Notes under the pieces: generated by a model
What the model saw: the letters and a program-made list of their open reading frames with translations, nothing else
What the model was told of the DNA's origin: nothing
Database searches by the model: none
DNA from: a virus
Virus record (IMG/VR): IMGVR_UViG_3300027917_001949
Location: 1-64,000 of that record
Strand: one strand, 5' to 3'
DNA length: 64,000 bases
Program-made: the position numbers and the translations under genes
Shown here: in pieces, positions 1-64,000 of the stretch
Layout: each line of letters opens with the position of its first letter
Numbering within the stretch: position 1 is the first letter of the stretch

Positions 1-1
1 T

Positions 2-493
2 GGTCTCCCGTGTTCTGGGAAAACTACAATAGCGGATGCGTTAGCGGAGAAACTAAAGGAAAAACGTTCTAAAGTAGAGAGATTGGACGGTGATGTCACT
101 AGAGTACTGTGGAGGGAACTAGGGTTCTCGAAGGGGGATAGGGATGAAAACATTCATAGGGTTGGAGTCTTGTGCGAGATGCTGGTTCGTAACGGGGTCG
201 CAGTTGTCACTGCATTTGTGTCTCCTTACGCAGTGGCTCGAGATTCTGTTCATGAAACCATTGGAGAGTTTGTTGAAGTATATGTCAAATGCCCGCTTGA
301 AATCTGCATTGAACGTGATGTTAAGGGGATGTACAAGAAAGCAATAGCTGGTGAGATAACTAATTTTACCGGTATATCTGACCCGTACGAAGAACCACAG
401 AATCCAGACATTATTGTTAATACTAGTACCACTACAGTTGATGAGTGTGTCGATGAGATATATGCGAAATTGGAGGAGTGCGGGTACTTATGA
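2..493 (+). CDS. cysC: Adenylylsulfate (APS) kinase, 5'-truncated by window edge
   Basis: Frame open from base 2: GLPCSGKTT Walker A, LDGD, LGFSKGDRDENI, FVSPY, RDVKGMYKKA, FTGISDPYEEP. Confidence 0.95.
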   Translation, partial: GLPCSGKTTIADALAEKLKEKRSKVERLDGDVTRVLWRELGFSKGDRDENIHRVGVLCEMLVRNGVAVVTAFVSPYAVARDSVHETIGEFVEVYVKCPLEICIERDVKGMYKKAIAGEITNFTGISDPYEEPQNPDIIVNTSTTTVDECVDEIYAKLEECGYL

Positions 494-1170
494 TAGTTAA
501 CCATAAACATAAATTCATATTCATACGTTCTGAAAAAACAGCGAGCACCAGTCTGGAGCGATACTTGCATGACCATTGTAAGTTTTCCAAAGATGACATT
601 ATTACTTTTGTTCCTAGTGGTAAACGTAAAGCGCAGAATATCGGTGGTGGACTGAGCGAGGATGACCCAACAGCGTTCTGGAATCATATGCCAGGGTATA
701 TTATCCGTGATTTGATTCCATATGAGTGGGATAATTATTACAAGTGGTGTGTTGACAGACACCCGTTGGAGAAAACTATATCATCATACTTCCATAAATT
801 AGACTTAAAATGGGTTAAAAATTTTGACGATTACATGAGCGGTTCAAGGTATTTTCCGGCTGCTAGAGCAACTATGGGACATCCTGAGCAAGCGTGTAAT
901 TATCCGAAGTATACTGAACCAACCAATCCAGATATAATTATTGTCGATAGAGTTATTAAATATGAAAACCTAAATCGTGAGTTAGCTGATGTGTTCAAGA
1001 TGTTGGGGATACCGTGGCGTGGTTCGCTTGGGTACACCGATAAAAATAAGTATCGGAAGGATAAACGACCAGCAACCGAAATATTTAAGAAAGACCCGTT
1101 CAACAAACATCTTCCTAAATTGAGGGAAGTTTTCGCACAAGAGTGCAAGTTGCTAGGGTACAAATTCTAG
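490..1170 (+). CDS. Sulfotransferase family 2-like protein
   Basis: FIFIRSEKTASTS (5'-PSB-like), DRHPLEKTISSY (3'-PB-like), VIKYENL; ATG overlaps cysC stop. Confidence 0.8.
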   Translation: MIVNHKHKFIFIRSEKTASTSLERYLHDHCKFSKDDIITFVPSGKRKAQNIGGGLSEDDPTAFWNHMPGYIIRDLIPYEWDNYYKWCVDRHPLEKTISSYFHKLDLKWVKNFDDYMSGSRYFPAARATMGHPEQACNYPKYTEPTNPDIIIVDRVIKYENLNRELADVFKMLGIPWRGSLGYTDKNKYRKDKRPATEIFKKDPFNKHLPKLREVFAQECKLLGYKF

Positions 1171-1201
1171 AAAACGGAATGAGATTTGAGAGGTGTAGGA
1201 A

Positions 1202-1702
1202 ATGCCTTATGGAATAGAGAACGAAACTCCAAAGCAGACAAAGTGGATGGAGGATTGTGTAGAAAGCGTCATGTCAAAGAATAAAGGATATGACAAAAGT
1301 AAAGCTATTGCTATTTGCAAAGCTCAGTTGAAGAAGAGTGACTGGGACCCAGACGCTCAGAGTGAGTTGAGTATGCGTGAAGAGTTGTGGCAATTGGAAG
1401 ACAAAATACGTGAAGCTATTGGTGGTGGTAACAACACAATGGTTGAACCGGCGTATAGTCCATACGTTGCTGACGTTTTTGATGACTATGTTATCATCGA
1501 AAAAGGACCAAAACTTTACAAGGTTGACTGGTCACTGTCAGGTGGTGATGTCACAATAATGTGGGATACTGCTGTTGAGGTTGAGAGGAAAACTGTGTAC
1601 GAACCTACCGGTGAGAGTGAGATGAAGTATACTCAAGTACCAGTTATCAGGTCAAAGAAAAATACCAGAGTTATCACATTTGGTGGGAGAACAGTTAATT
1701 AA
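1202..1702 (+). CDS. Hypothetical protein, possibly head-associated
   Basis: ORF with GAGGTG RBS; N-terminal CV..VM...AIAIC helical motif. Confidence 0.6.
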   Translation: MPYGIENETPKQTKWMEDCVESVMSKNKGYDKSKAIAICKAQLKKSDWDPDAQSELSMREELWQLEDKIREAIGGGNNTMVEPAYSPYVADVFDDYVIIEKGPKLYKVDWSLSGGDVTIMWDTAVEVERKTVYEPTGESEMKYTQVPVIRSKKNTRVITFGGRTVN

Positions 1703-1711
1703 GGAGAGGAA

Positions 1712-2839
1712 ATGAAGGTCTTATGGATAGGAGATGCCATTGTAAATTCTGGGTTCAGTATTGTAACTCATAACATTTGTAATGAGTTGTATCAAAAATG
1801 TGACCTAGAAGTTTTTGGGATACGTTACGATGGTAGAGAAAAGCACCAATACCCGTATCACATATATCCAGGTTCGTTTGGCAGAGACATTTATTCGATT
1901 GAGTTTGCCAGTGAGGTTATTAGTAAGACACGTCCCGACGTAGTGGTAGTGTTTAACGATGACCATATTATTAACAGTTACACTACGCAGATGATGTTAC
2001 CATCAGGTACTCGGGTAATTCCGATGTTTCCTGTCAACATGTTACCAATCAACAAGGAGACCGTGCTCGGTTTTGGTGACGCTACGGTTATTACCTATAC
2101 TAATTTTGCTAAAAATAAGGTAAGAGAGATAAACCCTAATCTCAGCATATCGTCGGTATATCATGGTGTTAGTCATGAAGTATTCAAAAAGGTTGATGGG
2201 GTAAAAGAGTCAGTTGGCATGAAGAACTATTTTGTGGTCGGCACAATTAATTCAAATACGTACCGTAAAAGATTAGACTTGTTCTTACAAGGGTTTGCGA
2301 AGTTTGCGAAAGGTAAGTCAGATGTTAGGTGTCTTATTCATGCTACGAACAAGGACTACTCGTACGAGTTGGGAGACATCGTTAGAGACCTCGGTATCAG
2401 TAATAAAACCATTTTAAGCACGTTACCCCGTGATTTTGTAGAAATAAATGCTCTATATAACATGATGGACGTTAATGTTAATACCTCAATGGGTGAAGGT
2501 TTTGGTTTATCGTTGATTGAAGGAGCAGCATGTTCTGTACCTGTGTTGTGCCCGTCTCACGGTAATCTAATTGACATATGGACTCAGGGAGCGGAGTTTA
2601 TTGACATTGAAGACTATGAGTATGTTGCCGGTACGAGATTTGTGGGTGGAAGGATAAGTACCGATAGTATGGCGACTAAACTGGACAAATTATACGAAGA
2701 CCGTGAGTACACCAAAGAACTTGGTAAATTGGCTTTAGAGCATAGCAACGAGTCGAAGTTTTCTTGGGAAACGGTATCAAATAAGGTCTATAAAGCCATT
2801 TTTGACGTAAATTTCAGTAAAATATCCTATATAACGTAA
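1712..2839 (+). CDS. GT-B glycosyltransferase (GT4-like)
   Basis: KVLWIGD..SGF, YHGV, RKRLD, TSMGEGFGLSLIEGAAC, FSWE. Confidence 0.92.
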   Translation: MKVLWIGDAIVNSGFSIVTHNICNELYQKCDLEVFGIRYDGREKHQYPYHIYPGSFGRDIYSIEFASEVISKTRPDVVVVFNDDHIINSYTTQMMLPSGTRVIPMFPVNMLPINKETVLGFGDATVITYTNFAKNKVREINPNLSISSVYHGVSHEVFKKVDGVKESVGMKNYFVVGTINSNTYRKRLDLFLQGFAKFAKGKSDVRCLIHATNKDYSYELGDIVRDLGISNKTILSTLPRDFVEINALYNMMDVNVNTSMGEGFGLSLIEGAACSVPVLCPSHGNLIDIWTQGAEFIDIEDYEYVAGTRFVGGRISTDSMATKLDKLYEDREYTKELGKLALEHSNESKFSWETVSNKVYKAIFDVNFSKISYIT

Positions 2840-2876
2840 AAAAATTGAAAATAATTGAAAAAAAGTAGCCAAAAAG

Positions 2877-2902
2877 TGTAACAAAAGTGGCACTTTTTCG
2901 TA
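2877..2902 (+). promoter_or_regulatory. Candidate ECF-type promoter TGTAAC-N16-CGTA upstream of head genes
   Basis: Resembles Bacillus SigX/SigW-type -35/-10 with 16-nt spacer; A-tract upstream. Confidence 0.4.
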
Positions 2903-2965
2903 GTATATAATTAGAGGCGTAGTATAACCACTACCCTCGTGCCCGTTTGGGTGCTGGAGAATTTA

Positions 2966-3553
2966 ATGAAGGATACTATATTTAACATAAGTCTTAGTTT
3001 CATAGAAGACGGTGACCTAGCCCAAGCTGGTATACCTGAAGAATACAAGAATCCGTTATTGACATGGGTTAAGCTCATCTTTACTGATGACAAACCTAAT
3101 GCCAACAATCAGGGTATTAGTCAGGAAGAATTCCCGAATCTTTTGAAATCTATGGCTTATATGCCAATAAAAGCCAATTTTGATTCCGAGTTCGGTTTAG
3201 AAGGTCATTCTGATGCACATGTGATAGGGGTGATAAAGGGCGGACAGCAAGAAGGTGATAAAATAGTAGCTGTTGGTGCTCTTTTTCAGGACGAGTATCC
3301 AGATGTTGTCGATTTCTTTAAGAATGAGATGGCTGAAGGAAGCAACGTTGACTTTTCTTGGGAGATTCGTTACAAGGACTCTGAGGAGAAGGACGGAGTT
3401 GAGTGGTTACAGCATGTAACTACAAAAGCTATTACGGCTGTTCAACATCCTGCATACGAAGGCAGAACACCATTAATATCTATTAGTGCACACGATTTGA
3501 TTAAGATAGTGGACGAGGAGTTGAAAGAACGTAAAGCTACTGAGGTGGTGTAA
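2966..3553 (+). CDS. Putative prohead protease-like head protein
   Basis: Position before scaffold/capsid; PNANNQG, GH...IG, FSWEI, PAY motifs; ATG at 2966 after GGAG. Confidence 0.55.
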   Translation: MKDTIFNISLSFIEDGDLAQAGIPEEYKNPLLTWVKLIFTDDKPNANNQGISQEEFPNLLKSMAYMPIKANFDSEFGLEGHSDAHVIGVIKGGQQEGDKIVAVGALFQDEYPDVVDFFKNEMAEGSNVDFSWEIRYKDSEEKDGVEWLQHVTTKAITAVQHPAYEGRTPLISISAHDLIKIVDEELKERKATEVV

Positions 3554-4500
3554 TGAAAAGACTATTGGATTTAAGCAATGTTCCGACCCCTCAGTTGAAG
3601 GAAATCAGAAAAGTACTTGTTGCTGGTGTTCAAGCAGTGGCAGAAGATACGAACAAACCGGACATGTCTGGAGTTGCTCAACTGTGTCATAAGAGTCCAC
3701 CAAAAGGGTATCCTGATGACAAATCAGAGTATGGTGACCCAGAGTGTTACAGATACCCATTGAACACAAAAGCAAGGTGCTTAACCGCTTGGAGGTATGT
3801 ACACCAAGCCGATAACAAGGAAATCTTGGGTGATAAATTTAAAGGCGTTGAAAGCAAGATAAAAAGCTACGCTAAGAAACACTATGATTTAGACCTTCAG
3901 GTCGGTGAATCAGATAAGTTCAATTGGGAGCAGGCATTTCTAGAGTACTACGATGCCGAAACTATGGGCGAACGTTGCGACTCGGTAGAGCTTGAACCCG
4001 AAGGAGCGACTAACGAAGGAGATGATAATATTATGGAAGATATTGAAAAGAAGGTAGCGTCTCTTGAACAGGAAGTAGAAGACCTTAAGAAAACTAAGGA
4101 CACATTGGAAACCGAGAATGCTTCTCTTAAGGAACAGGCTTCTCAGGTCGAGACTCTCACAACTGAAATAAACGAGATGAAGACTGAACTAGAAGCTCTC
4201 AGGAAGTTCAAGACCGATACCGAAGAAGCTCAGGAAAGAGCAGATAATATAAAGGCTATCAAGAGTAAGTTAGACGAAGCTGGTATTGAAGCAGATGTTG
4301 AAGCTGAAGCTGATTACTGGTTGAGTATGACTGATGATAACCTAGTGAAGACAATCGCAAAATTGAGCGAATTGTCAAAAGGAGCTAAGGCTTCTGCAAG
4401 TATAAAAGTTCCTCCTGTTAAGACCGATGACGAGGACGATGATAATGTATCAATCGTCTCTCAAGCATTGAACGAGCGCAAGCAGGCGAAGAACGATTAA
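3553..4500 (+). CDS. Scaffolding-like protein with C-terminal acidic coiled coil
   Basis: Long E/K-rich heptad region from about aa 161; position upstream of capsid genes. Confidence 0.65.
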   Translation: MKRLLDLSNVPTPQLKEIRKVLVAGVQAVAEDTNKPDMSGVAQLCHKSPPKGYPDDKSEYGDPECYRYPLNTKARCLTAWRYVHQADNKEILGDKFKGVESKIKSYAKKHYDLDLQVGESDKFNWEQAFLEYYDAETMGERCDSVELEPEGATNEGDDNIMEDIEKKVASLEQEVEDLKKTKDTLETENASLKEQASQVETLTTEINEMKTELEALRKFKTDTEEAQERADNIKAIKSKLDEAGIEADVEAEADYWLSMTDDNLVKTIAKLSELSKGAKASASIKVPPVKTDDEDDDNVSIVSQALNERKQAKND

Positions 4501-4513
4501 GTGAGGTAATCTA

Positions 4514-5116
4514 ATGGGTGTAGAAATTAGACTTAGAGGTACAGCTATCCCATGTATAGCACAGGAAGACATCAAAGCAGGACTTGCCGTTAAGCTTGGT
4601 GCCGCTGCAAATGCCCCTCAGATTCTGAGCGGTAATGCCGACCCAGACCCTAATTTGCAGGGAGGAATCTATAACGTACTACAGGGTGCGTCACTACCTA
4701 CTGGCGACAACGATACCGCTGCTAAGTATGTAGCTGCGTTCCGTGTGTACAACGAGAAGCCTCCGCTATATGAGGACCTTCCAGCTAATAACGAAAGTTC
4801 AACCACTGTTCCTTATACCCTACGTCCGGTGACAGAGGGTTCTGAGAACTTACCAGCAGATGTAACGCTGAGAATGGTTGTACCTAGATTGAAGGAAGAT
4901 GCCACCATCCCATCAGGCGCACTTATGTTAGCTTATGATGATGGTATTTACACCGTTACTAGCGGTTGCTACAGCGGTGCATTATCAACATTCACCATTG
5001 GTGCTGGCATCAGTGTAAACACTGGTGGTTTGTGGGTAAATGGTACAGGTGGTCAAGTTGGTATTTGTTTTGAAAAGAACACTACCAAGGGCACACTTAC
5101 CATAAAGACAGGATAA
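4514..5116 (+). CDS. Putative head decoration/cement protein
   Basis: Gly/Ala/Thr-rich beta protein directly before major capsid gene. Confidence 0.55.
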   Translation: MGVEIRLRGTAIPCIAQEDIKAGLAVKLGAAANAPQILSGNADPDPNLQGGIYNVLQGASLPTGDNDTAAKYVAAFRVYNEKPPLYEDLPANNESSTTVPYTLRPVTEGSENLPADVTLRMVVPRLKEDATIPSGALMLAYDDGIYTVTSGCYSGALSTFTIGAGISVNTGGLWVNGTGGQVGICFEKNTTKGTLTIKTG

Positions 5117-5137
5117 CAAAAAATAATAATTGATTAG

Positions 5138-5161
5138 GGGGAGAGGTTAATCCCTCTCCCC
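5138..5161 (+). promoter_or_regulatory. GC-rich hairpin in capsid-gene leader (no U tract)
   Basis: GGGGAGAGG-ttaatc-CCTCTCCCC. Confidence 0.55.
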
Positions 5162-5179
5162 ACTATAGGTGAAACCAAA

Positions 5180-6100
5180 ATGGACGAAACTAAACTAAAG
5201 AAAGCCCTTGCTGAAGTGGCGAAGAATGATAAGAGAGCACTGGCTGAATTGATTGTTGAGTACGTCGGTCCGAAGCATGTTTCTCAGGACATCGTGGGTA
5301 TGTTCCTAAACACTCGTTCACTTAACCCTGGAGATGCTCTTGTAAAGAAAGTACGTAGAGGTATCGAAGTTAGACAGTTAGTTCCTGGTCAGGATACTCT
5401 TGCAAGCCAGATTACAGTGAAAGAAGTTGTAACGCACAACTTGGACACTGCGTACGCAGAGGTTTCCCACAACGAGTGGGAGGTAGAGTCAGGTGAGATT
5501 GGCACTGTTGACGAAATAAGACAGGAAATCATGGCTAAATTGTCAGATTTCTATGTTGTTAAGGTTATGAATGCGTTGTATACATTGGCTACTATCGATG
5601 ACGACACCAACTTCTTCTATGTGACATCCCCAATCACCAGAACCACATTGGAAACCGCTATCGATAATATTGCTGATGTTGCGGGCAACGTCAAAGCTGT
5701 AGTTGGTAGAAGAACCGCTCTTGCTCCTATTACCAAGTTTGCTGGATACAGAGCCGCTGTGGGTGCAACTGAATCAAGTGCATACCTAGTACCTGTTCCT
5801 TCAGCCCTTGAGGAAATTAGGAGAACTGGTTGGTTTGGTGTGTACTACGGTGCAAACTTTATCAGCTTAGAGCAGGTTTATGATAATATGTATGATAGAA
5901 ATGGTCTCATCAGAGACGACTTAATCGTCGTTATCGGTGATAACTGTGGTGAATTTATCACCTACGGTGACTCAAGAGAGGACCAGTGGACTGATATGCA
6001 GACCGCTCCTCCAACATGGCACATCAGAGTCTATCAGCAGTACGGTCTATTGTTCGACCAGATGGAGAACGTAGCTGTTATCAGAACCGACTCACCGTAA
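5180..6100 (+). CDS. Major capsid protein (HK97-fold likely)
   Basis: 306 aa, synteny after scaffold/decoration, G..YGA.F and ENVAVI C-terminus, flanked by hairpins. Confidence 0.75.
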   Translation: MDETKLKKALAEVAKNDKRALAELIVEYVGPKHVSQDIVGMFLNTRSLNPGDALVKKVRRGIEVRQLVPGQDTLASQITVKEVVTHNLDTAYAEVSHNEWEVESGEIGTVDEIRQEIMAKLSDFYVVKVMNALYTLATIDDDTNFFYVTSPITRTTLETAIDNIADVAGNVKAVVGRRTALAPITKFAGYRAAVGATESSAYLVPVPSALEEIRRTGWFGVYYGANFISLEQVYDNMYDRNGLIRDDLIVVIGDNCGEFITYGDSREDQWTDMQTAPPTWHIRVYQQYGLLFDQMENVAVIRTDSP

Positions 6101-6113
6101 TGATAACGGATAA

Positions 6114-6138
6114 AGGGGGGAGTTAAAACCTCCCCCCT
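6114..6138 (+). terminator. Hairpin/terminator after capsid gene
   Basis: AGGGGGGAG-ttaaaac-CTCCCCCCT followed by AT-rich tail. Confidence 0.6.
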
Positions 6139-6205
6139 AATTAATATAAAGACTAGGTGGGAGAGAGGTTCAGAAGCCTAGTATAAAAAACATAAAGGAG
6201 ATATT

Positions 6206-6709
6206 ATGAACGAGAAACAATATCCTAGAGTATTCAAGAAAGCTATAAAAGGTTCTGTGGGTGGCAGGTACATAAACAGTAGAGGTGAGTATGATGAATT
6301 TTTGCTAATCGGTGACCCTGCTAAAGCTGACATCGAAAAAGTGTCTGTTGAAATAGTAGATGTGGAAGCTGAAAAATATTTCCTCAAGAATAACAAACTC
6401 GCTATCACCAATGGTTATCTTGTTGAGATTACCGATGGAACAGAAATTGTATTAGATGAGGTTAATGCGGTTAATGATAGTTTCCTCAAAGACCTATTGA
6501 AACAACCTTATAAGAGAATGGAAAAGAGGGTGAACGAGTTTACGTCACCTGTACCTGTTAGTAGGTTACTTGCCCTAGCAAAAGAAGAGAATCGACCTGT
6601 GAAGACTATTGAGTTTTTACAGAACGCTCTTAATAGATTGGATAATCGCAACCCACTGCCCAATATAGCCAGTATCGGCGATGTAAAAGTCGGCGGTGCT
6701 ACTGGATAG
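6206..6709 (+). CDS. Hypothetical protein
   Basis: ORF with AAGGAG RBS. Confidence 0.7.
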   Translation: MNEKQYPRVFKKAIKGSVGGRYINSRGEYDEFLLIGDPAKADIEKVSVEIVDVEAEKYFLKNNKLAITNGYLVEITDGTEIVLDEVNAVNDSFLKDLLKQPYKRMEKRVNEFTSPVPVSRLLALAKEENRPVKTIEFLQNALNRLDNRNPLPNIASIGDVKVGGATG

Positions 6710-6805
6710 TACATGGGGAGTGGAGTTTTTTGTTCTGCTCCCCTACCGGAAGGTAGATTTGACGATATTATATAATATGAGTAGAGGTTTCTAGAGGTAC
6801 TTGTT

Positions 6806-7075
6806 ATGCCTATTGACGGAGTTGAACCTACAAAGGTTAAACCAAGATATGATAGACGAGGTAAATGTAATAGGTGTGGTTGGTGTTGTCAGTACCACAA
6901 TTGTGAGAAGCTAAGGTTTGAAGGAGATTTGGCGGTTTGTTCTATCTATGAAGACAGACCACAAAGGTGTGTAGTCTTTCCTGAAGCACCCCCGATTTTA
7001 ACTGAGAGTTGTGGTTATTATTTCCTTGATACTTGGGAGGACAATCGACCAGTTAAGTACGGGAGAGACTTATAA
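6806..7075 (+). CDS. YkgJ-like CxxCxxCC Fe-S/Zn cluster protein
   Basis: CNRCGWCC...CSIYEDRPQRCVVFP. Confidence 0.8.
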   Translation: MPIDGVEPTKVKPRYDRRGKCNRCGWCCQYHNCEKLRFEGDLAVCSIYEDRPQRCVVFPEAPPILTESCGYYFLDTWEDNRPVKYGRDL

Positions 7076-8637
7076 TGGCTGTTACTGTAACAACAAAGAA
7101 TTATACATACCTAGATGACTGCGAAAGCCTATCACCTTGGTCAGGCTTAGTAGATGCACTTGTTGGTGACTTTTACAAAGAAGGAAGCAACTGCTTAGGC
7201 ATGGAGCTTTGGGGTAGCGGTACTAACGACCATACTTTAACCGGCTCATGGGATTTATCCGGTATTAAGCACTTACATTTGTGGTGGATGACAACAGTTC
7301 TTAACGAGCTTGATACGGATGCAAACGGTGGTTTCCAAATAGGAATGAGCGACGGGTCTAATACAGGTTTCTGGAAAGTATCCGGTTCAACCACGTATCC
7401 TGGAGGTTGGTACAATCCGGTTCTTGACCTATCTCGTGCGGTAGACTCAGGTACTAAACCATCAATGTCAGCCATCACATCAATTATTTTCAGATGGGTT
7501 TTAACCTCTAATGCTAAAAAGGTACAAAGTTGCTGGATAGATAACATTTATTGTGCAGACGGTTTAATAGCATACGGTGATTTGTCCGGTAGTCCGTTTG
7601 CGTTTTCAGATATATTATCAGCAGACCAAAACACAGCGAATGGTTGGGGTATGATACGCCAAATTGGTGGAGTTTACTTTCTGGTTGGCAGTTTAACTTT
7701 TGGTGATGACTCTGGTACTAATGGTTGCGAGTTTGAAGACTCTAGTCAAGTACTAATATTTGAGAACAGACCTGTAAACGTATCAGGATACAGCATCGAC
7801 ATTGTCGGTAATTCTACCGGTGATACCGGTTTTCAACTGGGTGACGTTGCTGGTGGAAGAGGAACTCAAGGATGCGTGGTCAGGGTTCAGGACGTCACAC
7901 AAATACCAAAATTCGAGTTTAATGCTACTGATGTTAATGTGTCTGGTTTCAGAGTGTATGGTACAACGCTATTAGATGCGGCTGGTGTGTCGTTTCCTAC
8001 AGCAAGTGTAACGAGAGAGGTATTAAGCTCAAGCTTTGAGTCTTGCGGAGAGATTTTACCAAGTACTTGTAAGGTTCAGTATTGTAATATAGTTTCAGCT
8101 AATGACCGTGGAATAAGGATAAGTGATGCTGATTTTGATATTACTGATACTACATTTATCAGTTGCCCGAGCGGTGTACACATAAGCATAAGTGGAGCGT
8201 TTGATTTCGATGGTTTGGTGTTTTCAGATTGTGGTTATGATGTTGAAAACTCAACTGCTGGTGTGGTAACGGTTAACAACCTTCCTGGTGGTGCTAATGC
8301 TAGTACGTACATAAACACTGGTGGTGGTAGTACGGTAATACAGACAGGTGTTTATATAACAGTTAATGTTAAAGACGCTGATACAGACCCAATTGAAAAT
8401 GCCCAAGTGGCAGTTTATAAAAGTTCGGACAATACAGAGTTAATGAATGAGGATACGACATCATTAGGAGTGGCACAAGCTACGTATAATTACACCGGTG
8501 ATACAGCGGTATATATCAGAGTTAGGAAATCCTCAACAGGGGCAACAAAATATATTCCTGTATCAACTACTGGTACTATAACAGATACTGGTCTGACAGT
8601 AACAGTTACTCTGTATGAAGATACAACAGCGTTGTAG
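7075..8637 (+). CDS. Virion structural protein (beta-helix-like plus C-terminal Ig-like)
   Basis: S/G/T/D-rich beta composition; ITVNVKDADTDPIENAQVAVY Ig-like segment. Confidence 0.6.
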   Translation: MAVTVTTKNYTYLDDCESLSPWSGLVDALVGDFYKEGSNCLGMELWGSGTNDHTLTGSWDLSGIKHLHLWWMTTVLNELDTDANGGFQIGMSDGSNTGFWKVSGSTTYPGGWYNPVLDLSRAVDSGTKPSMSAITSIIFRWVLTSNAKKVQSCWIDNIYCADGLIAYGDLSGSPFAFSDILSADQNTANGWGMIRQIGGVYFLVGSLTFGDDSGTNGCEFEDSSQVLIFENRPVNVSGYSIDIVGNSTGDTGFQLGDVAGGRGTQGCVVRVQDVTQIPKFEFNATDVNVSGFRVYGTTLLDAAGVSFPTASVTREVLSSSFESCGEILPSTCKVQYCNIVSANDRGIRISDADFDITDTTFISCPSGVHISISGAFDFDGLVFSDCGYDVENSTAGVVTVNNLPGGANASTYINTGGGSTVIQTGVYITVNVKDADTDPIENAQVAVYKSSDNTELMNEDTTSLGVAQATYNYTGDTAVYIRVRKSSTGATKYIPVSTTGTITDTGLTVTVTLYEDTTAL

Positions 8638-8665
8638 GTGTGGAATTAAAACGAGGTAAACAACA

Positions 8666-11101
8666 ATGAGTGATACAGTTCTATCAGGTAGATGGGTAGT
8701 TTACTACAGTGTAGAAAACCGCCAAAAAAGAATTTATAGAGATACATCAGTCTCACCTACGACAACTGACACAGTTAGGCAACTATACTCTGCCCTACAA
8801 GATTTATTCGATGAAGTTAATCAGATGGACGATGGTATCCCAATCAGATATGCTACTCCTACCGAGTACGCTATTGGTATTATTGATGCTGGTGATAAAG
8901 ACCCGTGGTTTATCGATAAGCAGAGTGCTGAGTATCTGACTGGTGGTGCTATATCAACCGCTTCTTGGACACGTTCTGAAGGTTCAAATGTAGGTATTAT
9001 ACGTGTTCCACGTACCGGTACTAATATCGTTGAAGCTGATATTGGTTACGACATTGTCGGTGATTCTGACAGTGATACTGGTACTCTATTAGATGTCCAA
9101 GGTAGTTATCTATGGATTCGTCCAGATACATATGCTGCCGGTAACAGTTTTGATAACGCTTCACAGAATCTGACTTGTAATGGTCACACGGATGCTCAAA
9201 ATGGTGCACCAGAATCTGGTGAAATGTTGTGGGCTAATATTTACTCTCTTGGTACTATTGAAACTAATACACATCTTTATGTGTACCAAGACGGGACTAA
9301 TTTAGTCGCTTACAAGGGTTCGTCAGACTGGTGGAGTGATGGTCACATAGATTTATTGGTTTGTGTACAAGACCCAGACGGTTTAATTGATGAAGGTTAT
9401 ATTACCGTGATGGCTCGTCAGTACTCAAAGACTTATTCATACTATACAGTTGACTTGAGCAATGGTGGTCGTAACCCTATTCCTTTGCAGACTGGTGACG
9501 ACCTAAACAACGAAAGTGGTTATCGTCAGATGGTACTAACAGATGCTACCGATGAGTTTACTGTTGGTGAGGTTATTACTGATGATGGTGCTACAGACTT
9601 ACCGAAAGGTGTCGTAACTTCGTCAGAGGGAACAGCACCAAATGTTACAATTCAGTACTATTTAATCGGTGACCCACTTACTGAATTTAATTCCGGTACA
9701 GGTACATTTACAGGTGAATCGTCAGGAGCACAGGCAACTGCGGTTGACCCTTCAAACGTAGGTCCAGCAGGTTTGTCTGGTCTTTCAATTACTCATTCTG
9801 CAAATGAAACATTCGATGTTAATGAAGATGGTACTACAGAAAATTACTCAATCGTTATCGACTGTAGTGATGAGCGTCTTTCTGATGTCTATGAGTGGGT
9901 TAAGTATATAACAAGACGTGGTGACACCGGTACTGGTAATACTGACGGTATTGAGGGTGAACAGTATCTTGGTAGTGACTACCGTATTGTGTACACTACC
10001 TTGAATAACACTGTCAGTGAGGGTGACGTGGTGACACAGTATAGCGGTGGTTATGGTACTGGTTATGTTGCTACCGGTACAGTTGTTGCCCACAACACTA
10101 CTGACAAGATACTTATTCTCAGAAGTTCAAGAGATACGTTTAACAATACTGACCCAATCTACGTAGACGGTTCAAACTACGTAACTGGTCCTACCTCAAC
10201 GGCTATTACTCCTATCGCAGCTTCACCTTATGGTACGTTTGCTGGTGGTAAGTTCTTCTGCGCTCCAGGTGTAGTGCTTGATAACATTGATGCTGCTGAT
10301 AACAACAACTATCAGTTGACAGATGATAACGGAAACGTTGTTACTGCTCCTACTAAAGTGTCTATCACTGTCGGTAACTCAAGACAAGGTGATAGGATTG
10401 CAGTATTCAGGTTAGCTTCTGCGGGTGGTATAATTGAGAAGGACGCATACACGATTGACTCAGGTCAAGGTGGTGCAGGTTCTTCAATAATCAAAGTTGA
10501 CCCCGCAATTGAGACAGATGAACCTGGAAAAACTGCTGGTGGTGTTGTAAGGGTAGTTGATGTTGAAAATCAGCGTGAGGACAGGTACAGGTTTATCAGT
10601 TGGAACGGTGACGAATTTACTTTGTACACTGCGTCAGGTACGGCTGATGCTGGTGGTAGCCAGACGTCATTGGTACATGCAGGTGTCGATTTCACCCCTT
10701 CAGGTATTGATGTTCTTGTTGGAGACATTGTTCTCAATGTTACCGAAGATACGTATGCGTTTGTCACTGTTGTCGCATCTGGTCAATTGACATTAAGTAA
10801 TACTGGTTCAGCAAGACCGGTAACTGATTGGTCAAGTGACGAGTACCAAATTGGTGTGACGATTACTGGTTATTCAGTATCTGGTACTGCGTATGTCCCT
10901 CTTATTGATATACATGAGACCGAGGGCACTGATGAGAGTGCGGGTTCAGCATCATCTCTTGTAACCTTTGTAAGTACTATTCCAGTTAGAATTAGAGCAC
11001 GTCAAGCAGGTGATATTACCCCGTATGAAGCTGACTCAACTGTGACGTCTGCGGGTATGAGCAACAACATTATTCGTAACTCAGATACGGTTTATGTGTA
11101 A
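8666..11101 (+). CDS. Large acidic virion structural protein
   Basis: 811 aa D/T/G-rich; FTVGEVIT-type repeats. Confidence 0.6.
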   Translation: MSDTVLSGRWVVYYSVENRQKRIYRDTSVSPTTTDTVRQLYSALQDLFDEVNQMDDGIPIRYATPTEYAIGIIDAGDKDPWFIDKQSAEYLTGGAISTASWTRSEGSNVGIIRVPRTGTNIVEADIGYDIVGDSDSDTGTLLDVQGSYLWIRPDTYAAGNSFDNASQNLTCNGHTDAQNGAPESGEMLWANIYSLGTIETNTHLYVYQDGTNLVAYKGSSDWWSDGHIDLLVCVQDPDGLIDEGYITVMARQYSKTYSYYTVDLSNGGRNPIPLQTGDDLNNESGYRQMVLTDATDEFTVGEVITDDGATDLPKGVVTSSEGTAPNVTIQYYLIGDPLTEFNSGTGTFTGESSGAQATAVDPSNVGPAGLSGLSITHSANETFDVNEDGTTENYSIVIDCSDERLSDVYEWVKYITRRGDTGTGNTDGIEGEQYLGSDYRIVYTTLNNTVSEGDVVTQYSGGYGTGYVATGTVVAHNTTDKILILRSSRDTFNNTDPIYVDGSNYVTGPTSTAITPIAASPYGTFAGGKFFCAPGVVLDNIDAADNNNYQLTDDNGNVVTAPTKVSITVGNSRQGDRIAVFRLASAGGIIEKDAYTIDSGQGGAGSSIIKVDPAIETDEPGKTAGGVVRVVDVENQREDRYRFISWNGDEFTLYTASGTADAGGSQTSLVHAGVDFTPSGIDVLVGDIVLNVTEDTYAFVTVVASGQLTLSNTGSARPVTDWSSDEYQIGVTITGYSVSGTAYVPLIDIHETEGTDESAGSASSLVTFVSTIPVRIRARQAGDITPYEADSTVTSAGMSNNIIRNSDTVYV

Positions 11102-11110
11102 AGGAGCTAT

Positions 11111-11431
11111 ATGATAAGTGAAGAGGAGTTGCAGTTTGACCTAGATAGCTTGATACAACTCCAAGCTAAAAGGAAAGCCACCATTTCAAGGTTGAAGGAA
11201 GCGATTGATGCAGAACGTCAGGCTTATAGTGAGCGTGAACAGATTATCTCTGTGCTTAGAGATGGTGAACAAACCGACATTGTAGTACATGATTTGGATA
11301 TTTTGTATAACGAACAATCCAAGAGGAATGATAACATAGCAGACCTTAACAATGTTATTAACACAGAACTTGAAGCAATGTCACATGAGTTAGATATAAT
11401 TGAAGCGATAAAGTTGGGAGAGTCGTCATAG
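11111..11431 (+). CDS. Hypothetical coiled-coil protein
   Basis: ORF with RBS, internal duplication. Confidence 0.6.
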   Translation: MISEEELQFDLDSLIQLQAKRKATISRLKEAIDAERQAYSEREQIISVLRDGEQTDIVVHDLDILYNEQSKRNDNIADLNNVINTELEAMSHELDIIEAIKLGESS

Positions 11432-11432
11432 T

Positions 11433-12299
11433 GTGGCAAATTTTACGTTCGACAAAGTCAATAAGCTCGTCATTGTTGATGCACCTGAAACAGAGGTAAC
11501 GGTTCAGGAGATAGTTAATGCCGTTCGAGATTGGTCGGACGAATTACAGAACATGGAAGTTGAGACCTTCATGTTTGTGTCTGGTAAGGAAGCTCTAGGT
11601 GGTGGGGTGTACGTTGGAATAACGTGTGTGTTTGTGGTGTGGAAGTTACAGTTTGAAGGCAGAGCAGGACCTGATTGGACAGTTTGTAAGATAACGGGAG
11701 GTAACTTCATCGGTACGAATGAGAACGGTGAAGAGCAAGTACCGATTCAACCATCAGCATATGTTACGGTATTAAGTCAAGCTTCCTCATCTGCGACTAT
11801 CATTACTACGAGCGGAATAGTTGGTAGTAGTGTTTGGTCTGAGGCAGAGAAAGACCAGATTATTGAGGATGTTGGTAGCATTGAGACAACAGTTGCTGGT
11901 ATTGACACCAATGTTGATGCGCTAGGCATCACTCTTGCAGGTGTGGTTTCTTCATTAGGTACAATCCAAACTACTCTTGACGAAGTTCACGCTATGGTAA
12001 GCGGACTTGAAGTTACGCTAAGTGGTAGTGAGCAACTTACAGCAATTTATGAAGCAGTAACCAATACGGAACAAATAGTCAGTGGTATGGACATCACCAT
12101 TGATGCGATTGATTCTAATGTAGTGACTATCGGTACATTGGTAGAACTTTTAAGAGATGCTAATTGGAATAAGAAAGTCCTTACGAGAATTAATGACAGT
12201 CTCTACAAAGAAGAACTGTATGATGACGCTGGATTAGTGGTGATTAGAACACACCGACTAAGTGCAGTTGGTGATGTTGAGACGAGGGATACATGGTAG
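11433..12299 (+). CDS. Virion protein with coiled-coil stalk
   Basis: Beta N-terminus, heptad I/V-D/T repeats in C-terminal half. Confidence 0.55.
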   Translation: MANFTFDKVNKLVIVDAPETEVTVQEIVNAVRDWSDELQNMEVETFMFVSGKEALGGGVYVGITCVFVVWKLQFEGRAGPDWTVCKITGGNFIGTNENGEEQVPIQPSAYVTVLSQASSSATIITTSGIVGSSVWSEAEKDQIIEDVGSIETTVAGIDTNVDALGITLAGVVSSLGTIQTTLDEVHAMVSGLEVTLSGSEQLTAIYEAVTNTEQIVSGMDITIDAIDSNVVTIGTLVELLRDANWNKKVLTRINDSLYKEELYDDAGLVVIRTHRLSAVGDVETRDTW

Positions 12300-12326
12300 A
12301 TAAAATAACATTAGGACTTACTTGGT

Positions 12327-12923
12327 ATGAATAATAACGATTTAATTACAAGTGATTTCGGGGGTGGAACTGTAAAGGTCACCACCAGAACTGAGGCAAG
12401 AAAGAAGGTTCTGTCCGAACTCGGTTTTGCCATACTAAAAGACTATGAACGTGCTTATCCAGAGCTTAGTGTATCTGAAGTTCTATCACTTTTGGCAAAA
12501 GACCATCCAGAATTATGGATATATGATGGTACAAAGCGTATCATTCATGACCGTGTGGTTACGACAGCCTTCGTTAACGACATTGTTGACAATTTGATTA
12601 CAGAAACTTCTGCGTTTGGTGATTATAAGTATCATGATTCTGGTGAAGATAACACGGCTGAGAATGCTTCTGATACAGGTCTTGGTACACCGTGTGGTGA
12701 AGCTCGTGATACCGGAACACAGGTTGAAGGGTCACAAACTTATGAGTATAAGTCAGTTGCAACACACACTTATGCTGGTTCATTTACTATTACTGAACAT
12801 GGTTTATTTAATCAGTCATCTGGTGGTATTCTTATGGATAGAACGGTTTTTACCGGAATTCCAGTGTCTGCATCCGACCAGATAGAGTTTACTTTTACGA
12901 TTCAATTTGCCGCTGGTAGTTAA
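12327..12923 (+). CDS. Virion structural protein
   Basis: DTGLGT, ITEHGLFNQSSGGILMDR, IEFTFTI typical of fibre/baseplate-attachment beta domains. Confidence 0.55.
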   Translation: MNNNDLITSDFGGGTVKVTTRTEARKKVLSELGFAILKDYERAYPELSVSEVLSLLAKDHPELWIYDGTKRIIHDRVVTTAFVNDIVDNLITETSAFGDYKYHDSGEDNTAENASDTGLGTPCGEARDTGTQVEGSQTYEYKSVATHTYAGSFTITEHGLFNQSSGGILMDRTVFTGIPVSASDQIEFTFTIQFAAGS

Positions 12924-12925
12924 TT

Positions 12926-13387
12926 ATGAAGGTAATTAGAGGGACATGCAACCGGTGCGGGGAGTGTTGTGGTAAGACTACTAATAAACCACCATTCGGA
13001 TGGGGTTTCTTTGAAATAATACTTCAAACTGAAGGTAACACTGACTTTCCGTTCGACGCTTTACCGGAAGAGAAGCGGTATATCTGGAGTTGGGTAAATG
13101 CTGCTCTAGATAATAATAGAAATGTTCGTATCGGGTCACGTAACTATACCTTGATAGTGAGAACTGGTGTTGGGTTAATCAAGGAAGATGGTAATAATGA
13201 GTGTCCATTCCTACTGACTGATGGTAGTTGTGGAATTTGGGACGAAGTAAGCGTTTCTATTTGGCATGATGCTCTTTGTAAAAGTGCGTTCCCGTACAAT
13301 GGATTTGTACTCCCTGATGGTGCAGATAATTACGAACAATTTTTTGTTGACCATCCATCTTGTAGTTACTACATCAATGAGGAGTAA
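12926..13387 (+). CDS. Second YkgJ-like CxxCxxCC protein
   Basis: GTCNRCGECC...CPFL..DGSCGIW...CKSAFP. Confidence 0.7.
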   Translation: MKVIRGTCNRCGECCGKTTNKPPFGWGFFEIILQTEGNTDFPFDALPEEKRYIWSWVNAALDNNRNVRIGSRNYTLIVRTGVGLIKEDGNNECPFLLTDGSCGIWDEVSVSIWHDALCKSAFPYNGFVLPDGADNYEQFFVDHPSCSYYINEE

Positions 13388-13389
13388 AA

Positions 13390-15540
13390 ATGACAGCTAC
13401 ATTAATCACTTCAACTAACCAATATTGGTATGGTGTCGGTAACAGAGCAGTATTTGATGTCTCTGGAACTCCTTATGTTGTCTTGCGTAATTACGGTGAC
13501 TATATAAGTGTGTTTAAGAAAACAAATGGTAGCTTTTCTGAGCAAGACTCAAGTAACAGACCATCTGAAACCGGTATGAAGCACATGGATGCGAGACTTG
13601 ATGGAACAACTATCAAGATTGCGTACGGTCTCTATGTTACTGGTGTTAATTGGTTGGTCAGGTATGTAGAATTTGACACATCATCTGACACGTGGGGTTC
13701 TCCTGAGACAGCCGTTAGTCATGCTTATGAGGAATACCCATCTGCAAACTATGATACTTGTCGTCTCGATATAGATAGTTCAGGTTACGCACACATAGCT
13801 TATGGTAGGATTTATACCCACCATGGAACTAATTACCGACATATTTATCATGTTTGGGAAACTAGTGGTGGTTGGCAAACTCCAGAGAGGATAACACCTA
13901 CTGATGCTAATAATTATCAGATAAAGTCAGTTGCGATGGATTCTTCAGACCGTTTTATCACCATTTATGATGATGTTAGCGGGGGAGATTTAGTTCACCG
14001 CTCTCGTAGTTCCGCAGGAACATGGGATACTGAAAACATAGTATCAAGTAATCCGAGTACCAATTCTTATTGTTCTATAGCTTTAGACAGTTCTGATGTA
14101 AGAAAGGTTGCTTTAGAGGACTATTCACATTACTTAGATATACGTTCTGGTACATCTGGAGCTAACCCTACATGGTCTGATGACGGTAGTGACGAGGATA
14201 CGGGTGTCTATTACCCATCAATAGGTATTTACGGTACAAATAGGTATGTAGTTTATGAGGATAGTGTCGCTTCTCCATATGCTATTAGTTTAGCAAAAAG
14301 AGAAAATGGTAGTTACTCTGTAGAGTCAGCAATTGAGCAAGATTCAACGTATGAATTCGCTTACCCAATTATAGAACATCCCGTACGTTCCACAGGGTTT
14401 CATTATATTTGGATTAAATGGACTGATGATGACTGGTACTGGAATGAGTATTCTTTTGCAGGAGGGGTGACACCTCAAGCAGTCGGTGGTGGTACAGTAT
14501 CGATTTCTGGGGACCTATCTAAAGAATTAACATTACATAAATCAGTTGGTGCTGGTAGCGTAACTCCTGCGGGTGATGTCTCGATTCGTCGGCTTCTTAC
14601 TCACATTGGAGTTGGTAGCGGTTCAGTACCCATTACCGGATTATTATCGAAAAAGACGTTTAAAGCAGTTGGTTCTGGGGTTATAAACCCGTTTGGTATC
14701 CTATCAACTACAAAGAAAATTCTGCAATCAGTTGGTGGTGGAACAGTAACTCCTGTAGGAGTATTGTCATTTTGGACGAAGTTTTTCCAGTCCGTAGGTA
14801 ATGGTGTCGTAACATCGTCTGGAACGTTAACTTTCTGGAAGAGAGTATTCCAAGCGGTAGGTGGTGGTACGGTTACTCCAACAGGAACACTCAGCTTATG
14901 GAAGAAGTCGTTCCAATCTGTCGGTAACGGTGTCATCAGTGTTGCTGGTACACTTACATCCTGGAAGAAAGCTTTCCAATCAGTGGGAGAAGGTATTGTT
15001 ACTTCTTCTGGTGAGTTATCAACATCTAAGAAGTCATTTCTTAACGTTGGTTCTGGTGTTGTGTCGATATTGGGTGTTCTTGATAAGCACAGAAAGACTT
15101 CTCTAACTGTTGGTCAAGGTGTCGTATCTATTGTAGGTTCGTTGATTGCAACCCCATCTGTACCACCAACAGGAATATTGAAGCATATTGGTGTCCTTAC
15201 TGACGGAGCATTTCCAAATGTACCTAATTCTGATGTTACCGCTAGGATACCTGTTTTAACGGATGGTGCGTTCTTACCGTTCTTCATCATTGCACCTGAA
15301 CCCGAGATAATCGTCTTTGGTGTAACGGATAAGGGATACACTAAAATATCAGACTTCCCATTCATTATAGCACAAGACTATGAACTAGAAAAACATAGTT
15401 CAAAGAGTACGACTCGTATTACTGATGTTGAACGTGAAATTATCGGTTCGACTGAGAAGAGTGATGTTGATAGTAAAAATGTAGAGAGAATAGTGGACAC
15501 TGATGTTACTGACATTAGTGACACTAACATTGAGGAGTAA
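13390..15540 (+). CDS. Fibre-like virion protein: propeller-like head plus repeat stalk
   Basis: DSSG/W-rich propeller-like N-terminus; about 21-aa tandem repeats. Confidence 0.6.
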   Translation: MTATLITSTNQYWYGVGNRAVFDVSGTPYVVLRNYGDYISVFKKTNGSFSEQDSSNRPSETGMKHMDARLDGTTIKIAYGLYVTGVNWLVRYVEFDTSSDTWGSPETAVSHAYEEYPSANYDTCRLDIDSSGYAHIAYGRIYTHHGTNYRHIYHVWETSGGWQTPERITPTDANNYQIKSVAMDSSDRFITIYDDVSGGDLVHRSRSSAGTWDTENIVSSNPSTNSYCSIALDSSDVRKVALEDYSHYLDIRSGTSGANPTWSDDGSDEDTGVYYPSIGIYGTNRYVVYEDSVASPYAISLAKRENGSYSVESAIEQDSTYEFAYPIIEHPVRSTGFHYIWIKWTDDDWYWNEYSFAGGVTPQAVGGGTVSISGDLSKELTLHKSVGAGSVTPAGDVSIRRLLTHIGVGSGSVPITGLLSKKTFKAVGSGVINPFGILSTTKKILQSVGGGTVTPVGVLSFWTKFFQSVGNGVVTSSGTLTFWKRVFQAVGGGTVTPTGTLSLWKKSFQSVGNGVISVAGTLTSWKKAFQSVGEGIVTSSGELSTSKKSFLNVGSGVVSILGVLDKHRKTSLTVGQGVVSIVGSLIATPSVPPTGILKHIGVLTDGAFPNVPNSDVTARIPVLTDGAFLPFFIIAPEPEIIVFGVTDKGYTKISDFPFIIAQDYELEKHSSKSTTRITDVEREIIGSTEKSDVDSKNVERIVDTDVTDISDTNIEE
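14473..15145 (+). repeat. About 11 degenerate 21-aa (63-bp) coding repeats, FQSVGxGxVTxxGxLxxWKK
   Basis: Visible in translation of 13390..15540. Confidence 0.85.
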
Positions 15541-15541
15541 A

Positions 15542-15817
15542 ATGGCATTACCATGGTATATTGGAGAAACTAAATATGCGTACGCTTTGGTAACTGCTGC
15601 CACCGGCACTCCGGTTATTGCTTCTGGTGTTTATACAATTTATGATACAGAGGATGAGTCTATCGTTGCAAGTGGTGTTGCGGGGATTAGTGGGACGACT
15701 TTGTATTGTCTATGGACTCCGACTGAAAGTGGTATATACGTAGTTGATTTTGATTACGTTGTAGGTCAAGAAACCCACACGTCACGTCAGGTAGTAGAAG
15801 TTAAGGAGACAATGTAA
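15542..15817 (+). CDS. Small Ig-like virion protein
   Basis: Start MALPWY after GAGGAG; WTPTESGIYVV motif. Confidence 0.6.
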   Translation: MALPWYIGETKYAYALVTAATGTPVIASGVYTIYDTEDESIVASGVAGISGTTLYCLWTPTESGIYVVDFDYVVGQETHTSRQVVEVKETM

Positions 15818-16293
15818 TGGCTTTCAAGACATCTAATTTAGAAGAATTAATTGCACCGCTTCGTTTACAGATTGGTGACTTAGCAGCGACACCAACGTAC
15901 TCTGATGAGACATTACACATGGTTCTCAGGGATGCAGTGTCTTCCCTTATGCGTAGGTGGAATGACCGGTACTACGTCGATGTCGAAGGTGTTGTTCACA
16001 GAAATAGTGGAGTTACTTTTATATGGTCAAGCCCACCGGTGATACAAGCCGGTGACAGGAGACCAATTATTGTTCAAGCTTCGATTATGATAAAGACCGG
16101 AAAGAAATTTTCTGAAGCTGGAAACGCAATCTCATGGAAGGACGATGAAATTTCCTATAGTAACAGAGAGTCAGCTATCCAGACTAGCTCCTCTCTTAAA
16201 GATGACATAGATGAACTAAATACTTTGCTACCCGTTAAATTGGCTGGTACTAAATATGGTAGATTGTACGGGTGGGACAAAGATTGGGATTAG
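15817..16293 (+). CDS. Putative head-tail adaptor
   Basis: LRLQIGD....YSDETL motif; synteny. Confidence 0.6.
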   Translation: MAFKTSNLEELIAPLRLQIGDLAATPTYSDETLHMVLRDAVSSLMRRWNDRYYVDVEGVVHRNSGVTFIWSSPPVIQAGDRRPIIVQASIMIKTGKKFSEAGNAISWKDDEISYSNRESAIQTSSSLKDDIDELNTLLPVKLAGTKYGRLYGWDKDWD

Positions 16294-16358
16294 AGTATCA
16301 TGATGGTTAATCCTGTAATGGACGGGATTCCAAACTAAAGTATATAAAGGAGAATATT

Positions 16359-17066
16359 GTGGTAGAATCAAGGGAAGGAATTGCGTTGCGTCTGATTCAA
16401 TTATCAGATTTGCACATCTCAGGTCATCGAGACCTGTTAGCTCCAATGGTGGATAGCATTAATAACGAAAGTGCTGACCTAGTTATTGTAACGGGTGATG
16501 TTGTTCACTCAAGGGATAAGGAATTATACAAGAAAGCGGCAGAATCGTTAAACAAAATACGACATAGAGTCGTACTTGTCCCAGGTGATTATGATAATGG
16601 TGATTTGTGGCACGAATACTTTGGAAGTAACCGTTATAACTCGATTTCATTAAATGGATTTGAGATAGATTTAATGGATACTTCGTTCATGGGGCATCAA
16701 TATGCACTTGGTTGGGCAGATACTCTGGAGAAGGAAGACCAAGAACAGCATGAATGGTTGCTGGAAAAGCTAAAAATTGACAAGTATCATTTAATATTTT
16801 CACATCATCCGTTCTGGGTTAACCCAACTAAGGAAGGTGACCAGTACGCACAAAACACATTACGAGCGGTATTTTCTGGGCATTTCCATGATGTGATTAG
16901 GTATTACTTTAAGTACAGTGAACCGAGGTCAACTTTTCCTAACGGTTTTGTGAGTGTTCCAATCAAGTTTCACGGAAACTCATGTTATATAAATATTTGG
17001 GTAAAAGAGAACGGTGAGATGATTAATACACCACGATTGGTGAACGTTAAAAGAACAGCATGGTAG
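16359..17066 (+). CDS. Calcineurin-like metallophosphoesterase
   Basis: SDLH, TGD, PGDYD (variant of GNHD), HHP, SGHFH. Confidence 0.88.
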   Translation: MVESREGIALRLIQLSDLHISGHRDLLAPMVDSINNESADLVIVTGDVVHSRDKELYKKAAESLNKIRHRVVLVPGDYDNGDLWHEYFGSNRYNSISLNGFEIDLMDTSFMGHQYALGWADTLEKEDQEQHEWLLEKLKIDKYHLIFSHHPFWVNPTKEGDQYAQNTLRAVFSGHFHDVIRYYFKYSEPRSTFPNGFVSVPIKFHGNSCYINIWVKENGEMINTPRLVNVKRTAW

Positions 17067-17075
17067 GTGATTAAA

Positions 17076-17228
17076 ATGACGTTAGATGAATTAAGAGACT
17101 ACATTCAGGCTTTGGGGTTAGATGACAATGCCAAAATAGTGGTATTGGTTGGCTATGATGCTGCTAATTCAGAGTTTAGAGTAATCAATGTAGATGTCAA
17201 TGGTAATATAAAGACTGTTGCCGGTTAA
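17076..17228 (+). CDS. Small hypothetical protein (50 aa, not in ORF track)
   Basis: AGGTGA RBS; MTLDELRDYIQALG...KTVAG*. Confidence 0.6.
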   Translation: MTLDELRDYIQALGLDDNAKIVVLVGYDAANSEFRVINVDVNGNIKTVAG

Positions 17229-17255
17229 TGTCGGTACAATAAAGGAGAGGATTTA

Positions 17256-18554
17256 ATGGAAGGAAATAGAGTAAAATTACTGTGGATTGGTGATTCACCA
17301 GCAGTAACTACAGGGTTCGGACGAGTTTCACAAGGAGTCTTGGAGGGGTTGTACCAGACTGGTAAGTACAGTGTCTCCGTATTAGGTATTAATCATCCGG
17401 TTGGAGACCCACATCGGTATGAGGGAATGTTCAGGATATATCCTGCAAGAACAGGTGGCAACGTGTATGGGTTTGACAGAGTTAGTGAGGTAATAAGTAA
17501 AGAGCAACCAGACATTGTTTTCATTAACAACGACCTGTGGATTGTAAGTCAATATCTACGAAGTATTCCAGAAAAGAGTCGCATCATGATATATTCACCT
17601 ATTGATGCACTACCGGTTCAAAAAGATTGGATAGCTGTTATTGAGAAAGTAAATGCACGATTGGTCACCTATACCAACTTTGCTAGAGACGGTATCCAAG
17701 AAGCAATGAAAATTCCGGTGGATATTGTTGGTCACGGTGTTGACACCGATGAATTTTATCCCGTAGATGACGCTCGAAAGATACTTGCTAACATACCAGA
17801 AGACGTATTTGTGGTTCAAAACGTAAACCGTAATCAACCGAGAAAACGTCTTGACCTGTTCTTAAAAGCAATTAAGTTATGGGTAGATAGGTTACCTGCG
17901 AGTGACAAGAAGAACGTTCGTTTCTACTATCATGGTACATTAAGAGACTTAGGATGGAACTTAACGTCATTGGCACAGAGGTGGGGTATTGATGACAAGT
18001 TCTTGATAACTGACCAGACTAACATGACCCCCGCTGCCGGTGTACCGTTGGCGATGTTGTGTCAGATATATAATGTTGCTGACGTCCATGTTATGACATC
18101 GATGGGGGAAGGGTTTGGATTGAGTCCGTTCGAAAGTGGTGCGTGTGGAGTTGCACAAGTATTACCAAACCATTCAGCTTGTAAAGAGTTATGGGAAGGT
18201 AGAGCACCATTAATTGATATTGCTGATTGGGAAGTATTGACGGGTGGTATTAATACGGAAGGTGGAATTATCGATATTGACCATTTAGCTACTATTTTGG
18301 AGGACTTGTACTACCACAGGGATAAGGTCAAGGAATATGGTAGGTTAGCGTATGAGTACACCCAACGTGAAGAATTTACGTGGTCGTATGTATCTAACCA
18401 GTTTGATAAGATGATTATGGAAATGTTAAATACCGAAGATTCATTATCAAAACCTATTGATACTCCAAAAATGGTTGAAGCACCTGTTAAGGCAGATACA
18501 ACGACAGCGGCAGGTGATGGTGTAAAAGATGACGATAAACTTTCCGTCAACTAA
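17256..18554 (+). CDS. Second GT-B glycosyltransferase (GT4-like)
   Basis: KLLWIGDSP..TGFG, GHGVD, NRNQPRKRLD, TSMGEGFGLSPFE; paralog of 1712..2839. Confidence 0.92.
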   Translation: MEGNRVKLLWIGDSPAVTTGFGRVSQGVLEGLYQTGKYSVSVLGINHPVGDPHRYEGMFRIYPARTGGNVYGFDRVSEVISKEQPDIVFINNDLWIVSQYLRSIPEKSRIMIYSPIDALPVQKDWIAVIEKVNARLVTYTNFARDGIQEAMKIPVDIVGHGVDTDEFYPVDDARKILANIPEDVFVVQNVNRNQPRKRLDLFLKAIKLWVDRLPASDKKNVRFYYHGTLRDLGWNLTSLAQRWGIDDKFLITDQTNMTPAAGVPLAMLCQIYNVADVHVMTSMGEGFGLSPFESGACGVAQVLPNHSACKELWEGRAPLIDIADWEVLTGGINTEGGIIDIDHLATILEDLYYHRDKVKEYGRLAYEYTQREEFTWSYVSNQFDKMIMEMLNTEDSLSKPIDTPKMVEAPVKADTTTAAGDGVKDDDKLSVN

Positions 18555-18984
18555 AGCAACAAAAGATGCAATACGAAACGCAATTGGGCAGACGGTCACC
18601 TTTGTAATTCGTGGTGAAGCGACAGCATGTCCCGTTTGCAGCGGTCTTGATTTATACGATGGTGTAAATGAGGTAAGTCTTGACCCGTATTGTGAGACTT
18701 GTTCTGGGTATTACTGGATAACGAGTGATGTATCTTCTGGAGTTGTTGCCCACGTTAGATGGAGGAATGAGGACGAACCGGATAGAGGTGTCGGTGGCTC
18801 AATACCTGAAGGTAACTGTTATGTCACTATCGACATTGACGCATTATCCGAAGATAGCATTGTAAAAATAAAAGAAGTTATTGTTGACTCTAGGAAGCTC
18901 CAAGTTTACCGAGCAATCCATAGAGGAGTTCCTCAGAGAGACCGCATCAGGTTTGTTTGTAAGGAATGGGGAAAGGAGAATTAA
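18529..18984 (+). CDS. Putative head-closure protein with Zn-finger
   Basis: CPVC/CETC; synteny in neck module. Confidence 0.5.
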   Translation: MTINFPSTKATKDAIRNAIGQTVTFVIRGEATACPVCSGLDLYDGVNEVSLDPYCETCSGYYWITSDVSSGVVAHVRWRNEDEPDRGVGGSIPEGNCYVTIDIDALSEDSIVKIKEVIVDSRKLQVYRAIHRGVPQRDRIRFVCKEWGKEN

Positions 18985-18985
18985 A

Positions 18986-19210
18986 ATGGCTAAAGAGTTT
19001 CAAGGTTTAACCGAGCTTGAAATTGTTAAACTGATAAACAAGAAGAAGAGTAGATATTGTGCGATGGCACTAAATGACCTTGAGGAGGAAATATCTAATC
19101 CTGACGAATATAAAAAGGCAAGGAAGATTTTTCTCGATAACATGAACAGTTTTACAAGGAGTCTGTTTACTGTGATTGGAATCGATGTTGAAGGTATAGA
19201 GGACGATTAA
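18986..19210 (+). CDS. Hypothetical protein
   Basis: Start MAKEFQ after AAGGAG. Confidence 0.6.
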   Translation: MAKEFQGLTELEIVKLINKKKSRYCAMALNDLEEEISNPDEYKKARKIFLDNMNSFTRSLFTVIGIDVEGIEDD

Positions 19211-19211
19211 A

Positions 19212-20078
19212 ATGTGGGGTCCTAAGTTCACTCATAATATATCATTGTTTTACCCTACTGCAATTTTAAATTACTTTGGTATTGATGGACGACATCCGTA
19301 TTACAGTATATTAGAAACGAAAGTTATTACCACGATAAACACTGAAGTTAGGGTGGCAGCAGTTAATTTGAATAACTTGATACGGAATGAATTCCGTAAA
19401 GACTTGTATGACATTGAGGAATACACCTTATTACCAGACTATGCAACTGCACTTGACTTAGCGTTATCTAACCCCGCTCATGTGGGGGTAACGTGGGAAA
19501 AGACGCTTGTTCAAGCTAAGTTTATTGATACGAATATATTGGGTGGTCTTAAGGAACTTATTGAAATACAGAAACTAGTATATCCAACACAAGGACAACA
19601 TAATCTTGGAGCTTGGGTATCTCTGTACAACCGATGGAAGGATGGTACGGATGACAGGATTGGTGAGACGCTTCGAAAACGTTTAAGTGTAATGATGTCT
19701 CGTGGTAGCGCACCGTTTGCCGAATTGATTGAGACGGGTAATGATATGTATCCAGCGTACCCAACTCATCCAGGTAAGAACACTCTTCGAGATTTCAAAC
19801 CTACTTATCGCAGAGAGATGAGGGCAGCGTATCATAGAGTCGTTGCCGAAGTAGAATTAATGATACAGACGCTACCACCTATAGCGATGACACCAGATAT
19901 TGTTGAAGTGTCAGGGGCAGGTAAAGCAGGATTTACTTGGAAAGCAAAAAGTGGTAATACGATATTCGTTATTGAGGATAGTATTAAATTAGTTGGTACG
20001 AGATTTCGTGGGACTGGTTTTATCTTGTCATCAAGTGGGAGCATAATGAAGCGTTGGAGTGGATGGATACCAAAATAG
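19212..20078 (+). CDS. Hypothetical neck-region protein
   Basis: ORF, synteny. Confidence 0.5.
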   Translation: MWGPKFTHNISLFYPTAILNYFGIDGRHPYYSILETKVITTINTEVRVAAVNLNNLIRNEFRKDLYDIEEYTLLPDYATALDLALSNPAHVGVTWEKTLVQAKFIDTNILGGLKELIEIQKLVYPTQGQHNLGAWVSLYNRWKDGTDDRIGETLRKRLSVMMSRGSAPFAELIETGNDMYPAYPTHPGKNTLRDFKPTYRREMRAAYHRVVAEVELMIQTLPPIAMTPDIVEVSGAGKAGFTWKAKSGNTIFVIEDSIKLVGTRFRGTGFILSSSGSIMKRWSGWIPK

Positions 20079-20088
20079 GAGCACTGTT

Positions 20089-20352
20089 ATGACTGAGCAA
20101 CCGTATACAAATGGGATTCTACAAAGTGCTGTAAGGCAAGCAATTAACAAACTTGCAGAGAAGGGCGTCGAAGGATGTGACGAGAAGGATATTATCTTAG
20201 CGTCATTTGGCTGTCTGTCTCTGAGTGGTGGACTGGCAACGTCAGAAGAAGTCATTGCCCTAACCAACGAAGTAAGAAAGTTTGGATGGAAGATTGTGGG
20301 AACTTGCGTTGGTACTTTGGTGTCTATTATTCTAGTATTGATATTTTTATAG
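20089..20352 (+). CDS. Small protein with C-terminal transmembrane helix (holin-like?)
   Basis: IVGTCVGTLVSIILVLIFL; AGGAG RBS. Confidence 0.5.
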   Translation: MTEQPYTNGILQSAVRQAINKLAEKGVEGCDEKDIILASFGCLSLSGGLATSEEVIALTNEVRKFGWKIVGTCVGTLVSIILVLIFL

Positions 20353-20362
20353 GTGAGGGATT

Positions 20363-20863
20363 ATGGCAACAGGTAAGTTTCATAACGAGGATTTAAGCGT
20401 TTATTTCTTTATTAAGTCTATCGATGTTGATGGTAGGGAATTAGGAGATATTGCTAGGATTGTAGACGGTTATCCTTACAACGAGATTGAATCAGAGACA
20501 CTTGTGTTACCTACAGTGTCCGTTGAAGCTGGTGTTACTTCTGATGATGCTGGTGAAATGGGTGCTAGTTGGTACAGACGTGTTTGGTCTATCGACGTCT
20601 TCGCTAATTCTGATGTTCAGCGTGACGACTTAGCAGACCGAATTTTCCAAGCGTTAGGATTAGCAATTCCTATTAAGGACTTTTCCGAAGGTTATAACAA
20701 GGATACCGGATTGAAGATTTCAGGTCTTCCACTGCGAGTTATTGAGTATATTAGTGCTGATGACAGAACGATGAGACCTGCATACGCTTTTAACTTGTAC
20801 CAAAAGATAAGGTACTGGAGGAGTACCGTTACATTTGAAACGGTATCGACACAAGCGAGTTAG
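20363..20863 (+). CDS. Putative tail terminator/completion protein
   Basis: LPTVSV, SIDVFA..DVQRDDLADRI; directly before tail tube gene. Confidence 0.6.
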   Translation: MATGKFHNEDLSVYFFIKSIDVDGRELGDIARIVDGYPYNEIESETLVLPTVSVEAGVTSDDAGEMGASWYRRVWSIDVFANSDVQRDDLADRIFQALGLAIPIKDFSEGYNKDTGLKISGLPLRVIEYISADDRTMRPAYAFNLYQKIRYWRSTVTFETVSTQAS

Positions 20864-21040
20864 TGTCATGGTATGGTAAAAGGTTGGTCAGGACATAGGA
20901 TTGGTAGGATTTAAACAAATAAAGGGATAATCTCTCTCGGGTTTGGATGAAGAGATTCGGATTGAATAAAGGTTAGGATTTCTCGTGGGCTTAAATGGTC
21001 AATAGGTATTAAGGGATAATAGAGAGAGTATGGAGTAAAA

Positions 21041-22204
21041 ATGGCGAAGAAAGTTGCAATTCCGTATAAGGATGTAAAATTAAGGATTGTAGGACCGCAA
21101 GCAGACTTTTATGCCCATCGTGTTCAGAGATTGGATATTCCAGTTAATTTACCAAACACAACTATTAACGAACTTGGTAATCCAGGACACGCTGGTATCA
21201 TAACTGATGTACCTGAAGTATCAGCCACGTTCCAAGCATTCGACGTGTCGCACAAGATATATTCAATTCTTACTGGTTACACCCCAGACACATTTCCTGT
21301 AACCGGTGTAGACGTGACAAATCTTGGTTATGTTGACCTTGTTGGATACATTAAGGATACTACGGATATATTGAAATGCATCCACGCTAAATATATGAGA
21401 ATCACTGATTTTACGTTTACGTACTCAGTGGACGGTGAGAGTACCGAAGAGTACACTTGTGCTGGCAGTGAGAAGAGATACTTGGCAAACGATGTTGTTG
21501 TTGACTCTGGTAATTTGGCTGCTGGTGCGTTGACATTGACCTACTCTCCGAAGACGCTCAAGAACGGTAACGACTTGTTAAGTCTTATTGTTGATGGTGA
21601 GTGGTTGACAGAGGGTAGCGATTATAGTGTTGCTGGTACGACAGTCACTGTTAGCGGTGGTACAACCGAGTATGCACTTGCTGTGTATCACACCCAGAGT
21701 GGGGTGTTGACTTGGTCTGACATCGATGATTCATCAGTTCCGGTTGCTATCCGTGGTAAGAACATTCCTGTTACAATCGGTGTAGAGCACATGTACAGGG
21801 TACAGAGTGTGACCATCAGAGGTACATTCCCTTCAACCAAAGTTCTTGAAATGGGTAATACTTCTGTTGTTGGTTATATCACTGACCCACCTGATGTTAG
21901 CGGTGATATTACAGTATTAGATACAGACAATGAAATTGTCTCATTATTGACAACTGGTGGAATTAATGATGATGATGGTTACGGAGAGTTTGGTGTCGAT
22001 GAATATGAGGAAAGAAAATTAGCATTAACAGTTCAGTTGAAAGACCCTGTTGATAACACGACAATTCAGAAGACGCTTAGAATTCCTGAAATGAGAATAA
22101 CATCTGACGGTTCTTCATCAAGTGTTGGTGGTCAATTGACGCAGACATTCTCATTCATGTCTGAAACCGCAGAACTTGTTGTATATTCTGGTGCAGTTGC
22201 GTAA
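21041..22204 (+). CDS. Major tail tube protein
   Basis: Two related halves (ELGN/EMGN, PEVSA/PDVSG); precedes chaperone and tape measure genes. Confidence 0.7.
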   Translation: MAKKVAIPYKDVKLRIVGPQADFYAHRVQRLDIPVNLPNTTINELGNPGHAGIITDVPEVSATFQAFDVSHKIYSILTGYTPDTFPVTGVDVTNLGYVDLVGYIKDTTDILKCIHAKYMRITDFTFTYSVDGESTEEYTCAGSEKRYLANDVVVDSGNLAAGALTLTYSPKTLKNGNDLLSLIVDGEWLTEGSDYSVAGTTVTVSGGTTEYALAVYHTQSGVLTWSDIDDSSVPVAIRGKNIPVTIGVEHMYRVQSVTIRGTFPSTKVLEMGNTSVVGYITDPPDVSGDITVLDTDNEIVSLLTTGGINDDDGYGEFGVDEYEERKLALTVQLKDPVDNTTIQKTLRIPEMRITSDGSSSSVGGQLTQTFSFMSETAELVVYSGAVA

Positions 22205-22289
22205 AATATAAAACAATATAATTTAGGATAATCATCTAAAGTATAATATACTGGAGATTAAAAGGGATTTAGCATACGTGCTAAGTTAT

Positions 22290-22351
22290 AAAGGGAGTCT
22301 TTGATGATGGTAGTGTGTAGACTATTGTCTGAGAGACTCCCTTTTATTTTT
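22290..22351 (+). terminator. Intrinsic terminator after tail tube gene
   Basis: AAAGGGAGTCT...AGACTCCCTTT plus T tract. Confidence 0.7.
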
Positions 22352-22366
22352 AGTTAGGAGAGGATA

Positions 22367-23056
22367 ATGAGTAAATTATCGGATTTATTTCGTTGGAGTA
22401 AGAAATTAGAAATTAAAGAGGGTGACAGGGTTTTGGATACCGTATATCTAAGACTTGTCGGTGATGCTGACTTTCAAGATGCCAAAAATGTTGCATTGAA
22501 AGCAAGTAAATCTCTCAGGATAAGATTGAAGAATCCAGAGACAGAAGACTATCAAGCCAGTTTTTCAGACATCGATACGCTGAGTAGAGAAGAGTTAGCA
22601 ATGGGTATCGTTTACGGTGAAATCACTGACTATAGAGATGAAGCAATTGTGAAGAATCCTGACAAGATGCCACCAGACCCGCTTGACAACCCAACCTTGG
22701 AAGAGCAGGAAGAGTATGAAGAAACGCTTGAAAAGATGCGTACTGATAGGATAACCGCTCTTGCTAAGTATATCGAGAAGAGAACAGATGAGAGGAAAGC
22801 CGAACTATTAGAAGAAGAGGACGATAGGCTTCGTGAGTTGTACCATTATTCAATAATTAATCTGAAATGCAATGAGGAATTTACCAATGCTTTCAGGTCT
22901 TACCAAATATATAGAGGTACATATAAAGATGCTAAATTTAAGGAATTAGCTTTTGATTCGTTCGAGGACTTCACGTCCTGTTCACCACAGTTGAAAGAGA
23001 TTTTACTCCAAGCGTATATCGGACTTGAGTTATCGGGTGATGACTTAAAAAACTAG
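22367..23056 (+). CDS. Tail assembly chaperone (gpG-like)
   Basis: Between tube and tape measure genes; ends at slippery A AAA AAC. Confidence 0.75.
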   Translation: MSKLSDLFRWSKKLEIKEGDRVLDTVYLRLVGDADFQDAKNVALKASKSLRIRLKNPETEDYQASFSDIDTLSREELAMGIVYGEITDYRDEAIVKNPDKMPPDPLDNPTLEEQEEYEETLEKMRTDRITALAKYIEKRTDERKAELLEEEDDRLRELYHYSIINLKCNEEFTNAFRSYQIYRGTYKDAKFKELAFDSFEDFTSCSPQLKEILLQAYIGLELSGDDLKN

Positions 23057-23346
23057 CGGAGGACAATGCGTTTGTGGGGGTTTGGCGTATTGTCAAGGAT
23101 TTGAATTATCCATTACATAATAGCTTATTAGAGTTAGCTGTGTTTGACTACCCTCATACTATAAATTACGTTATAAAAAGACGAATGCAACTTGACTCAT
23201 ACTTGGAACTACCGGAAGATAAGCGACCACCACGTAGTATATGGGATAGACCATCTGAGTTAAAGGAATGGTTTGATAGAGCATTTTCTGGAGGAGAGAT
23301 GCAAACTGAGTTTTCTCTTCCTGTTAATGAGAACGACATCGAGTAG
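23047..23346 (+). CDS. Chaperone extension (gpT-like) reached by -1 frameshift
   Basis: A AAA AAC at 23047-23053; -1 frame open into ORF 23074..23346. Confidence 0.75.
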   Translation, partial: KKLAEDNAFVGVWRIVKDLNYPLHNSLLELAVFDYPHTINYVIKRRMQLDSYLELPEDKRPPRSIWDRPSELKEWFDRAFSGGEMQTEFSLPVNENDIE

Positions 23347-23355
23347 AGGTAATCT

Positions 23356-26300
23356 ATGGCGTATGCTGATTACATGAACCCTGGTCAAGACCCGAGCACT
23401 TGGGCGGCTAGAGGAGCTTCGGCAACGAAAGAACTGAATAGGCAATTAAACGAAACGGTTGCTAGGTATGATGCTTTAGCAATCCGTCAAAACCAGTCTA
23501 CCAGAGAAATGGTAGCATTCACTGATGCCACTGGACGTGGTAGAATTACCATGGAAAACTTTGGTAGAACGTTTGATAATGCTACCAGAAAGGTTATTGT
23601 CTGGCAGTTCGCTATTCTAGCAGTCTACGGTGTGATGCGTAGGTTTGAAGAGGTTATCCAAATATGGAGAGACTTCGAAGTAACGCTTGCCAGAATTAGT
23701 ATCACCACCGGTGCAGTCGGTGACCGTCTTATGAATTTCTTCAAACAGACAGCCGACGTTGCTATCGAGTTTGGTGTGTCTATTGACCAAGCATTGACGG
23801 GTATGGACTTAGCTTTGAGAGCTACTGCCGGTATTGAAGGGAACGCTAAGAGGTCAGCCACCGCTGTTCAATTACTTCGAGATGCCTCTGTTCTAGCGAA
23901 TATTACTGGTATGCAGTATAGTCAATCTATTGATATTTTGGTTGGTTCTCTACGTCAGTCTGGTATGGAGCTAGACCAAGGTTTGAGATTACTTGATAAG
24001 TGGACTGCGGTTGCTAAGAATGCTGCTGTATCAGTTAGTGACCTGTCACAAGGTTTCGCTATCATGGCTGACGCTGGTCGGGCAGCAGGTCTTACTGTTG
24101 ACCAGATTAATGGTTTAATTGCTGCTTTGAGTGAGACCGTTACTCTTGGACCTGTTGAGATTGGTAACTCTATCAGAGCATTAATGTCAACGTTGTACAA
24201 TCCAGGTTCAATTCAGATTATGCAGAAATTTGGTGTAGCAGTTCGTGATACTACTGGTGAAGTTAGAAGTTTCTGGGACGTCATGGAACAACTATCTGCT
24301 ATGAGAATATCTGGTATTCTTGATGACTCTATCTGGTTGGAAATAGCTAAGGCGGCTGGTGCTGGTCAGAGACGTTACGCTCAGTTCTTGGCTTTGCTTA
24401 ACAACTTCTCAACTGCTATGAGAGTGGCTGGTATCAGTTCAAACGCTGAAGGTCAGGCACTTGATGCTAACCGCAAGATTGTTGATACGTTAACCAATTC
24501 ATTCGATAAGTTTACGGCTGCACAACGTAAGTTTGCATTTACGCTAGGTGACCAAACCGGAGCGATTAGTGACCTTTCCGGTGCATTGTTGAAGCTTACC
24601 AGATTCTTTGATGTGTTATCTGGTTCTGAGTTCAAGATTCTTGGTCTTAACCTGAGACTAACTGATACGTTTTACACCTTGGGTAGAGGTGTCATGTTCT
24701 TGGTTGGTACTCTTGCAGCATTAAAGGTTGCTTCCGTCGCAATGGGATGGTTTGGTGTTGCACCGAGGGTTGGTGCATTGCTTGGTGGAATGGCTGGACT
24801 ACCTAGTGCCACTATTGCCGGTACTGGAGCAGCTAGAACCGCTTTTGCGGCAGGTGGTTATACGTCAATGGCGGCGGGTCAGGCGGCAGGTATTGGTGTT
24901 ATTGCTCCAACACAAGCGATGCGTGCAGGTCTTCTTGGATTAACTGGATTATTACCTAGCTTCCTTAGAGATAGACTTCAGCAATCTTTAACCGGTGGTG
25001 CGTCATACAATCAGGCTACTGGTCGTTGGATGGGGTATCAACCGACTGGTAGATATGGTTTCGTACCTGCTCCACAGATAGCTGGTCAACCGGTAAGTGC
25101 TTTATCATGGGGAGGTATTGGTCAACGTCTAACCCAACCTGTTCGTGGTCTTGGTACTGCGATAGGTGCTCTTGGTGCAGGTGCACTAGCATACGGTGTG
25201 ACAAAAGAAGTTGAAGCTGGTCTTGGTGCGGCAGTTGGTACTGCTGTAGGTGGTTGGTTTGGTGGACCTGCTGGTATGGCTGTCGGTGGTGCATTTGGTA
25301 CATTGATTGGTCATACTATCGCTGATGCCATGATTTCAGATGAACAACGAATCAAAGACATGTTCACCAAAATATCTGAAGACTTTGGTATCAACGTTGG
25401 TGATAAAGTAGCAAAAGAACTTGAAAAAATATCACCGGAACAAGCTGGTAGATTAGCAGCGGCAGCATTCCCTGGAGAACGGCTAGCTGAAGCAGCACCG
25501 TTTTGGGCTCGACTATCACGTGGTGGTTTAGCTCTTGGTGGACCTTTAAGTCAACCCAATGCACTTAGTTTTACCGCACCTTGGGTTCAAAGACCTGGTG
25601 AGAGGGAGTGGACTGAGGGTCTTGGTGCATTACCAGCGTTGAATCAAGCACTTCTTGATGGTGTTATTACTGTTGAGGAATATAGAGATGCTCTCGGTGA
25701 AACCCGAGTTAAATGGGAAGAGTTATCAGATGCAGCTAAAGCATATATGACCGTTGTTGAGATACAGCGTCACGGACTTGCATCTCCAGAGATGATAGCA
25801 CAAGCAGAAGCGTATGCTCAGGCTGTTCGTGAGATGGAAGAACGTGCTAGAGCACTAGCAGAAATAAATAGTAGATACGCTGACTCTCAGGACAGAATCA
25901 AGACGCTGATGACCGATGTTGGTGCAGCAATTGAAGGTGTCTCACTAAAGGAGTGGGAGCAGACCGAGATTCAGAGGTTATTACAGAAACAGATGAGAAT
26001 GACTTCTGACGAGTTCCAAGCATGGTACGATGTTCTTTTGGGTGCTTCATACGGTTATGCTTCTCACCTTGAATCTATTGAACGATTAACTCCATTACTA
26101 TCACAATATGGACTAACATTAAATGCTATCCCAGAGGATAAGTGGTTAGCTATCCAAAAATGGGACACAACGTTAGCAACACGTATTGTCGAAACAGCGC
26201 AAACGTTGACGACCCTAACCGATGAGATTGATAGGTTCGGCGTTAACTTTGCTGACATGTTAGAACTTGCCGGTGTCGAAGGAACAATCGATGACATTGA

Positions 26301-27216
26301 CCGTGTTCGTGATGCTTTGCAGGAATTGTTTACTACTACTGGTGAAGAGAAGTATGGTGAAGCTCTTTCTGAGATTGACCAATATATGGCTGACATTCTA
26401 CAGAAAGATATTGAAGCTAGACGATTTGGTACGCTTACTCAAGCTGGTGCTCAGTACCAACGTCCAACAGAAGTACGACTTGTTGATACTGAAGAACTTG
26501 AAGCATATACACAGCAGTTGGGTAGACTACCTGCATTAACGCAGCTTGCAGAATCTCTTGGTAAGTTTGATACTTCTGTCCTTACTTTGGTTGACCCTAT
26601 AACTGGGCAGACACTAAGGATGGAAGAAAACACCCTTGCAATGCAGATGTTGGGGCAATTCGTAAAAGATAATACAGATGCTGTCAAGATGCTCGAAGCT
26701 ACCTATAATCTACCAGGATGGTATCAAGAACCTAACAGATTTTGGGCAATGAGAAGTCTTGGCGGTGATTATGGTGGCTTTGGACCTCAGCAAAAGGATT
26801 GGTGGGATAAGTGGGCTAGTTTTTTGGCACAGGGTGAAGCTGAATCTAGTGCTGTCACAGACTTTATTACAAGAGCTACTGCTACCCAGACCGAACCTAT
26901 TACCTATCAAGAATCACCTGTTACCAGTTTACCGAGTGGAGTGACAACTTATGGGGCTGTTGGTAAGGAATCTCCATTGGAGACGACTCCTACTATATCT
27001 GATACCAACGTTATATTAGGTAATTCTTATAGAGTGTTAGTTGATTCACAGCAATATTTGTCAAGCATTAATCTGGGTATTCAGGGACTACGAGATGAGA
27101 TACGGGCATTGCGTGCCGTGTTCAGTGGTTCTGAGCCAATACCGACTACATCAGAACTAGTCGCAGCAGCTAGAGCAGGTGTGGTGGGTATCGGTTATTC
27201 AATAGGGGGAAGATAA
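23356..27216 (+). CDS. Tape measure protein
   Basis: 1286 aa, Ala/Gly-rich helical, TP901-like core (IGNSIRALM, VRDTTGEVRS), Gly-rich hydrophobic segments. Confidence 0.92.
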   Translation: MAYADYMNPGQDPSTWAARGASATKELNRQLNETVARYDALAIRQNQSTREMVAFTDATGRGRITMENFGRTFDNATRKVIVWQFAILAVYGVMRRFEEVIQIWRDFEVTLARISITTGAVGDRLMNFFKQTADVAIEFGVSIDQALTGMDLALRATAGIEGNAKRSATAVQLLRDASVLANITGMQYSQSIDILVGSLRQSGMELDQGLRLLDKWTAVAKNAAVSVSDLSQGFAIMADAGRAAGLTVDQINGLIAALSETVTLGPVEIGNSIRALMSTLYNPGSIQIMQKFGVAVRDTTGEVRSFWDVMEQLSAMRISGILDDSIWLEIAKAAGAGQRRYAQFLALLNNFSTAMRVAGISSNAEGQALDANRKIVDTLTNSFDKFTAAQRKFAFTLGDQTGAISDLSGALLKLTRFFDVLSGSEFKILGLNLRLTDTFYTLGRGVMFLVGTLAALKVASVAMGWFGVAPRVGALLGGMAGLPSATIAGTGAARTAFAAGGYTSMAAGQAAGIGVIAPTQAMRAGLLGLTGLLPSFLRDRLQQSLTGGASYNQATGRWMGYQPTGRYGFVPAPQIAGQPVSALSWGGIGQRLTQPVRGLGTAIGALGAGALAYGVTKEVEAGLGAAVGTAVGGWFGGPAGMAVGGAFGTLIGHTIADAMISDEQRIKDMFTKISEDFGINVGDKVAKELEKISPEQAGRLAAAAFPGERLAEAAPFWARLSRGGLALGGPLSQPNALSFTAPWVQRPGEREWTEGLGALPALNQALLDGVITVEEYRDALGETRVKWEELSDAAKAYMTVVEIQRHGLASPEMIAQAEAYAQAVREMEERARALAEINSRYADSQDRIKTLMTDVGAAIEGVSLKEWEQTEIQRLLQKQMRMTSDEFQAWYDVLLGASYGYASHLESIERLTPLLSQYGLTLNAIPEDKWLAIQKWDTTLATRIVETAQTLTTLTDEIDRFGVNFADMLELAGVEGTIDDIDRVRDALQELFTTTGEEKYGEALSEIDQYMADILQKDIEARRFGTLTQAGAQYQRPTEVRLVDTEELEAYTQQLGRLPALTQLAESLGKFDTSVLTLVDPITGQTLRMEENTLAMQMLGQFVKDNTDAVKMLEATYNLPGWYQEPNRFWAMRSLGGDYGGFGPQQKDWWDKWASFLAQGEAESSAVTDFITRATATQTEPITYQESPVTSLPSGVTTYGAVGKESPLETTPTISDTNVILGNSYRVLVDSQQYLSSINLGIQGLRDEIRALRAVFSGSEPIPTTSELVAAARAGVVGIGYSIGGR

Positions 27217-27219
27217 GAA

Positions 27220-27621
27220 ATGACGTCAGTAACAAGATGGATTTTTGACAACGGTGGCACGTATCATTACTTGTTTCCACGTAACCCAAATAGAATTGCC
27301 GGTGATACTGGTTGGAGGTTCAATCCAAAATTGAATATCCTAGACGTTCTTGGTGCAAACACACCAACGATACAGGTAGACGGGTTTAGTGGTGCACAGC
27401 GTACGATTAAGTTTACTGCAATTACTGGTACTATGATGCGTAAGTTACGTGAGTTTTGGTTACGTCAAGCAGTGATTTATAATTGTCGTGACCACCTGTC
27501 ATCAGAGTTTGATTGCTTTATTGTTGATTTTAATGCTGTCTTTCATCCTACTACTGGTAGTTTTCCAGGTTCTGGTGAAGATACGTATGATTTAGAAGTA
27601 ACTCTTTTGAAGATGGGATAA
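27220..27621 (+). CDS. Putative distal tail protein
   Basis: Synteny after tape measure gene. Confidence 0.5.
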   Translation: MTSVTRWIFDNGGTYHYLFPRNPNRIAGDTGWRFNPKLNILDVLGANTPTIQVDGFSGAQRTIKFTAITGTMMRKLREFWLRQAVIYNCRDHLSSEFDCFIVDFNAVFHPTTGSFPGSGEDTYDLEVTLLKMG

Positions 27622-27622
27622 C

Positions 27623-29221
27623 ATGGGTATTGCTGAAGAATATGTAAAGAAAGTTAAGACACCTCTTATAAAGGTGTGGCTAACTGTGTTCGGTGAAGGC
27701 ATAAAACCTGGTGTTGATGTGTGGGGGTATAGTTATTATCCCCAAGTAGTTAGTTGTGACATTAATGCTAGTTTAGACCAAGGAAGCACAACTTGTACAT
27801 TAATACTTGTTCCACCACGTGATTATGCTGGTAATGTTATACAAATTCCTCCGATGACCAGAGTGTTAGTTCAACAAGGATGGAACAACACCTCTACGTA
27901 TAGGGTTACTTTTCACGGGTTTGTTGACGATGTCGATTATTCGAATGCACCAGAGACATTTAGACTTGAATGTCGTGACTTACTAAAACTTGCTCAGGAT
28001 AACTACTTGATAAAGTCTAACAGATTAGTCTATTCCGCAGTCGCTGATGAAAGTGAGTTGGACGAGGATGATAACCCGATGGGTGGTCAACCAATTGAGG
28101 ACAGACAAGCTCAAGTTATCTTAACCGATTTGTTAACTGGGTGCGGTATTCCCGAGAGATTTTTACATCTTGACTTTCCAGAGTATCCTGCATCTGGGGC
28201 AATAATCATAGGTAATTACGCTACTGCCGTATTCGAGTACGAAACAGCGTTAGATGCGTGTATGAGAATTTGCGACCTTGTCGGGTATCGTATATGGGCT
28301 GATAAGACAGGAAACATACAGTGTCGTGAGGTTAGACCGATTGCTGGTCCGTTGGAGTCACAGACATACCAAAGTCAACTTGAAACGTATAGTAGTGGTG
28401 ATTCGTGGACAACTGTAAGAACCGGTAACTTGTTAGGAGTATCAACTCAGGTAGACGATGACTTGCGTAATTGGATTGAGGTCATTGGATGGGACGTTAA
28501 GGCAACGGTTGCTGGTGAGTCAGATTATGTACCATCTCCACCGACGTATAGACGAGCAGAAGTTCGCTCATATTTATTAGACACACAAGAACTGTGTGAT
28601 GCGGTGGCTTTAAGAATCTATGGTGACCTCAATAGACTAAGATATACCGCTACTGCCAGAATTGAAGGAGACCCACGTATTGAGATAGGTCAGACCATCG
28701 CAGTGTATGATGAGTTTGCCACTGGAGAAGAGACAAGATACTTTGTAGCTGGTTATACAAGTACTTTATCACGTGGTCAGTGGACAATGGATTTACAGTT
28801 AGTTGGTGGTATCGGCACTGGTTCAGAACCTCTTAGTAATTTAGCTCCACATGCGTCATTCCTAACATCGGTGGAACAGGAGAAACTTGTCAACGGCAGT
28901 ACTATAGTTGAACTTCACTGTGACGCTTCAACTTCGTACGATACTGATGGTGATATTGAGGACATGACCTATAAGTGGACTGTCTCTGGGTTTGAGGATA
29001 GAGATACCGTTCAGACTACCTATGTAGTGTCAGGTATATCTTCAATTGATGTCACATTGGAAGTAACTGATGGTGGTGAACCACCGTTATCCGATTCAGT
29101 TACTCACACTGTTGATTTAACGGCTAATGTCATTCAGAGAACAATATTTGCCGTCACAAGTGATAAAGTATGGTATACCCAAGACGGTGGTTTTAATTGG
29201 GATTCAAGGAGTATTTATTAA
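27623..29221 (+). CDS. Baseplate hub/tail-tip protein with PKD-like domain
   Basis: GDPRIEIGQTI hub motif; DASTSYDTDG..YKW..VTLEVTD PKD motif. Confidence 0.7.
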   Translation: MGIAEEYVKKVKTPLIKVWLTVFGEGIKPGVDVWGYSYYPQVVSCDINASLDQGSTTCTLILVPPRDYAGNVIQIPPMTRVLVQQGWNNTSTYRVTFHGFVDDVDYSNAPETFRLECRDLLKLAQDNYLIKSNRLVYSAVADESELDEDDNPMGGQPIEDRQAQVILTDLLTGCGIPERFLHLDFPEYPASGAIIIGNYATAVFEYETALDACMRICDLVGYRIWADKTGNIQCREVRPIAGPLESQTYQSQLETYSSGDSWTTVRTGNLLGVSTQVDDDLRNWIEVIGWDVKATVAGESDYVPSPPTYRRAEVRSYLLDTQELCDAVALRIYGDLNRLRYTATARIEGDPRIEIGQTIAVYDEFATGEETRYFVAGYTSTLSRGQWTMDLQLVGGIGTGSEPLSNLAPHASFLTSVEQEKLVNGSTIVELHCDASTSYDTDGDIEDMTYKWTVSGFEDRDTVQTTYVVSGISSIDVTLEVTDGGEPPLSDSVTHTVDLTANVIQRTIFAVTSDKVWYTQDGGFNWDSRSIY

Positions 29222-30439
29222 ATGGCTGATGTAGTATGGTGGATTGACCCACCTAAAAACATAAGTGGTGGTGGTTACATAACGGAAAAATTGATGGACG
29301 ATGAGGTTGACGAAGTAAACACCAGTAATTACTATGTTCCCGTCGGTTTTGTGTGCGAAAAACAAAATGGTTTTCCTCTTGATTTAATAACGGACGCTTA
29401 CGAAAACTGGGAGCATAATGGTTATATTAGGTTCGATATTCCGACATATGTGTCAGCGTCAGGTTTCAGTAACGCATCTTTGTACCTTAGAATGGCTAGT
29501 TACGAGTTAGCAATGAACGATACACTAGATGACATGGCTGTTGACGTATGGTCTAGGGGTGAACTTGACCCTACTGACTTTCCATGGTCAACGTTACAAT
29601 CTGATGATTGGGAGTTTGGTGAGTACACTAAAGAGCTATACAGTTCTGATGATTTCGACACGCTAATCGCTACATTTGAATCTGAGGGTTCGTTTTGGAT
29701 TGGTCCGATAGACGTTACTGATGCTTTTGAGGACGCTATTGACAACGGTTGGGACAGAGTTGGTATACGTCTTGTTCCAAGCAAGTTTTGTCCTGATGAT
29801 TGGAGTTATGCTAATCGACCAACTGATTATGACCAGAAAGCTCTGATTAGATTTTATGGTCCTTCGTATAATGGTGCACCCATAGCCTTGGTCGCAGCAC
29901 CAAGCGGGTTTGCAACTGCTTCATGTTACCCATGTCCGTGGGTAGCAATTACGTATACACCTACGGTATCTGGGTTATCATTACCAGAACAGGGAGAACC
30001 TGGTGAAGACGCTACTCCAGCATCTGGTCAAGCAATGATAACATGTGTGGCTGCTGATAGTAAAGCTAGGAGTGCGCTTATTGGTTCAGACACTGGAAGT
30101 TTGTGGTATTGTTGGGATGGCGGAGATACTTGGACTAAGGTTCATGAGTTTGATTCTGCTGTAACTGCAATATGGATGGACCCAACAATAAACTTTATTG
30201 ATTATCCAACTACTCAGGTTACTTGGGTCGGTTGTGCGGACGGTAAAGTCTTTAAGAGCGTAAATTCATTACAGTCTTGGTATGAGGTCATGGATAGTAT
30301 ATATAGTATTATTGAGATACAGGGCAGTGAGGTTAATCCAAATAGGGTGGCGGTTGCAGTGAGCAGTGGTATTTATATAACGCTGGACGGTGGTGAGAAT
30401 TGGAGTATGCCACTAACACGACCTACATTGGGAGAATAG
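29222..30439 (+). CDS. Tail-tip protein with Asp-box (BNR) repeats
   Basis: WDGGDTW, TLDGGENW. Confidence 0.55.
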   Translation: MADVVWWIDPPKNISGGGYITEKLMDDEVDEVNTSNYYVPVGFVCEKQNGFPLDLITDAYENWEHNGYIRFDIPTYVSASGFSNASLYLRMASYELAMNDTLDDMAVDVWSRGELDPTDFPWSTLQSDDWEFGEYTKELYSSDDFDTLIATFESEGSFWIGPIDVTDAFEDAIDNGWDRVGIRLVPSKFCPDDWSYANRPTDYDQKALIRFYGPSYNGAPIALVAAPSGFATASCYPCPWVAITYTPTVSGLSLPEQGEPGEDATPASGQAMITCVAADSKARSALIGSDTGSLWYCWDGGDTWTKVHEFDSAVTAIWMDPTINFIDYPTTQVTWVGCADGKVFKSVNSLQSWYEVMDSIYSIIEIQGSEVNPNRVAVAVSSGIYITLDGGENWSMPLTRPTLGE

Positions 30440-30445
30440 TAAAAA

Positions 30446-31879
30446 ATGGCTATAAATTGGGTGAAAATACATTCAAGAATACGTGGAAGAGATGAGTATA
30501 TCTTTAACAATGCCGAGCGTTTAGGATTCTATAATTTTTCAACATCACAATACCAGACAGTATACGCACCCGATGACTTGATATGGAGGAATTATTCTGT
30601 AACATTTTATACCAATCCGTATACCGGAAATCCGTGGCAGTCATTAGAAGAACTAGAATCATATGTGGTTTATTTTGCAATTCTTGGTGATAATAGGTCT
30701 AATTGGAATATAGGGTCATCTAATACGTACATCTGGCTTGAGGTAAGTACAACTGCGGGTACAGTGATATATTATGTGTATGATAACCCATCACACTTTA
30801 CAGCTAATATAGTCGGTGGTCCTCCTGCGGCTGATGCCCTTTCTGACTACGATGCGGCAGATACTGCTAGGTATTGCATATGGTATGGTACTACCGCAGG
30901 TCCATCATGGGCATGGGGGTATGCCGCACTTACTAGAGCGACACCAACGTGTTTACCGCTTCAAGGTATTTTCGTATCTGGTGACGAAATACAAGCTGTC
31001 TTTACTGCGTCCGGTTATACTGCTGTTTATAGAAGTCCTGATTTTGGTACGACATGGTATCCACCTGCTTCAGGTGTCTCAACGCAACAAATTAGTGCAT
31101 ATGACATTGGTTTTAACCCACGTAACCCCCAGAATTCAATACTTGGTGGTGATGGGGTTGTTTACAAATTCGCAAGTGAGTCTGAGGGGGAGTATACGTA
31201 CGAGTCTGGTGATTCATTAAATGGTATAGTAACAAACATATCTGTTGACTTGGATGAAGGTCAATTAGCTCTGTTATCATCAGGTGAGGGGTTGTATAAG
31301 ACTACTGATTGGGGAAATACAGTTCACTTGTTGTTAGATGAACCAGTTATTGATGCAGCATTTGGTGGAACTGAGATGGCAGACCAACCAGAGATATATG
31401 AGTTAAACCCTACCGGTGATGGTGATTACAGAGAGTTAGGAATATCACCAAATACACCTCTATCTCACTATGATAAAGTTGATGATGAGGATTCAAAGAG
31501 ATGTCAGAATTTATTACAAGGTATTGGTGGTAACGATGCGTGGGGTGGAGTAGGTCGTTTAGCGGATACGTACTTCTTCACAGGAGTTACCGGAGACGGT
31601 ACTATCAGTAGTGTCACTGTTCATGCTGTGTTTGGTGGTTATGGTGACAGTTTGTCACGTAATTTTATACTTAGACTAAATGGTGGTAATTACTTTAGTG
31701 GATATGCAACGGTAGACCTTGAAGAGGATGTGTATTACACTTGGGACACAAATCCAGCTACCGCTAGTGGTTGGCAGGTTTCCGAGTTACAGAATGGGAC
31801 ATTCCAAGCTGGTGCAATTATTGCGGATGAAGATTACTGTTGGATTAATAGAATTTGGATAGAGGTAGATTGGGTATGA
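30446..31879 (+). CDS. Tail-tip protein with Asp-box repeats
   Basis: SPDFGTTW, TTDWGNT. Confidence 0.55.
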   Translation: MAINWVKIHSRIRGRDEYIFNNAERLGFYNFSTSQYQTVYAPDDLIWRNYSVTFYTNPYTGNPWQSLEELESYVVYFAILGDNRSNWNIGSSNTYIWLEVSTTAGTVIYYVYDNPSHFTANIVGGPPAADALSDYDAADTARYCIWYGTTAGPSWAWGYAALTRATPTCLPLQGIFVSGDEIQAVFTASGYTAVYRSPDFGTTWYPPASGVSTQQISAYDIGFNPRNPQNSILGGDGVVYKFASESEGEYTYESGDSLNGIVTNISVDLDEGQLALLSSGEGLYKTTDWGNTVHLLLDEPVIDAAFGGTEMADQPEIYELNPTGDGDYRELGISPNTPLSHYDKVDDEDSKRCQNLLQGIGGNDAWGGVGRLADTYFFTGVTGDGTISSVTVHAVFGGYGDSLSRNFILRLNGGNYFSGYATVDLEEDVYYTWDTNPATASGWQVSELQNGTFQAGAIIADEDYCWINRIWIEVDWV

Positions 31880-32334
31880 TAAGTAGACGAGATGCACGAG
31901 AGATTGTCGAGTTAGTCGTAAGGGAAGTAAGGAAAAGAAGTTCACCGTATGTGACGGATGGTAAAGTTGACCTTACGAAAGCGGTATCTGCCCCTGCAAC
32001 CGGTACTCCAAATACTGGTGGTGTAATTGCTGACAATGCTATATATAACCGTCATATTGCCGAGGATGCCGCAATTGATATTGAAAAGATTGACTACGCT
32101 GATATAGCCTTGTCATTTCTTACGCTACTTGATACTCCTACGTCTTATGTCGGACAACATGACCAAGTCGCAACTGTTAATCCAGAAGAAAACGGTTTAA
32201 TATTTAAACCAATTGATTATTTAGAGGGTGGGTATTTCACATCCAGTTACTCTGGTGCTGTTACCACGAACTTAACAGAGGTCGAAGCCGGTTCATTCAA
32301 CGAAAACCTAATCCTTAACGGAGGAACTTTTTAA
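31876..32334 (+). CDS. Tail fibre-associated protein
   Basis: FLTLLDTPTSYVG repeat shared with next gene. Confidence 0.55.
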   Translation: MISRRDAREIVELVVREVRKRSSPYVTDGKVDLTKAVSAPATGTPNTGGVIADNAIYNRHIAEDAAIDIEKIDYADIALSFLTLLDTPTSYVGQHDQVATVNPEENGLIFKPIDYLEGGYFTSSYSGAVTTNLTEVEAGSFNENLILNGGTF

Positions 32335-33956
32335 TGCCTACTAAGATATATATTAGAAGAGGTACTGACACCGAGCGTCAAACTACCATCTTAGATGAAG
32401 GAGAACCAGGATATACAACTGACACCAAGAAACTATATATTGGTGACGGAGTTACTTCTGGTGGTATTTTCGTTGGTGGTTCTGGTATTGGTATCGATAG
32501 TCTTAACTCATTGATTGGGGATGTTACCGTAGTCGGTGGACAAGGTATTGTTGTTTCTGTCAGTGGTCAGAGTTTAGTAGTTGATGAAGAAGCCGGTGGT
32601 TTAGACGTTGATTCTATTAATGGTTTAACTGGAGTGGTAACAATCTCTGGGACTGGACTTGTTACTGTTACATTATCTGGTCAGGACATTTTAGTCGGAG
32701 CTACCGCATCATTCCTTGATTTAACTGACTCACCGTCAAGTTATAGTGGTGAGGGTGGTAAGATAGTCATCGTCAAAGCGACAGAGGATGGTCTAGAATT
32801 TGGTACATCTGCAAGCGGACTTGTGTCATCTGTCAATACTCTTAATCAAGATATAACCATATCAGGTATTGGTGCTACAGTTGTATCAATCTCTGGTCAA
32901 TATATCCTCATCCAAGGTGGTGGTGGAAGTTTTACTGATTTAGATGATGCACCATCCGATTATGCTGGTTATGGTAACCATATTTTAGCTGTTAATGCAG
33001 GTGAAAGTGCGCTAGAGTTTGTGAAAGCTGTTACTCTTAGACACGATTTGAGTAATGAAGATTATTCCGGTATCGTAACAAGTGGTATTGCAGGTCAAAC
33101 CCTCCTGTTTGGCGATGTTGTTCAATATACCAGTGGTAAATGGAGCAGAACAGATAATACGGCAGAAAGCACATCTATCGGTCAATTGGGATTAGTGGTG
33201 CAGAGTGGTTCGTTAGATGATGATATAACATTACTATTAATAGGATATGCGAGAGACGATACTTGGTCTTATAATGCTACCACAAGCGGTTTATGGTTAA
33301 GTACGACAGGGGCAATGACGGAGACAATCCCAGATACTCTTAATAGCATTGTTCGTCACGTAGGTTATGCAAAGAGTACCGGTGTGATTTGGTTTAACCC
33401 CGACGATATGTATATTGAGCTACTTGACACTCCGAGTGGTTATACCCAGTTCACAGTTCTCGAAGATACTCCTGATTCTTATGCTGGTCAGGAGAATAAG
33501 ATAGTGTCAGTTAATGCTGGTGGTACTGCTTTAGAATTTGCCACTAGCTTTATCATGACTAATTCTCTCAGTGGTGATGAAACATATGCTGGTATTGTTA
33601 CGAGTGGTGTTGCTTCAGAGACGTTAGCATTTGGTGACCTTGCTATGTATAACAATGACTCTAAGTGGATAAAAGCGGATAAATCAGAGGAGACTAAGGT
33701 TGATGGTCAAATAGGAGTTGTTGTTGTAAGTGGTGCAACCGATGAGAGTATTTCATTACTGCTCATGGGGTATGCTAGAGATAATGACTGGTCTTATGTA
33801 ACTGCCAGTTCAGTGTATGTAGGTACAAGTGGTGTTATGTCACAGACATTACCAACCACAAGTGGAGATTTTGTGCGTACGGTTGGTTATGCTATTTCTC
33901 CAAATATTATATTCTTTAATCCTGACAATAACATAATCGAATTAGGTACACCGTAA
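32334..33956 (+). CDS. Tail fibre protein with Mtd_N-like N-terminus and duplicated C-terminal domain
   Basis: IRRGT...EGEPGYTTDTKKLYIGDG; FxDLxDxPxxYxG x3; two copies of the GYARD..W...VGYA...FNPD domain. Confidence 0.75.
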   Translation: MPTKIYIRRGTDTERQTTILDEGEPGYTTDTKKLYIGDGVTSGGIFVGGSGIGIDSLNSLIGDVTVVGGQGIVVSVSGQSLVVDEEAGGLDVDSINGLTGVVTISGTGLVTVTLSGQDILVGATASFLDLTDSPSSYSGEGGKIVIVKATEDGLEFGTSASGLVSSVNTLNQDITISGIGATVVSISGQYILIQGGGGSFTDLDDAPSDYAGYGNHILAVNAGESALEFVKAVTLRHDLSNEDYSGIVTSGIAGQTLLFGDVVQYTSGKWSRTDNTAESTSIGQLGLVVQSGSLDDDITLLLIGYARDDTWSYNATTSGLWLSTTGAMTETIPDTLNSIVRHVGYAKSTGVIWFNPDDMYIELLDTPSGYTQFTVLEDTPDSYAGQENKIVSVNAGGTALEFATSFIMTNSLSGDETYAGIVTSGVASETLAFGDLAMYNNDSKWIKADKSEETKVDGQIGVVVVSGATDESISLLLMGYARDNDWSYVTASSVYVGTSGVMSQTLPTTSGDFVRTVGYAISPNIIFFNPDNNIIELGTP

Positions 33957-33967
33957 AGAGGTAAAAT

Positions 33968-35734
33968 ATGGCGACTCGTTATGAATATTACAACACAGGA
34001 GACATTGGTGGTCAGGTCGTATATGGTATATACTGGCGTGGGCAGACATTTACCCCACAGATTACTCATGAATTAACCTCAGTTAAAATAAAGTGGTATC
34101 AGTATGGTACAGTTTCTCCTTATACGATTACTGTACGTATACGAGAAGCAAGTGCTGGACTTCCTATCGGAGCAGACTTAGATTCCGCTGAAGTTGACCC
34201 AACCACACTTCCAAGTACTCCAGGAGATTGGGATGAAATAAGTCTTACTGGTGGTATAACGTTACAGGCTGGTACTCAATATGCTATAATCCTCTCTCTT
34301 TCAGGTGGAGATGGTTCAAATTGTATTGTCTGGAGATATGACACAGCTTCTCCAACATACACTGGTGGAACATACGTGTCGTCTTCAAATTCCGGTTCAT
34401 CTTGGTCACAAACATCTACCCTTGATAATATGTTTGAGGAATGGGGAAATCTTGTAACTATTGGTTCAAGTACCTTTTCTGTTCAACCTACTGGTTGTAA
34501 TTTACAGTATCGCAAACCTGTTAAGATGACACTCAGTGAGACGGGGGACAGCGACTATTCTGTAAAGATTGTTGCATATAAAAGTACGGGTTCGGATAGT
34601 GGTGAAGACGTTTACCTTGGTGAAAATGTTGAGGATACGTTTAATGACATTAGGTTTACTAAAGGAGATGGCGTAACACTAATACCTTGCTGGAAAGAAT
34701 CAGGGGAACTGTCTTCCGGTGTATCATGCCCATATTGGGTAAAAGCACCGAAGATAGGTCACTCTGCCCTGACAGATTATTCTGGTGTCGGTACTGAGTT
34801 CGACGTTACGGACGGTTCTCTGTTCGCAATTAATGACTGGGTAATCGTGTACGATGACCAATATCCAGAAGGCGAAATTCACCAGATAGCTGGTGTTTCT
34901 AGCAACACTATTACGCTTAAGACTAACCTATCGATTTCGTACTCTTCAACCCAAAATGCGGTGTGTGCACATGTAATATTCTTGTACTACTGTGACTCTT
35001 CATTAAGTGACCCATCAGATGGTGAGAATACATTCATTGTCTTTGATAGCTTTGATAGAGGTAATGATGGTGACGAAGTTGGTGGTAGTTGGACAGAAGA
35101 GCAAGGACAAGTTGAAATATCGACTGAACAATCATTTAGTAGCTCTAGGTCAATGAAATTGGTGGGTGACACTACAATGCCTATAGCTAGTATTGATGTT
35201 ACTCCGTCTGATAATATTGCTCTAAGGTGGAGGTTGTATAAGCTTAACGTTACCGCAGCGCACCAAATATCTCACACCAAAGTAAATGATTTAATGTCTG
35301 TTTATGTAGATGCCGATGAAAATGTAAAGTATCTCGATGGTTCTTGGATAGATACTGGTAGTAACATAACTGCCGATGCGTGGCAACTAATGGAGATAAA
35401 TGACTTTGACTGGACAGCTTTTACATATGATATTTATCTGAATGGGTCTAGAATTCAAGATGATGCTACAGTTTACGAAGATTATGGAACAGAAAGTGCA
35501 GACGAAGTCCATTTTAGGGGTCATACCGTATCTGGGCATGACTCTTATGTAGATGACTTTATTGTTCGTAAGTGGTTATCAACAGAACCAACCCCCGACT
35601 GGGGTAGTGAGCAATCATACGACGAACCTGCTGGTGGTGGATTTGTTAATTTGCATAATCTCCCTAACATAAAACGTGTTGGTGGGGTTAATTATAGTTT
35701 AATTAAAAAAGTAAACGGAGTACCAAGGAGTTAA
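33968..35734 (+). CDS. DUF2341-like lectin-fold virion protein
   Basis: FNDIRFT..DG.T...W, YWVK.P, TFIVFDSF, YVDDFIVRKW..TEP. Confidence 0.7.
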   Translation: MATRYEYYNTGDIGGQVVYGIYWRGQTFTPQITHELTSVKIKWYQYGTVSPYTITVRIREASAGLPIGADLDSAEVDPTTLPSTPGDWDEISLTGGITLQAGTQYAIILSLSGGDGSNCIVWRYDTASPTYTGGTYVSSSNSGSSWSQTSTLDNMFEEWGNLVTIGSSTFSVQPTGCNLQYRKPVKMTLSETGDSDYSVKIVAYKSTGSDSGEDVYLGENVEDTFNDIRFTKGDGVTLIPCWKESGELSSGVSCPYWVKAPKIGHSALTDYSGVGTEFDVTDGSLFAINDWVIVYDDQYPEGEIHQIAGVSSNTITLKTNLSISYSSTQNAVCAHVIFLYYCDSSLSDPSDGENTFIVFDSFDRGNDGDEVGGSWTEEQGQVEISTEQSFSSSRSMKLVGDTTMPIASIDVTPSDNIALRWRLYKLNVTAAHQISHTKVNDLMSVYVDADENVKYLDGSWIDTGSNITADAWQLMEINDFDWTAFTYDIYLNGSRIQDDATVYEDYGTESADEVHFRGHTVSGHDSYVDDFIVRKWLSTEPTPDWGSEQSYDEPAGGGFVNLHNLPNIKRVGGVNYSLIKKVNGVPRS

Positions 35735-35736
35735 AT

Positions 35737-38040
35737 ATGTCAGAAAGAGTTCTATATGCTGCAAGTGCCGATACTGACTTGAAGAAACTGCATGCCGTAT
35801 ATTCATTGGTTAATGAGATACTTAAAAATAGAAACGACGTAGCTGCTACGGCAAAGACCGACGTAGAACGTTATATGCATACCGGTAAGTTCTACAATTA
35901 CAATAAGAAAGCTACGAAAAATCTCAAGCAGTTACTGTATGAACAGAATACACTTAAAGACAAAATTATTGCGGCTAACTACTCTGATGAGGAGTGGAAA
36001 GAACTTAGCGTAGATGAACAGTTGGTCATCGAGCGTAATCTTTTTGGTGACAAATTAGTGGAGAGAGAAAAACCAACGACATCAACATCACCGTTACTCG
36101 ACAACGTTCGCTCACTTAAACTAGACGGGATGGATGAGGTTGAGTTGGTTGACCCTACTGAGAATCTGTTACAGTATATCGAAGTTGATACTGGTGGTGA
36201 TTTCTCTATAACTGCTAACCAAATAACTGTCAGTACGATGGACAAAAACTATAAGGCGTACGTCTATAAGGATTTTGGTCCTGGGTTCTTTAATGGTGAT
36301 TTTTATCACAAATTTATATTTAACATGACTGCTTCATCTGGTTCGTATGTAGAGCTACCGTTGTGGGGAATGAAGAATATAATTGGTGACATGTCTGATT
36401 TAAGAAGTCAAAGTGAGAACGGTTACACCTTTGAGACTGATTGGAATATCCCTGTCGCTATTAATCAATTAAGACTTTACAGAACTAGTTCAGGTTCTGA
36501 GAGTGCTGATTCGTACACCACTGCTCAACCACTAAATACTGAATATTATGTCGAAATTGAGCGTGATGAAAGTATCGGTACTTATGGAGCTATTTATTGT
36601 TACTTCTGTAGAGATGACTACTACTCAGAAGGTGGTACACCGGATGACACTCTAAGCAGAAGTGAAGTTGCTAAAATAGATTTTCGTTATTTCTATGTCG
36701 CCCAAACTAACTATTACAACCAAACAGCGAGAGATGCAAGCGGATACGGCAATTCGTATGACTTGGGTTGGACTGCCCCTGCTCCTAATTCGTTTTCCGT
36801 GAGACCGGCTGGTACAGAATGTCAGTATCGTATGAGTATTCCATTACGTAAAACAACTGTTAATACTGGTTATCCTACTTTATTTACAGTTTTAAAGTCA
36901 GGTGCTCCAAGTTCACAACAAGCCATATGTCTTGCAGAAGTAGAAGATGACTTCAGAGATATTGTGTTTGCCAAAGGTGACGGTACAACAATTGTTCCAC
37001 ATTGGAAGGATTTGGGGTATTACTCGGAGGGGGAGTACGTTGATGTGTGGGTTAACCTACATAAAGCCGGTCATTCTTCATTGACTAGTGATTCAGGAAC
37101 TGGCACAGTTATTGTTTCTGATGGTAGCAAGTTTGAAGAAGGTGACTACATTGTTGTGGCAGATGATACTAACCCACAAGGTGAGGTGGTTCGTATCATT
37201 GGTATCTCTACCAATACACTTACTGTAACCCCTAGTCTGTCTAACACGTATACTACAGCAGAGAATGCCGTCGCTAGCCACATGATTTACGTGTACTACG
37301 GTGACCCTGCTATGACTGACCAGTCAAATGGTGACGATACGTGGGAATTCTTTGATGACTTCGAAGATGGTACGACTGATAAGTGGTCAGTTTATAATAC
37401 AGAGTATGGTTCGTTTGACGTTGATGCGGCATACGCTAAAGCCGGTAATTACGGTTTGAGGATATACGATACTAGTACTGGTGGTACACCGTATATGCGT
37501 GCACTTGGAATGGCAGCAGAAGGAAAACGAGTTAAGTTCTGGCATAAACCAATGCACGAAACTAATGAAAACTATCTGTTCTGGTACAACTCGCTTGACG
37601 GTGACCGTTGTTATCTGTTTCAATATTTTGGTCAGTATGCTTACTATACTACGGGTGTAAACTATTTGTATAATTATACCGCTGGTAATTGGTATCATAT
37701 TGAGATATTAGCTAGGTCAGGTAATGCAACGTGGCAATTTTTTATGAACAAAATCCAGTACGGTGGCACAATCGCTATGTATGCTGGAAGCTCAAGTAGT
37801 GACTACCTACACTTTGGTTACAACACTACCCAGACAAATTATTATGATTATTATGATTCGGTTTGTATTGGTAAGTTTGATTACGGTGACGAACCTTATG
37901 CTGGAGTGTACGGGTACGAGCAGTCATATGTACCAAGCGGGGCAGCAAATAAGATTAATCGTATTTCAGTGACTAGTATAAAGAAAATGAGTAAAGTCAA
38001 TAGAGCAAACATCTTGAAATTTAACAAAATAAGCGTCTAA
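35737..38040 (+). CDS. Second DUF2341-like virion protein (paralog)
   Basis: DFRDIVFAKGDGTT...W, YVYYGDP, FFDDFEDG; shares central domain with 33968..35734. Confidence 0.7.
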   Translation: MSERVLYAASADTDLKKLHAVYSLVNEILKNRNDVAATAKTDVERYMHTGKFYNYNKKATKNLKQLLYEQNTLKDKIIAANYSDEEWKELSVDEQLVIERNLFGDKLVEREKPTTSTSPLLDNVRSLKLDGMDEVELVDPTENLLQYIEVDTGGDFSITANQITVSTMDKNYKAYVYKDFGPGFFNGDFYHKFIFNMTASSGSYVELPLWGMKNIIGDMSDLRSQSENGYTFETDWNIPVAINQLRLYRTSSGSESADSYTTAQPLNTEYYVEIERDESIGTYGAIYCYFCRDDYYSEGGTPDDTLSRSEVAKIDFRYFYVAQTNYYNQTARDASGYGNSYDLGWTAPAPNSFSVRPAGTECQYRMSIPLRKTTVNTGYPTLFTVLKSGAPSSQQAICLAEVEDDFRDIVFAKGDGTTIVPHWKDLGYYSEGEYVDVWVNLHKAGHSSLTSDSGTGTVIVSDGSKFEEGDYIVVADDTNPQGEVVRIIGISTNTLTVTPSLSNTYTTAENAVASHMIYVYYGDPAMTDQSNGDDTWEFFDDFEDGTTDKWSVYNTEYGSFDVDAAYAKAGNYGLRIYDTSTGGTPYMRALGMAAEGKRVKFWHKPMHETNENYLFWYNSLDGDRCYLFQYFGQYAYYTTGVNYLYNYTAGNWYHIEILARSGNATWQFFMNKIQYGGTIAMYAGSSSSDYLHFGYNTTQTNYYDYYDSVCIGKFDYGDEPYAGVYGYEQSYVPSGAANKINRISVTSIKKMSKVNRANILKFNKISV

Positions 38041-38042
38041 AC

Positions 38043-38071
38043 TTGACTTGTGGCAAATAGTGTGGTATAAT
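38043..38071 (+). promoter_or_regulatory. sigma70/sigmaA promoter with extended -10
   Basis: TTGACT-17-TATAAT with TG. Confidence 0.85.
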
Positions 38072-38091
38072 AGATATAGGGGTGGAAAATA

Positions 38092-38406
38092 ATGTTGAGG
38101 TTGATGGGAACAATGGCTAGACAAAGTGAAATCGTTAGTATTGTGGAGTTGACACCTGATGAAGTTGTAGCAAAAGTTAATGCAGCAACATCACAAATCA
38201 TTAGGGATGATGCTATTGACGCTCAGTGCGTTTCTGGGTGGGATAATGTCATCATTGAAATCAGGGATGCCTGGAAAGGTAAACCAATTAACCAACGTGG
38301 TGTTATATTTACTGAACCACCAGTTGGTGGTTTCCGTGTCGTCTCTATTCAGAAGAAGGATGATGGTGACTATGAGTTTGATTATGATGATGACCCTGTA
38401 ACATAG
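38092..38406 (+). CDS. Hypothetical protein
   Basis: ORF downstream of promoter. Confidence 0.6.
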   Translation: MLRLMGTMARQSEIVSIVELTPDEVVAKVNAATSQIIRDDAIDAQCVSGWDNVIIEIRDAWKGKPINQRGVIFTEPPVGGFRVVSIQKKDDGDYEFDYDDDPVT

Positions 38407-38417
38407 TAACTGTCTGA

Positions 38418-38897
38418 GTGGCGGATATGGTGAGGGATATAGATAATAACAATATCCCCGAAGATGCTGGTAGCCACAAGGTTGCTGTTCCATTCATTTT
38501 CAACCCAGAAGCAGGTGAATTTTATCCTGATAACAGAGATTCGTACTCAGCCGAGCCACAAACTCATAGGGAAAATGTGACGGCGGTTGATACAAGCGAA
38601 CCTGACGTTTCAAGTGGGATTACCTGCAAAGGGTTTAGGCGTTGTCGATTTGACATCGCTGTTACCGGTTCAAATATTACAACTTTGAAAGTTAAATTGT
38701 TACGTTGGAACACAAAAGCAGCGACGTGGTTTCCTAGCGGGGTAAGCGTAAAACTTAATGATGCCGAAGGTTTCTTGGCATCTGGAGGCAAAGTATCATT
38801 GCTAGAAGACGAAGCGTTTGGGGCTACGATATTTTTAGCAGTATCGGAATTTGTTGGGGATGCGTTTGCCATGAATATTTACTACATATTATGCTAG
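38418..38897 (+). CDS. Hypothetical protein
   Basis: ORF. Confidence 0.55.
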   Translation: MADMVRDIDNNNIPEDAGSHKVAVPFIFNPEAGEFYPDNRDSYSAEPQTHRENVTAVDTSEPDVSSGITCKGFRRCRFDIAVTGSNITTLKVKLLRWNTKAATWFPSGVSVKLNDAEGFLASGGKVSLLEDEAFGATIFLAVSEFVGDAFAMNIYYILC

Positions 38898-38900
38898 GGC

Positions 38901-38929
38901 TTGACTTGAGCCACTTTGTATGGTATAAT
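38901..38929 (+). promoter_or_regulatory. sigma70/sigmaA promoter (first of tandem pair)
   Basis: TTGACT-17-TATAAT with TG. Confidence 0.85.
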
Positions 38930-38988
38930 ATAATTGTAAGGGTGAGGTAAGGAGAAGACAACCAATATACTTTGCCACGACTTGAGGC

Positions 38989-39017
38989 TTGACTTCAGCC
39001 ATTTCATGTGGTATAAT
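38989..39017 (+). promoter_or_regulatory. sigma70/sigmaA promoter (second of tandem pair, replication operon)
   Basis: TTGACT-17-TATAAT with TG. Confidence 0.85.
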
Positions 39018-39049
39018 AAAGTAGAAAATAAAAAAAGGAAGGTCTGATA

Positions 39050-39802
39050 ATGAGTGATTTTGGCAAAACTTTAGAAGAAAGTAATAAAAAGGGGGGCAAG
39101 ACAAGATACGGTTCTGATTTCATCAAAATTAATAGCGACCATCCAAGTGTGATTCGTGTTCTCGACGCAAAACCAGAGACAAGTTGGTCACACTTTGTAC
39201 CAAAGGGACATCACGCTTTTCCGCAAGCTAACGCAGGAAAGGGGATGTCTTTTATGTGCCCTGGATGGGATGACTGTCCTATTTGCGCTTATAACAGAGC
39301 ACAGAAAGAACAAGACCCGAAGACTAAGGATACTTTGAACGCTCGAAGAGTGTATACGTTCAACGTTCTAGACAGAACTCCTGTTGTCGTATGTCCTAGC
39401 TGTGAAGCTGAGTATTATGAGAACGGTGGTAGCTATCCTAGCGAATGTGAATGCGGTGCCGAACTAGCAAATGTTGACCCAACTCCACGTAACAGGGTTC
39501 AAATTATGCAGAAAGGCAAGAGAATCATCGAACAGTTCAAGTCATTCGAGGAAGAACCAGAGCTTGGTAATCTAAGGGACTATGACATCAAACTTACTAC
39601 CAGTGGTAAGGGTAGTGAGACTATGACTACTTGTGTCCCTAAGCAGAAAACCAAGATTGACTATGACGTTATTTTTGGTGAGAATTGGGAAGAAGAGCAG
39701 CTATATGATTGTGCAGCAATTGTTAAACCTCTTCCTGTGGAAGCAGTAAATAGAATTCTAAATGGGGAAGACTATTACACAGTTCTAAAGAAAGACGACT
39801 AG
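39050..39802 (+). CDS. gp32-like single-stranded DNA-binding protein with Zn motifs
   Basis: VIRVL, CPG.DDCPIC, YTFNVLDR, YDIKLTTSGKG.ET. Confidence 0.7.
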   Translation: MSDFGKTLEESNKKGGKTRYGSDFIKINSDHPSVIRVLDAKPETSWSHFVPKGHHAFPQANAGKGMSFMCPGWDDCPICAYNRAQKEQDPKTKDTLNARRVYTFNVLDRTPVVVCPSCEAEYYENGGSYPSECECGAELANVDPTPRNRVQIMQKGKRIIEQFKSFEEEPELGNLRDYDIKLTTSGKGSETMTTCVPKQKTKIDYDVIFGENWEEEQLYDCAAIVKPLPVEAVNRILNGEDYYTVLKKDD

Positions 39803-39803
39803 T

Positions 39804-40322
39804 ATGGCGAAGAGCGACATTCTCGATAATGACCAGAATCTTACATGGTTGTGGGAACAGGTTAAATCTTCTGATGACTGGAATTCGTTACCAACTAAAG
39901 AACGTATCACATTAATGAAGCGTCTCCAAAGAGCGTTTGGTACGATTACTGAGGGTGGACAAATATCGATAGAACAGATACAGGATTTGATAATTTTAAC
40001 CAGTCCCACTATCGTGTGGGATGCCATGTTAAAGCTAAATCTACAAACCATTCAACATATGAACAAGTACGAGTTGTATTTTTACTTCCGAGCAGTGGTA
40101 GTAGGTACATGGAAAGATAGTCATCCCACTCAACAACCAATCTTGCAGAAACCCATAAAGAAACGAGATTTTATCCCCGCTTCGTGGGTGACTGCTATGA
40201 AATATGACTCTCGTAATGTAAAGGTCAAAAGGTGTGTGGTGTGTGGTGGAAAGTTAAGGAGCGACAATACCACAGGTTATTGTCGAGAATGTCAGCGAAA
40301 TGGACAGTGCAGTGGATATTAG
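39804..40322 (+). CDS. Hypothetical protein with C-terminal Zn ribbon
   Basis: CVVCGGKLRSDNTTGYCREC. Confidence 0.6.
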   Translation: MAKSDILDNDQNLTWLWEQVKSSDDWNSLPTKERITLMKRLQRAFGTITEGGQISIEQIQDLIILTSPTIVWDAMLKLNLQTIQHMNKYELYFYFRAVVVGTWKDSHPTQQPILQKPIKKRDFIPASWVTAMKYDSRNVKVKRCVVCGGKLRSDNTTGYCRECQRNGQCSGY

Positions 40323-41304
40323 TATTGCAATGGTTGAGGATTTAACGATTCGTCAACGCAGGTCGGACGAGATTTTAGGGGTATGCCCTGTGTGCGGTTG
40401 TGACGACGCTAATTTCAATACAACAAAACTTAAATGGAGATGTTGGCATTGTCCTGCTAAGGGTAATATAACACCGGAAGAAGGTTACGTATTTCAGGAA
40501 GTTGAAGAGAAACAGATTGATATAACTAAAGTTAGAGAACTGTATACATCTATTGCTAACCAATATCATGATGACATAACTGATGAAGCTGTTGACTACC
40601 TGAAAAATAGGGGTCTTACACAGGACACCATTGATAAATTTAAGTTGGGGTTCTGTTCTACAAGATTCTATTCCGAGTATGATACAGACATATCTGAGGA
40701 CTCGGGTATTGTCTATAATAATCATCCAGCATTAACTAACAGAATTACTATTCCCTACATTGTGAACGGGGAAACAACGGATATACGTGGTAGGACATTA
40801 AGTACCTTAACGTATAAACCAAATACTCCAACGTACCTGAGCTTGTCCGGTAATCACAAGATGCGTGGAGCGACTTACTTATTTAATCATGATGTTATTG
40901 ACCATTATGATAGAGTAATCATTACCGAGGGAGAGTTTAAAGCCATTGTCGGTTACCAGTTTGACTTTCCCGTAGTTGCTACTCCAGGAATATTTGGATG
41001 GCAGAAAGAGTGGTCAGAGTTGCTAACAGATAAGGAAGTCATCCTTGCAGCAGACTTTGATAGGCGATATGGGGCACGTGCACCTGTATACATGATGGCA
41101 AAATCGTTGAAAGACGAAATACCACAATTAAAAATCGCACAATTATCTTACGCATCTGATGTAATAGATGGTAAGATAGACATTGATTCATTACTGGTTA
41201 ACGGTAGTATCAGTAGGTTCAGGTTAGCGATTAGAGCTGCCGTACCAGTAAACGAGTGGCTTGAGATAGCAAAAAGGAGATGGGATGGCAGACGACACGA
41301 CTAA
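40300..41304 (+). CDS. DNA primase (DnaG-type)
   Basis: CPVC/CWHC Zn finger, YLKNRGL...FKLGF, RITIPY, IITEGEFK TOPRIM, DFD. Confidence 0.9.
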   Translation: MDSAVDISIAMVEDLTIRQRRSDEILGVCPVCGCDDANFNTTKLKWRCWHCPAKGNITPEEGYVFQEVEEKQIDITKVRELYTSIANQYHDDITDEAVDYLKNRGLTQDTIDKFKLGFCSTRFYSEYDTDISEDSGIVYNNHPALTNRITIPYIVNGETTDIRGRTLSTLTYKPNTPTYLSLSGNHKMRGATYLFNHDVIDHYDRVIITEGEFKAIVGYQFDFPVVATPGIFGWQKEWSELLTDKEVILAADFDRRYGARAPVYMMAKSLKDEIPQLKIAQLSYASDVIDGKIDIDSLLVNGSISRFRLAIRAAVPVNEWLEIAKRRWDGRRHD

Positions 41305-42856
41305 AACCATTGATGATGCGGATTTGTTGACTGAAGATGAAGATGACTTGTTTGATACGATGTTCAACGAGTCACCAGATACGGTAATGACTGCCGATGA
41401 TACAGAGCTAACGGTCAAGAAAGACCTTGCAGAGGAAGCAGTCTTATCAATGATGATGCATGATGACGAGATAGCTGAATATATCATTACTCAGAGCGGT
41501 ATCACGGCTGACCATTTCTTAAAACGTAAAAATCGTTTACTGTATCCGGTCATATTATCAGTACGTTACAGCAAGGGTGCGTCTACTCTTGACTTTATTG
41601 AAGAAGCTATTGAGAGCGAGACATTACCGGACGGTAAATCGCTTATTGACCACATTGGTGGGTGGAAAGAACTTGGTATAATCGAAGAAGCTACTCCAAC
41701 GGTGTTGGATTTTAGGGTAGCTGAGGGTTATGTTAATATTGTCAAAAACCGGTATCGACTAACCAAAATGAAGGAAAAAGCTAATTGGTTGGTAGCTCAA
41801 AACAAGTTTGATGACCTTAAGTTTAGTGAGGTATTGTCGGAGTTACAGAGTATTGTTGCAGAGACCACGAGTGAACGTGGGCTTGTTCCAGTCGATGTTC
41901 TGTCTACTGAGATGTATGCTAGATACATAGACCGTAAAGAGAATCCAGAAAAATATAAACCAATACCGACTGGGTTTTATTTTATGGACTTGTTTCGTAC
42001 AATACAGAGAAAATGTCTTGCTGTTTTCGGTGCAAACACTAACGTAGGTAAAACTATCATTATCGGTAACATGATTACACCCATGATGTTGAGTGGTTAT
42101 AAGGTAGTACTGTTTACACCAGAAGTTGACAATCTTGAATTTATGGACAGAATCGTATGTGCTGAAGCTGGTGTTCCGCTCGATGATTGGAAAGACGGTA
42201 TAATTAGTGAGGGTGACAACCATAAGATTGGGATAGTCAAGAATAAATTTATTGCCCATGCTAACAATTTGTTCATTGATGACAAGGGTTCTCAGACGAC
42301 GAGCTATATTTTGAATAGTCTGAGGAGACACATGATTAGTCATAAAGTTGACGTTGTGGTCGTTGATTACTTACAAGGTCTTACTCCTGAAGCTTCCGGT
42401 AGACGTGATGATAGACGACAACAGGTTAACGATGCAATGACCAGATTCAGAGCGTTTGCAAAGGAAAATGATATTGCTTTTATTGTAGTTAGTCAGCTAC
42501 GACGTAGCCGTGATGAAGAACCTCAAATACAGGATTTGAAGGAGAGTGGTGATATTGAGAACATTGCCGACGCAGTAGTTCTTATACATCGATTTAGTGA
42601 GACCAATCCAATTGACCGGAAAAAGGGATGGTATAAGATAGTTAAGAATCGACATGGTAGGAAATCGAACACCGTTCTTTTGGACTATGATGAGGATATT
42701 TTGAAATTCACGGAAGTACCACCGGACACGTCAAGTGTTGAAGATTATAGCACAGATGTCGAAGAACAGGGTCATGATGATGTAGCTGATGACGAGCAAT
42801 CAGGTTTTGGTGATACGTTAGATACGTTTAAGAAGGAGAAACATGTCAGTTCGTAA
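41285..42856 (+). CDS. Replicative helicase (DnaB-like)
   Basis: GANTNVGKT, VVVDYLQ, SQLRR, DLKESGDIENIAD, KNRHG. Confidence 0.93.
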   Translation: MADDTTKTIDDADLLTEDEDDLFDTMFNESPDTVMTADDTELTVKKDLAEEAVLSMMMHDDEIAEYIITQSGITADHFLKRKNRLLYPVILSVRYSKGASTLDFIEEAIESETLPDGKSLIDHIGGWKELGIIEEATPTVLDFRVAEGYVNIVKNRYRLTKMKEKANWLVAQNKFDDLKFSEVLSELQSIVAETTSERGLVPVDVLSTEMYARYIDRKENPEKYKPIPTGFYFMDLFRTIQRKCLAVFGANTNVGKTIIIGNMITPMMLSGYKVVLFTPEVDNLEFMDRIVCAEAGVPLDDWKDGIISEGDNHKIGIVKNKFIAHANNLFIDDKGSQTTSYILNSLRRHMISHKVDVVVVDYLQGLTPEASGRRDDRRQQVNDAMTRFRAFAKENDIAFIVVSQLRRSRDEEPQIQDLKESGDIENIADAVVLIHRFSETNPIDRKKGWYKIVKNRHGRKSNTVLLDYDEDILKFTEVPPDTSSVEDYSTDVEEQGHDDVADDEQSGFGDTLDTFKKEKHVSS

Positions 42857-43283
42857 AGGAAAAGCGTTTGAGAAAGAGACAGCAGAATTAGCTGGAAAGT
42901 ATGGTAAGCGAGTCAGGGGTTCAGGTGCTATAGGTACGGTTGATGGATATAGGGCGTACGTCGGAGATGCTAAGTGGTATTTTCCATTCAGGTTTGGTGG
43001 GGGAAATCATATCCATATAGAGTGTAAACACGGGTATGATAGAAGTAAAAAAGAACAGAAGTCGATGACCATCTATCGTGAGTGGTTTGAGAAGCATTTA
43101 GCGCAAGCGAAAGCGTTCGATTTCGTTCCTATGTTCGCAATGAAGTTTAAGTTCACCCAACAAAATGGATTAAGTAAGTTTATGCTGATTCCATTCCCTG
43201 TTATGGAGCAACTCATTAAGGATGTAGAAAACCTGTACCTTGAAAATGAGGAACTTAAAGAGGAGTTAGCAAAGAAACAATGA
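42843..43283 (+). CDS. Holliday junction resolvase-like PD-(D/E)xK nuclease
   Basis: RKGKAFEKE, GSGA, GD, IECK. Confidence 0.7.
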   Translation: MSVRKGKAFEKETAELAGKYGKRVRGSGAIGTVDGYRAYVGDAKWYFPFRFGGGNHIHIECKHGYDRSKKEQKSMTIYREWFEKHLAQAKAFDFVPMFAMKFKFTQQNGLSKFMLIPFPVMEQLIKDVENLYLENEELKEELAKKQ

Positions 43284-43927
43284 ATCTTACCTTTTTAGAA
43301 GTGCGTGATTTGAACGAAGCGTGGTGGAAATGTATACGTGAAGTCTTGTTACATGGTAGAGATTATATCATAGACAAGGGTAGTTTTGAGGGGCAGAAAC
43401 GAAAGGAATTAGACCTCTTGATTTGTCAAATCAAGTATCCAAATACTAGACCACTTGTACCGGTAGTACCGGACGGTGTCCCACCACCCGCAGATATGCA
43501 CTATGTTGAAACAGATTATCTGCAATATCTCATGACTGATAATAAACAACCGGATGAGATGTATACGTATGGTGAGGATATAGAGAAGCAGTTTATCGAA
43601 ATATGCGAGCGATACAAGAACTATGGGTATAACACGAATCAGCTTACCATGTCCATAGGAAATAGCAATTCAATCTTCTTAGAGCATTCCCAGTGTCTAC
43701 GACTGATTGATACACGGGTATTAGATGGTAAGCTTAATTATGTTGTGTACTTCCGGTCATGGGATTTGTGGGGAGGTTTCCCCGTTAATTTAGCTGGTAT
43801 TCAGTTAATGAAAGAGATGATGGCAGCAGATATAGGGAAAGAGGATGGTGAAATAATTGCTATCAGTAAAGGTCTTCATCTCTATGACCACCAATGGGAA
43901 GTTGGAAAAATAGTTGCGAGGTTATAA
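43280..43927 (+). CDS. Short thymidylate synthase-family enzyme
   Basis: YTYG, QCL, YFRSWDLWGGFPVN, GLHLY. Confidence 0.85.
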   Translation: MNLTFLEVRDLNEAWWKCIREVLLHGRDYIIDKGSFEGQKRKELDLLICQIKYPNTRPLVPVVPDGVPPPADMHYVETDYLQYLMTDNKQPDEMYTYGEDIEKQFIEICERYKNYGYNTNQLTMSIGNSNSIFLEHSQCLRLIDTRVLDGKLNYVVYFRSWDLWGGFPVNLAGIQLMKEMMAADIGKEDGEIIAISKGLHLYDHQWEVGKIVARL

Positions 43928-44922
43928 TGAAGAAAATAGATGCTATAAGAGAAGCAAAGAAAGTTATCGAAACTGGTAATTTCCCTAACGTTCAGGGTGT
44001 CGGGATTGGTTATAAGGTCAAGAATGGGAAGAAGACTAAAGAGCTAGGTGTCATAGTTTTTGTGGATAAGAAGCTTACTGAAGCTCAGTTGACATCACAA
44101 GGTGTGATACCAAAGACAGTAGCGGTTTCTGACAAGGACGTAAAGACAGACGTGGTCGAGTCTGGTACATTTAAAAGTCTCGAATTAACAGATAGAATGA
44201 GACCAATTGTTCCTGGATATTCGGTTGGACATCCAGATATTACGGCTGGTACACTTAGTTGTATTGTGCTGTGTGATGGTGAACTGTGTATCTTGAGCAA
44301 CAATCATGTTCTAGCTAACGTCAACAAGGCTCAGATAGGTGACCCAATTGTCCAACCAGGAACTTATGATGGTGGTTCATTGCCAGATGACATAGTAGCT
44401 ACATTATATGATTATGTTAAAATTGAGACGCTATTGAGCCAGTGCAAGTTTAGTGTAGCGGTTGCCAACTTATTCAATTTCTTTGCGAAGAAAGCTAAGA
44501 AGAAGACTAGGCAGAAGTTAACACCGATTGTCCCAATTGGTAATCTTGTTGATTGTGCGGTAGCATTGATTGCACCAGATACTTCTGTACAACTTGAAGT
44601 ACCGAATATCGGTATTCCGACAGGGATGGTAGATGGTGATTTGGGAATGAGGATTCGTAAGACTGGTAGGACATCTGAGTACACTGAGGGTGAGATTACT
44701 GCGGTTGAGGCAACTATCAATGTTCAGATGGGTGAAGCTGGTATTGCGGTGTTCACTGACCAGATTATAAGTGATATTCCTAGTGCGGGTGGTGACTCGG
44801 GTTCAGCAGTTTTCGATGATGGAACGAACCTAGTAGGGTTGCTGTTTGCAGGTGGTGAAGGAATCACTGTGCTAAACCGAATTCAGAATGTGTTTGAGGC
44901 ATTAGATTTAGAGTTACCATAA
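43927..44922 (+). CDS. Trypsin-like serine protease
   Basis: LSNNHV, VDCA, GDSGS triad motifs; KTGRTS. Confidence 0.85.
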   Translation: MKKIDAIREAKKVIETGNFPNVQGVGIGYKVKNGKKTKELGVIVFVDKKLTEAQLTSQGVIPKTVAVSDKDVKTDVVESGTFKSLELTDRMRPIVPGYSVGHPDITAGTLSCIVLCDGELCILSNNHVLANVNKAQIGDPIVQPGTYDGGSLPDDIVATLYDYVKIETLLSQCKFSVAVANLFNFFAKKAKKKTRQKLTPIVPIGNLVDCAVALIAPDTSVQLEVPNIGIPTGMVDGDLGMRIRKTGRTSEYTEGEITAVEATINVQMGEAGIAVFTDQIISDIPSAGGDSGSAVFDDGTNLVGLLFAGGEGITVLNRIQNVFEALDLELP

Positions 44923-45123
44923 GTGCGAAAGAACAAGTATTATACTTTATTTACCAAGGAAGATATTCCAAATGACGAGGAGCGTGTAGCAGTTAATTGT
45001 TACTACGCTGTCCTCGTCCCGTGTAACGAAAAGAGGGCAAGAAGATGCAGGAATGACTCTTTTCGAATGTGGCGTAACTGCCCCAAACAAACGGGTAAAA
45101 GATATAGAGGAGAGACTACATGA
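44923..45123 (+). CDS. Small hypothetical protein
   Basis: Fills gap; stop overlaps next ATG. Confidence 0.4.
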   Translation: MRKNKYYTLFTKEDIPNDEERVAVNCYYAVLVPCNEKRARRCRNDSFRMWRNCPKQTGKRYRGETT

Positions 45124-46169
45124 TAGATTGGACTTTTGATAAGTCACGACGTTTGACCGAATTGGTTTGCGACGATGCACGTTACAGTGAATACAAAATT
45201 GCTGAGATTATGACGGAAGAGTTTGGTGAGACTTTCAGCAGAGACGCTGTTCACAACAAGATTATACGTCTTGAAGTTAGGTCTCTTCTTGATAGACCGA
45301 TTCCAGATAGGATGCCATACTATAATGCTTATAAAGATATTATAGAGGGTAATGACGAACCGGATAAAGTCTTCGAGTTGAAACCAGACCAGATGTATAT
45401 CGATTTACCGAAGGATTTAAAGATACTTCATTTAGGTGACCCACACATACCGTTCCAGAACGATGACCAGATACAGGATGCAATCAATAAACACGCAACA
45501 GCGGATATAGTGGTTACGACAGAAGTTATCGATTGTTACTCAATTTCACGATTTAACAAGAATTTAAGTGTTCCGTTCGAGGTTGAGGTTGACAGTGCGG
45601 TGCGGTATTTAGAGACTTTGAGTGAAAATTTCCCACTTGTTATAATCACATCTGGTAACCATGATAAACGAATTGATAAAGCATTTATGCGTGGTGTACC
45701 ACCAGCCCTACTCTGGTTAGTTAAAGGAAGTATTTTAAAACTTCTTGCAAAACCATTTCCTAATGTAATCGTATCAGAGACACCTGTTCTCCAGATAAAT
45801 GATGCGGTGTTCGCTCATGCTGAGTTCTTTTCAAAGATAGATTTAAGGTCTGCAATGAACGTAAGAACATTCTTGCAGGAATGGAAAGAAACCCTTGATT
45901 TGAGAGACTTTAGACTGGTTGTTGAATCACACACTCACATGATGGGTGCAACGTATCGTGGTGGTGCTACTAAAATAATGGAAAGCGGGTGTTTGTGCAA
46001 AGTACCAGACTATGCGGTTATTGGTTTTTACAGTAAACCTCAGACAAACGGGTATATAACCGTTGTTCAACGGGGTGGGGTTACTGATTTTAACGCTACA
46101 CGTGAGTATGTGTTCCCAACTGAGAAGTATGCACCAGATAGTCCAACAGGGGTGAGGTTTGAAATATAA
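45120..46169 (+). CDS. Metallophosphoesterase with N-terminal HTH-like region
   Basis: GDPHIP, SGNHD, SHTH, ESGCLC. Confidence 0.85.
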   Translation: MIDWTFDKSRRLTELVCDDARYSEYKIAEIMTEEFGETFSRDAVHNKIIRLEVRSLLDRPIPDRMPYYNAYKDIIEGNDEPDKVFELKPDQMYIDLPKDLKILHLGDPHIPFQNDDQIQDAINKHATADIVVTTEVIDCYSISRFNKNLSVPFEVEVDSAVRYLETLSENFPLVIITSGNHDKRIDKAFMRGVPPALLWLVKGSILKLLAKPFPNVIVSETPVLQINDAVFAHAEFFSKIDLRSAMNVRTFLQEWKETLDLRDFRLVVESHTHMMGATYRGGATKIMESGCLCKVPDYAVIGFYSKPQTNGYITVVQRGGVTDFNATREYVFPTEKYAPDSPTGVRFEI

Positions 46170-46504
46170 TGAGTTATCGAATAGAGGGTGATGGGAGTTA
46201 CAATAATACTAAGATATGGCAGGAAGGTGAATTAATTGAGTGGAATCACTGTCGTATTATTATTAATCCTGAACGGTATTATGCGATAGTTGACGGTGAG
46301 CCTAACCCTTTATCTCGTATCGTACTGTTGGGAATTTATCAGATTGTTGGTGATGGGTCATACTCTAATACAAGACTGTTCGTCGGAGAAACATTCATTC
46401 ACGGTGTTCAACAAGTGTGTTTAGACATTGACAGTAGTTGTCACACGAAGATGACGTTAGATGCAATTTGGTTACCTAACCTAGTGGAGGACGATGGTGT
46501 ATAA
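46169..46504 (+). CDS. Hypothetical protein with internal GDGSY.NT duplication
   Basis: ORF. Confidence 0.6.
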   Translation: MSYRIEGDGSYNNTKIWQEGELIEWNHCRIIINPERYYAIVDGEPNPLSRIVLLGIYQIVGDGSYSNTRLFVGETFIHGVQQVCLDIDSSCHTKMTLDAIWLPNLVEDDGV

Positions 46505-46922
46505 CATTTACGTGGATGGTTCTGCTCGTCCAAACCCTGGTATTGCAGGTTATGGATTGTGGATTGAGCATCGTGGAAACTACCAATCAATTGTTAAGGT
46601 ATTAGCGGGTACGCACACCAATAACGAAGCTGAGTATCATGCTGTTCTGGCTGCACTCCAGTGGATGCAGAGTATCGGTTCGGATGAGGATATTACAATA
46701 TTCAGCGACAGCAAATTGGTGGTGAATCAGCTTAACGGTTCGTGGAAATGCAATGAACCTAAGTTAGTGTATTACCGTAATCGAATAAACGGTATTATAG
46801 AGCAATTTGTGACCAGTGGGTGTTGTGTCGATATACGATGGATTTCTAGGGTAAATAATGAGTTAGCTAATGATTTAGCTCAAGCAATTACTCAAGCAGA
46901 GAAGGAGAGGATAAATGGCTAA
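46494..46922 (+). CDS. rnhA: Ribonuclease HI
   Basis: YVDGSARPNPG, TNNEAEY, SDSKLVVNQ, WISR..NELANDLA. Confidence 0.92.
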   Translation: MVYNIYVDGSARPNPGIAGYGLWIEHRGNYQSIVKVLAGTHTNNEAEYHAVLAALQWMQSIGSDEDITIFSDSKLVVNQLNGSWKCNEPKLVYYRNRINGIIEQFVTSGCCVDIRWISRVNNELANDLAQAITQAEKERING

Positions 46923-47319
46923 ACCAGATACTGAGTTCAGTGAAGTAAAGGATAGTGGAAAACGTCAGGAGTTTAACACTGGTAGTAAGAGAGATACCAG
47001 AGAAGGAAAGGGACGCTATGACCTCATACCAGCGTATGCTCTGTCACGGCTTGCGAAGCACTATGAGAACGGTGCGGATAAGTACGGTGATAGGAACTGG
47101 GAGAAGGGTCAACCACTATCGAGATACCTTGATTCAATGATTCGCCATGGTTTCAAGTTTCTTGGTGGTAGCAGGGATGAAGACCACCTAGCGGCAGTTG
47201 CGTGGAATGCACTTGCTTTTATGGAAACCGAGTACAGGATTAATCAAGGCATACTACCGAAGGAACTGGATGATATAGAACCAGTGAGGCAGATATTGGA
47301 TGGACAAACACAAGAATAA
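46915..47319 (+). CDS. DUF5664-like dATP/dGTP diphosphohydrolase
   Basis: GKGRYDLIP, GADKYGDRNWEKG, RH, EDHLAAVAWN. Confidence 0.85.
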   Translation: MAKPDTEFSEVKDSGKRQEFNTGSKRDTREGKGRYDLIPAYALSRLAKHYENGADKYGDRNWEKGQPLSRYLDSMIRHGFKFLGGSRDEDHLAAVAWNALAFMETEYRINQGILPKELDDIEPVRQILDGQTQE

Positions 47320-47689
47320 AGCATTAGAGGATGATTGTCTCTGTACACAATGTAAGTATAGATTTCAATGTTTTACACAGGAACGAGTGTTTTCTGACCC
47401 ACTCTATCAAGGTTTATTTGAAGCGTTAATGGCTAAGGGTAGGTCACGTGAAGAAGCTATTGAAGAGGTTGCCAACGAGTTAAAACTAAGTATTGGTGGA
47501 GGTTTTAAGTTTACCGGTGACATTGTTGTTGGTGAAACATCATATCCATGGAAGTACTACTATCCAGAGTCAGGTAACACTTTTTCAGTCGATGGAGACC
47601 AAATCACGTACACAATGAGTACAGGAGAGGAAGTTAGCTGGTATGCAGGTACAGACGGAATTGGGGACATACGAATACATTTACAGTGA
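47300..47689 (+). CDS. Hypothetical protein with CxxCxxRFxCxT motif
   Basis: CTQCKYRFQCFT. Confidence 0.65.
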   Translation: MDKHKNKALEDDCLCTQCKYRFQCFTQERVFSDPLYQGLFEALMAKGRSREEAIEEVANELKLSIGGGFKFTGDIVVGETSYPWKYYYPESGNTFSVDGDQITYTMSTGEEVSWYAGTDGIGDIRIHLQ

Positions 47690-49664
47690 GTCGGATGTAC
47701 CCCGTGTCTTAGAAGAATTAAAGCAATATAAATATATTTCATTAGATACTGAGAATAGTGGTGGTCTCGACCCCATCGCAGATACGATTCGAGTATTACT
47801 ATTACAGCTAGAAGCTGGTGGAAAAGCTTTTGTTATTGACGTAAGAAAAGTAAGTATGCATCTGTTCAGTGATATTCTTAGTAATCGACAGTGGATTAAG
47901 ATAATTCAGAATGCCGTGTATGACTACAAGATGATAAAGCATATCTATGGTATTCCAATTAGGGGGATATTTGACACCCAAACGTCGGAATCATTATTGT
48001 TTGCCGGATTAAAGAAAAGCGGGTTTTCGTTAGAGGTCTTAGCAGAAAGTTATGCTGGTATTACTATGAATAAGGATACCGTCATGTCGTTTGTTAACCA
48101 TCCATATGATGAACCGTTCTCTAGTGAACAGCTACGGTATGCGGCAGATGATGTTCTCATTCTACCACGAATACACAATAAACAGCAGAAACTTTTGACT
48201 GAGTATGGTCTTAATCAGACTGCGGCATTGGAATTTGCTCTCATTGAACCAGTAGCGGAGATGGAACTTGCTGGTGTTCGAATCGATGATGAAATGTGGA
48301 AAGTAAGCTTGCAGAACACCAAGGGTAAGTTATTTGAAGTGGCGGCAGAGTTAAGGTCGGTTTTACCTGCACCTACACCACCTCCACCAAAACCGGTCAG
48401 GTTGAGGAAAGATGGTACTCCATATGCTAATCAAGCAAAACCTAAACCACCACCTGTTCTAAATCTTGATAGTTGGAAGCAACTGGTTGTGGCGTTTGAG
48501 GAGATAGGGGTTGATTTAGAGAAAGCTAATAGTGTCACGAAACGTGGTCTCACTAACAATTCAACCATTAAATATGCGCTAACCATGTATCGTGGTGAAT
48601 CCGAGAAAACTAAACCGCTAAATGATTTATTAACTTACCGTGGTCTAAATCAGGTTGTGAAAACTTTTGGTGACAATCTTCTTGCGTTCATCAGAGCAGA
48701 TGGTCGTATTCATGCGAGATTTAACCCGAATGGAACTGATAGTGGTAGGTTTAGTAGTACTGAACCAAATCTTCAGAACATCCAGAAGAAGGGTACAGAG
48801 GGCAAAATTCTGCGTTCGTGCTTTATTCCGGCTGATGGGTATAAATATATTATTGCTGACTATTCTCAGATTGAATTGAGAATTGCGGCAGAGTTAAGTA
48901 ATGACATTGCTATGATGGCAGCTTTCCAAGACCCTAGTAGTGATATTCACCGCTCAACAGCATCTCAGATGTATAAAGTCCCGTATGACAAGGTAACGAA
49001 TGATTTGAGGAAAGCAGCAAAGACACTTAACTTTGGTATCATCTATGGGATGATGATTAAAACTCTATCAGAACGGTTAAACTGTTCCACAGCGGAAGCG
49101 CAAACAGCGTATGATAAGTATGTTGATGCATATGATGGACTGATGAAATGGTTGACTAGTGCGAGCGATAAGTCGTACAAAGATGGTCGTACAAGTACGA
49201 TGGGTGGACGTATCCGATGGTTTCCACGTCTTGACCCCGATACTTTTGAGACGAAACGTGACTTCAAGAACATGGTTGAGTATTACAAGAGAGTCGGTAG
49301 AAACCATCCTGTTCAGGGTACATCTGCGGATATGACAAAGACATCTATTGTACTAATGCATCGTCCATTACTTGAACTTAACGCTAAATTAGTTAATACT
49401 ATTCATGATGAGGTGTGTGTTGAAGCACCAGTCGAGCATACATTTGAAGCGGCACGTATAGTTCGTGACAAGATGATAGAAGCGGGTGAGCGATACCTTA
49501 AAAATATACCTGTTCTCGTTGATGTGAAGATACGTGATTGTTGGTTCAAGGATGATGATGTCGAAGATGATGAATACGGTCAGCAACTATGGCTGATGCC
49601 AAATACTTGGGGATTAGATTTGAGTCGTGACAATGATGACGATGATGTACAAGGAGAGGAATGA
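47643..49664 (+). CDS. DNA polymerase family A with 3'-5' exonuclease
   Basis: LDTE, YAADD, SGRFSS.EPNLQN, DYSQIELR, KTLNFGIIYG, QGTSAD, TIHDE. Confidence 0.96.
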   Translation: MQVQTELGTYEYIYSESDVPRVLEELKQYKYISLDTENSGGLDPIADTIRVLLLQLEAGGKAFVIDVRKVSMHLFSDILSNRQWIKIIQNAVYDYKMIKHIYGIPIRGIFDTQTSESLLFAGLKKSGFSLEVLAESYAGITMNKDTVMSFVNHPYDEPFSSEQLRYAADDVLILPRIHNKQQKLLTEYGLNQTAALEFALIEPVAEMELAGVRIDDEMWKVSLQNTKGKLFEVAAELRSVLPAPTPPPPKPVRLRKDGTPYANQAKPKPPPVLNLDSWKQLVVAFEEIGVDLEKANSVTKRGLTNNSTIKYALTMYRGESEKTKPLNDLLTYRGLNQVVKTFGDNLLAFIRADGRIHARFNPNGTDSGRFSSTEPNLQNIQKKGTEGKILRSCFIPADGYKYIIADYSQIELRIAAELSNDIAMMAAFQDPSSDIHRSTASQMYKVPYDKVTNDLRKAAKTLNFGIIYGMMIKTLSERLNCSTAEAQTAYDKYVDAYDGLMKWLTSASDKSYKDGRTSTMGGRIRWFPRLDPDTFETKRDFKNMVEYYKRVGRNHPVQGTSADMTKTSIVLMHRPLLELNAKLVNTIHDEVCVEAPVEHTFEAARIVRDKMIEAGERYLKNIPVLVDVKIRDCWFKDDDVEDDEYGQQLWLMPNTWGLDLSRDNDDDDVQGEE

Positions 49665-50059
49665 GCTATAAGAGATTTGACAAAGATTTATACAACCAGT
49701 GGGATGATAAAGCAAAGCAAGTTGTCATGACGTATTTTGCATCGAATGGGATACGTTTAAAAGTAAACCCAAATAAATATGGAATTGACCTTTTAGACAG
49801 GGTTGGAGTTGGGGTCGAGGTTGAGGTCAAGGAAGTGTGGGAAGATGTTTTCCCGTTTGAGACAATTCATATACCATACCGTAAAAAGAAGTGGGTGAAC
49901 GGGAAGAACTTGTTTGTTATCTTAAATCGTCGTCTATCTAAAATGGCAATTATTGACAGTGTTGATATGACAAACATTGTAACAAAGGATACGATTTATA
50001 CGGACAAAGAAAAGTTTTATGAGGTATCCATTGATAAGATAACCATAGTTAACTTATAG
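49661..50059 (+). CDS. Putative PD-(D/E)xK nuclease-fold protein
   Basis: YGIDL...VEVEVK. Confidence 0.5.
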   Translation: MSYKRFDKDLYNQWDDKAKQVVMTYFASNGIRLKVNPNKYGIDLLDRVGVGVEVEVKEVWEDVFPFETIHIPYRKKKWVNGKNLFVILNRRLSKMAIIDSVDMTNIVTKDTIYTDKEKFYEVSIDKITIVNL

Positions 50060-50069
50060 GAGAGGAATA

Positions 50070-50333
50070 ATGGAAATATTTATTTACTTGACAAATGGTA
50101 ATGTTGATGTGTATGAGGTAGATAGTCCATGGAAAGCTAGGGAACACGCAGAAAAAATATGGAAAGGTGGTTACCGAATGCGTGTTGGTTCTAGGATGGA
50201 GTGGTTTGGTCCTCATTACATAGATAAGATTTGTTGGGACATGGATGAAGAGGATTATCTATCTGTTAAATATGAGAGTCCTAAACAGCAAGCTGATAGA
50301 GAATCGGTAAGGGGGCATCGTGGAAGCGCATAG
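50070..50333 (+). CDS. Hypothetical protein
   Basis: ORF with GGAGAGG RBS. Confidence 0.6.
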   Translation: MEIFIYLTNGNVDVYEVDSPWKAREHAEKIWKGGYRMRVGSRMEWFGPHYIDKICWDMDEEDYLSVKYESPKQQADRESVRGHRGSA

Positions 50334-50907
50334 AAGTCAAAAGGAATGGGACATCCATTTCATGAAAGAGGCAAGGTTATGGATGCCGATGAGCAAATGC
50401 TTATCACGTAAAATCGGCACTGTTCTGGTAAAAGACAACAGAGTCATTGCCACTGGGTATAACGGACCACCAAGTGGGATACCGCACTGTGACCATAGGA
50501 TTATTGATGTAGCAAGCGTACAAGCACCCTATGTTGACTACGTTGTGGACGAGACATGTCCGAGACGTAGATTAGGTATTCCTAGTGGCGAGGGGTTAGA
50601 ATTATGTCCTGCGGTTCACGCTGAAATTAATCCTATTATTCAGGCAGCAAAGATGCACATCTCAACAGAGGGGGCTACTTTGTACTGCTACTGTGGGACA
50701 CCTTGTATCAACTGTTCTAAAGAACTGATTCAAGCAGGGGTGAAACGTATAGTATGTCTTGCGAAGAGCGGTGACCGTAACTGGGACACACCCATTAAAG
50801 ACGGTGACAATCCCGATAAAAGGGAGTTTAACTTTACGTTATCTGAGGAGTTGCTTCGTCTGGCTGGTGTACAGCTTGATATAATTACGGAGGAAGAACT
50901 TGGATAA
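50320..50907 (+). CDS. dCMP deaminase
   Basis: ATGYNG, HAE, PCINC. Confidence 0.92.
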   Translation: MEAHRSQKEWDIHFMKEARLWMPMSKCLSRKIGTVLVKDNRVIATGYNGPPSGIPHCDHRIIDVASVQAPYVDYVVDETCPRRRLGIPSGEGLELCPAVHAEINPIIQAAKMHISTEGATLYCYCGTPCINCSKELIQAGVKRIVCLAKSGDRNWDTPIKDGDNPDKREFNFTLSEELLRLAGVQLDIITEEELG

Positions 50908-51913
50908 GATAGGTGACTTGATAAAGAAGAATGTTGAAAAGTCAACGGAGTTATACGTACCAAAAGGGAGGGTTTCTTGGAGATTGGCTACCGGTATACC
51001 ATCTCTGGACGTAGTTCTTGGTGGTGGATTTCCTGGTGGTTCTATTTCCCAGATATATGGTCCTGAATCATCTGGTAAAACAAGCTTGGCATACAACGTG
51101 GTAGCACAGGCTGTTCAGAACCAATTTGAAACGCTATTGTTATCATTAGAGGACTACTCAGAAGTCTACGCTCAAGCATGTGGCATCGATACAGAATCTC
51201 CATACTATCATGTCTTGGCTGGTGAGTCAGCCGAGCATGTCTTCAACTTTACAGTTGATGCTGCTCGAAATAGTGATGTCAGGGTGATTGTGATGGACTC
51301 CATTTCAGCGGCATCACCAAAGTCAAATCTTGAGAAAAAGCAGAAGACCACAAATCTTGATAAAGGACTAAAACCTGGTGAGAAAGCCAGATTAATTGGT
51401 CATTTTATTGAGCAAGTTAAACCACCTGTTCTGCGTAAAGAGCTTGTGTTTGTTACTGTCAATCAGTTGCGTTCAGACATCGGTAAGTTTGTTTCTGGGT
51501 TAAAACCTAGTGGTGGGATGGCACTTCAATACTTCTCTAATATTAAAATTTCACTGTGGGGTCGTAAAGACAATACAAAGCAGGAGATAGAGACTAGTGT
51601 AAGGGTTGAGAAAGGTAAAGATTGGGACGTTATCCCGTTTGGTGTGACTACACTGTATTTCATACACGGTAAGGGTGTCGATATTGAGCGTGACATATTA
51701 TTGACATGTGAAAAAGGAAACATCGTTAATAAAAGTGGTTCGTGGTTATCTTATATTGACGATTCCGGTAAGGAACATAAATATCAAGGTATGGACAATT
51801 TCGCCACGGTACTTCGTAGTGACTTAACACTTCGTGATGAATTGCGTAGTAAAGCTACTAATGTCGAAGCAGATGTTGAAGAAGAATCAATACTTCCTGA
51901 AAGTGAGGAATAA
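50900..51913 (+). CDS. RecA/UvsX-like recombinase
   Basis: TGIPSLDVVLGGG, YGPESSGKT, MDS, NQLR, SGGMALQY. Confidence 0.93.
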   Translation: MDKIGDLIKKNVEKSTELYVPKGRVSWRLATGIPSLDVVLGGGFPGGSISQIYGPESSGKTSLAYNVVAQAVQNQFETLLLSLEDYSEVYAQACGIDTESPYYHVLAGESAEHVFNFTVDAARNSDVRVIVMDSISAASPKSNLEKKQKTTNLDKGLKPGEKARLIGHFIEQVKPPVLRKELVFVTVNQLRSDIGKFVSGLKPSGGMALQYFSNIKISLWGRKDNTKQEIETSVRVEKGKDWDVIPFGVTTLYFIHGKGVDIERDILLTCEKGNIVNKSGSWLSYIDDSGKEHKYQGMDNFATVLRSDLTLRDELRSKATNVEADVEEESILPESEE

Positions 51914-52071
51914 TGAGTGAGTTAGGTGACATGTGGTATGAGGTATGTCTCGAAATATGGGAAATGGGTAAAGATAGACCTTATCTCAGAGACGAAGCAA
52001 CGATATGGAATGCGTTTGAATACGCATACATGAAGAGGGTTGGTAATGGAGGAGTCAGACAATGTGGCTAG
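51913..52071 (+). CDS. Small hypothetical protein (52 aa, not in ORF track)
   Basis: TAATG coupling to recA; MSELGDMWYEVC... Confidence 0.5.
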   Translation: MSELGDMWYEVCLEIWEMGKDRPYLRDEATIWNAFEYAYMKRVGNGGVRQCG

Positions 52072-52421
52072 AGCGACCAGATGTAGACGAATATTTAAGA
52101 CTTGTTGATGAACTTGCAGATGTTCAGGACGAATTAAATAAGTTGGAATATCAATACAGTAAAGCGGTGGCAGCTAATGTTCGTTCCGCAATTGGACGTG
52201 GTGCAAAAACTCGTGAGCTTGATTGTGTCAAAGTGCTCGGTAATAATGATGAGGAAAAGCTAAAGCTAGACGCATTGCAGGAGCAGATTTTTGACAAGAA
52301 GAAAAGGACACGTGTGTTGTGGGGTAAGATAGAGGCATGGAAAGCTTACAAGGAGTTATACCGTACGGATAGCTATAATAACTACGGTATTCGTGGGGCA
52401 GGGTTCGGCGATGAAGAATAA
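52062..52421 (+). CDS. Coiled-coil protein (UvsY-like position)
   Basis: GGAGGAG RBS; helical. Confidence 0.55.
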   Translation: MWLERPDVDEYLRLVDELADVQDELNKLEYQYSKAVAANVRSAIGRGAKTRELDCVKVLGNNDEEKLKLDALQEQIFDKKKRTRVLWGKIEAWKAYKELYRTDSYNNYGIRGAGFGDEE

Positions 52422-52435
52422 AGAAAGGTTGATAT

Positions 52436-53182
52436 ATGGAATTTAGTTATACAGCGTTACACTCATTGATGAACTGTGAGTACAGTTATTTCTTAAGGTA
52501 TGTTTTGAGAGTACCTATAAAAGAGTCGTCAGCATCGGTTTATGGTACTGCGATTCACCAAACGATAAAGCTTGGTTATGATAATGACCTGCCACGAGAC
52601 GAGTGGGCAAATGTTTTTCGGCAGCAGTGGATGGAGTTAACATCTAATAAAGACATTGTTTTTGCAAATGAGGGTGAATACCTTAAGAAGTTCAAAGACG
52701 GGGCACAGATGGTTACTGATTATTATGATAAGTTTGTGAAGCGACACAAAGCTCCACAGATGACGGAATTCTTTTTTGGCAGAGACCAAGCGGTGACAAT
52801 CGGTGACGGTCATCTTCTTATAGGAGTATTAGACCAAATTGATGCCAAGAACAGAGTTATTGATTATAAGTCGGGAGTAAAACCAACAAAGAACAAGCTC
52901 GATTTAGACTTGCAGTTTACTGTATATAGTTATGCGTATAGGCAACTCTTTGGTAAGAAAGAGAGTGGTCTAGTGCTACGCCATCTTGGTACTATGAAAG
53001 ATTTGGTGACCACTCGTACAGAGGACGACTTTGCTGTTCTGGAGGAGGAAGTTAACAAGGTAGCAAAAAGATTAAAGGGTAAGTTATACCTTAGAAATCT
53101 TGATAGAAGCTGCGACAATTGTTACTTCATTGAACATTGCTTGGGAAAGGAACGTTCATATGGGAGAAGACAATACTACTAA
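52436..53182 (+). CDS. Cas4/RecB-like PD-(D/E)xK exonuclease
   Basis: FSYT...C, YGTAIH, GVLD.ID, IDYKSG, Q...Y, CDNCYFIEHC. Confidence 0.88.
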   Translation: MEFSYTALHSLMNCEYSYFLRYVLRVPIKESSASVYGTAIHQTIKLGYDNDLPRDEWANVFRQQWMELTSNKDIVFANEGEYLKKFKDGAQMVTDYYDKFVKRHKAPQMTEFFFGRDQAVTIGDGHLLIGVLDQIDAKNRVIDYKSGVKPTKNKLDLDLQFTVYSYAYRQLFGKKESGLVLRHLGTMKDLVTTRTEDDFAVLEEEVNKVAKRLKGKLYLRNLDRSCDNCYFIEHCLGKERSYGRRQYY

Positions 53183-53618
53183 TATGGCAGTAATCGTGAA
53201 GGATATGCTACGAAATTATTACGACCTCGATACCACATCAAAGATTGACCTTGATAGGGCTATACAATCGTTAATTGATTGTGAAACCTTGGTAGGTGAT
53301 GACCTAATTATCATGCAACTTATTATTGAAGGTGCTAATTACCGTGAGATTTCAAAAATCATTAATAGAAATACTAGATATGTTAGCACAAGATTCAACG
53401 ACCTTGCTCAGACATTGGCGGATGAGCTTGGGGATGAGTATCAAGACACCGTGATATTAAAAAGAGTGTCCGATAAGCTTGGTAGACCGTTGACCTCTGA
53501 TGAGGAAAAATTTTGTTGGAAAGTGATTAGGTCAGGACAGTCTCTTGGAGATGGTCTGAGTATACTTAATTTTAAGGTTGGAAAACGTGGTAGAATTACC
53601 AAGAGAGATGAGGATTAA
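53159..53618 (+). CDS. Putative sigma-region-4-like HTH protein
   Basis: EGANYREISKIINRNTRYVSTR; start uncertain. Confidence 0.5.
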
Positions 53619-54414
53619 ACAGCGTGACCACTGGTCATGCAGACGTTGTGGCAAAAAATTTGAGGATTTAGTAATCTGTCAGCATGTCTATCCTGCCACA
53701 AGTGATGACCACTTTATAACATTATGCAACAAATGTATTGATTGGGCGTTCGATAATCCCAGTGAAGCAGTCATTGAGTGTGAAAAGTTACTTCGTCGTA
53801 ATAAGATAGTTCTCATTGGTGATTGTCATGGTAACTTTGAAAGATTGAACACTGTTCTCACGGACGAAATGCCTTTTGACTTCTTTCTATCGGTGGGTGA
53901 TGTTGGCACATTGAGAGACGTTACACCTGATAATATCAACATAATCGATAGGTGGCAGGATAAAGGACACTTTGTATTTGGTAATCACGATAATTGCTGG
54001 TTCTTTAATCAACTAGCATTACATCAGGACATCAATGGTGTCAGCGTTGCAGGTTTAAACGGTATGTTAAAAAGCAGAACGTTCTTAAAAGAGCAACCAA
54101 ATAACATATCGTTTCGTGAGATTATGTATCTATCTCATCTCAATGATATTGACATTTTGGTAACTCATCAACCTCCGACAGGGATGTTCGACAATGCGGG
54201 GGAATTTATCTTGGAAGAGTTATTAAATTATCTAGTACCAAAAATATACATAAGTGGTCACATTCATAAATATAAGCTTAAGTTTCATTTAAACACATTT
54301 ATGATTTCATTACCGATGATTACAAACGGTTACGCTGTAGCGTACTTTCAGGGCAGAGATTTGCGTGACCTAGAGGTGGTAATGAAGAAAGGACGGAGAT
54401 ATGTACGCATATAA
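53608..54414 (+). CDS. HNH/Zn-finger-like domain fused to metallophosphoesterase
   Basis: RDHWSCRRCG, LCNKC; GDCHG, GD, GNHD, THQPP, SGHIH. Confidence 0.8.
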   Translation: MRIKQRDHWSCRRCGKKFEDLVICQHVYPATSDDHFITLCNKCIDWAFDNPSEAVIECEKLLRRNKIVLIGDCHGNFERLNTVLTDEMPFDFFLSVGDVGTLRDVTPDNINIIDRWQDKGHFVFGNHDNCWFFNQLALHQDINGVSVAGLNGMLKSRTFLKEQPNNISFREIMYLSHLNDIDILVTHQPPTGMFDNAGEFILEELLNYLVPKIYISGHIHKYKLKFHLNTFMISLPMITNGYAVAYFQGRDLRDLEVVMKKGRRYVRI

Positions 54415-54931
54415 CCTTGATACCGAAGTTGGGTGGATAAAAAACCCTAAACTGCGTGAGCTTGTTGAGGAGATATTAAGCCACGCACCGGCACTGTTCT
54501 GGACAGCACCAAGTTCTCGTTCCGGTAAGCATCATCCGATTGATGAGTTCGACACCGGTGGTAGGATATTGCACACCAAACGGGTTGCTAAAGTTGCAAA
54601 AGATTTGGCACGTTCGTTCAACCTCAGTCGAGCAGACACTGATTGGTCAATAGCGGGTGCGTTAGTCCACGACATGGGAATGCATATAGCTGATGACGTT
54701 TATTATGGTCATGGCAGTCTATTGCTGAACGTTGTTAAGGAATTTAAGAGTCAACTTGATATTCTAAACGATAGCTACATTATAAGGTTGGCTGAGATTG
54801 TACAGTTACATATGGGAGTCTTTGATACTCCGTTCCGAGTTGCGTGGGACGACCCTATTGTCTTGGTATTGCAGTTAGCTGACTATGTAGCGTCAAGAAC
54901 ATATATAAAGGTGGATGTCGATGCCGATTGA
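54401..54931 (+). CDS. HD-domain protein
   Basis: APSS..GKHH, HT, LVHDMG, HMG, LADY. Confidence 0.85.
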   Translation: MYAYNLDTEVGWIKNPKLRELVEEILSHAPALFWTAPSSRSGKHHPIDEFDTGGRILHTKRVAKVAKDLARSFNLSRADTDWSIAGALVHDMGMHIADDVYYGHGSLLLNVVKEFKSQLDILNDSYIIRLAEIVQLHMGVFDTPFRVAWDDPIVLVLQLADYVASRTYIKVDVDAD

Positions 54932-55130
54932 TAAACAAGAACCACGAAAATCAGACGTAGACCCAGGAAGTTTGAAGCAGAGTGTACAGTTACAGAATTT
55001 GATTTGCTGTTCTGAGTGCAGTGACACTAACTCCCTACGACGAGTGAGAGACAGTGAAGGTCGAAAAATTAAACCTGCACAATATATATGTGAGGATTGT
55101 TACCAGCGTGACCTTAGAATTCGCAGTTGA
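54915..55130 (+). CDS. Small Zn-ribbon protein
   Basis: CSEC...CEDC. Confidence 0.55.
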   Translation: MSMPIDKQEPRKSDVDPGSLKQSVQLQNLICCSECSDTNSLRRVRDSEGRKIKPAQYICEDCYQRDLRIRS

Positions 55131-55338
55131 TACTAGAGCTTTTTTGAAGTGTGATTGTGGACACGTCGTCCACACAGAGAAAGTACTCCCATTGCTTACT
55201 CTATTATTGGGTAAGGAGAGTTATACATGTAAGCAGTGTGGGTCTGTTCTTGACTTTTTCCAGATTTCTTTCTGTTCTAAGGATATAAGTAAAGAGTGCG
55301 AAGATTGTACGTTCAGATTCCAGTGTTATACGACTTGA
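55054..55338 (+). CDS. Zn-ribbon protein ending in CxxCxxRFxCxT (true start may be GTG 55108)
   Basis: CDCGH, CKQCG, CEDCTFRFQCYT. Confidence 0.6.
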   Translation: MKVEKLNLHNIYVRIVTSVTLEFAVDTRAFLKCDCGHVVHTEKVLPLLTLLLGKESYTCKQCGSVLDFFQISFCSKDISKECEDCTFRFQCYTT

Positions 55339-55349
55339 CAATGGGGGGC

Positions 55350-55378
55350 TTGACATGTGACCATTTATATGGTATAAT
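55350..55378 (+). promoter_or_regulatory. sigma70/sigmaA promoter for first tRNA group
   Basis: TTGACA-17-TATAAT with TG. Confidence 0.88.
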
Positions 55379-55404
55379 ATATATGTAGGATGGGGTAGTA
55401 AAAT

Positions 55405-55475
55405 GCGTCCATAGTGTTAATATAGCATGTAACGCTTCCAACGTTACGGTGTGGGTTTGAATCCCGCTGGACGCT
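55405..55475 (+). tRNA. tRNA-Gly(TCC)
   Basis: GCGTCCA/TGGACGC acceptor; TAACG-ctTCCaa-CGTTA. Confidence 0.88.
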
Positions 55476-55480
55476 CTCAT

Positions 55481-55587
55481 GTAGGGCAAAGTGGTAAGTA
55501 AGGTAGTCGTATTCTAGAGAACGATACCCACGAGGTTGTTGTATAGGTAGCTCCTATTCAAAGAGGTTCGAACCCTCTCCCTACTCA
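55481..55587 (+). ncRNA. tRNA-like RNA with T arm and acceptor but expanded non-canonical core
   Basis: GTAGGG/CCCTAC; AGAGG-ttcgaac-CCTCT; about 75-nt interior with several hairpins. Confidence 0.5.
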
Positions 55588-55808
55588 TGAAAGTTATAGA
55601 TTATAAGTTAATATGTCGAAAGTGTGGGAAACAGATGGGTGCATTAAGCATGGCATATATCGGTGTACCACACAATACCGGTGTCAAAGCATGTACCTGT
55701 ATTGAGTGTCTGCCAAAATCTCTGGATGAAGCTGAAGCTAATGGTTATGATGAGAAGATAATCAAAGAGTTCAGAGAGTGGATTGCTGCGGGTAGGACAA
55801 ACGGTTAA
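55587..55808 (+). CDS. Small Cys-rich protein (stop lies within tRNA-Met)
   Basis: CRKCG...CIEC. Confidence 0.5.
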   Translation: MKVIDYKLICRKCGKQMGALSMAYIGVPHNTGVKACTCIECLPKSLDEAEANGYDEKIIKEFREWIAAGRTNG

Positions 55809-55859
55809 GTCGCAACCTTCATAAGGTTAGAGGATAGGGTTCAACTCCCTAACCCGCTA
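55787..55859 (+). tRNA. tRNA with CAT anticodon (Met; 1:72 mismatch, initiator-like)
   Basis: AACC-ttCATaa-GGTT; TAGGG-ttcaact-CCCTA. Confidence 0.8.
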
Positions 55860-56414
55860 ATGGGATTATTTGATTCATTACCAAACGGTAGTCAGGTAAA
55901 ACTTTGGGGATGTAACATGAAAACTTTCGAAGTAGGAGATGCAGTCCCCGATTTCGGTCTGCCAATATACATAATTATTCTCCGTGAAGGTGGGTTTGTG
56001 TCAGTCGAAGACGGTAAGATTATGGAGATACGTGAAGACGGGTTCAGGTATTTCCCAGAAGACTTTATGGGTGTACCGTGTTTTGACAAGTGGGGTAAAC
56101 GTCTCGATACCTACACCGAGATGGACGGGATATTCGGTTTTGACGAGTACTTTGACGAGCATGTCAAGAGCTTTGTGTCAAAAGACCGTATAGACCCGTG
56201 GAGAGGGAGAGTTCCGAAGCAGTTCCCGTTTCCGTTCCCTATTCCAACCACGTCTGATGGGGTGTTTGCGAAGTGTCCCAAATGTAACCGTATAAAGAGT
56301 TTGCGGGTATGTTATGGCTGTCAGGAAATTATGTGTGAGAACTGCTTAACGGAACATCAAATCGCATGTTTAAGAAAGGATGAAGATGAAATATTGGACA
56401 TACGTAGTGATTGA
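55860..56414 (+). CDS. Hypothetical protein with C-terminal Zn finger
   Basis: CPKC, CYGC, CENC..H..C. Confidence 0.6.
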   Translation: MGLFDSLPNGSQVKLWGCNMKTFEVGDAVPDFGLPIYIIILREGGFVSVEDGKIMEIREDGFRYFPEDFMGVPCFDKWGKRLDTYTEMDGIFGFDEYFDEHVKSFVSKDRIDPWRGRVPKQFPFPFPIPTTSDGVFAKCPKCNRIKSLRVCYGCQEIMCENCLTEHQIACLRKDEDEILDIRSD

Positions 56415-56820
56415 AGGTCACTGCTTTGGTGAGGAAGATGAGAATGGTCACAACCCATGTGGTGTTGATGTACCGTCTCCACGTTGTTTAGGTAATGGTA
56501 AGTCAGGAATGTGTCCCCATTTTGCCTGGACTCCTGAGACTGAACGTGAAGCTGCTTTTTTTGTACCGATTAAACTTATTTTGAAAGACAAATTTATAGG
56601 TCTCTGTCATCACATATGGGATAAGATTGAGTGGTATGCGTGGGGTCAGCTTTGGTTTAATCGTCGTAAGGTACGGGAATTCTTTGACAATATCGAGGTT
56701 GTAGATGACACTAATCCTTCGGTTCAGAGATGGTTAAAACAACAGGACAAGTCACAGACACAATTTGAAAAGTGGTTACCTAAAGTAAAGAAGGACTGGG
56801 ATGCCGATATACGTATATAG
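56380..56820 (+). CDS. Hypothetical Cys-rich protein
   Basis: ORF. Confidence 0.55.
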   Translation: MKMKYWTYVVIEGHCFGEEDENGHNPCGVDVPSPRCLGNGKSGMCPHFAWTPETEREAAFFVPIKLILKDKFIGLCHHIWDKIEWYAWGQLWFNRRKVREFFDNIEVVDDTNPSVQRWLKQQDKSQTQFEKWLPKVKKDWDADIRI

Positions 56821-57073
56821 ATGCGATGAGTGTGATACAGAGTTTGAGGAACGTCAGTCGTTTGATGATGAACCTCTCACAGAATGCCAAGAGTGTAGTG
56901 GTCCGATATATCGGGTAATATTTGCTACTCCTGTTCATTATAAGGGGGCAGGATTTGCGACCACTGAAGCACGTGGTATTACAGGGCGAAGAAGAAAGCC
57001 CAACATAAAGGTAGGTAGTGTGCATAACTTACCACCAGAAGAGAGGGAGAGAGCACTTGACCACTTCGACTAA
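56801..57073 (+). CDS. FmdB-family zinc ribbon protein
   Basis: MPIYVYRCDECDTEFEERQSF.DEPLTECQEC.G. Confidence 0.85.
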   Translation: MPIYVYRCDECDTEFEERQSFDDEPLTECQECSGPIYRVIFATPVHYKGAGFATTEARGITGRRRKPNIKVGSVHNLPPEERERALDHFD

Positions 57074-58019
57074 AGATGAATTACGAGCGTTACTATCAGA
57101 AGCGCAGAAACCGTATTTAGAGAGACATAAAGAACGTTTAGATAAAATTAAACCAGTATGGGATGAGTATCAAAGTGTTGTACCGGATGTGAATAATCTA
57201 CAACCATATATTCAGATAGCAGATGGTAACAAGGAATTACTTGACTTGCTGTTCTATGGACGAATGACTATATCAAGTTTCCCGTTCAGTGGGGCGGTTG
57301 GTAGAAGGATTCATTACTTGATACGGAATAAACCAGATGATTACATACTTGGATTAGTTGTAATAATGTCTGACTTGACTATACCTATACGTGATAAGCA
57401 TATAGGTTGGACAAGAGATAATATGTGGAAGAGCAAGAGGATAAACTATCTAATGAATGTACATCTTGCTATTAGTACACCACCGTTATCACAGTACTTA
57501 ACTGGTAAGTTAACCGCTATATCAGTTGAGAGCAAAGAAATCCAAGACTATTTCCAGGGAAAATATGGACACCCGTTGGCAGCAATGACGTGTACCAGTC
57601 TATTTGGTAAATCGTCAATCTATAATCGACTGAGAGGATACGAGTATTTAGGTTTGACGAAAGGGCATAGCGTTGCTCTTGTTCCGGTTGAGGTCAAGGA
57701 TAAAATGAGAGAAGACTTCAAAAAGGAAAAGGGTAAGCACTCCGAGATATACTATAACGAAGACGGTTCGGTCAAAGAAACGTATGGTGTCGTTAAAGGA
57801 TTTCAAAAACTCCAGAAATACTGGGATATTCAGCAGACGGAAAATCAACGAGGGACATACATTATTCCATTAGCTGAAAATTATAAGGAGTTCTTGTGTT
57901 GCGAGACGGATGAGTTGAAATCGTTTGACCATCCAACCTACGATGAACTTATAGATTATTGGAAGGAAAGATGGCTGAAAGGTCGTTTGGAGAGATTTGG
58001 TTTAAACACGGAGAACTAG
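57018..58019 (+). CDS. DUF4338 (Druantia DruA-like) protein; start probably downstream of 57018
   Basis: GRR..Y, RDKHIGW, GKL.A, KYG, TSLFG.SSIYNRL, YLGLTKG. Confidence 0.7.
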   Translation: MCITYHQKRGREHLTTSTKDELRALLSEAQKPYLERHKERLDKIKPVWDEYQSVVPDVNNLQPYIQIADGNKELLDLLFYGRMTISSFPFSGAVGRRIHYLIRNKPDDYILGLVVIMSDLTIPIRDKHIGWTRDNMWKSKRINYLMNVHLAISTPPLSQYLTGKLTAISVESKEIQDYFQGKYGHPLAAMTCTSLFGKSSIYNRLRGYEYLGLTKGHSVALVPVEVKDKMREDFKKEKGKHSEIYYNEDGSVKETYGVVKGFQKLQKYWDIQQTENQRGTYIIPLAENYKEFLCCETDELKSFDHPTYDELIDYWKERWLKGRLERFGLNTEN

Positions 58020-58183
58020 GTTATTACTTTTGACAATTTGAAGTAACTTCCTTGGGGAGTCCCGAACCAGAGTACATAACTTCATGTCCACGGGAAGGAA
58101 TGTGTTCTCCGTATAGGTGTGGATTTTACGATTTTTGCGATTCGTGTGAACGTAAATTTCACTGTGCAACACATAGAAAGTAA
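57971..58183 (+). CDS. 70-codon Cys-rich ORF with in-frame TGA at 58031 (readthrough or pseudogene)
   Basis: MAERSFGEIWFKHGELGYYF*QFEV...CDSCERKFHCATHRK; GGAAGG upstream. Confidence 0.45.
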
Positions 58184-58188
58184 GGGAG

Positions 58189-58617
58189 ATGACTATAATA
58201 GGAACAATATTAGCTCTTGTTCTAGCATTTGCACTGGTAGCTTTTCTAGCCTGTGGTTGGGTACGGGAAGTGAAACGCAACAAAGTTTTAGAGCATCAGC
58301 ACGAGGTAGCTATAAAAGAGAATAGAGCGGATGCAGTAAAACGCAGTCGTTCAGTCATTGAGGGACAAGTATTTGAACAGTTAATTGCACACTTTCCAGA
58401 GTGGAAGTTTACTCCGAGTGAAGCTAGGTTTCTTGGGTCACCTATCGATTACTTAGTGTTTGACGGTATGTCAACAGGTAACCCTGAGAAAGTAGTCTTT
58501 GTTGAGGTAAAGACTGGGACGAGTAAAACTACACCTATCCAAAACAAAATAAAGAAGCTGATTCAAGCAGGAAAGGTTGAATGGGAAACCATTGAATTAT
58601 CAAATGGCAAGCGTTAG
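58189..58617 (+). CDS. Membrane-anchored Holliday-resolvase-related endonuclease (Endonuc_Holl-like)
   Basis: N-terminal TM; KRSRSVIEGQVFEQ, RFLGSPIDYLVFDG, FVEVKTG. Confidence 0.85.
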   Translation: MTIIGTILALVLAFALVAFLACGWVREVKRNKVLEHQHEVAIKENRADAVKRSRSVIEGQVFEQLIAHFPEWKFTPSEARFLGSPIDYLVFDGMSTGNPEKVVFVEVKTGTSKTTPIQNKIKKLIQAGKVEWETIELSNGKR

Positions 58618-58906
58618 ATTAAATAAAGCAGAAGAAAAGATGCGGCAATATGGGCAACACAGGGAAGCGTTTGAGTCCATGTTAAATAGGTTCAATCGTT
58701 TAATTCAGCAGTCTGGTATCTATAGGGATTATAAAAAGTGTGAATCATATGAGAAACCTTCTGATAAGCGACGTCGAAAGAAGCGTGAAGCAGAGGCGAG
58801 GAAACGGAGGGAAAATAGAAGTGCCGTACATAGAAAAGGGCAGAAGAGAAATTCTAGACAACGCAATAAACAATCTGATTCAACACATTCGTCACGACCC
58901 AATTGA
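58604..58906 (+). CDS. rpsU: Ribosomal protein bS21 homolog
   Basis: EAFESMLNRFNR...SGI...YEKPSDKRRRKKREAEARK. Confidence 0.8.
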   Translation: MASVRLNKAEEKMRQYGQHREAFESMLNRFNRLIQQSGIYRDYKKCESYEKPSDKRRRKKREAEARKRRENRSAVHRKGQKRNSRQRNKQSDSTHSSRPN

Positions 58907-59084
58907 TGGCGAGCTTAACTATATGATAACTCGAATCATCGATGCCGCTCACGGTGGGGGTGGCTATGCTAGGTTTAACCGAGCGATGGGGGTGTTGGAT
59001 TGTGTGGCGAGAGAGTTTTACCGGAGACGTGTCGTTCCGTATGAGAACGTCAAAATAGAGGAGAATGGTGATGTATATAATTGA
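58821..59084 (+). CDS. Hypothetical phage protein
   Basis: GTG start after GGAGGG: PYI, GELNY.IT, GVLDC...EFYRR...PYE..K...NGDV. Confidence 0.7.
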   Translation: MPYIEKGRREILDNAINNLIQHIRHDPIDGELNYMITRIIDAAHGGGGYARFNRAMGVLDCVAREFYRRRVVPYENVKIEENGDVYN

Positions 59085-59304
59085 AGGTGTGTTTGACATG
59101 AAGTGGTATCCTGACGGTTCGGTCAGTCGAATGAAGTCAGCATTTAAGCAACCACTTAATACAGACCACGGAGTTATTGCTTTCATGAAGGAACAGCGAC
59201 CTTTTGAGAGTATAAAGATAACGAATACTACCACAAATGCAGATGTTACTGTGGACTTCTTGAAACAGGTAGACCCGAGGAGCGCAGTTAATGACCCAGA
59301 TTAA
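59071..59304 (+). CDS. Hypothetical protein
   Basis: ORF with GAGGAG RBS. Confidence 0.55.
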   Translation: MYIIEGVFDMKWYPDGSVSRMKSAFKQPLNTDHGVIAFMKEQRPFESIKITNTTTNADVTVDFLKQVDPRSAVNDPD

Positions 59305-59458
59305 AGATGAAATTAAAGACATAGAACTCATGATTTGGGAAAGTGTTTGTAAGACATGTCGTAAGTATGGTGATTGTGAATGGGTATCACCGTGTCACAA
59401 GGTTGGGAACAAAGCGGAGGAAATTTATAACAATGTTAATCGAAGTAAAGTCAGGTGA
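59291..59458 (+). CDS. Small Cx2Cx5C protein (55 aa, not in ORF track)
   Basis: GAGGAG RBS; CKTCRKYGDCEWVSPC. Confidence 0.55.
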   Translation: MTQIKDEIKDIELMIWESVCKTCRKYGDCEWVSPCHKVGNKAEEIYNNVNRSKVR

Positions 59459-60029
59459 TGTTCTTGTTTGTGTTAATAATCGGAATGACCTATTCTCAAA
59501 AATTAAACGGTGGGCAATGGGTCCGTATGAGCATGTTGAATCGTACATAGGTAATGGGTTATATGGCATACCTTTACTTGTGGAGAGTGATAATCGAGGA
59601 GTCGTTCTTCAGAATATCGCACATCAAGACGGCAGACGAGTTATGGTTATGCGTCCGATACGCAATGTACGCAGGAAAGACCTCGTATCACAAGCGGTCA
59701 TTATTGCGAGTGATAGTAAATCAGATTACGATTGGACGGGTGGTTTAAAATTGGCTGCGTTCAGAGTCCTTCGGGAGAAGTTTGGAATCAAACGACCATT
59801 GCTTCGTGTGTATGAACGTGATAAGAAGATGATATGCAGTGAAGCGATTGCGGAACTATTTTGGAGAAGTGATATTCCTGTTCTACCAGATAATGTTGTA
59901 CCTATTCCAGCAGATTTTGCAGTTGATTCGGATTGGTTGAACTATGTTGGTGAAGGTAATATGACGTTGGTTACTGACAACGATGAGTCGTTAGATTTAT
60001 ATATAGAGGATGGGCAAGGAAATGAGTAA
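59433..60029 (+). CDS. Permuted papain-like NlpC/P60 (YiiX-like) enzyme
   Basis: GDVL, YEHV (His) precedes YDW...ICSE (Cys); GGAGG RBS. Confidence 0.75.
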   Translation: MLIEVKSGDVLVCVNNRNDLFSKIKRWAMGPYEHVESYIGNGLYGIPLLVESDNRGVVLQNIAHQDGRRVMVMRPIRNVRRKDLVSQAVIIASDSKSDYDWTGGLKLAAFRVLREKFGIKRPLLRVYERDKKMICSEAIAELFWRSDIPVLPDNVVPIPADFAVDSDWLNYVGEGNMTLVTDNDESLDLYIEDGQGNE

Positions 60030-60294
60030 AGTTGATGACCGTGTTCTTGATGAACTGCTAGAGCGATTGCAATATATAACATTAAGAATACCAGATTGGT
60101 TATACAATACTAAGTTGAGGTATTGTGATGACTGTCAGACTATGACTGTTCAGTATCAAGTTGAAAGGTTTGGGTACATGTTTAATGACCAGTATGTTGA
60201 CAAATACTGGGTGTGTCTGTTCTGTGGCACTAAATGGATACCCGATAACGACATTAGGCTTGAAGAACCGGAGAATCCTGGTGAATCGATTTAA
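60022..60294 (+). CDS. Zn-ribbon protein
   Basis: CDDC...CLFCG. Confidence 0.55.
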   Translation: MSKVDDRVLDELLERLQYITLRIPDWLYNTKLRYCDDCQTMTVQYQVERFGYMFNDQYVDKYWVCLFCGTKWIPDNDIRLEEPENPGESI

Positions 60295-60571
60295 ACGTTG
60301 GTTGATGAGATTCCTTATTCCGAAAGGGGTTTATTGTGATGGATGCCCGTTTTGGTTTAGAGATGGTGGTAGACCTGAGCAGGAGAACGGTTACTGTTCT
60401 TATCTTAAGAAAGGTGATTGGGATTTGAATGAGGATATGGCTGATGAGGATTTCATTGTAAGCACAATGGACGGTGACAAAGCCGTAACCTCTATAATTA
60501 AAGGTAGAGACTTCCCGTTCGGTATGGCACTGCTGTGGGATGGATGTAAAGAATGTGGGGTTAAGTGGTAG
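60281..60571 (+). CDS. Cys-rich hypothetical protein
   Basis: IPKGVYCDGCPFW, GYCSYL, LLWDGCKECG; start uncertain. Confidence 0.55.
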   Translation: MNRFKRWLMRFLIPKGVYCDGCPFWFRDGGRPEQENGYCSYLKKGDWDLNEDMADEDFIVSTMDGDKAVTSIIKGRDFPFGMALLWDGCKECGVKW

Positions 60572-60934
60572 ATGGAAGGTCAAATTTATACTCCGTGGAC
60601 GAACGAGCAAGTTGAGCTTTTGAATGTCTATCAGCGTATTGGGATATTACACCCGTTCACTTGTAATGAACATCATACATTAATAGCTACTAATGATGGT
60701 TGGATTTGTAGTCAATGTTCTGATTATCATCAAGATTGGGCATGGGAAGCAATGGTAACTATTGGAGGGAAAATGAAAGACCAAAATGGTAGAGAGATAA
60801 AAAGAGAATTTGCTCCGAGGAAAGCTGACCCAGATAGCAAGTACAAAGTTAAGGTGGTTCAGAAAGAATCGGATTATAATGTTGACGTAGACCCAGAGAC
60901 GAAAAGACCTATTGTCACGAAAAAAGAAAAATAA
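60572..60934 (+). CDS. Hypothetical protein with Zn-binding motif
   Basis: PW, HPFTC, WICSQC..QDW. Confidence 0.6.
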   Translation: MEGQIYTPWTNEQVELLNVYQRIGILHPFTCNEHHTLIATNDGWICSQCSDYHQDWAWEAMVTIGGKMKDQNGREIKREFAPRKADPDSKYKVKVVQKESDYNVDVDPETKRPIVTKKEK

Positions 60935-60978
60935 TTAAAAATTTTTCAAAAATAATTGAAAAAAAGCCTATTTAGGGC

Positions 60979-61007
60979 TTGACTTCGGGTGTTTTGTATG
61001 TTATAAT
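60979..61007 (+). promoter_or_regulatory. sigma70/sigmaA promoter for main tRNA cluster
   Basis: TTGACT-17-TATAAT with TG; A-tract UP element. Confidence 0.88.
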
Positions 61008-61108
61008 ATAATTAGAGAGTGAGAAAAGCTCTCAAATATGAGGTATTGTATGAAGAAGAAACATAGATTATGTCCGAATGTCGAATCAAATATACAAGTG
61101 CCTAGTAC

Positions 61109-61183
61109 GGGGACGTAGCTCAAAGGTTGAGCATCGGTCTGATATACCGAAGGTTGTAGGTTCAAGTCCTACCGTCCCTACCA
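61109..61183 (+). tRNA. tRNA-Ile(GAT)
   Basis: TCGGT-ctGATat-ACCGA; encoded CCA. Confidence 0.92.
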
Positions 61184-61202
61184 AAAAGGTGGGGATTTTT
61201 AT

Positions 61203-61289
61203 TGGGGCGTTTAATGGGTTCAGGGAAGCTAACAGTTAATACTTAGTTAAGACACTTCCGAGTAGGTTAGACTCCTGCCGCTTCAACCA
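61203..61289 (+). ncRNA. Mini tmRNA-like tRNA domain (G3.U70, no anticodon arm, no tag ORF)
   Basis: TGGGGCG/CGCTTCA-A-CCA; stemless D-loop with GG.TTC; GGAAG/CTTCC helix; T arm. Confidence 0.6.
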
Positions 61290-61291
61290 AT

Positions 61292-61365
61292 AGAGGTGTA
61301 GCTAACAGGGAAGCAAAGGTGTTACATACCTTGATATGCAGGTTCAAATCCTGTCACCTCTACCA
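61292..61365 (+). tRNA. tRNA-Val(TAC)
   Basis: AAGGT-gtTACat-ACCTT; encoded CCA. Confidence 0.9.
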
Positions 61366-61367
61366 AG

Positions 61368-61820
61368 ATGTATAATGTAGGTGATGTTGTATATACGACT
61401 CATGATTTAAGGTCTGGAGTGAAAGAGTTTACTCCTGGCATTATCATCGATAGGTATAAGAATACGATTGACGTAGCCTTTCATGAGTGTGTCGTATCTT
61501 ACTGTATCGCCGGTAACTTTAAGAAATGTGATAAAGATTGTACTAATTGTCCAGCTAGGTTTAAATGCTTTACTAGAGATTTAGACAGAGTACCACATCC
61601 AAGTATGGTCACATACATTAAATTAGTCGCAAGGTATCACAGCGCATGTTCGAAATGTGGTAAGCATCTCACAACTGGAAAAGAGATTTGGTGGTCTCCT
61701 GTGGTTAAGGGAGTATACTGTATGGATTGCGGTGTCCCTGAATTCGGTTTGAGAGACCTTGAGGAGATACCTGATTCTGAACAAGTTGATTATTCGAAAG
61801 CGTATCGGGTTAAAAAATAA
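61368..61820 (+). CDS. Cys-rich protein with CxxCxxRFxCxT motif
   Basis: CTNCPARFKCFT; CSKCG...CMDC. Confidence 0.65.
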   Translation: MYNVGDVVYTTHDLRSGVKEFTPGIIIDRYKNTIDVAFHECVVSYCIAGNFKKCDKDCTNCPARFKCFTRDLDRVPHPSMVTYIKLVARYHSACSKCGKHLTTGKEIWWSPVVKGVYCMDCGVPEFGLRDLEEIPDSEQVDYSKAYRVKK

Positions 61821-61825
61821 CCCAC

Positions 61826-62011
61826 GACTTGTCTATTTGACAAGTAAGTTATCTGGATTAATGTTCGTAAAATTTGGTCGATATTAGTAATATCATTTTG
61901 TTTTGCTAAGGATGTCCGAATTTTTCGCAAAAAGTAATCTGTGAGGAATAGTCCAGATTGTTGACACCCAGATAGCGTAAAGTCCTTCCGTGAGTCTTAT
62001 TCTAGACTCAC
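61826..62011 (+). ncRNA. Candidate structured non-coding RNA
   Basis: Several nested helices in a gap with no credible ORF. Confidence 0.4.
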
Positions 62012-62013
62012 AT

Positions 62014-62086
62014 GCTAGGGTAGCCAAATGGTTAAGGCACGTTCTCGGTAAGAACGGGATTGTCGGTTCGAATCCGTCCCCTAGCT
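62014..62086 (+). tRNA. tRNA-Thr(GGT)
   Basis: CGTTC-tcGGTaa-GAACG. Confidence 0.88.
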
Positions 62087-62089
62087 CAC

Positions 62090-62175
62090 GGAGTAGTGGC
62101 AGAGAGGTTTATTGCGAACGGTTGCTAACCGTTTGGGCTAACGTCCCACAGGTTCGAATCCTGTCTACTCCGCCA
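62090..62175 (+). tRNA. tRNA-Ser(GCT)
   Basis: AACGG-ttGCTaa-CCGTT; variable arm; G73; CCA. Confidence 0.92.
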
Positions 62176-62184
62176 AAATAGGAC

Positions 62185-62213
62185 TTGACAAATGATTGAA
62201 TTTGTGGTATAAT
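62185..62213 (+). promoter_or_regulatory. sigma70/sigmaA promoter
   Basis: TTGACA-17-TATAAT with TG. Confidence 0.85.
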
Positions 62214-62427
62214 GAGAGTAGCGATAACTGGAGAAGTGTCTCCAAGTCGGTGGGGAAAAATTTATCTTGAGTGCACTCCACTCTTGGATAAATGTCTTAC
62301 GTGTAGAATAAGGTTTAGATGTTATACACACAAGGAATTTGATAACTGTGGTGGGTATGTGCGAGGTCGGGATGATTGTTTGCAACCCAGAGAATTTATG
62401 GAGTTTATGAATAAGTCGAATGAATGA
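62212..62427 (+). CDS. Small protein with CxxCxxRFxCxT motif
   Basis: CLTCRIRFRCYT; ATG overlaps -10 box so start uncertain. Confidence 0.55.
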   Translation: MRVAITGEVSPSRWGKIYLECTPLLDKCLTCRIRFRCYTHKEFDNCGGYVRGRDDCLQPREFMEFMNKSNE

Positions 62428-62593
62428 AGTTGAAATTATATCCGAGATAAATAGAGTACAGGAAAAAATGGTATCCGCAACTGAAGAAGAGAAGGTTGTC
62501 CTTCAGGAAAAATTAGCGGTACTGATGCGTCAATTGCAACCAGTCGAGAGAAGCAGAGACCAGAAAGCGTTTCTCGATGAGTGTGCTGGTTAA
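62420..62593 (+). CDS. Small helical protein (57 aa, not in ORF track)
   Basis: MNEVEIISEINRVQEK...DECAG*. Confidence 0.5.
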   Translation: MNEVEIISEINRVQEKMVSATEEEKVVLQEKLAVLMRQLQPVERSRDQKAFLDECAG

Positions 62594-62599
62594 GAAGAA

Positions 62600-62677
62600 G
62601 GAAGTGTAGCTCAATTTGGTTAGAGTAGCGGTCTTTTAAACCGTTCGTTGAGAGTTCGAGTCTCTCCACTTCCACCA
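62600..62677 (+). tRNA. tRNA-Lys(TTT)
   Basis: GCGGT-ctTTTaa-ACCGT; CCA. Confidence 0.92.
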
Positions 62678-62678
62678 T

Positions 62679-62780
62679 GCAGGGGATAGTTTAACGGTAA
62701 AATAGCTGTAAAGTTGAAAGAGTTGACTTTATTATCCTAGATAAGGAGTAGCTGTCGGTTCGAGTCCGACTTCCCTGCCA
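62679..62780 (+). ncRNA. tRNA-like RNA with branched insert replacing the anticodon arm
   Basis: Normal acceptor, D and T arms; 50-nt two-hairpin interior. Confidence 0.6.
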
Positions 62781-62783
62781 CAT

Positions 62784-62860
62784 GAGGTCGTAGCTCAATT
62801 AGGCAGAGCACTGGTCTCTTAAACCAGTCGTTAAGGGTTCGATTCCCTTCGACCTCACCA
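62784..62860 (+). tRNA. tRNA-Lys(CTT)
   Basis: CTGGT-ctCTTaa-ACCAG; CCA. Confidence 0.92.
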
Positions 62861-62862
62861 AT

Positions 62863-62919
62863 GGGCTAGTGAGTTAATGGTAACGGTGCACAATATGGGT
62901 CCGATTCCCATCTAGTCCA
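62863..62919 (+). ncRNA. 57-nt anticodon-armless tRNA-Ala-like RNA
   Basis: GGGCTAG/CTAGTCC-A (G3.U70, A73); D and T arms; only 10 nt between them. Confidence 0.65.
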
Positions 62920-63018
62920 CATGGGCATCGATAGGACAATCCCTACGTTGTTCAATAGGCATAAGCAGTTCCTATTTTTACAGAAATGTCTTTTGTGTTT
63001 TACTGCTCGCCGATTAAT

Positions 63019-63092
63019 GGGGCTATAGTCTAATGGCAGGACACTACCCCCTCAAGGTAGCATTGTCGGTTCGAATCCGTCTAGCCCTACCA
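63019..63092 (+). tRNA. tRNA-Glu(CTC)
   Basis: CTACC-ccCTCaa-GGTAG; CCA. Confidence 0.88.
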
Positions 63093-63430
63093 TGAAAAAA
63101 GTAGAAACTTTTACGGCACGAATATACTTAGGACTCAAGGAAGGATATAATGGTCGTGTTCGTGGGTTTGATGAGGTTAGAAAGTGTCTGGAAGAGTATG
63201 TGAAGGTTAATCCCTTCTGCTTTACTCTTGAGCATACTATCTTTATCCACACGGATGGCACAGAACCTGGTGCAGTGATTGGGATTATTAACTATCCACG
63301 TTTCCCCAGAACTAGACCAGAGCTAAAGAAGATAGCTTTAAAAGTGGCAGAAGACCTGCGTGTGTTGTTCGTGCAAAACAGAGTATCTGTAGTGTTTACA
63401 GATGAAACGGTAATGCTTGGTGACGAGTAG
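63092..63430 (+). CDS. Hypothetical phage protein
   Basis: IY.GL.EGY, EPG, INYPRFP, QNRVSV. Confidence 0.65.
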   Translation: MKKVETFTARIYLGLKEGYNGRVRGFDEVRKCLEEYVKVNPFCFTLEHTIFIHTDGTEPGAVIGIINYPRFPRTRPELKKIALKVAEDLRVLFVQNRVSVVFTDETVMLGDE

Positions 63431-63673
63431 ATGCCGAACACTCGCTACTTGAAACTAATTTGTGTATCCTGTCACAAGCGTAAGAAGGATTGTACATGTC
63501 ACTCTCATTACGCAAAGTATCATGGTGCAAAATATGGGTATACGTGGTGTGTTGATGTTGGTGTTGGCGCATATTGTGATGAATGCGTAAATAGGTTTTA
63601 TTGTTTTACTCATCGAGGATGGTTTGGGACAGATTTACCAGACTATAAATCGTATTACGGAGTATTGAATTAG
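63431..63673 (+). CDS. Small protein with CxxCxxRFxCxT motif
   Basis: CDECVNRFYCFT. Confidence 0.6.
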   Translation: MPNTRYLKLICVSCHKRKKDCTCHSHYAKYHGAKYGYTWCVDVGVGAYCDECVNRFYCFTHRGWFGTDLPDYKSYYGVLN

Positions 63674-63768
63674 GGAGCGTAGCACAATTTGGCAGTGCAG
63701 CAGTCTTATAAGCTGTTTAGGGTCTGATACACCCGAGGTTACAGGTTCGAGTCCTGTCGCTCCTACCA
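63673..63768 (+). tRNA. tRNA-Ile with two tandem anticodon arms (TAT and GAT)
   Basis: GCAGT-ctTATaa-GCTGT, tt, aGGGT-ctGATac-ACCCg; normal acceptor, D, T arms and CCA. Confidence 0.8.
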
Positions 63769-63831
63769 ACAAACTCGTCACGCTTTTAATAATGTGGTCA
63801 TTACTTTAAGCGCAACCTGACGAGTGTTTAT

Positions 63832-63909
63832 CCCCCTGTAGCTCAATTGGATTTAGAGCACGACGCTACGAACGTCGGTTAGTTGCGGGTTCGAGTCCTG
63901 TCAGGGGGT
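63832..63909 (+). tRNA. tRNA-Arg(ACG)
   Basis: CGACG-ctACGaa-CGTCG. Confidence 0.9.
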
Positions 63910-63911
63910 CG

Positions 63912-64000
63912 ATGATTAAGAATTGGTGTAGAGGATACAGAGAGTATTCGAAAGAGATACCAATGTGTAAGTTCTACGGAACAACTGAACATCCAGATTT
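63912..64000 (+). CDS. Partial ORF running off window end
   Basis: MIKNWCRGYREYSKEIPMCKFYG... Confidence 0.35.
   Translation, partial: MIKNWCRGYREYSKEIPMCKFYGTTEHPD

Follow-up and report, generated by a model that had tools for sequence, protein, structure and literature searches.

Ten canonical tRNAs and five tRNA-like RNAs with remodelled anticodon domains in the tRNA array of an uncultured phage

Among the tRNA genes of an uncultured phage (153-kb genome) are RNAs that keep the pairing of the acceptor and T arm while the anticodon domain is altered, raising the question of whether they are decaying tRNAs, parts of one system directed at translation, or genes with functions of their own. 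The window analyzed here is a 64,000-nt stretch of this phage, in which an initial annotation had described ten near-canonical tRNAs interleaved with five such RNAs and had proposed a translation-takeover or decoy system. We number the five odd RNAs 1 to 5 in the order of their positions; the features of the region are as follows.

55350-55378, + strand: sigma-70-type promoter, extended -10, 12/12 match, 5' of tRNA-Gly, RNA 1 and the subsequent ORFs
55405-55476, + strand: tRNA-Gly(UCC), canonical (ARAGORN, Rfam)
55481-55587, + strand: RNA 1, 107-nt tRNA-like RNA (acceptor and T-arm pairing, folding)
55787-55859, + strand: tRNA-Met(CAU) (ARAGORN, Rfam)
58577-58906, + strand: homolog of ribosomal protein bS21 (Pfam PF01165, 48.3 bits)
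60979-61007, + strand: sigma-70-type promoter, TG extension, 11/12 match
61109-61183, + strand: tRNA-Ile(GAU), canonical (ARAGORN), acceptor and T arm similar to RNA 2
61203-61289, + strand: RNA 2, 87 nt, with 7-bp acceptor, A73 and encoded CCA
61292-61365, + strand: tRNA-Val(UAC) (ARAGORN)
62014-62175, + strand: tRNA-Thr(GGU) and tRNA-Ser(GCU) (ARAGORN)
62185-62213, + strand: sigma-70-type promoter, TG extension, 12/12 match
62600-62677, + strand: tRNA-Lys(UUU) (ARAGORN)
62679-62779, + strand: RNA 3, tRNA-shaped RNA of ~100 nt (Rfam, homolog alignment)
62784-62860, + strand: tRNA-Lys(CUU) (ARAGORN)
62863-62919, + strand: RNA 4, 57-nt mini tRNA without anticodon arm (strict scanner, homologs)
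62954-63015, + strand: conserved RNA motif, AAGCAGU-UCCUAU...ACUGCU-CGCC, distinct from the five odd RNAs
63019-63092, + strand: tRNA-Glu(CUC) (ARAGORN)
63673-63768, + strand: RNA 5, tRNA-Ile(UAU), 96 nt (ARAGORN, as Ile(tat); Rfam, 57.7 bits)
63832-63910, + strand: tRNA-Arg(ACG) (ARAGORN)

The tRNA array and its odd RNAs

The phage genome has 32 ARAGORN tRNAs, at 55.4-71.3 kb, and the region, with its three near-perfect promoters, appears to be the beginning of a 17-kb tRNA array under strong sigma-70-type control. Alongside this array, the phage encodes an RNase P RNA of its own (196 bits; also found in relatives G001, G002, and G005), a tmRNA (116 bits), and bS21, whose presence in the vicinity the annotation had rightly pointed out.

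Scanning 55405-63910 with ARAGORN, we found, besides the ten canonical tRNAs, an 11th of 96 nt, Ile(tat), that begins at 63673, and Rfam added a tRNA match with a large insert at 62680-62778, corresponding to RNA 3; RNAs 1, 2, and 4 had no match to the Rfam tRNA model (RF00005) at E <= 10. A strict scanner that demanded a T stem with 5/5 pairs, a T loop of the form T[TC][CA][AG]A.., and an acceptor with 7/7 pairs directly abutting the T stem returned RNA 2 (61203), RNA 3 (62680), and RNA 4 (62863) as its matches outside the ARAGORN set, against a background in shuffled sequence of 2.2 hits per 109 kb, or ~0.4 for the 19.5-kb region scanned. The described composition of the region is thereby borne out, more weakly for RNA 1, as is the remodelling of the anticodon domain: RNA 5 has a second anticodon-like arm, RNA 4 has no such arm, and RNAs 1 to 3 have other hairpins instead. 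Folding energies of the single sequences are nonsignificant for all five (z = +0.2 to -1.5), so the support for these RNAs comes from their relatives and not from thermodynamics.

Structure, conservation, and identity nucleotides of the five RNAs

RNA 5 combines a canonical anticodon arm (loop CUUAUAA), A73, and CCA with an extra arm after the UAU arm, a covarying 4-bp hairpin, GGGU-CUGAUAC-ACCC, that displays GAU. Every stem has changed in a compensatory manner among its four clade homologs. In an alignment of 74 two-armed sequences (A9), the inner three pairs of the extra arm are 97% paired and the outer pair 87%; the covariation score, counted over the 14 pairs of the anticodon stem, extra arm, and T stem, is 0.90 compared to 0.19 for shuffles (0/500 reach 0.90), and slid partner columns give at most 0.15. 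GAU occupies loop positions 3-5 in 70 of the 74 sequences, and in 47 of 51 in a scan where GAU was not required, while A73 is invariant in A9. The tRNA-Ile(UAU) with a GAU hairpin at the position of the variable arm is a widespread phage class, on which our literature search found no paper. AUA makes up 36% of the Ile codons of the phage, and we take RNA 5 to be a true decoder of this heavily used codon. The extra loop of the class mostly lacks a U at position 2 and a purine at position 6 and therefore is not a decoding loop; recognition by IleRS is the usual, putative guess for the role of the arm. Relatives G003 and L301 carry a plain tRNA-Ile(UAU) of 74-76 nt, so the extra arm is dispensable in some settings. 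Related known cases are the class I, TilS-independent tRNA-Ile(UAU) of Mycoplasma mobile and of B. subtilis suppressors; the bacterial tRNAs have a short variable loop where RNA 5, with its 7/5 acceptor/T branch, has a second 4-bp hairpin with a 7-nt GAU loop.

RNA 2, whose acceptor is closest to that of the adjacent tRNA-Ile(GAU), has a conserved, stemless 5' segment, UUUAAUGGGUUCAGG, and a covarying central helix of 5-6 bp closed by ~20-26 nt, followed by a T arm with the family loop UUARACU. CCA is encoded in all four homologs (alignment A7), and the central helix stays paired where G:C is exchanged for U:A or A:U for C:G. Pairwise identity is 86-95% (G001, L300, and L301); the canonical tRNAs, compared between these genomes, have median identities of 73-75%. 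The tRNA-like domain of tmRNA resembles it in several respects: the 7-bp acceptor with A73-CCA, a stemless D-loop-like segment GGGUUC as at the 5' end of the phage's own tmRNA, a helix that closes the body and leads through a short linker to the T arm, and a T loop, UUAGACU, that is one base off the UUCGACU of the phage tmRNA. RNA 2 differs in having neither message nor pseudoknots. Assignment as a tmRNA was rejected, since RNA 2 scores 12.3 bits against RF00023 (E = 0.12; gathering score, 47), and its body of ~20-26 nt has no tag ORF. G3:U70 occurs in one of the four homologs, the window copy, with G3:C70 in the other three, and therefore alanylation is no family trait. Most likely, RNA 2 would bind a partner of the tRNA-like domain of tmRNA.

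In RNA 3, the acceptor has 8 bp, one of them a -1:73 pair. A D arm of 4 bp and a T arm are present, and two closed hairpins replace the anticodon arm and the variable arm. Hairpin 1 (7-8 bp, with the conserved 5' strand AAAGUUG) has a loop of 3-5 nt in all four homologs instead of a 7-nt anticodon loop, and for this reason RNA 3 falls outside the cloverleaf definition even though it scores 37.7 bits against RF00005 (threshold, 29). No homolog has a mismatch in any of the five helices, and both partners of a pair have changed together in the acceptor (among others at -1:73, from G:C to U:A), in the D stem, and in the T stem. Minimum free energy folds of three of the four homologs give the identical five-helix layout, and G001-G002 identity is 89%, where canonical tRNAs have a median of 77%. 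The pair G-1:C73, present in three homologs, brings tRNA-His to mind, a doubtful identity given that L301 has U-1:A73 and that the phage's own tRNA-His(GUG) has U73 without G-1, matching an atypical His system (PMC5389517).

The acceptor of RNA 4 has the pairs G1:C72, G2:C71, G3:U70, and C4:G69, followed by A73, and its interior consists of a short D-like hairpin with GG in the loop, a 10-nt linker with the palindrome GUGCAC, and the T arm. In the three homologs, from three phages and 56-57 nt long, G1-G2-G3:U70-C4-U5, C71, C72, and A73 are invariant, with double changes at pairs 6:67 and 7:66 (A:U to G:C and G:C to U:A). The placement varies: the window copy follows a Lys gene, the G001 copy is flanked by two Pro genes, and the L439 copy lies 63 nt behind a tRNA-Ala whose acceptor is similar. 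The anticodon is not read by AlaRS, and the G3:U70 rule is reportedly known from the alanine minihelices of Francklyn and Schimmel; on an acceptor/T helix of 12 bp, RNA 4 likewise retains G1:C72, G2:C71, G3:U70, and A73. Unlike them, it is natural, genome encoded, and equipped with the D-like hairpin and palindromic linker; position 4:69 is C:G and not G:C. RNA 4 is most likely a putative AlaRS substrate, an alanyl mini-tRNA.

RNA 1 has six contiguous acceptor pairs (GUAGGG/CCCUAC) with the seventh mismatched, a perfect T arm (AGAGG-UUCGAAC-CCUCU), and in its middle a GUGG/CCAC helix enclosing a hairpin with a 10-nt loop, followed by a second hairpin of 5 bp. In 11 relatives, the syntenic site holds no homolog. 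RNA 1 overlaps by its last base the ATG of a 73-aa ORF, and it most likely serves as a processing mark of tRNA-like form, specific to this lineage, ahead of the ORF.

Decay, processing sites, one system, or separate genes

RNAs 2 to 5 are under selection, and RNAs 2 to 4 appear to be working genes that relatives conserve as carefully as real tRNAs. The suggested look for covariation in relatives revealed compensatory changes in all four, and the argument that random pseudogene decay is unlikely stands, since the conservation of RNAs 2 and 3 matches or exceeds that of canonical tRNAs compared between these genomes. That the odd RNAs are functionless, decaying tRNA duplicates draws on RNA 1 being a singleton with an imperfect acceptor, on the off-consensus T loop UCCGAUU in the window copy of RNA 4, and on the unremarkable folding scores. 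However, conservation of RNAs 2 to 5 is tRNA-like or higher, every homolog is fully paired in all stems, and RNA 2 retains CCA; decay is already contradicted for these four and very improbable as an account of the whole. We give even less credit to the notion of interrupted tRNA genes spliced to normal tRNAs, which seems far-fetched: the intron mode of ARAGORN reads 62680-62779 as tRNA-Asn(gtt) i(38,6) and Rfam aligns RNA 3 as a tRNA plus insert, but the insert is too small for group I or II ribozymes, the four RNA 3 homologs share no conserved anticodon, with a hairpin 1 loop too short throughout, and RNA 4 has nothing to splice.

Another possibility is that the anticodon-less RNAs are purely cleavage sites for RNase P and RNase Z, without function in trans, releasing from the array transcripts both tRNAs and mRNAs with a short leader or none. 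Comparable acceptor/T modules, cotranscribed with tRNAs or mRNAs and cut by the two enzymes, are the punctuating mitochondrial tRNAs, the t-elements of plant mitochondria, and species 1 and 2 of phage T4 (rnaC and rnaD; compared by description only). The half that is kept (a 12-bp acceptor/T helix, with CCA in RNA 2) is the minimal substrate of these enzymes, the phage encodes RNase P RNA, and ATG ORFs begin 0-3 nt behind at least 16 canonical tRNAs of the array as well as behind RNA 1 (offset 0) and RNA 4 (+2; 35 aa). RNAs 2 and 3, in contrast, adjoin only tRNAs, and since a canonical tRNA always lies 1-6 nt away and already gives cleavage sites, they would be redundant; yet sequence outside the acceptor is conserved (UUUAAUGGGUUCAGG in RNA 2, the AAAGUUG strand and D arm in RNA 3), to a degree equal to or exceeding that of functional tRNAs. 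Nor does cleavage require G3:U70 and A73, the AlaRS determinants retained in 3/3 copies of RNA 4. We regard punctuation as unlikely for the set. The originally proposed single system, in which the RNAs titrate host anti-phage tRNA nucleases, or synthetases, EF-Tu, or SmpB, for translation takeover, is less probable still. In its favor, the phage that carries these nondecoding tRNA-shaped RNAs also encodes bS21, tmRNA, and RNase P RNA; further points are the likeness of RNA 2 to the tmRNA domain in score and 5' segment and the AlaRS identity set on RNA 4. Against it, the five RNAs are of four or five structurally unrelated kinds that move independently in relatives, as RNA 4 does; RNA 5 decodes; no defence or counter-defence gene is consistently linked to them; and a full tmRNA of the phage's own would be odd beside blocked trans-translation. 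Decoys for anticodon nucleases are unlikely in particular, since those enzymes require an anticodon loop, and RNAs 2 to 4 have none to cut.

The reading that we prefer, with chances a little above even, is that of separate tRNA-derived genes, in which RNA 5 is a decoder, RNAs 2 to 4 are nondecoding mimics, and RNA 1 is a processing mark. The mimics retain the acceptor/T-arm helix, the part recognized by RNase P, RNase Z, the CCA-adding enzyme, EF-Tu, and anticodon-independent synthetases; they would be excised from array transcripts and matured in the manner of tRNAs, and each may act in trans by binding a protein through its own conserved lower half. Structures, conservation, covariation, and identity nucleotides are observed directly; processing, charging, and partners are predicted from them. 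From the takeover proposal, binding to a synthetase, EF-Tu, or SmpB, or use as aminoacyl donors, is possible for RNA 4, with its conserved Ala identity, and for RNA 2. A search of the phage genome found no SmpB, no FemAB- or Acetyltransf_6-type transferase, and no TROVE/Ro protein. The families of RNAs 2 to 4 have 3-4 members each, from one uncultured clade except for L439, and have no members among GenBank phages.

Comparison with known tRNA-like RNAs

YrlA RNAs, found also in phages, are likewise nondecoding and carry a tRNA-like module made of T arm, D arm, and acceptor-like stem; enzymes that act on tRNAs recognize it, and in M. smegmatis these include RNase P and the activity that adds CCA (Chen et al. 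2014, PMC4201824). Their ends form a Ro-binding stem with a GNCGAA motif, and the gene adjoins Ro60 (PMC4201824), whereas the ends of the RNAs described here form the acceptor stem. Membership in this family was rejected (RF02553, 23-25 bits compared to 69; no PF05731 match in the phage genome). Allo-tRNAs and the polycistrons of irregular tRNAs in metagenomes are clustered noncanonical tRNAs in which acceptor stems and extra arms are long; their commonest anticodon is UAU, some have a "five-stem-junction", and some apparently act outside translation (Mukai et al. 2017, PMC5389517; PMC7609411). The RNAs studied here resemble them as noncanonical members of a tRNA cluster. However, allo-tRNAs are defined by a 12-bp acceptor/T branch of 8/4 or 9/3 (Mukai et al. 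2017, PMC5389517), while RNA 3 is 8/5 and RNAs 2, 4, and 5 are 7/5, which led us to reject this assignment as well; moreover, RNAs 2 to 4 are entirely without an anticodon loop.

The separate RNA motif, seen at 62954-63015, has two further copies on the minus strand at ~91.35-91.5 kb of the genome; for a 631-aa ORF adjoining this motif, a Pfam search gave no match.

The tRNA array and its phage clade

The window, whose genes lie nearly all on the + strand and whose GC content is about 41%, covers the first 64 kb of one virus record of 152,753 bp. ARAGORN finds 32 tRNAs in the genome, from 55.4 to 71.3 kb; in the window, ARAGORN and Rfam give ten canonical tRNAs and a 96-nt tRNA-Ile(tat). A search of GenBank phages for near-identical relatives found none, and the closest cultured match of PolA is less than 31% identical. 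The phage belongs to a clade of uncultured phages of roughly 130-150 kb that keeps both gene order and tRNA order, whose members were found via PolA (up to 70% identity) and a DruA-like protein; the IMG/VR protein scan with DruA alone gave no matches, and an alignment query did recover matches. The DruA-like gene lies inside the tRNA region and is kept across the clade. Handles beginning with G or L denote other phage genomes or contigs, except L001 and L004, which are later stretches of the same genome.

Features of the window, including five odd tRNA-like RNAs (RNA1 to RNA5)
55350, 60979 and 62185: three sigma-70 promoters, near-perfect and with an extended -10
55481-55587, + strand: RNA1
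57018-58019: DruA-like protein, Druantia defence component (PF14236, E = 6e-25)
58577-58906: bS21
61203-61289, + strand: RNA2, tmRNA-domain-like
62679-62779, + strand: RNA3, tRNA-shaped with closed hairpins
62863-62919, + strand: RNA4, mini RNA with an alanine-type end
63673-63768, + strand: RNA5, tRNA-Ile(UAU) with an extra hairpin arm

A strict acceptor/T-arm scanner, with a chance expectation of about 0.4 matches for the region, recovered RNA2, RNA3 and RNA4 as additional tRNA-shaped elements and three more of the same type just past the window. Four of the five odd RNAs escape ARAGORN and three escape the Rfam gathering search, and two further tRNA genes just past the window are missed or half-missed by standard tools. 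Phage tRNA arrays encode more than standard tools see. Since the single-sequence folding energies and z-scores of the five RNAs are unremarkable and uninformative, the case for them rests on comparison with relatives.

Conservation of RNA2, RNA3 and RNA5

RNA2 has homologs in G001 (L274:6508-6593, with an identical copy in L283), L300, and L301. All four copies have a 7-bp acceptor, A73, and an encoded CCA. A stemless segment, UUUAAUGGGU(U/G)CAGG, does not vary among them; double changes preserve the pairing of the central helix, and the T loop reads UUARACU. In layout and 5' segment RNA2 resembles the tRNA-like domain of the phage's own tmRNA, and the Rfam tmRNA model matches it weakly from end to end (12.3 bits), while its acceptor and T arm are most like those of the adjacent tRNA-Ile(GAU). 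Among G001, L300, and L301, RNA2 exceeds in conservation nearly all canonical tRNAs compared between these genomes (86-95% identity versus canonical medians of 73-75%). Alanine identity is ruled out as a family trait, because G3:U70 is confined to the copy in the window, the other three of four having G3:C70. The IMG/VR search for a wider family returned only the already known relative. At 61174-61196, the 3' acceptor strand of tRNA-Ile(GAU) and the spacer just before RNA2 make up a terminator-like hairpin with a U-run. This hairpin could be an alternative to the tRNA fold and could control whether transcription continues into RNA2 and tRNA-Val.

RNA3 has homologs in G001, G002, and L301, and in three phages it sits between both tRNA-Lys genes at a spacing of 1-5 nt. 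The acceptor has 8 bp in each copy, counting a -1:73 pair that is G:C in three and U:A in one, and each D arm has 4 bp and a loop containing GG or GU. The first hairpin has 7-8 pairs and a loop of 3-5 nt; its 5' strand is always AAAGUUG, and its 3' strand varies yet remains paired; a second hairpin and the T arm complete the fold, with no anticodon loop. A histidine identity is weakened by U-1:A73 in L301 and by the phage's own atypical tRNA-His. Pattern-scan matches that might have widened the family are ordinary tRNAs whose anticodon stem has AAAGUUG as its 3' strand, plus one unrelated odd tRNA (L446 type).

RNA5 has four homologs in the clade, with compensatory changes preserving every stem, and two IMG/VR pattern scans, one of them without the extra-arm motif requirement, yielded 74 distinct long tRNA-Ile(UAU) sequences. 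In this class, pairing holds in 97% of cells for the three inner pairs of the extra arm and in 87% for the outer pair (n = 74), and the covariation score, counted over 14 pairs of the anticodon stem, extra arm, and T stem, is 0.90 versus 0.19 for shuffles and at most 0.15 for slid partner columns. A73 is invariant, and 70 of the 74 sequences have GAU at positions 3-5 of the 7-nt extra loop, as do 47 of the 51 from the scan without the GAU requirement. A predominates at position 2 of this loop and U at position 6; the loop therefore seems to display the Ile anticodon and not to decode. A long arm combined with A73 is reminiscent of the nematode nev-tRNA-Ile(UAU), which is charged with Leu (PMC3333845).

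The two-armed design is rare among species-representative bacterial and archaeal genomes, where it occurs mostly within dense tRNA arrays, and our literature search for it found no paper. Mukai et al. described abundant "allo-tRNA-UAU" with five-stem shapes (PMC5389517); those are defined as 8/4, whereas RNA5 is 7/5. AUA makes up 36% of the phage's Ile codons, and relatives G003 and L301 carry a plain 74-76-nt tRNA-Ile(UAU). The two-armed tRNA bears on how a phage supplies AUA decoding without TilS. A relevant known case is that of transferred mycobacterial tRNA clusters, which express tRNA-Ile(TAT) (PMC6582537).

RNA4, RNA1 and the competing explanations

Homologs of RNA4 lie between two tRNA-Pro genes in G001 and 63 nt behind the tRNA-Ala of L439, another large phage contig. 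G1:C72, G2:C71, G3:U70, C4:G69, U5:A68, and A73 are invariant, and pairs 6:67 and 7:66 and two T-stem pairs have changed on both sides (helix tables were made by script; a MAFFT alignment misplaced the window copy). RNA4 is thus a predicted AlaRS substrate. A short D-like hairpin is present in all copies, along with a 10-nt linker whose opening palindrome differs from copy to copy (GUGCAC, AUGCGCAU, and ACUAGU). Since about 30% of shuffled linkers contain a palindrome of at least 6 nt, so that only the shared position is suggestive, dimerisation through the linker is speculative. RNA1 has six acceptor pairs and one mismatch, and no homolog was found by BLAST against all loci collected in the analysis or at the site behind tRNA-Gly(UCC) in 11 relatives. 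RNA1 ends at the ATG of a 73-aa ORF, a layout that recurs along the array: ATG ORFs start 0-3 nt past the 3' ends of at least 16 canonical tRNAs (genome 55.4-72.2 kb), often sharing the A of CCA. This spacing points to a release of leaderless or very short-leader mRNAs that would depend on tRNA processing.

A pure processing role fits RNA1 and perhaps RNA4, but it leaves unexplained both the conserved lower halves of RNA2 and RNA3 and their redundancy beside canonical tRNAs. The initial annotation had considered random pseudogene decay an unlikely source, and comparison with relatives bears this out for RNA2 to RNA5, where the sequences exclude it; its proposal of a single translation-takeover or decoy system made of all five RNAs is not supported as such. 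With decay excluded and processing insufficient for RNA2 and RNA3, we favor predicted non-decoding tRNA mimics that would be matured like tRNAs and act by protein binding. A search of the phage genome for partner genes of charged mimics found no SmpB, FemAB, or Acetyltransf_6. Relevant known cases are YrlA (PMC4201824) and the allo-tRNAs and irregular tRNA polycistrons (PMC5389517, PMC7609411).

A joint reading, which we put forward tentatively and judge rather improbable as a whole, is that the clade encodes non-decoding tRNA mimics that act in trans and feed into the tRNA pathway of the host. RNA4 would lack an anticodon arm and be a mini-tRNA charged with alanine, and two such molecules may pair through the palindromic linker into a two-headed one; RNA2 would be a tmRNA-like domain without a message, and RNA3 a tRNA-shaped scaffold whose "anticodon" hairpin is closed. 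Beside these mimics, RNA5 would be a tRNA-Ile(UAU) whose GAU display arm would win acceptance by the host IleRS. If true, this set would constitute a new class of small phage RNAs, with synthetases, EF-Tu, SmpB, or ribosome rescue as the targets. Should the RNAs that lack an anticodon prove to be matured and charged, they would count as naturally occurring tRNA top-half molecules whose roles in phage infection are regulatory or non-ribosomal; to our knowledge, the cases that reveal such roles have so far been chiefly engineered minihelices, tmRNA, Y RNAs, and a small number of odd bacterial RNAs.

Other RNA genes of the array and genome

Further RNA genes (genome positions)
62954-63015 (window) and about 91353-91496 (- strand): RNA motif AAG(C/U)AGU-UCCUAU-variable hairpin-ACU(G/A)CU-CGCC, three copies
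64540-64620 (L001:540-620): tRNA-Arg(CCU)-like gene, 81 nt
64698-64774, 67181-67256, 68520-68594 and 69236-69312: four tRNA-Leu genes
67420-67823 (L001:3420-3823): complete class A RNase P RNA (Rfam, 196 bits)
67825-67900: tRNA-His(GUG)
71781-71866: Ser-type tRNA, anticodon UGA, 83-86 nt
137156-137489 (L004:13156-13489): tmRNA (Rfam, 116 bits)

The RNase P RNA lies inside the tRNA array, outside the window and 1 nt upstream of tRNA-His; it has homologs in G001, G002, and G005 and is not found in G003 or G004. Our literature search for a phage-encoded RNase P RNA found no report. The tmRNA, also outside the window, receives no ARAGORN call, and the genome has no SmpB gene. Together with the array and bS21, these two RNAs suggest that much of the phage's tRNA supply and processing is phage-borne.

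Two tandem copies of the AAG(C/U)AGU-UCCUAU motif stand upstream of a 631-aa ORF without a Pfam match; the idea of a Ro/Y-RNA pair was dropped, with no TROVE match in the genome. In relatives, too, the motif follows tRNA-Lys(CUU), twice in G002 and as a 19-nt identity in L013 and L016. The tRNA-Arg(CCU)-like gene lacks a normal D arm, a CGG...CCG pairing enclosing its anticodon arm with a GG-containing segment behind; it is kept in G001, G002, G003, G005, L298, L301, and L304, and its anticodon stem covaries.

All four tRNA-Leu genes are 75-77 nt and thus lack the long variable arm, a trait shared with the transferred mycobacterial clusters, which have short-armed tRNA-Leu (PMC6582537); G002 has 84-88-nt versions of three of the four. 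With U73 and no encoded G-1, the tRNA-His(GUG) has the atypical form described from certain alphaproteobacteria and from phages of theirs; it may be a clue to the host. The Ser-type tRNA has the loop CCUGAAA, with C at position 33, and G73-CCA; plain ARAGORN and the Rfam gathering search miss it, and an ATG ORF begins 1 nt behind it.

Follow-up and report, generated by a model that had tools for sequence, protein, structure and literature searches.

Close to the end of the window (the whole 64,000-nucleotide stretch analysed, positions 1 to 64,000 of the IMG/VR virus record IMGVR_UViG_3300027917_001949), a 96-nt gene on the plus strand (63673–63768) encodes a five-helix tRNA that carries two anticodon-shaped arms, the first presenting UAU and the second GAU. 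This is a genuine tRNA gene and its product most likely decodes AUA through UAU. Comparison with its homologues indicates that the second arm (arm 2) is under selection. Our tentative reading is that the tRNA is functional in AUA decoding and receives its isoleucine from the host isoleucyl-tRNA synthetase (IleRS), with the GAU of arm 2 acting as an identity handle. The two arms had been recognised in an earlier, sequence-only reading of this DNA, which proved correct to the base. The features of the gene, together with a companion tRNA of the same phage, are as follows.

63673–63768, + strand: whole tRNA gene (ARAGORN Ile(tat); Rfam RF00005, 57.7 bits; five-helix minimum-free-energy fold)
63673–63679, + strand: 5' strand of the acceptor stem, GGGAGCG, pairing with 63758–63764; first pair G1.U72
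63682–63698, + strand: D arm, GCAC / 9-nt loop / GUGC, with A14 and A15 at 63686–63687
63700–63716, + strand: arm 1, the decoding anticodon arm, GCAGU-CUUAUAA-GCUGU (5-bp stem; loop with U33 and A37); A26 of the tRNA, at 63699, lies between the D arm and arm 1
63707–63709, + strand: anticodon UAU, predicted reader of AUA (ARAGORN)
63717–63718, + strand: UU linker joining arm 1 to arm 2 (family range 2–6 nt)
63719–63735, + strand: arm 2, anticodon-like, AGGGU-CUGAUAC-ACCCG (covariation and fixed GAU in 58 distinct arms)
63726–63728, + strand: GAU triplet at the centre of the arm 2 loop, identical to the anticodon of the major tRNA-Ile
63736–63740, + strand: AGGUU, a 5-nt linker resembling a class-I variable loop (G46-like third base; U48 opposite A15)
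63741–63757, + strand: T arm, ACAGG / UUCGAGU / CCUGU (fold, consensus alignment and Rfam)
63758–63764, 63765 and 63766–63768, + strand: 3' strand of the acceptor stem, discriminator A73 and encoded CCA, respectively (sequence)
61109–61183, + strand: the ordinary tRNA-Ile(GAU) that the phage encodes alongside the five-helix gene (anticodon loop CUGAUAU)

The Rfam tRNA model, whose gathering score is 29, recognised the gene as a tRNA and accommodated arm 2 as extra sequence inserted into the variable region. The five-helix structure was both the minimum-free-energy fold and the centroid, with a folding energy that is not unusual by itself (z = -1.27). Arm 2 closes with four Watson-Crick pairs (GGGU/ACCC, 63720–63723 with 63731–63734) beneath a 7-nt loop, CUGAUAC (63724–63730), and the outer A.G is unpaired. 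Among the determinants of isoleucine identity, A73 was present and the decoding loop CUUAUAA supplied A38 as well as the sequence context for t6A37 (U36-A37). The combination of G34 or lysidine-34 with A35 and U36 was missing from the decoding loop, which has U34, and G-A-U was found in arm 2 only.

In-silico deletion of either 19-nt unit left a 77-nt cloverleaf, which ARAGORN called as Ile(gat) or Ile(tat), as the sequence-only reading had anticipated. That reading had also raised alternative processing, in which the 96-nt transcript would be a precursor cut or spliced to one or both 77-nt forms, and the canonical cloverleaf that remains after either removal speaks for it. We nonetheless consider a precursor highly improbable. 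Nothing in the sequences points to it, and we know of no bacterial enzyme that excises such a hairpin and rejoins the ends at these positions. Furthermore, in most relatives of the gene the loop that remains once arm 1 is taken out would have neither U33 nor A37, and the length of the linker between the arms differs among members (2–6 nt), which means that an exact excision has not been conserved.

The five-helix layout, which is spread over hundreds of phages and bacteria, was recovered in more than 100 distinct genes from independent metagenomes, cultured phages (Sinorhizobium Phosso, Lactobacillus LpeD, Synechococcus S-SRM01, and Lpa804) and bacterial genomes. Bacterial examples were located in tRNA arrays, with many copies lying in arrays that look mobile, as well as in some chromosomes. 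The bacterial genome scan, whose pattern included the UAU loop as a requirement, also identified, in many Acidobacteriota, UAU tRNAs that combine the GAU arm with a long acceptor stem and a D arm closed by a tetraloop. Family features comprised a YUUAUAN decoding loop, a 2–6-nt linker, a 4–5-bp stem bearing a 7-nt GAU-centred loop, a 5–6-nt linker ending in Y48, and A73. The phage gene possesses every one of these and aligns with 39 members in the consensus fold; its first acceptor pair, G.U, is the commonest in the family (68/105).

The sequence-only reading had proposed a search of viral genomes for double-arm tRNAs. Viral contigs were scanned with a pattern blind to the second arm (UAU loop, long gap, T loop), and 32 of the 41 distinct long UAU tRNAs detected had GAU in the middle of a 7-nt loop on a 4–5-bp stem. 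Roughly 20% of the long UAU tRNAs bore a different extra arm (loop CUWACAA or GAC). We considered the CUWACAA arm as a Val-anticodon mimic specific to UAU tRNAs and rejected this, as an identical arm occurs on tRNA-Asn(GUU) and tRNA-Ser(GCU). A second scan of viral contigs was blind to the anticodon and relied on CAGATTA (the commonest arm 2 loop) plus a T loop. This gave 92 distinct hairpin-closed arms, all of them (92/92) 8–32 nt downstream of a YUUAUR loop. In viral contigs the CAGAUUA arm is tied exclusively to UAU tRNAs, and the tRNA body has the Ile-type discriminator A73.

In matched scans, class-I-length UAU matches, most resembling ordinary tRNAs, occurred in 43 viral contigs versus 24 contigs with an extended region, of which about 13 were GAU-type. 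The GAU arm is not obligatory, which, like the different extra arm on some long UAU tRNAs, counts against the identity-handle reading. The G+C content of the loci did not separate five-helix from class-I UAU tRNAs (0.41 vs 0.40, p = 0.14). Three further searches were less productive: the exact pattern CTTATAA-gap-CTGATA-gap-T loop gave just two chance matches in viral contigs, inside a coding region; BLAST searches of 50,697 phage records with the 96-nt tRNA and the sequence flanking it gave no useful match; and a D-arm-only scan was non-specific, returning mainly tRNA-Asn and tRNA-Thr plus one added family member (L616). For the neighbouring 112-aa protein, one weak related locus was found. 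A solitary copy of the gene was seen in Ruegeria, and Pfam searches of adjacent genes gave nothing informative.

Conservation of arm 2 was apparent at the level of structure and of sequence. RNAalifold, applied to 40 diverse members, independently predicted the same five helices, with compensatory changes at 21 of 24 pairs. Across 58 distinct arms, ~97% of cells in the inner four pairs of arm 2 were paired, using many pair types. The covariation score of this stem (0.693) was not reached in any of 500 shuffles (0.170), and slid partners scored no more than 0.20. In the loop, G-A-U alone was fixed and the flanks varied (Y, N, N, R-rich), the pattern expected of anticodon read-out. In the closest kin of the gene (L108 and L005), each of the two stems has undergone compensatory changes that preserve its arm, and GAU is retained (arm 2 loop CUGAUUU). 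It is these homologues, not the single sequence, that place the two-arm layout beyond chance, as the sequence-only reading had argued from one gene. A neutral relic of duplication or insertion, or an assembly chimera, is scarcely credible: beyond the unusual look of the gene nothing speaks for either, and a layout shared by so many distinct genes of independent origin, with its stem preserved by compensatory changes and its GAU fixed, already contradicts both. A chimeric assembly and a freely varying second arm were the two outcomes that the sequence-only reading had itself named against its interpretation; the second is contradicted by the covarying stems and the fixed G-A-U.

The 3' linker that follows arm 2 had G as its third base in 38 of 56 cases and Y as its last base in 54 of 56, and displayed Levitt-pair covariation (A15-U48 / G15-C48). 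Judged by this sequence pattern, it behaves like class-I positions 44–48. The variable loop of the phage's own tRNA-Ile(GAU), AGGUU, is identical to the linker. Similarity to tRNA-Ile(GAU) was also detected further afield, as a Felix-O1-type tRNA-Ile(GAU) aligned with arm 2 and the 3' half of one family member (L230; 83% over 48 nt, E = 4e-5). When stems were compared with the anticodon stem of the co-resident tRNA-Ile(GAU), arm 2 agreed at 3.6/10 positions and arm 1 at 2.9/10 (23 to 12 comparisons). This slightly greater likeness is suggestive only, and we did not retain arm 2 as the clearly ancestral arm.

The two loops differ in kind. The decoding loop YUUAUAN was present in 114 of 117 family members, whereas most members have CAGAUUA as their arm 2 loop, that is A33 and U37 in place of U33 and A37. 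Arm 2 therefore does not present a loop for decoding. The sequence-only reading had given both arms 7-nt CU-NNN-A loops, which is accurate for this gene (CUUAUAA and CUGAUAC) and fails as a family rule.

Class II tRNAs (Ser, Leu, Tyr and Sec) likewise have a helix between the anticodon and T arms, which the ribosome tolerates and, in canonical cases, the synthetase uses. Canonical class II arms have a 3–5-nt loop, 1–3 unpaired nt before the T stem and no conserved loop triplet, whereas arm 2 has the dimensions of an anticodon arm (4–5 bp plus 7 nt), a 5–6-nt 3' linker (5 nt in this gene) and a fixed GAU. The distinction was maintained within the same loci, where loops measured 7 nt in arm 2 versus 3–4 nt in Ser/Leu/Tyr variable arms, 3' linkers 5–6 nt versus 1–3 nt, and GAU occurred in 4 of about 250 Ser, Leu and Tyr variable-arm loops. 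A73 was found in 104/105 family members, compared with 47/48 co-resident tRNA-Ile(GAU) genes; at the loci of the family, G73 was found in 81/98 tRNA-Ser genes and A73 in 187/187 tRNA-Leu genes.

These comparisons bear on whether the tRNA is instead a class-II-like substrate of LeuRS, SerRS or TyrRS, with AUA recoded or mistranslated. Precedents exist. The nematode nev-tRNA-Ile(UAU) shares the UAU anticodon and a long extra arm, although it is eukaryotic, derived from tRNA-Leu and charged with leucine through a Leu-type arm, with no anticodon-like loop reported (PMC3333845, PMC4300185). Allo-tRNAs are proposed as Ser acceptors in the main text of PMC5389517, and A73 is the Leu discriminator too. 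We regard such charging as quite unlikely here, because the geometry of arm 2 is unlike that of the Ser/Leu/Tyr arms of the same loci, the Ser-typical G73 is absent and GAU would be left unexplained. In addition, the phage's own tRNA-Leu genes lack any long arm, so a long arm is no mark of Leu in this phage, and six allo-tRNA-UAU variants converted to CUA inserted no Ser or Ala in E. coli, according to the main text of PMC5389517.

The same study provides the nearest precedent that we found. In its main text, Mukai et al. (2017; PMC5389517) mention an abundant acidobacterial allo-tRNA-UAU with 'five-stem-junction structures', which is left unexplained. The Acidobacteriota GAU-arm UAU tRNAs detected here are probably the same genes or an overlapping set. 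That main text mentions neither the GAU loop nor IleRS; it assumes a Ser identity, reports no activity and suggests a non-translational role. Allo-tRNAs, as described there, have an 8/4 or 9/3 acceptor/T branch, a long D stem with a tetraloop and G73/U73, whereas the phage tRNA has a 7/5 branch, a 4-bp D stem, a 9-nt D loop and A73, and it is the acidobacterial relatives that are allo-like. The sequence-only reading knew of no described equivalent. This stands for a GAU-loop arm on a tRNA-Ile(UAU), of which we found no description in the literature (for PMC5389517, in its main text), and needs to be qualified for the five-stem junction of allo-tRNA-UAU.

The gene might instead act outside translation, as Mukai et al. 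suggested for most allo-tRNA-UAU: mobile elements would carry an RNA that has the shape of a tRNA and serves in regulation, in connection with a toxin-antitoxin system or as an integration site. Such a role would be in keeping with the pseudogene-like copies, transposon and toxin-antitoxin links and lack of suppression activity that the main text of PMC5389517 gives for allo-tRNA-UAU, and with the mobile appearance of many arrays that house bacterial copies. For several reasons this appears distinctly improbable. The gene sits within near-complete tRNA sets, in phages and in arrays, at the place expected of the AUA reader; U33, A37, A73, CCA, the T loop and the Levitt pair are all kept; the phage uses AUA heavily; and the failed suppression assay could score Ser or Ala only (PMC5389517, main text).

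Codon usage, which the sequence-only reading had suggested checking, was informative on the phage side: ATA makes up 36.6% of the Ile codons of this phage (24 per 1000), a frequency equal to that of ATG. No TilS or IleRS genes were found in the 99%-complete phage record, and no clear Ile2-type CAU tRNA was identified in this phage. TilS was present in all five of the bacterial carriers tested, and replacement of the lysidine pathway by the GAU-arm tRNA in bacteria was dropped as an explanation.

How AUA can be read as isoleucine while AUG is not misread is a classic question, and the known solutions differ between the domains of life: lysidine, agmatidine, pseudouridine/inosine or a changed IleRS. 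Bacterial tRNA-Ile2(CAU) reads AUA as Ile with its IleRS identity supplied by an addition to the tRNA; there C34 is modified to lysidine by TilS, whereas in the phage tRNA the addition would be an encoded RNA arm. A TilS-independent tRNA-Ile(UAU) is known from Mycoplasma mobile (Taniguchi et al. 2013, PMC3575796) and has been reported also in Bifidobacterium and Neorickettsia. As in the phage tRNA, an unmodified-type UAU reads AUA without lysidine and faces the poor acceptance of U34 by standard IleRS; charging of a UAU anticodon by E. coli IleRS is inefficient, and in M. mobile it required an altered IleRS (PMC3575796). However, the M. mobile-type tRNAs are class-I cloverleaves with an enzyme-side solution (Arg865 in M. 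mobile IleRS, or a eukaryote-type IleRS), whereas the phage tRNA carries the extra GAU arm itself and must work with an unchanged host enzyme.

We propose that arm 1 (UAU, U33 and A37) would decode AUA on the ribosome and that host IleRS would attach isoleucine to the phage tRNA. Arm 2 would offer G-A-U, the triplet read by bacterial IleRS on the major tRNA-Ile, and would thereby give a tRNA with a poorly accepted true anticodon (U34) an identity handle of its own. Selection would then keep arm 2 because it presents G-A-U. The geometry poses a difficulty: on class Ia synthetases the variable region of the tRNA faces solvent, and the arm 2 loop would remain distant from the anticodon-binding domain if the arms did not change places. 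The likeliest route is a swap of stacking partners, in which arm 2 occupies the position under the D stem on the synthetase and arm 1 does so on the ribosome. One junction of each arm is canonical, arm 1 being joined to the D stem by one nucleotide (position 26) and arm 2 to the T stem by the 5-nt, class-I-like 44–48 loop, so that either arm could sit beneath the D stem. A division of readings between two hairpins that alternate under the D stem, with GAU as the charging anticodon for IleRS and UAU as the decoding anticodon for the ribosome, is a possibility that we advance with some reserve; a switch of this kind had been put forward in the sequence-only reading and is plausible. The handle would not be needed in all hosts, since B. 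subtilis IleRS is able to charge a UAU mutant tRNA in vivo.

As a mimic of the loop that IleRS reads, arm 2 appears imperfect. The Ile identity elements are G34/L34, A35, U36 and A38, and t6A37 is a strong determinant for bacterial-type IleRS (PMC9976931), yet most members have A33 and U37 in the arm 2 loop. This leads to a further interpretation, in which AUA is decoded as Ile and the GAU of arm 2 is conserved for a partner or purpose other than IleRS. Arm 2 might serve an enzyme that modifies U34 or A37, limit the misreading of AUG on the ribosome, help the five-way junction to fold or stay stable, or allow escape from, or titration of, a host anticodon nuclease. A nuclease decoy had been raised by the sequence-only reading and found no support here. 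Conservation and covariation demonstrate selection without naming the partner, and a loop lacking U33 and A37 is an unfaithful copy of the IleRS substrate loop. The M. mobile tRNA-Ile(UAU) confuses AUA with AUG on E. coli ribosomes (PMC3575796), showing that a fidelity problem exists. Moreover, some class-I phage tRNA-Ile(GAU) genes carry C33 or U37 loops, which hints at a phage-specific pressure on Ile anticodon loops. Against this, no other known tRNA partner specifically reads G-A-U, and exclusive pairing with UAU tRNAs, together with a fixed 34–36-like triplet among free neighbours, best fits a reader of anticodons. We hold another partner to be a serious, if rather unlikely, explanation.

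Should the charging-handle reading be correct, the charging side of the AUA problem would be solved by a new principle of tRNA identity, an in-cis identity element that mimics the anticodon arm of another isoacceptor. Lysidine would then have an enzyme-free counterpart for AUA, encoded in the tRNA gene itself and disseminated by phages and mobile tRNA arrays. The reading would also explain both the abundant and puzzling 'allo-tRNA-UAU' genes and the TilS-independent translation of AUA-rich phages in hosts where the AUA reader is scarce. Such a tRNA would offer a natural template for uncoupling identity from decoding, and for codon reassignment with anticodon-reading synthetases. Should IleRS turn out not to read arm 2, so strict a conservation of its GAU loop would still imply a partner of some other kind. 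Finally, the gene is unannotated in three of the four cultured-phage examples (LpeD, Lpa804 and S-SRM01), and annotation pipelines should therefore take note of it.

The phage record is 152,753 bp long (CheckV completeness 99%, the window being its first 64 kb), has a G+C content of 41.5% and belongs to a tailed phage encoding a tape-measure protein, a DnaB-type helicase and a DNA polymerase. Its 32-35 tRNA or tRNA-like genes are clustered at 55.4-72.2 kb of the record. The 96-nt tRNA-Ile gene lies within this cluster, flanked by tRNA-Arg(ACG) and by a small Cys-rich ORF (80 aa, 63431-63673, plus strand) whose stop codon runs into the first base of the gene; ORFs adjoining tRNA ends are numerous in the cluster. 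On re-reading the sequence, every element that the sequence-only reading had described for this gene was found in place, as follows.

Elements of the 96-nt tRNA-Ile gene (63673-63768, plus strand) and the ordinary tRNA-Ile of the same phage
Acceptor stem: 7 bp, first pair G1.U72
D arm: normal, followed by A26
Arm 1: GCAGU-CUUAUAA-GCUGU, with UAU at 63707-63709
Inter-arm linker: UU
Arm 2: (A)GGGU-CUGAUAC-ACCC(G), with GAU at 63726-63728
3' part: AGGUU, then the T arm, A73 and an encoded CCA
Ordinary tRNA-Ile(GAU): 61109-61183, variable loop AGGUU

ARAGORN called the gene as a 96-nt tRNA-Ile(tat), the Rfam tRNA model scored it at 57.7 bits with arm 2 treated as a variable-region insertion, and five helices were present in both the minimum-free-energy fold and the centroid. 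In silico deletion of either 19-nt unit left, as had been proposed, a standard cloverleaf of 77 nt, called by ARAGORN as Ile(gat) or Ile(tat). The five bases directly 3' of arm 2 are identical to the variable loop of the phage tRNA-Ile(GAU).

Because a single sequence cannot exclude chance, relatives were sought without presupposing the answer. An arm-blind scan of IMG/VR, in which a UAU anticodon loop and a T loop separated by a long gap were the sole requirements, returned at least 115 loci. Once these had been parsed with ARAGORN and made non-redundant, there were 41 distinct long UAU tRNAs among the matches listed, and in 32 of these the extra region formed a 4-5 bp stem with a 7-nt loop centred on GAU (CAGAUUA, UAGAUAA, CAGAUGG, UAGAUUG, CUGAUUU, CCGAUUA, CGGAUUA, CAGAUCA or CAGAUAA). 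The nearest kin of the window tRNA among the matches listed (viral loci L108 and L005) carry the extra loop CUGAUUU, and compensatory changes in both arms and the T stem set them apart from the window tRNA. The window's own loop, CUGAUAC, is atypical of the family in keeping both U33 and A37. Conversely, when the commonest extra loop (CAGAUUA) and a T loop were searched for with the anticodon unconstrained, a YUUAUR loop lay 8-32 nt upstream of the stem-closed CAGAUUA in 92/92 distinct cases among the matches listed.

Selection on the second arm was also apparent in its covariation. In an alignment of 58 distinct 17-nt arms, anchored on GAU so that its invariance there is by construction (the unbiased figure being 32/41 among the matches listed), the inner four pairs were nearly always paired, with many pair types. 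The covariation score was 0.693, compared to 0.170 for shuffles, and fell to 0.20 or below when pairing partners were slid. The sequence-only reading would have been refuted by a second arm that varies freely among homologues; it does not, as the stem covaries (0/500 shuffles reached the observed score) and GAU is retained. RNAalifold independently predicted the same five helices from 40 diverse full-length members, with double changes in 21/24 pairs.

As a reference for arm 2 we took the variable arms of 105 tRNA-Ser, 97 tRNA-Leu and 32 tRNA-Tyr from the same loci. Their loops are 3-4 nt long, with 1-3 unpaired bases preceding the T stem, and GAU occurs in 4 of about 250. In the five-helix family the loop is 7 nt in 101/117, 5-6 unpaired bases precede the T stem, and GAU is fixed within the GAU class (32/41 in the unbiased count, among the matches listed). 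Loop length, 3' linker and GAU thus rule out an ordinary variable arm as the identity of arm 2. The 5-6 bases after arm 2 instead behave as class-I positions 44-48 do: the third is mostly G, as for G46, and the last, a pyrimidine in 54/56, forms a covarying Levitt pair with position 15 (A15-U48 in 53 members, G15-C48 in 11). Arm 1 therefore has a canonical junction with the D stem, and arm 2 a canonical junction with the variable loop and T stem. The anticodon arm and 3' half of a Felix-O1-type tRNA-Ile(GAU) aligned by blastn to arm 2 and the 3' half of one member (L230) with 83% identity over 48 nt, which suggests that arm 1 was the inserted one and that arm 2 may go back to a GAU anticodon arm; a stem-to-stem comparison supported this descent weakly.

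The design extends well beyond this record. Among cultured phages it is present in Sinorhizobium phage Phosso, where it is annotated as a 93-nt tRNA-Ile(tat), and, unannotated, in Lactobacillus phages LpeD and Lpa804 and Synechococcus phage S-SRM01. A prokaryote scan (one genome per species) gave at least 120 loci, the matches listed including Acidobacteriota (Terriglobia, Pyrinomonadaceae, Bryobacteraceae), Rhodobacteraceae (Ruegeria, Sulfitobacter, Roseovarius), Hyphomicrobiales and Sphingopyxis. Many bacterial copies sit within dense arrays of 20-35 tRNA genes and others are solitary. Subgroups differ in the tRNA body: the D arm is canonical in one, a second combines a short D loop and a 7-bp anticodon stem, and a third is allo-like, its long acceptor stem accompanied by a tetraloop D arm. 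The extra loop is constant across all of them. A matched pair of scans found 43 viral contigs with a class-I-length UAU pattern, mostly ordinary-looking class-I tRNAs, and 24 with an extended region, about 13 of GAU type; the extra arm is common, not obligatory.

Our literature search found no published description of a tRNA-Ile(UAU) whose second arm bears GAU, and phage papers mention tRNA-Ile(UAU) genes without remark on structure. The closest precedent is the five-stem-junction acidobacterial allo-tRNA-UAU of Mukai et al. 2017 (PMC5389517). There, six variants converted to amber suppressors inserted neither Ser nor Ala in E. coli, and a non-translational role is proposed. The acidobacterial five-helix genes found here probably correspond to these allo-tRNAs; should they accept Ile, failed suppression with Ser or Ala would be expected. 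The five-helix tRNAs are a large, conserved and essentially undescribed family, of which the window gene is a bona fide member.

Identity marks were consistent across the family. The discriminator is A in 104/105 members, likewise in co-resident tRNA-Ile(GAU) (47/48), and G73 in 81/98 tRNA-Ser. Y32, U33 and A37 of the decoding loop are kept in 114/117. In the second loop, A is usual at the 33-like position and U at the 37-like one, so this loop is not built for decoding; G-A-U alone is fixed, with C or U at the 32-like position and mostly A at the 38-like position.

A role in AUA decoding is well grounded. ATA makes up 36.6% of the phage isoleucine codons, about equal in frequency to ATG, and neither TilS nor IleRS is encoded in the 99% complete record, so a phage-borne AUA reader makes sense. 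The tRNA would read AUA through the UAU of arm 1. This anticodon avoids dependence on TilS and creates a charging problem, since UAU is not efficiently aminoacylated by E. coli IleRS, and M. mobile IleRS needed an Arg in its Zn-binding domain to charge it (PMC3575796). We consider it very likely that the gene yields a genuine AUA tRNA active in translation and that its second arm is under selection.

The GAU of arm 2 may then serve as a handle for IleRS, which best fits a hairpin of anticodon-arm size that is found only on UAU tRNAs (viral matches listed) and in which G-A-U alone is fixed. When a class Ia synthetase binds its tRNA, the variable side stays exposed, making an exchange of the arm stacked beneath the D stem, between arm 1 and arm 2, the most plausible mechanism; such an exchange is consistent with one canonical junction per arm. 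Several observations count against a handle. U usually occupies the 37-like position of the second loop, whereas the anticodon-loop determinants of IleRS are G34 or lysidine-34, A35, U36, t6A37 and A38 (PMC9976931); phages also have class-I UAU tRNAs; a different arm is borne by a minority of the long UAU tRNAs; and TilS was present in 5/5 carrier bacteria tested, so that in cells the gene adds to, rather than replaces, the lysidine pathway. The whole chain, from AUA reader to charging via arm exchange, stays tentative, with its failure slightly the likelier outcome, and the handle itself is an attractive, unproven proposal that is testable in cultured phage-host pairs.

One different arm is CC(C)-CUWACAA-GG(N), whose 7-nt loop resembles a Val anticodon loop (UAC or AAC; L010, L055, L077, L088, L113, L404, L491 and L513; also L428, L458 and L118). 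It occurs on phage UAU tRNAs, tRNA-Asn(GUU) and tRNA-Ser(GCU), and is thus generic rather than UAU-specific. One locus (L020, 3809-3899, minus strand) has the extra loop CGGACGG, with the Val anticodon GAC in place of GAU, and is otherwise close to L103, whose extra loop is CAGAUUA. A separate group of aberrant AUA tRNAs of phages consists of UAU-loop tRNA-like genes (L006, L009, L026, L047, L057, L094, L111 and L112; also L027, L040, L042, L064 and L090) in which the D region is very reduced and the extra hairpin is of another kind, e.g. AACC-GUAAUU-GGUU. Some class-I phage tRNA-Ile(GAU) genes lack U33 and/or A37 (L017 8339-8414, L023 8170-8245, L043 11987-12061, L114 1374-1447, L104 951-1026 and L209 9161-9234); their anticodon loops, CCGAUUA, CUGAUUA and CCGAUAA, are similar to the five-helix extra loop.

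Within the phage cluster, a further tRNA-like RNA (62679-62781, plus strand; Rfam tRNA 37.7 bits) has a tRNA-Lys gene on either side. Its acceptor, D and T arms are normal, and the anticodon arm appears replaced by two hairpins, one with an 8-bp stem and 5-nt loop, the other (UCC-UAGAUAA-GGA) with a loop of the same GAU type as arm 2; an alternative pairing (UUAUC/GAUAA) would bury GAU, making the two-hairpin reading uncertain. A 5-nt linker after the GAU-type hairpin ends in U opposite A15, and the discriminator is apparently C. Neither of the two phage CAU tRNAs (window 55787-55859; full record G000:C1 66082-66157) is assignable to lysidine-type tRNA-Ile2, the latter being initiator-like with an A1xC72 mismatch.

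In Acidobacteriota and other genomes or MAGs (L240-L359; e.g. L241 1172-6778, L259 3338-6860, L356), 20-38 tRNA genes are packed densely into a few kilobases; their order is recurrent (Asn-Met-Ile(UAU)-Val-Ile(GAU)-Lys-Lys-Arg...), and these arrays are similar to the phage cluster. Bacterial tRNA-Leu is normally class II. All four phage tRNA-Leu genes, just past the window (G000:C1 64698-64774, 67181-67256, 68520-68594 and 69236-69312), are 75-77 nt long with A73 and lack the long variable arm, and short tRNA-Leu genes likewise occur in bacterial arrays bearing the five-helix tRNA (e.g. L241, L245, L259).
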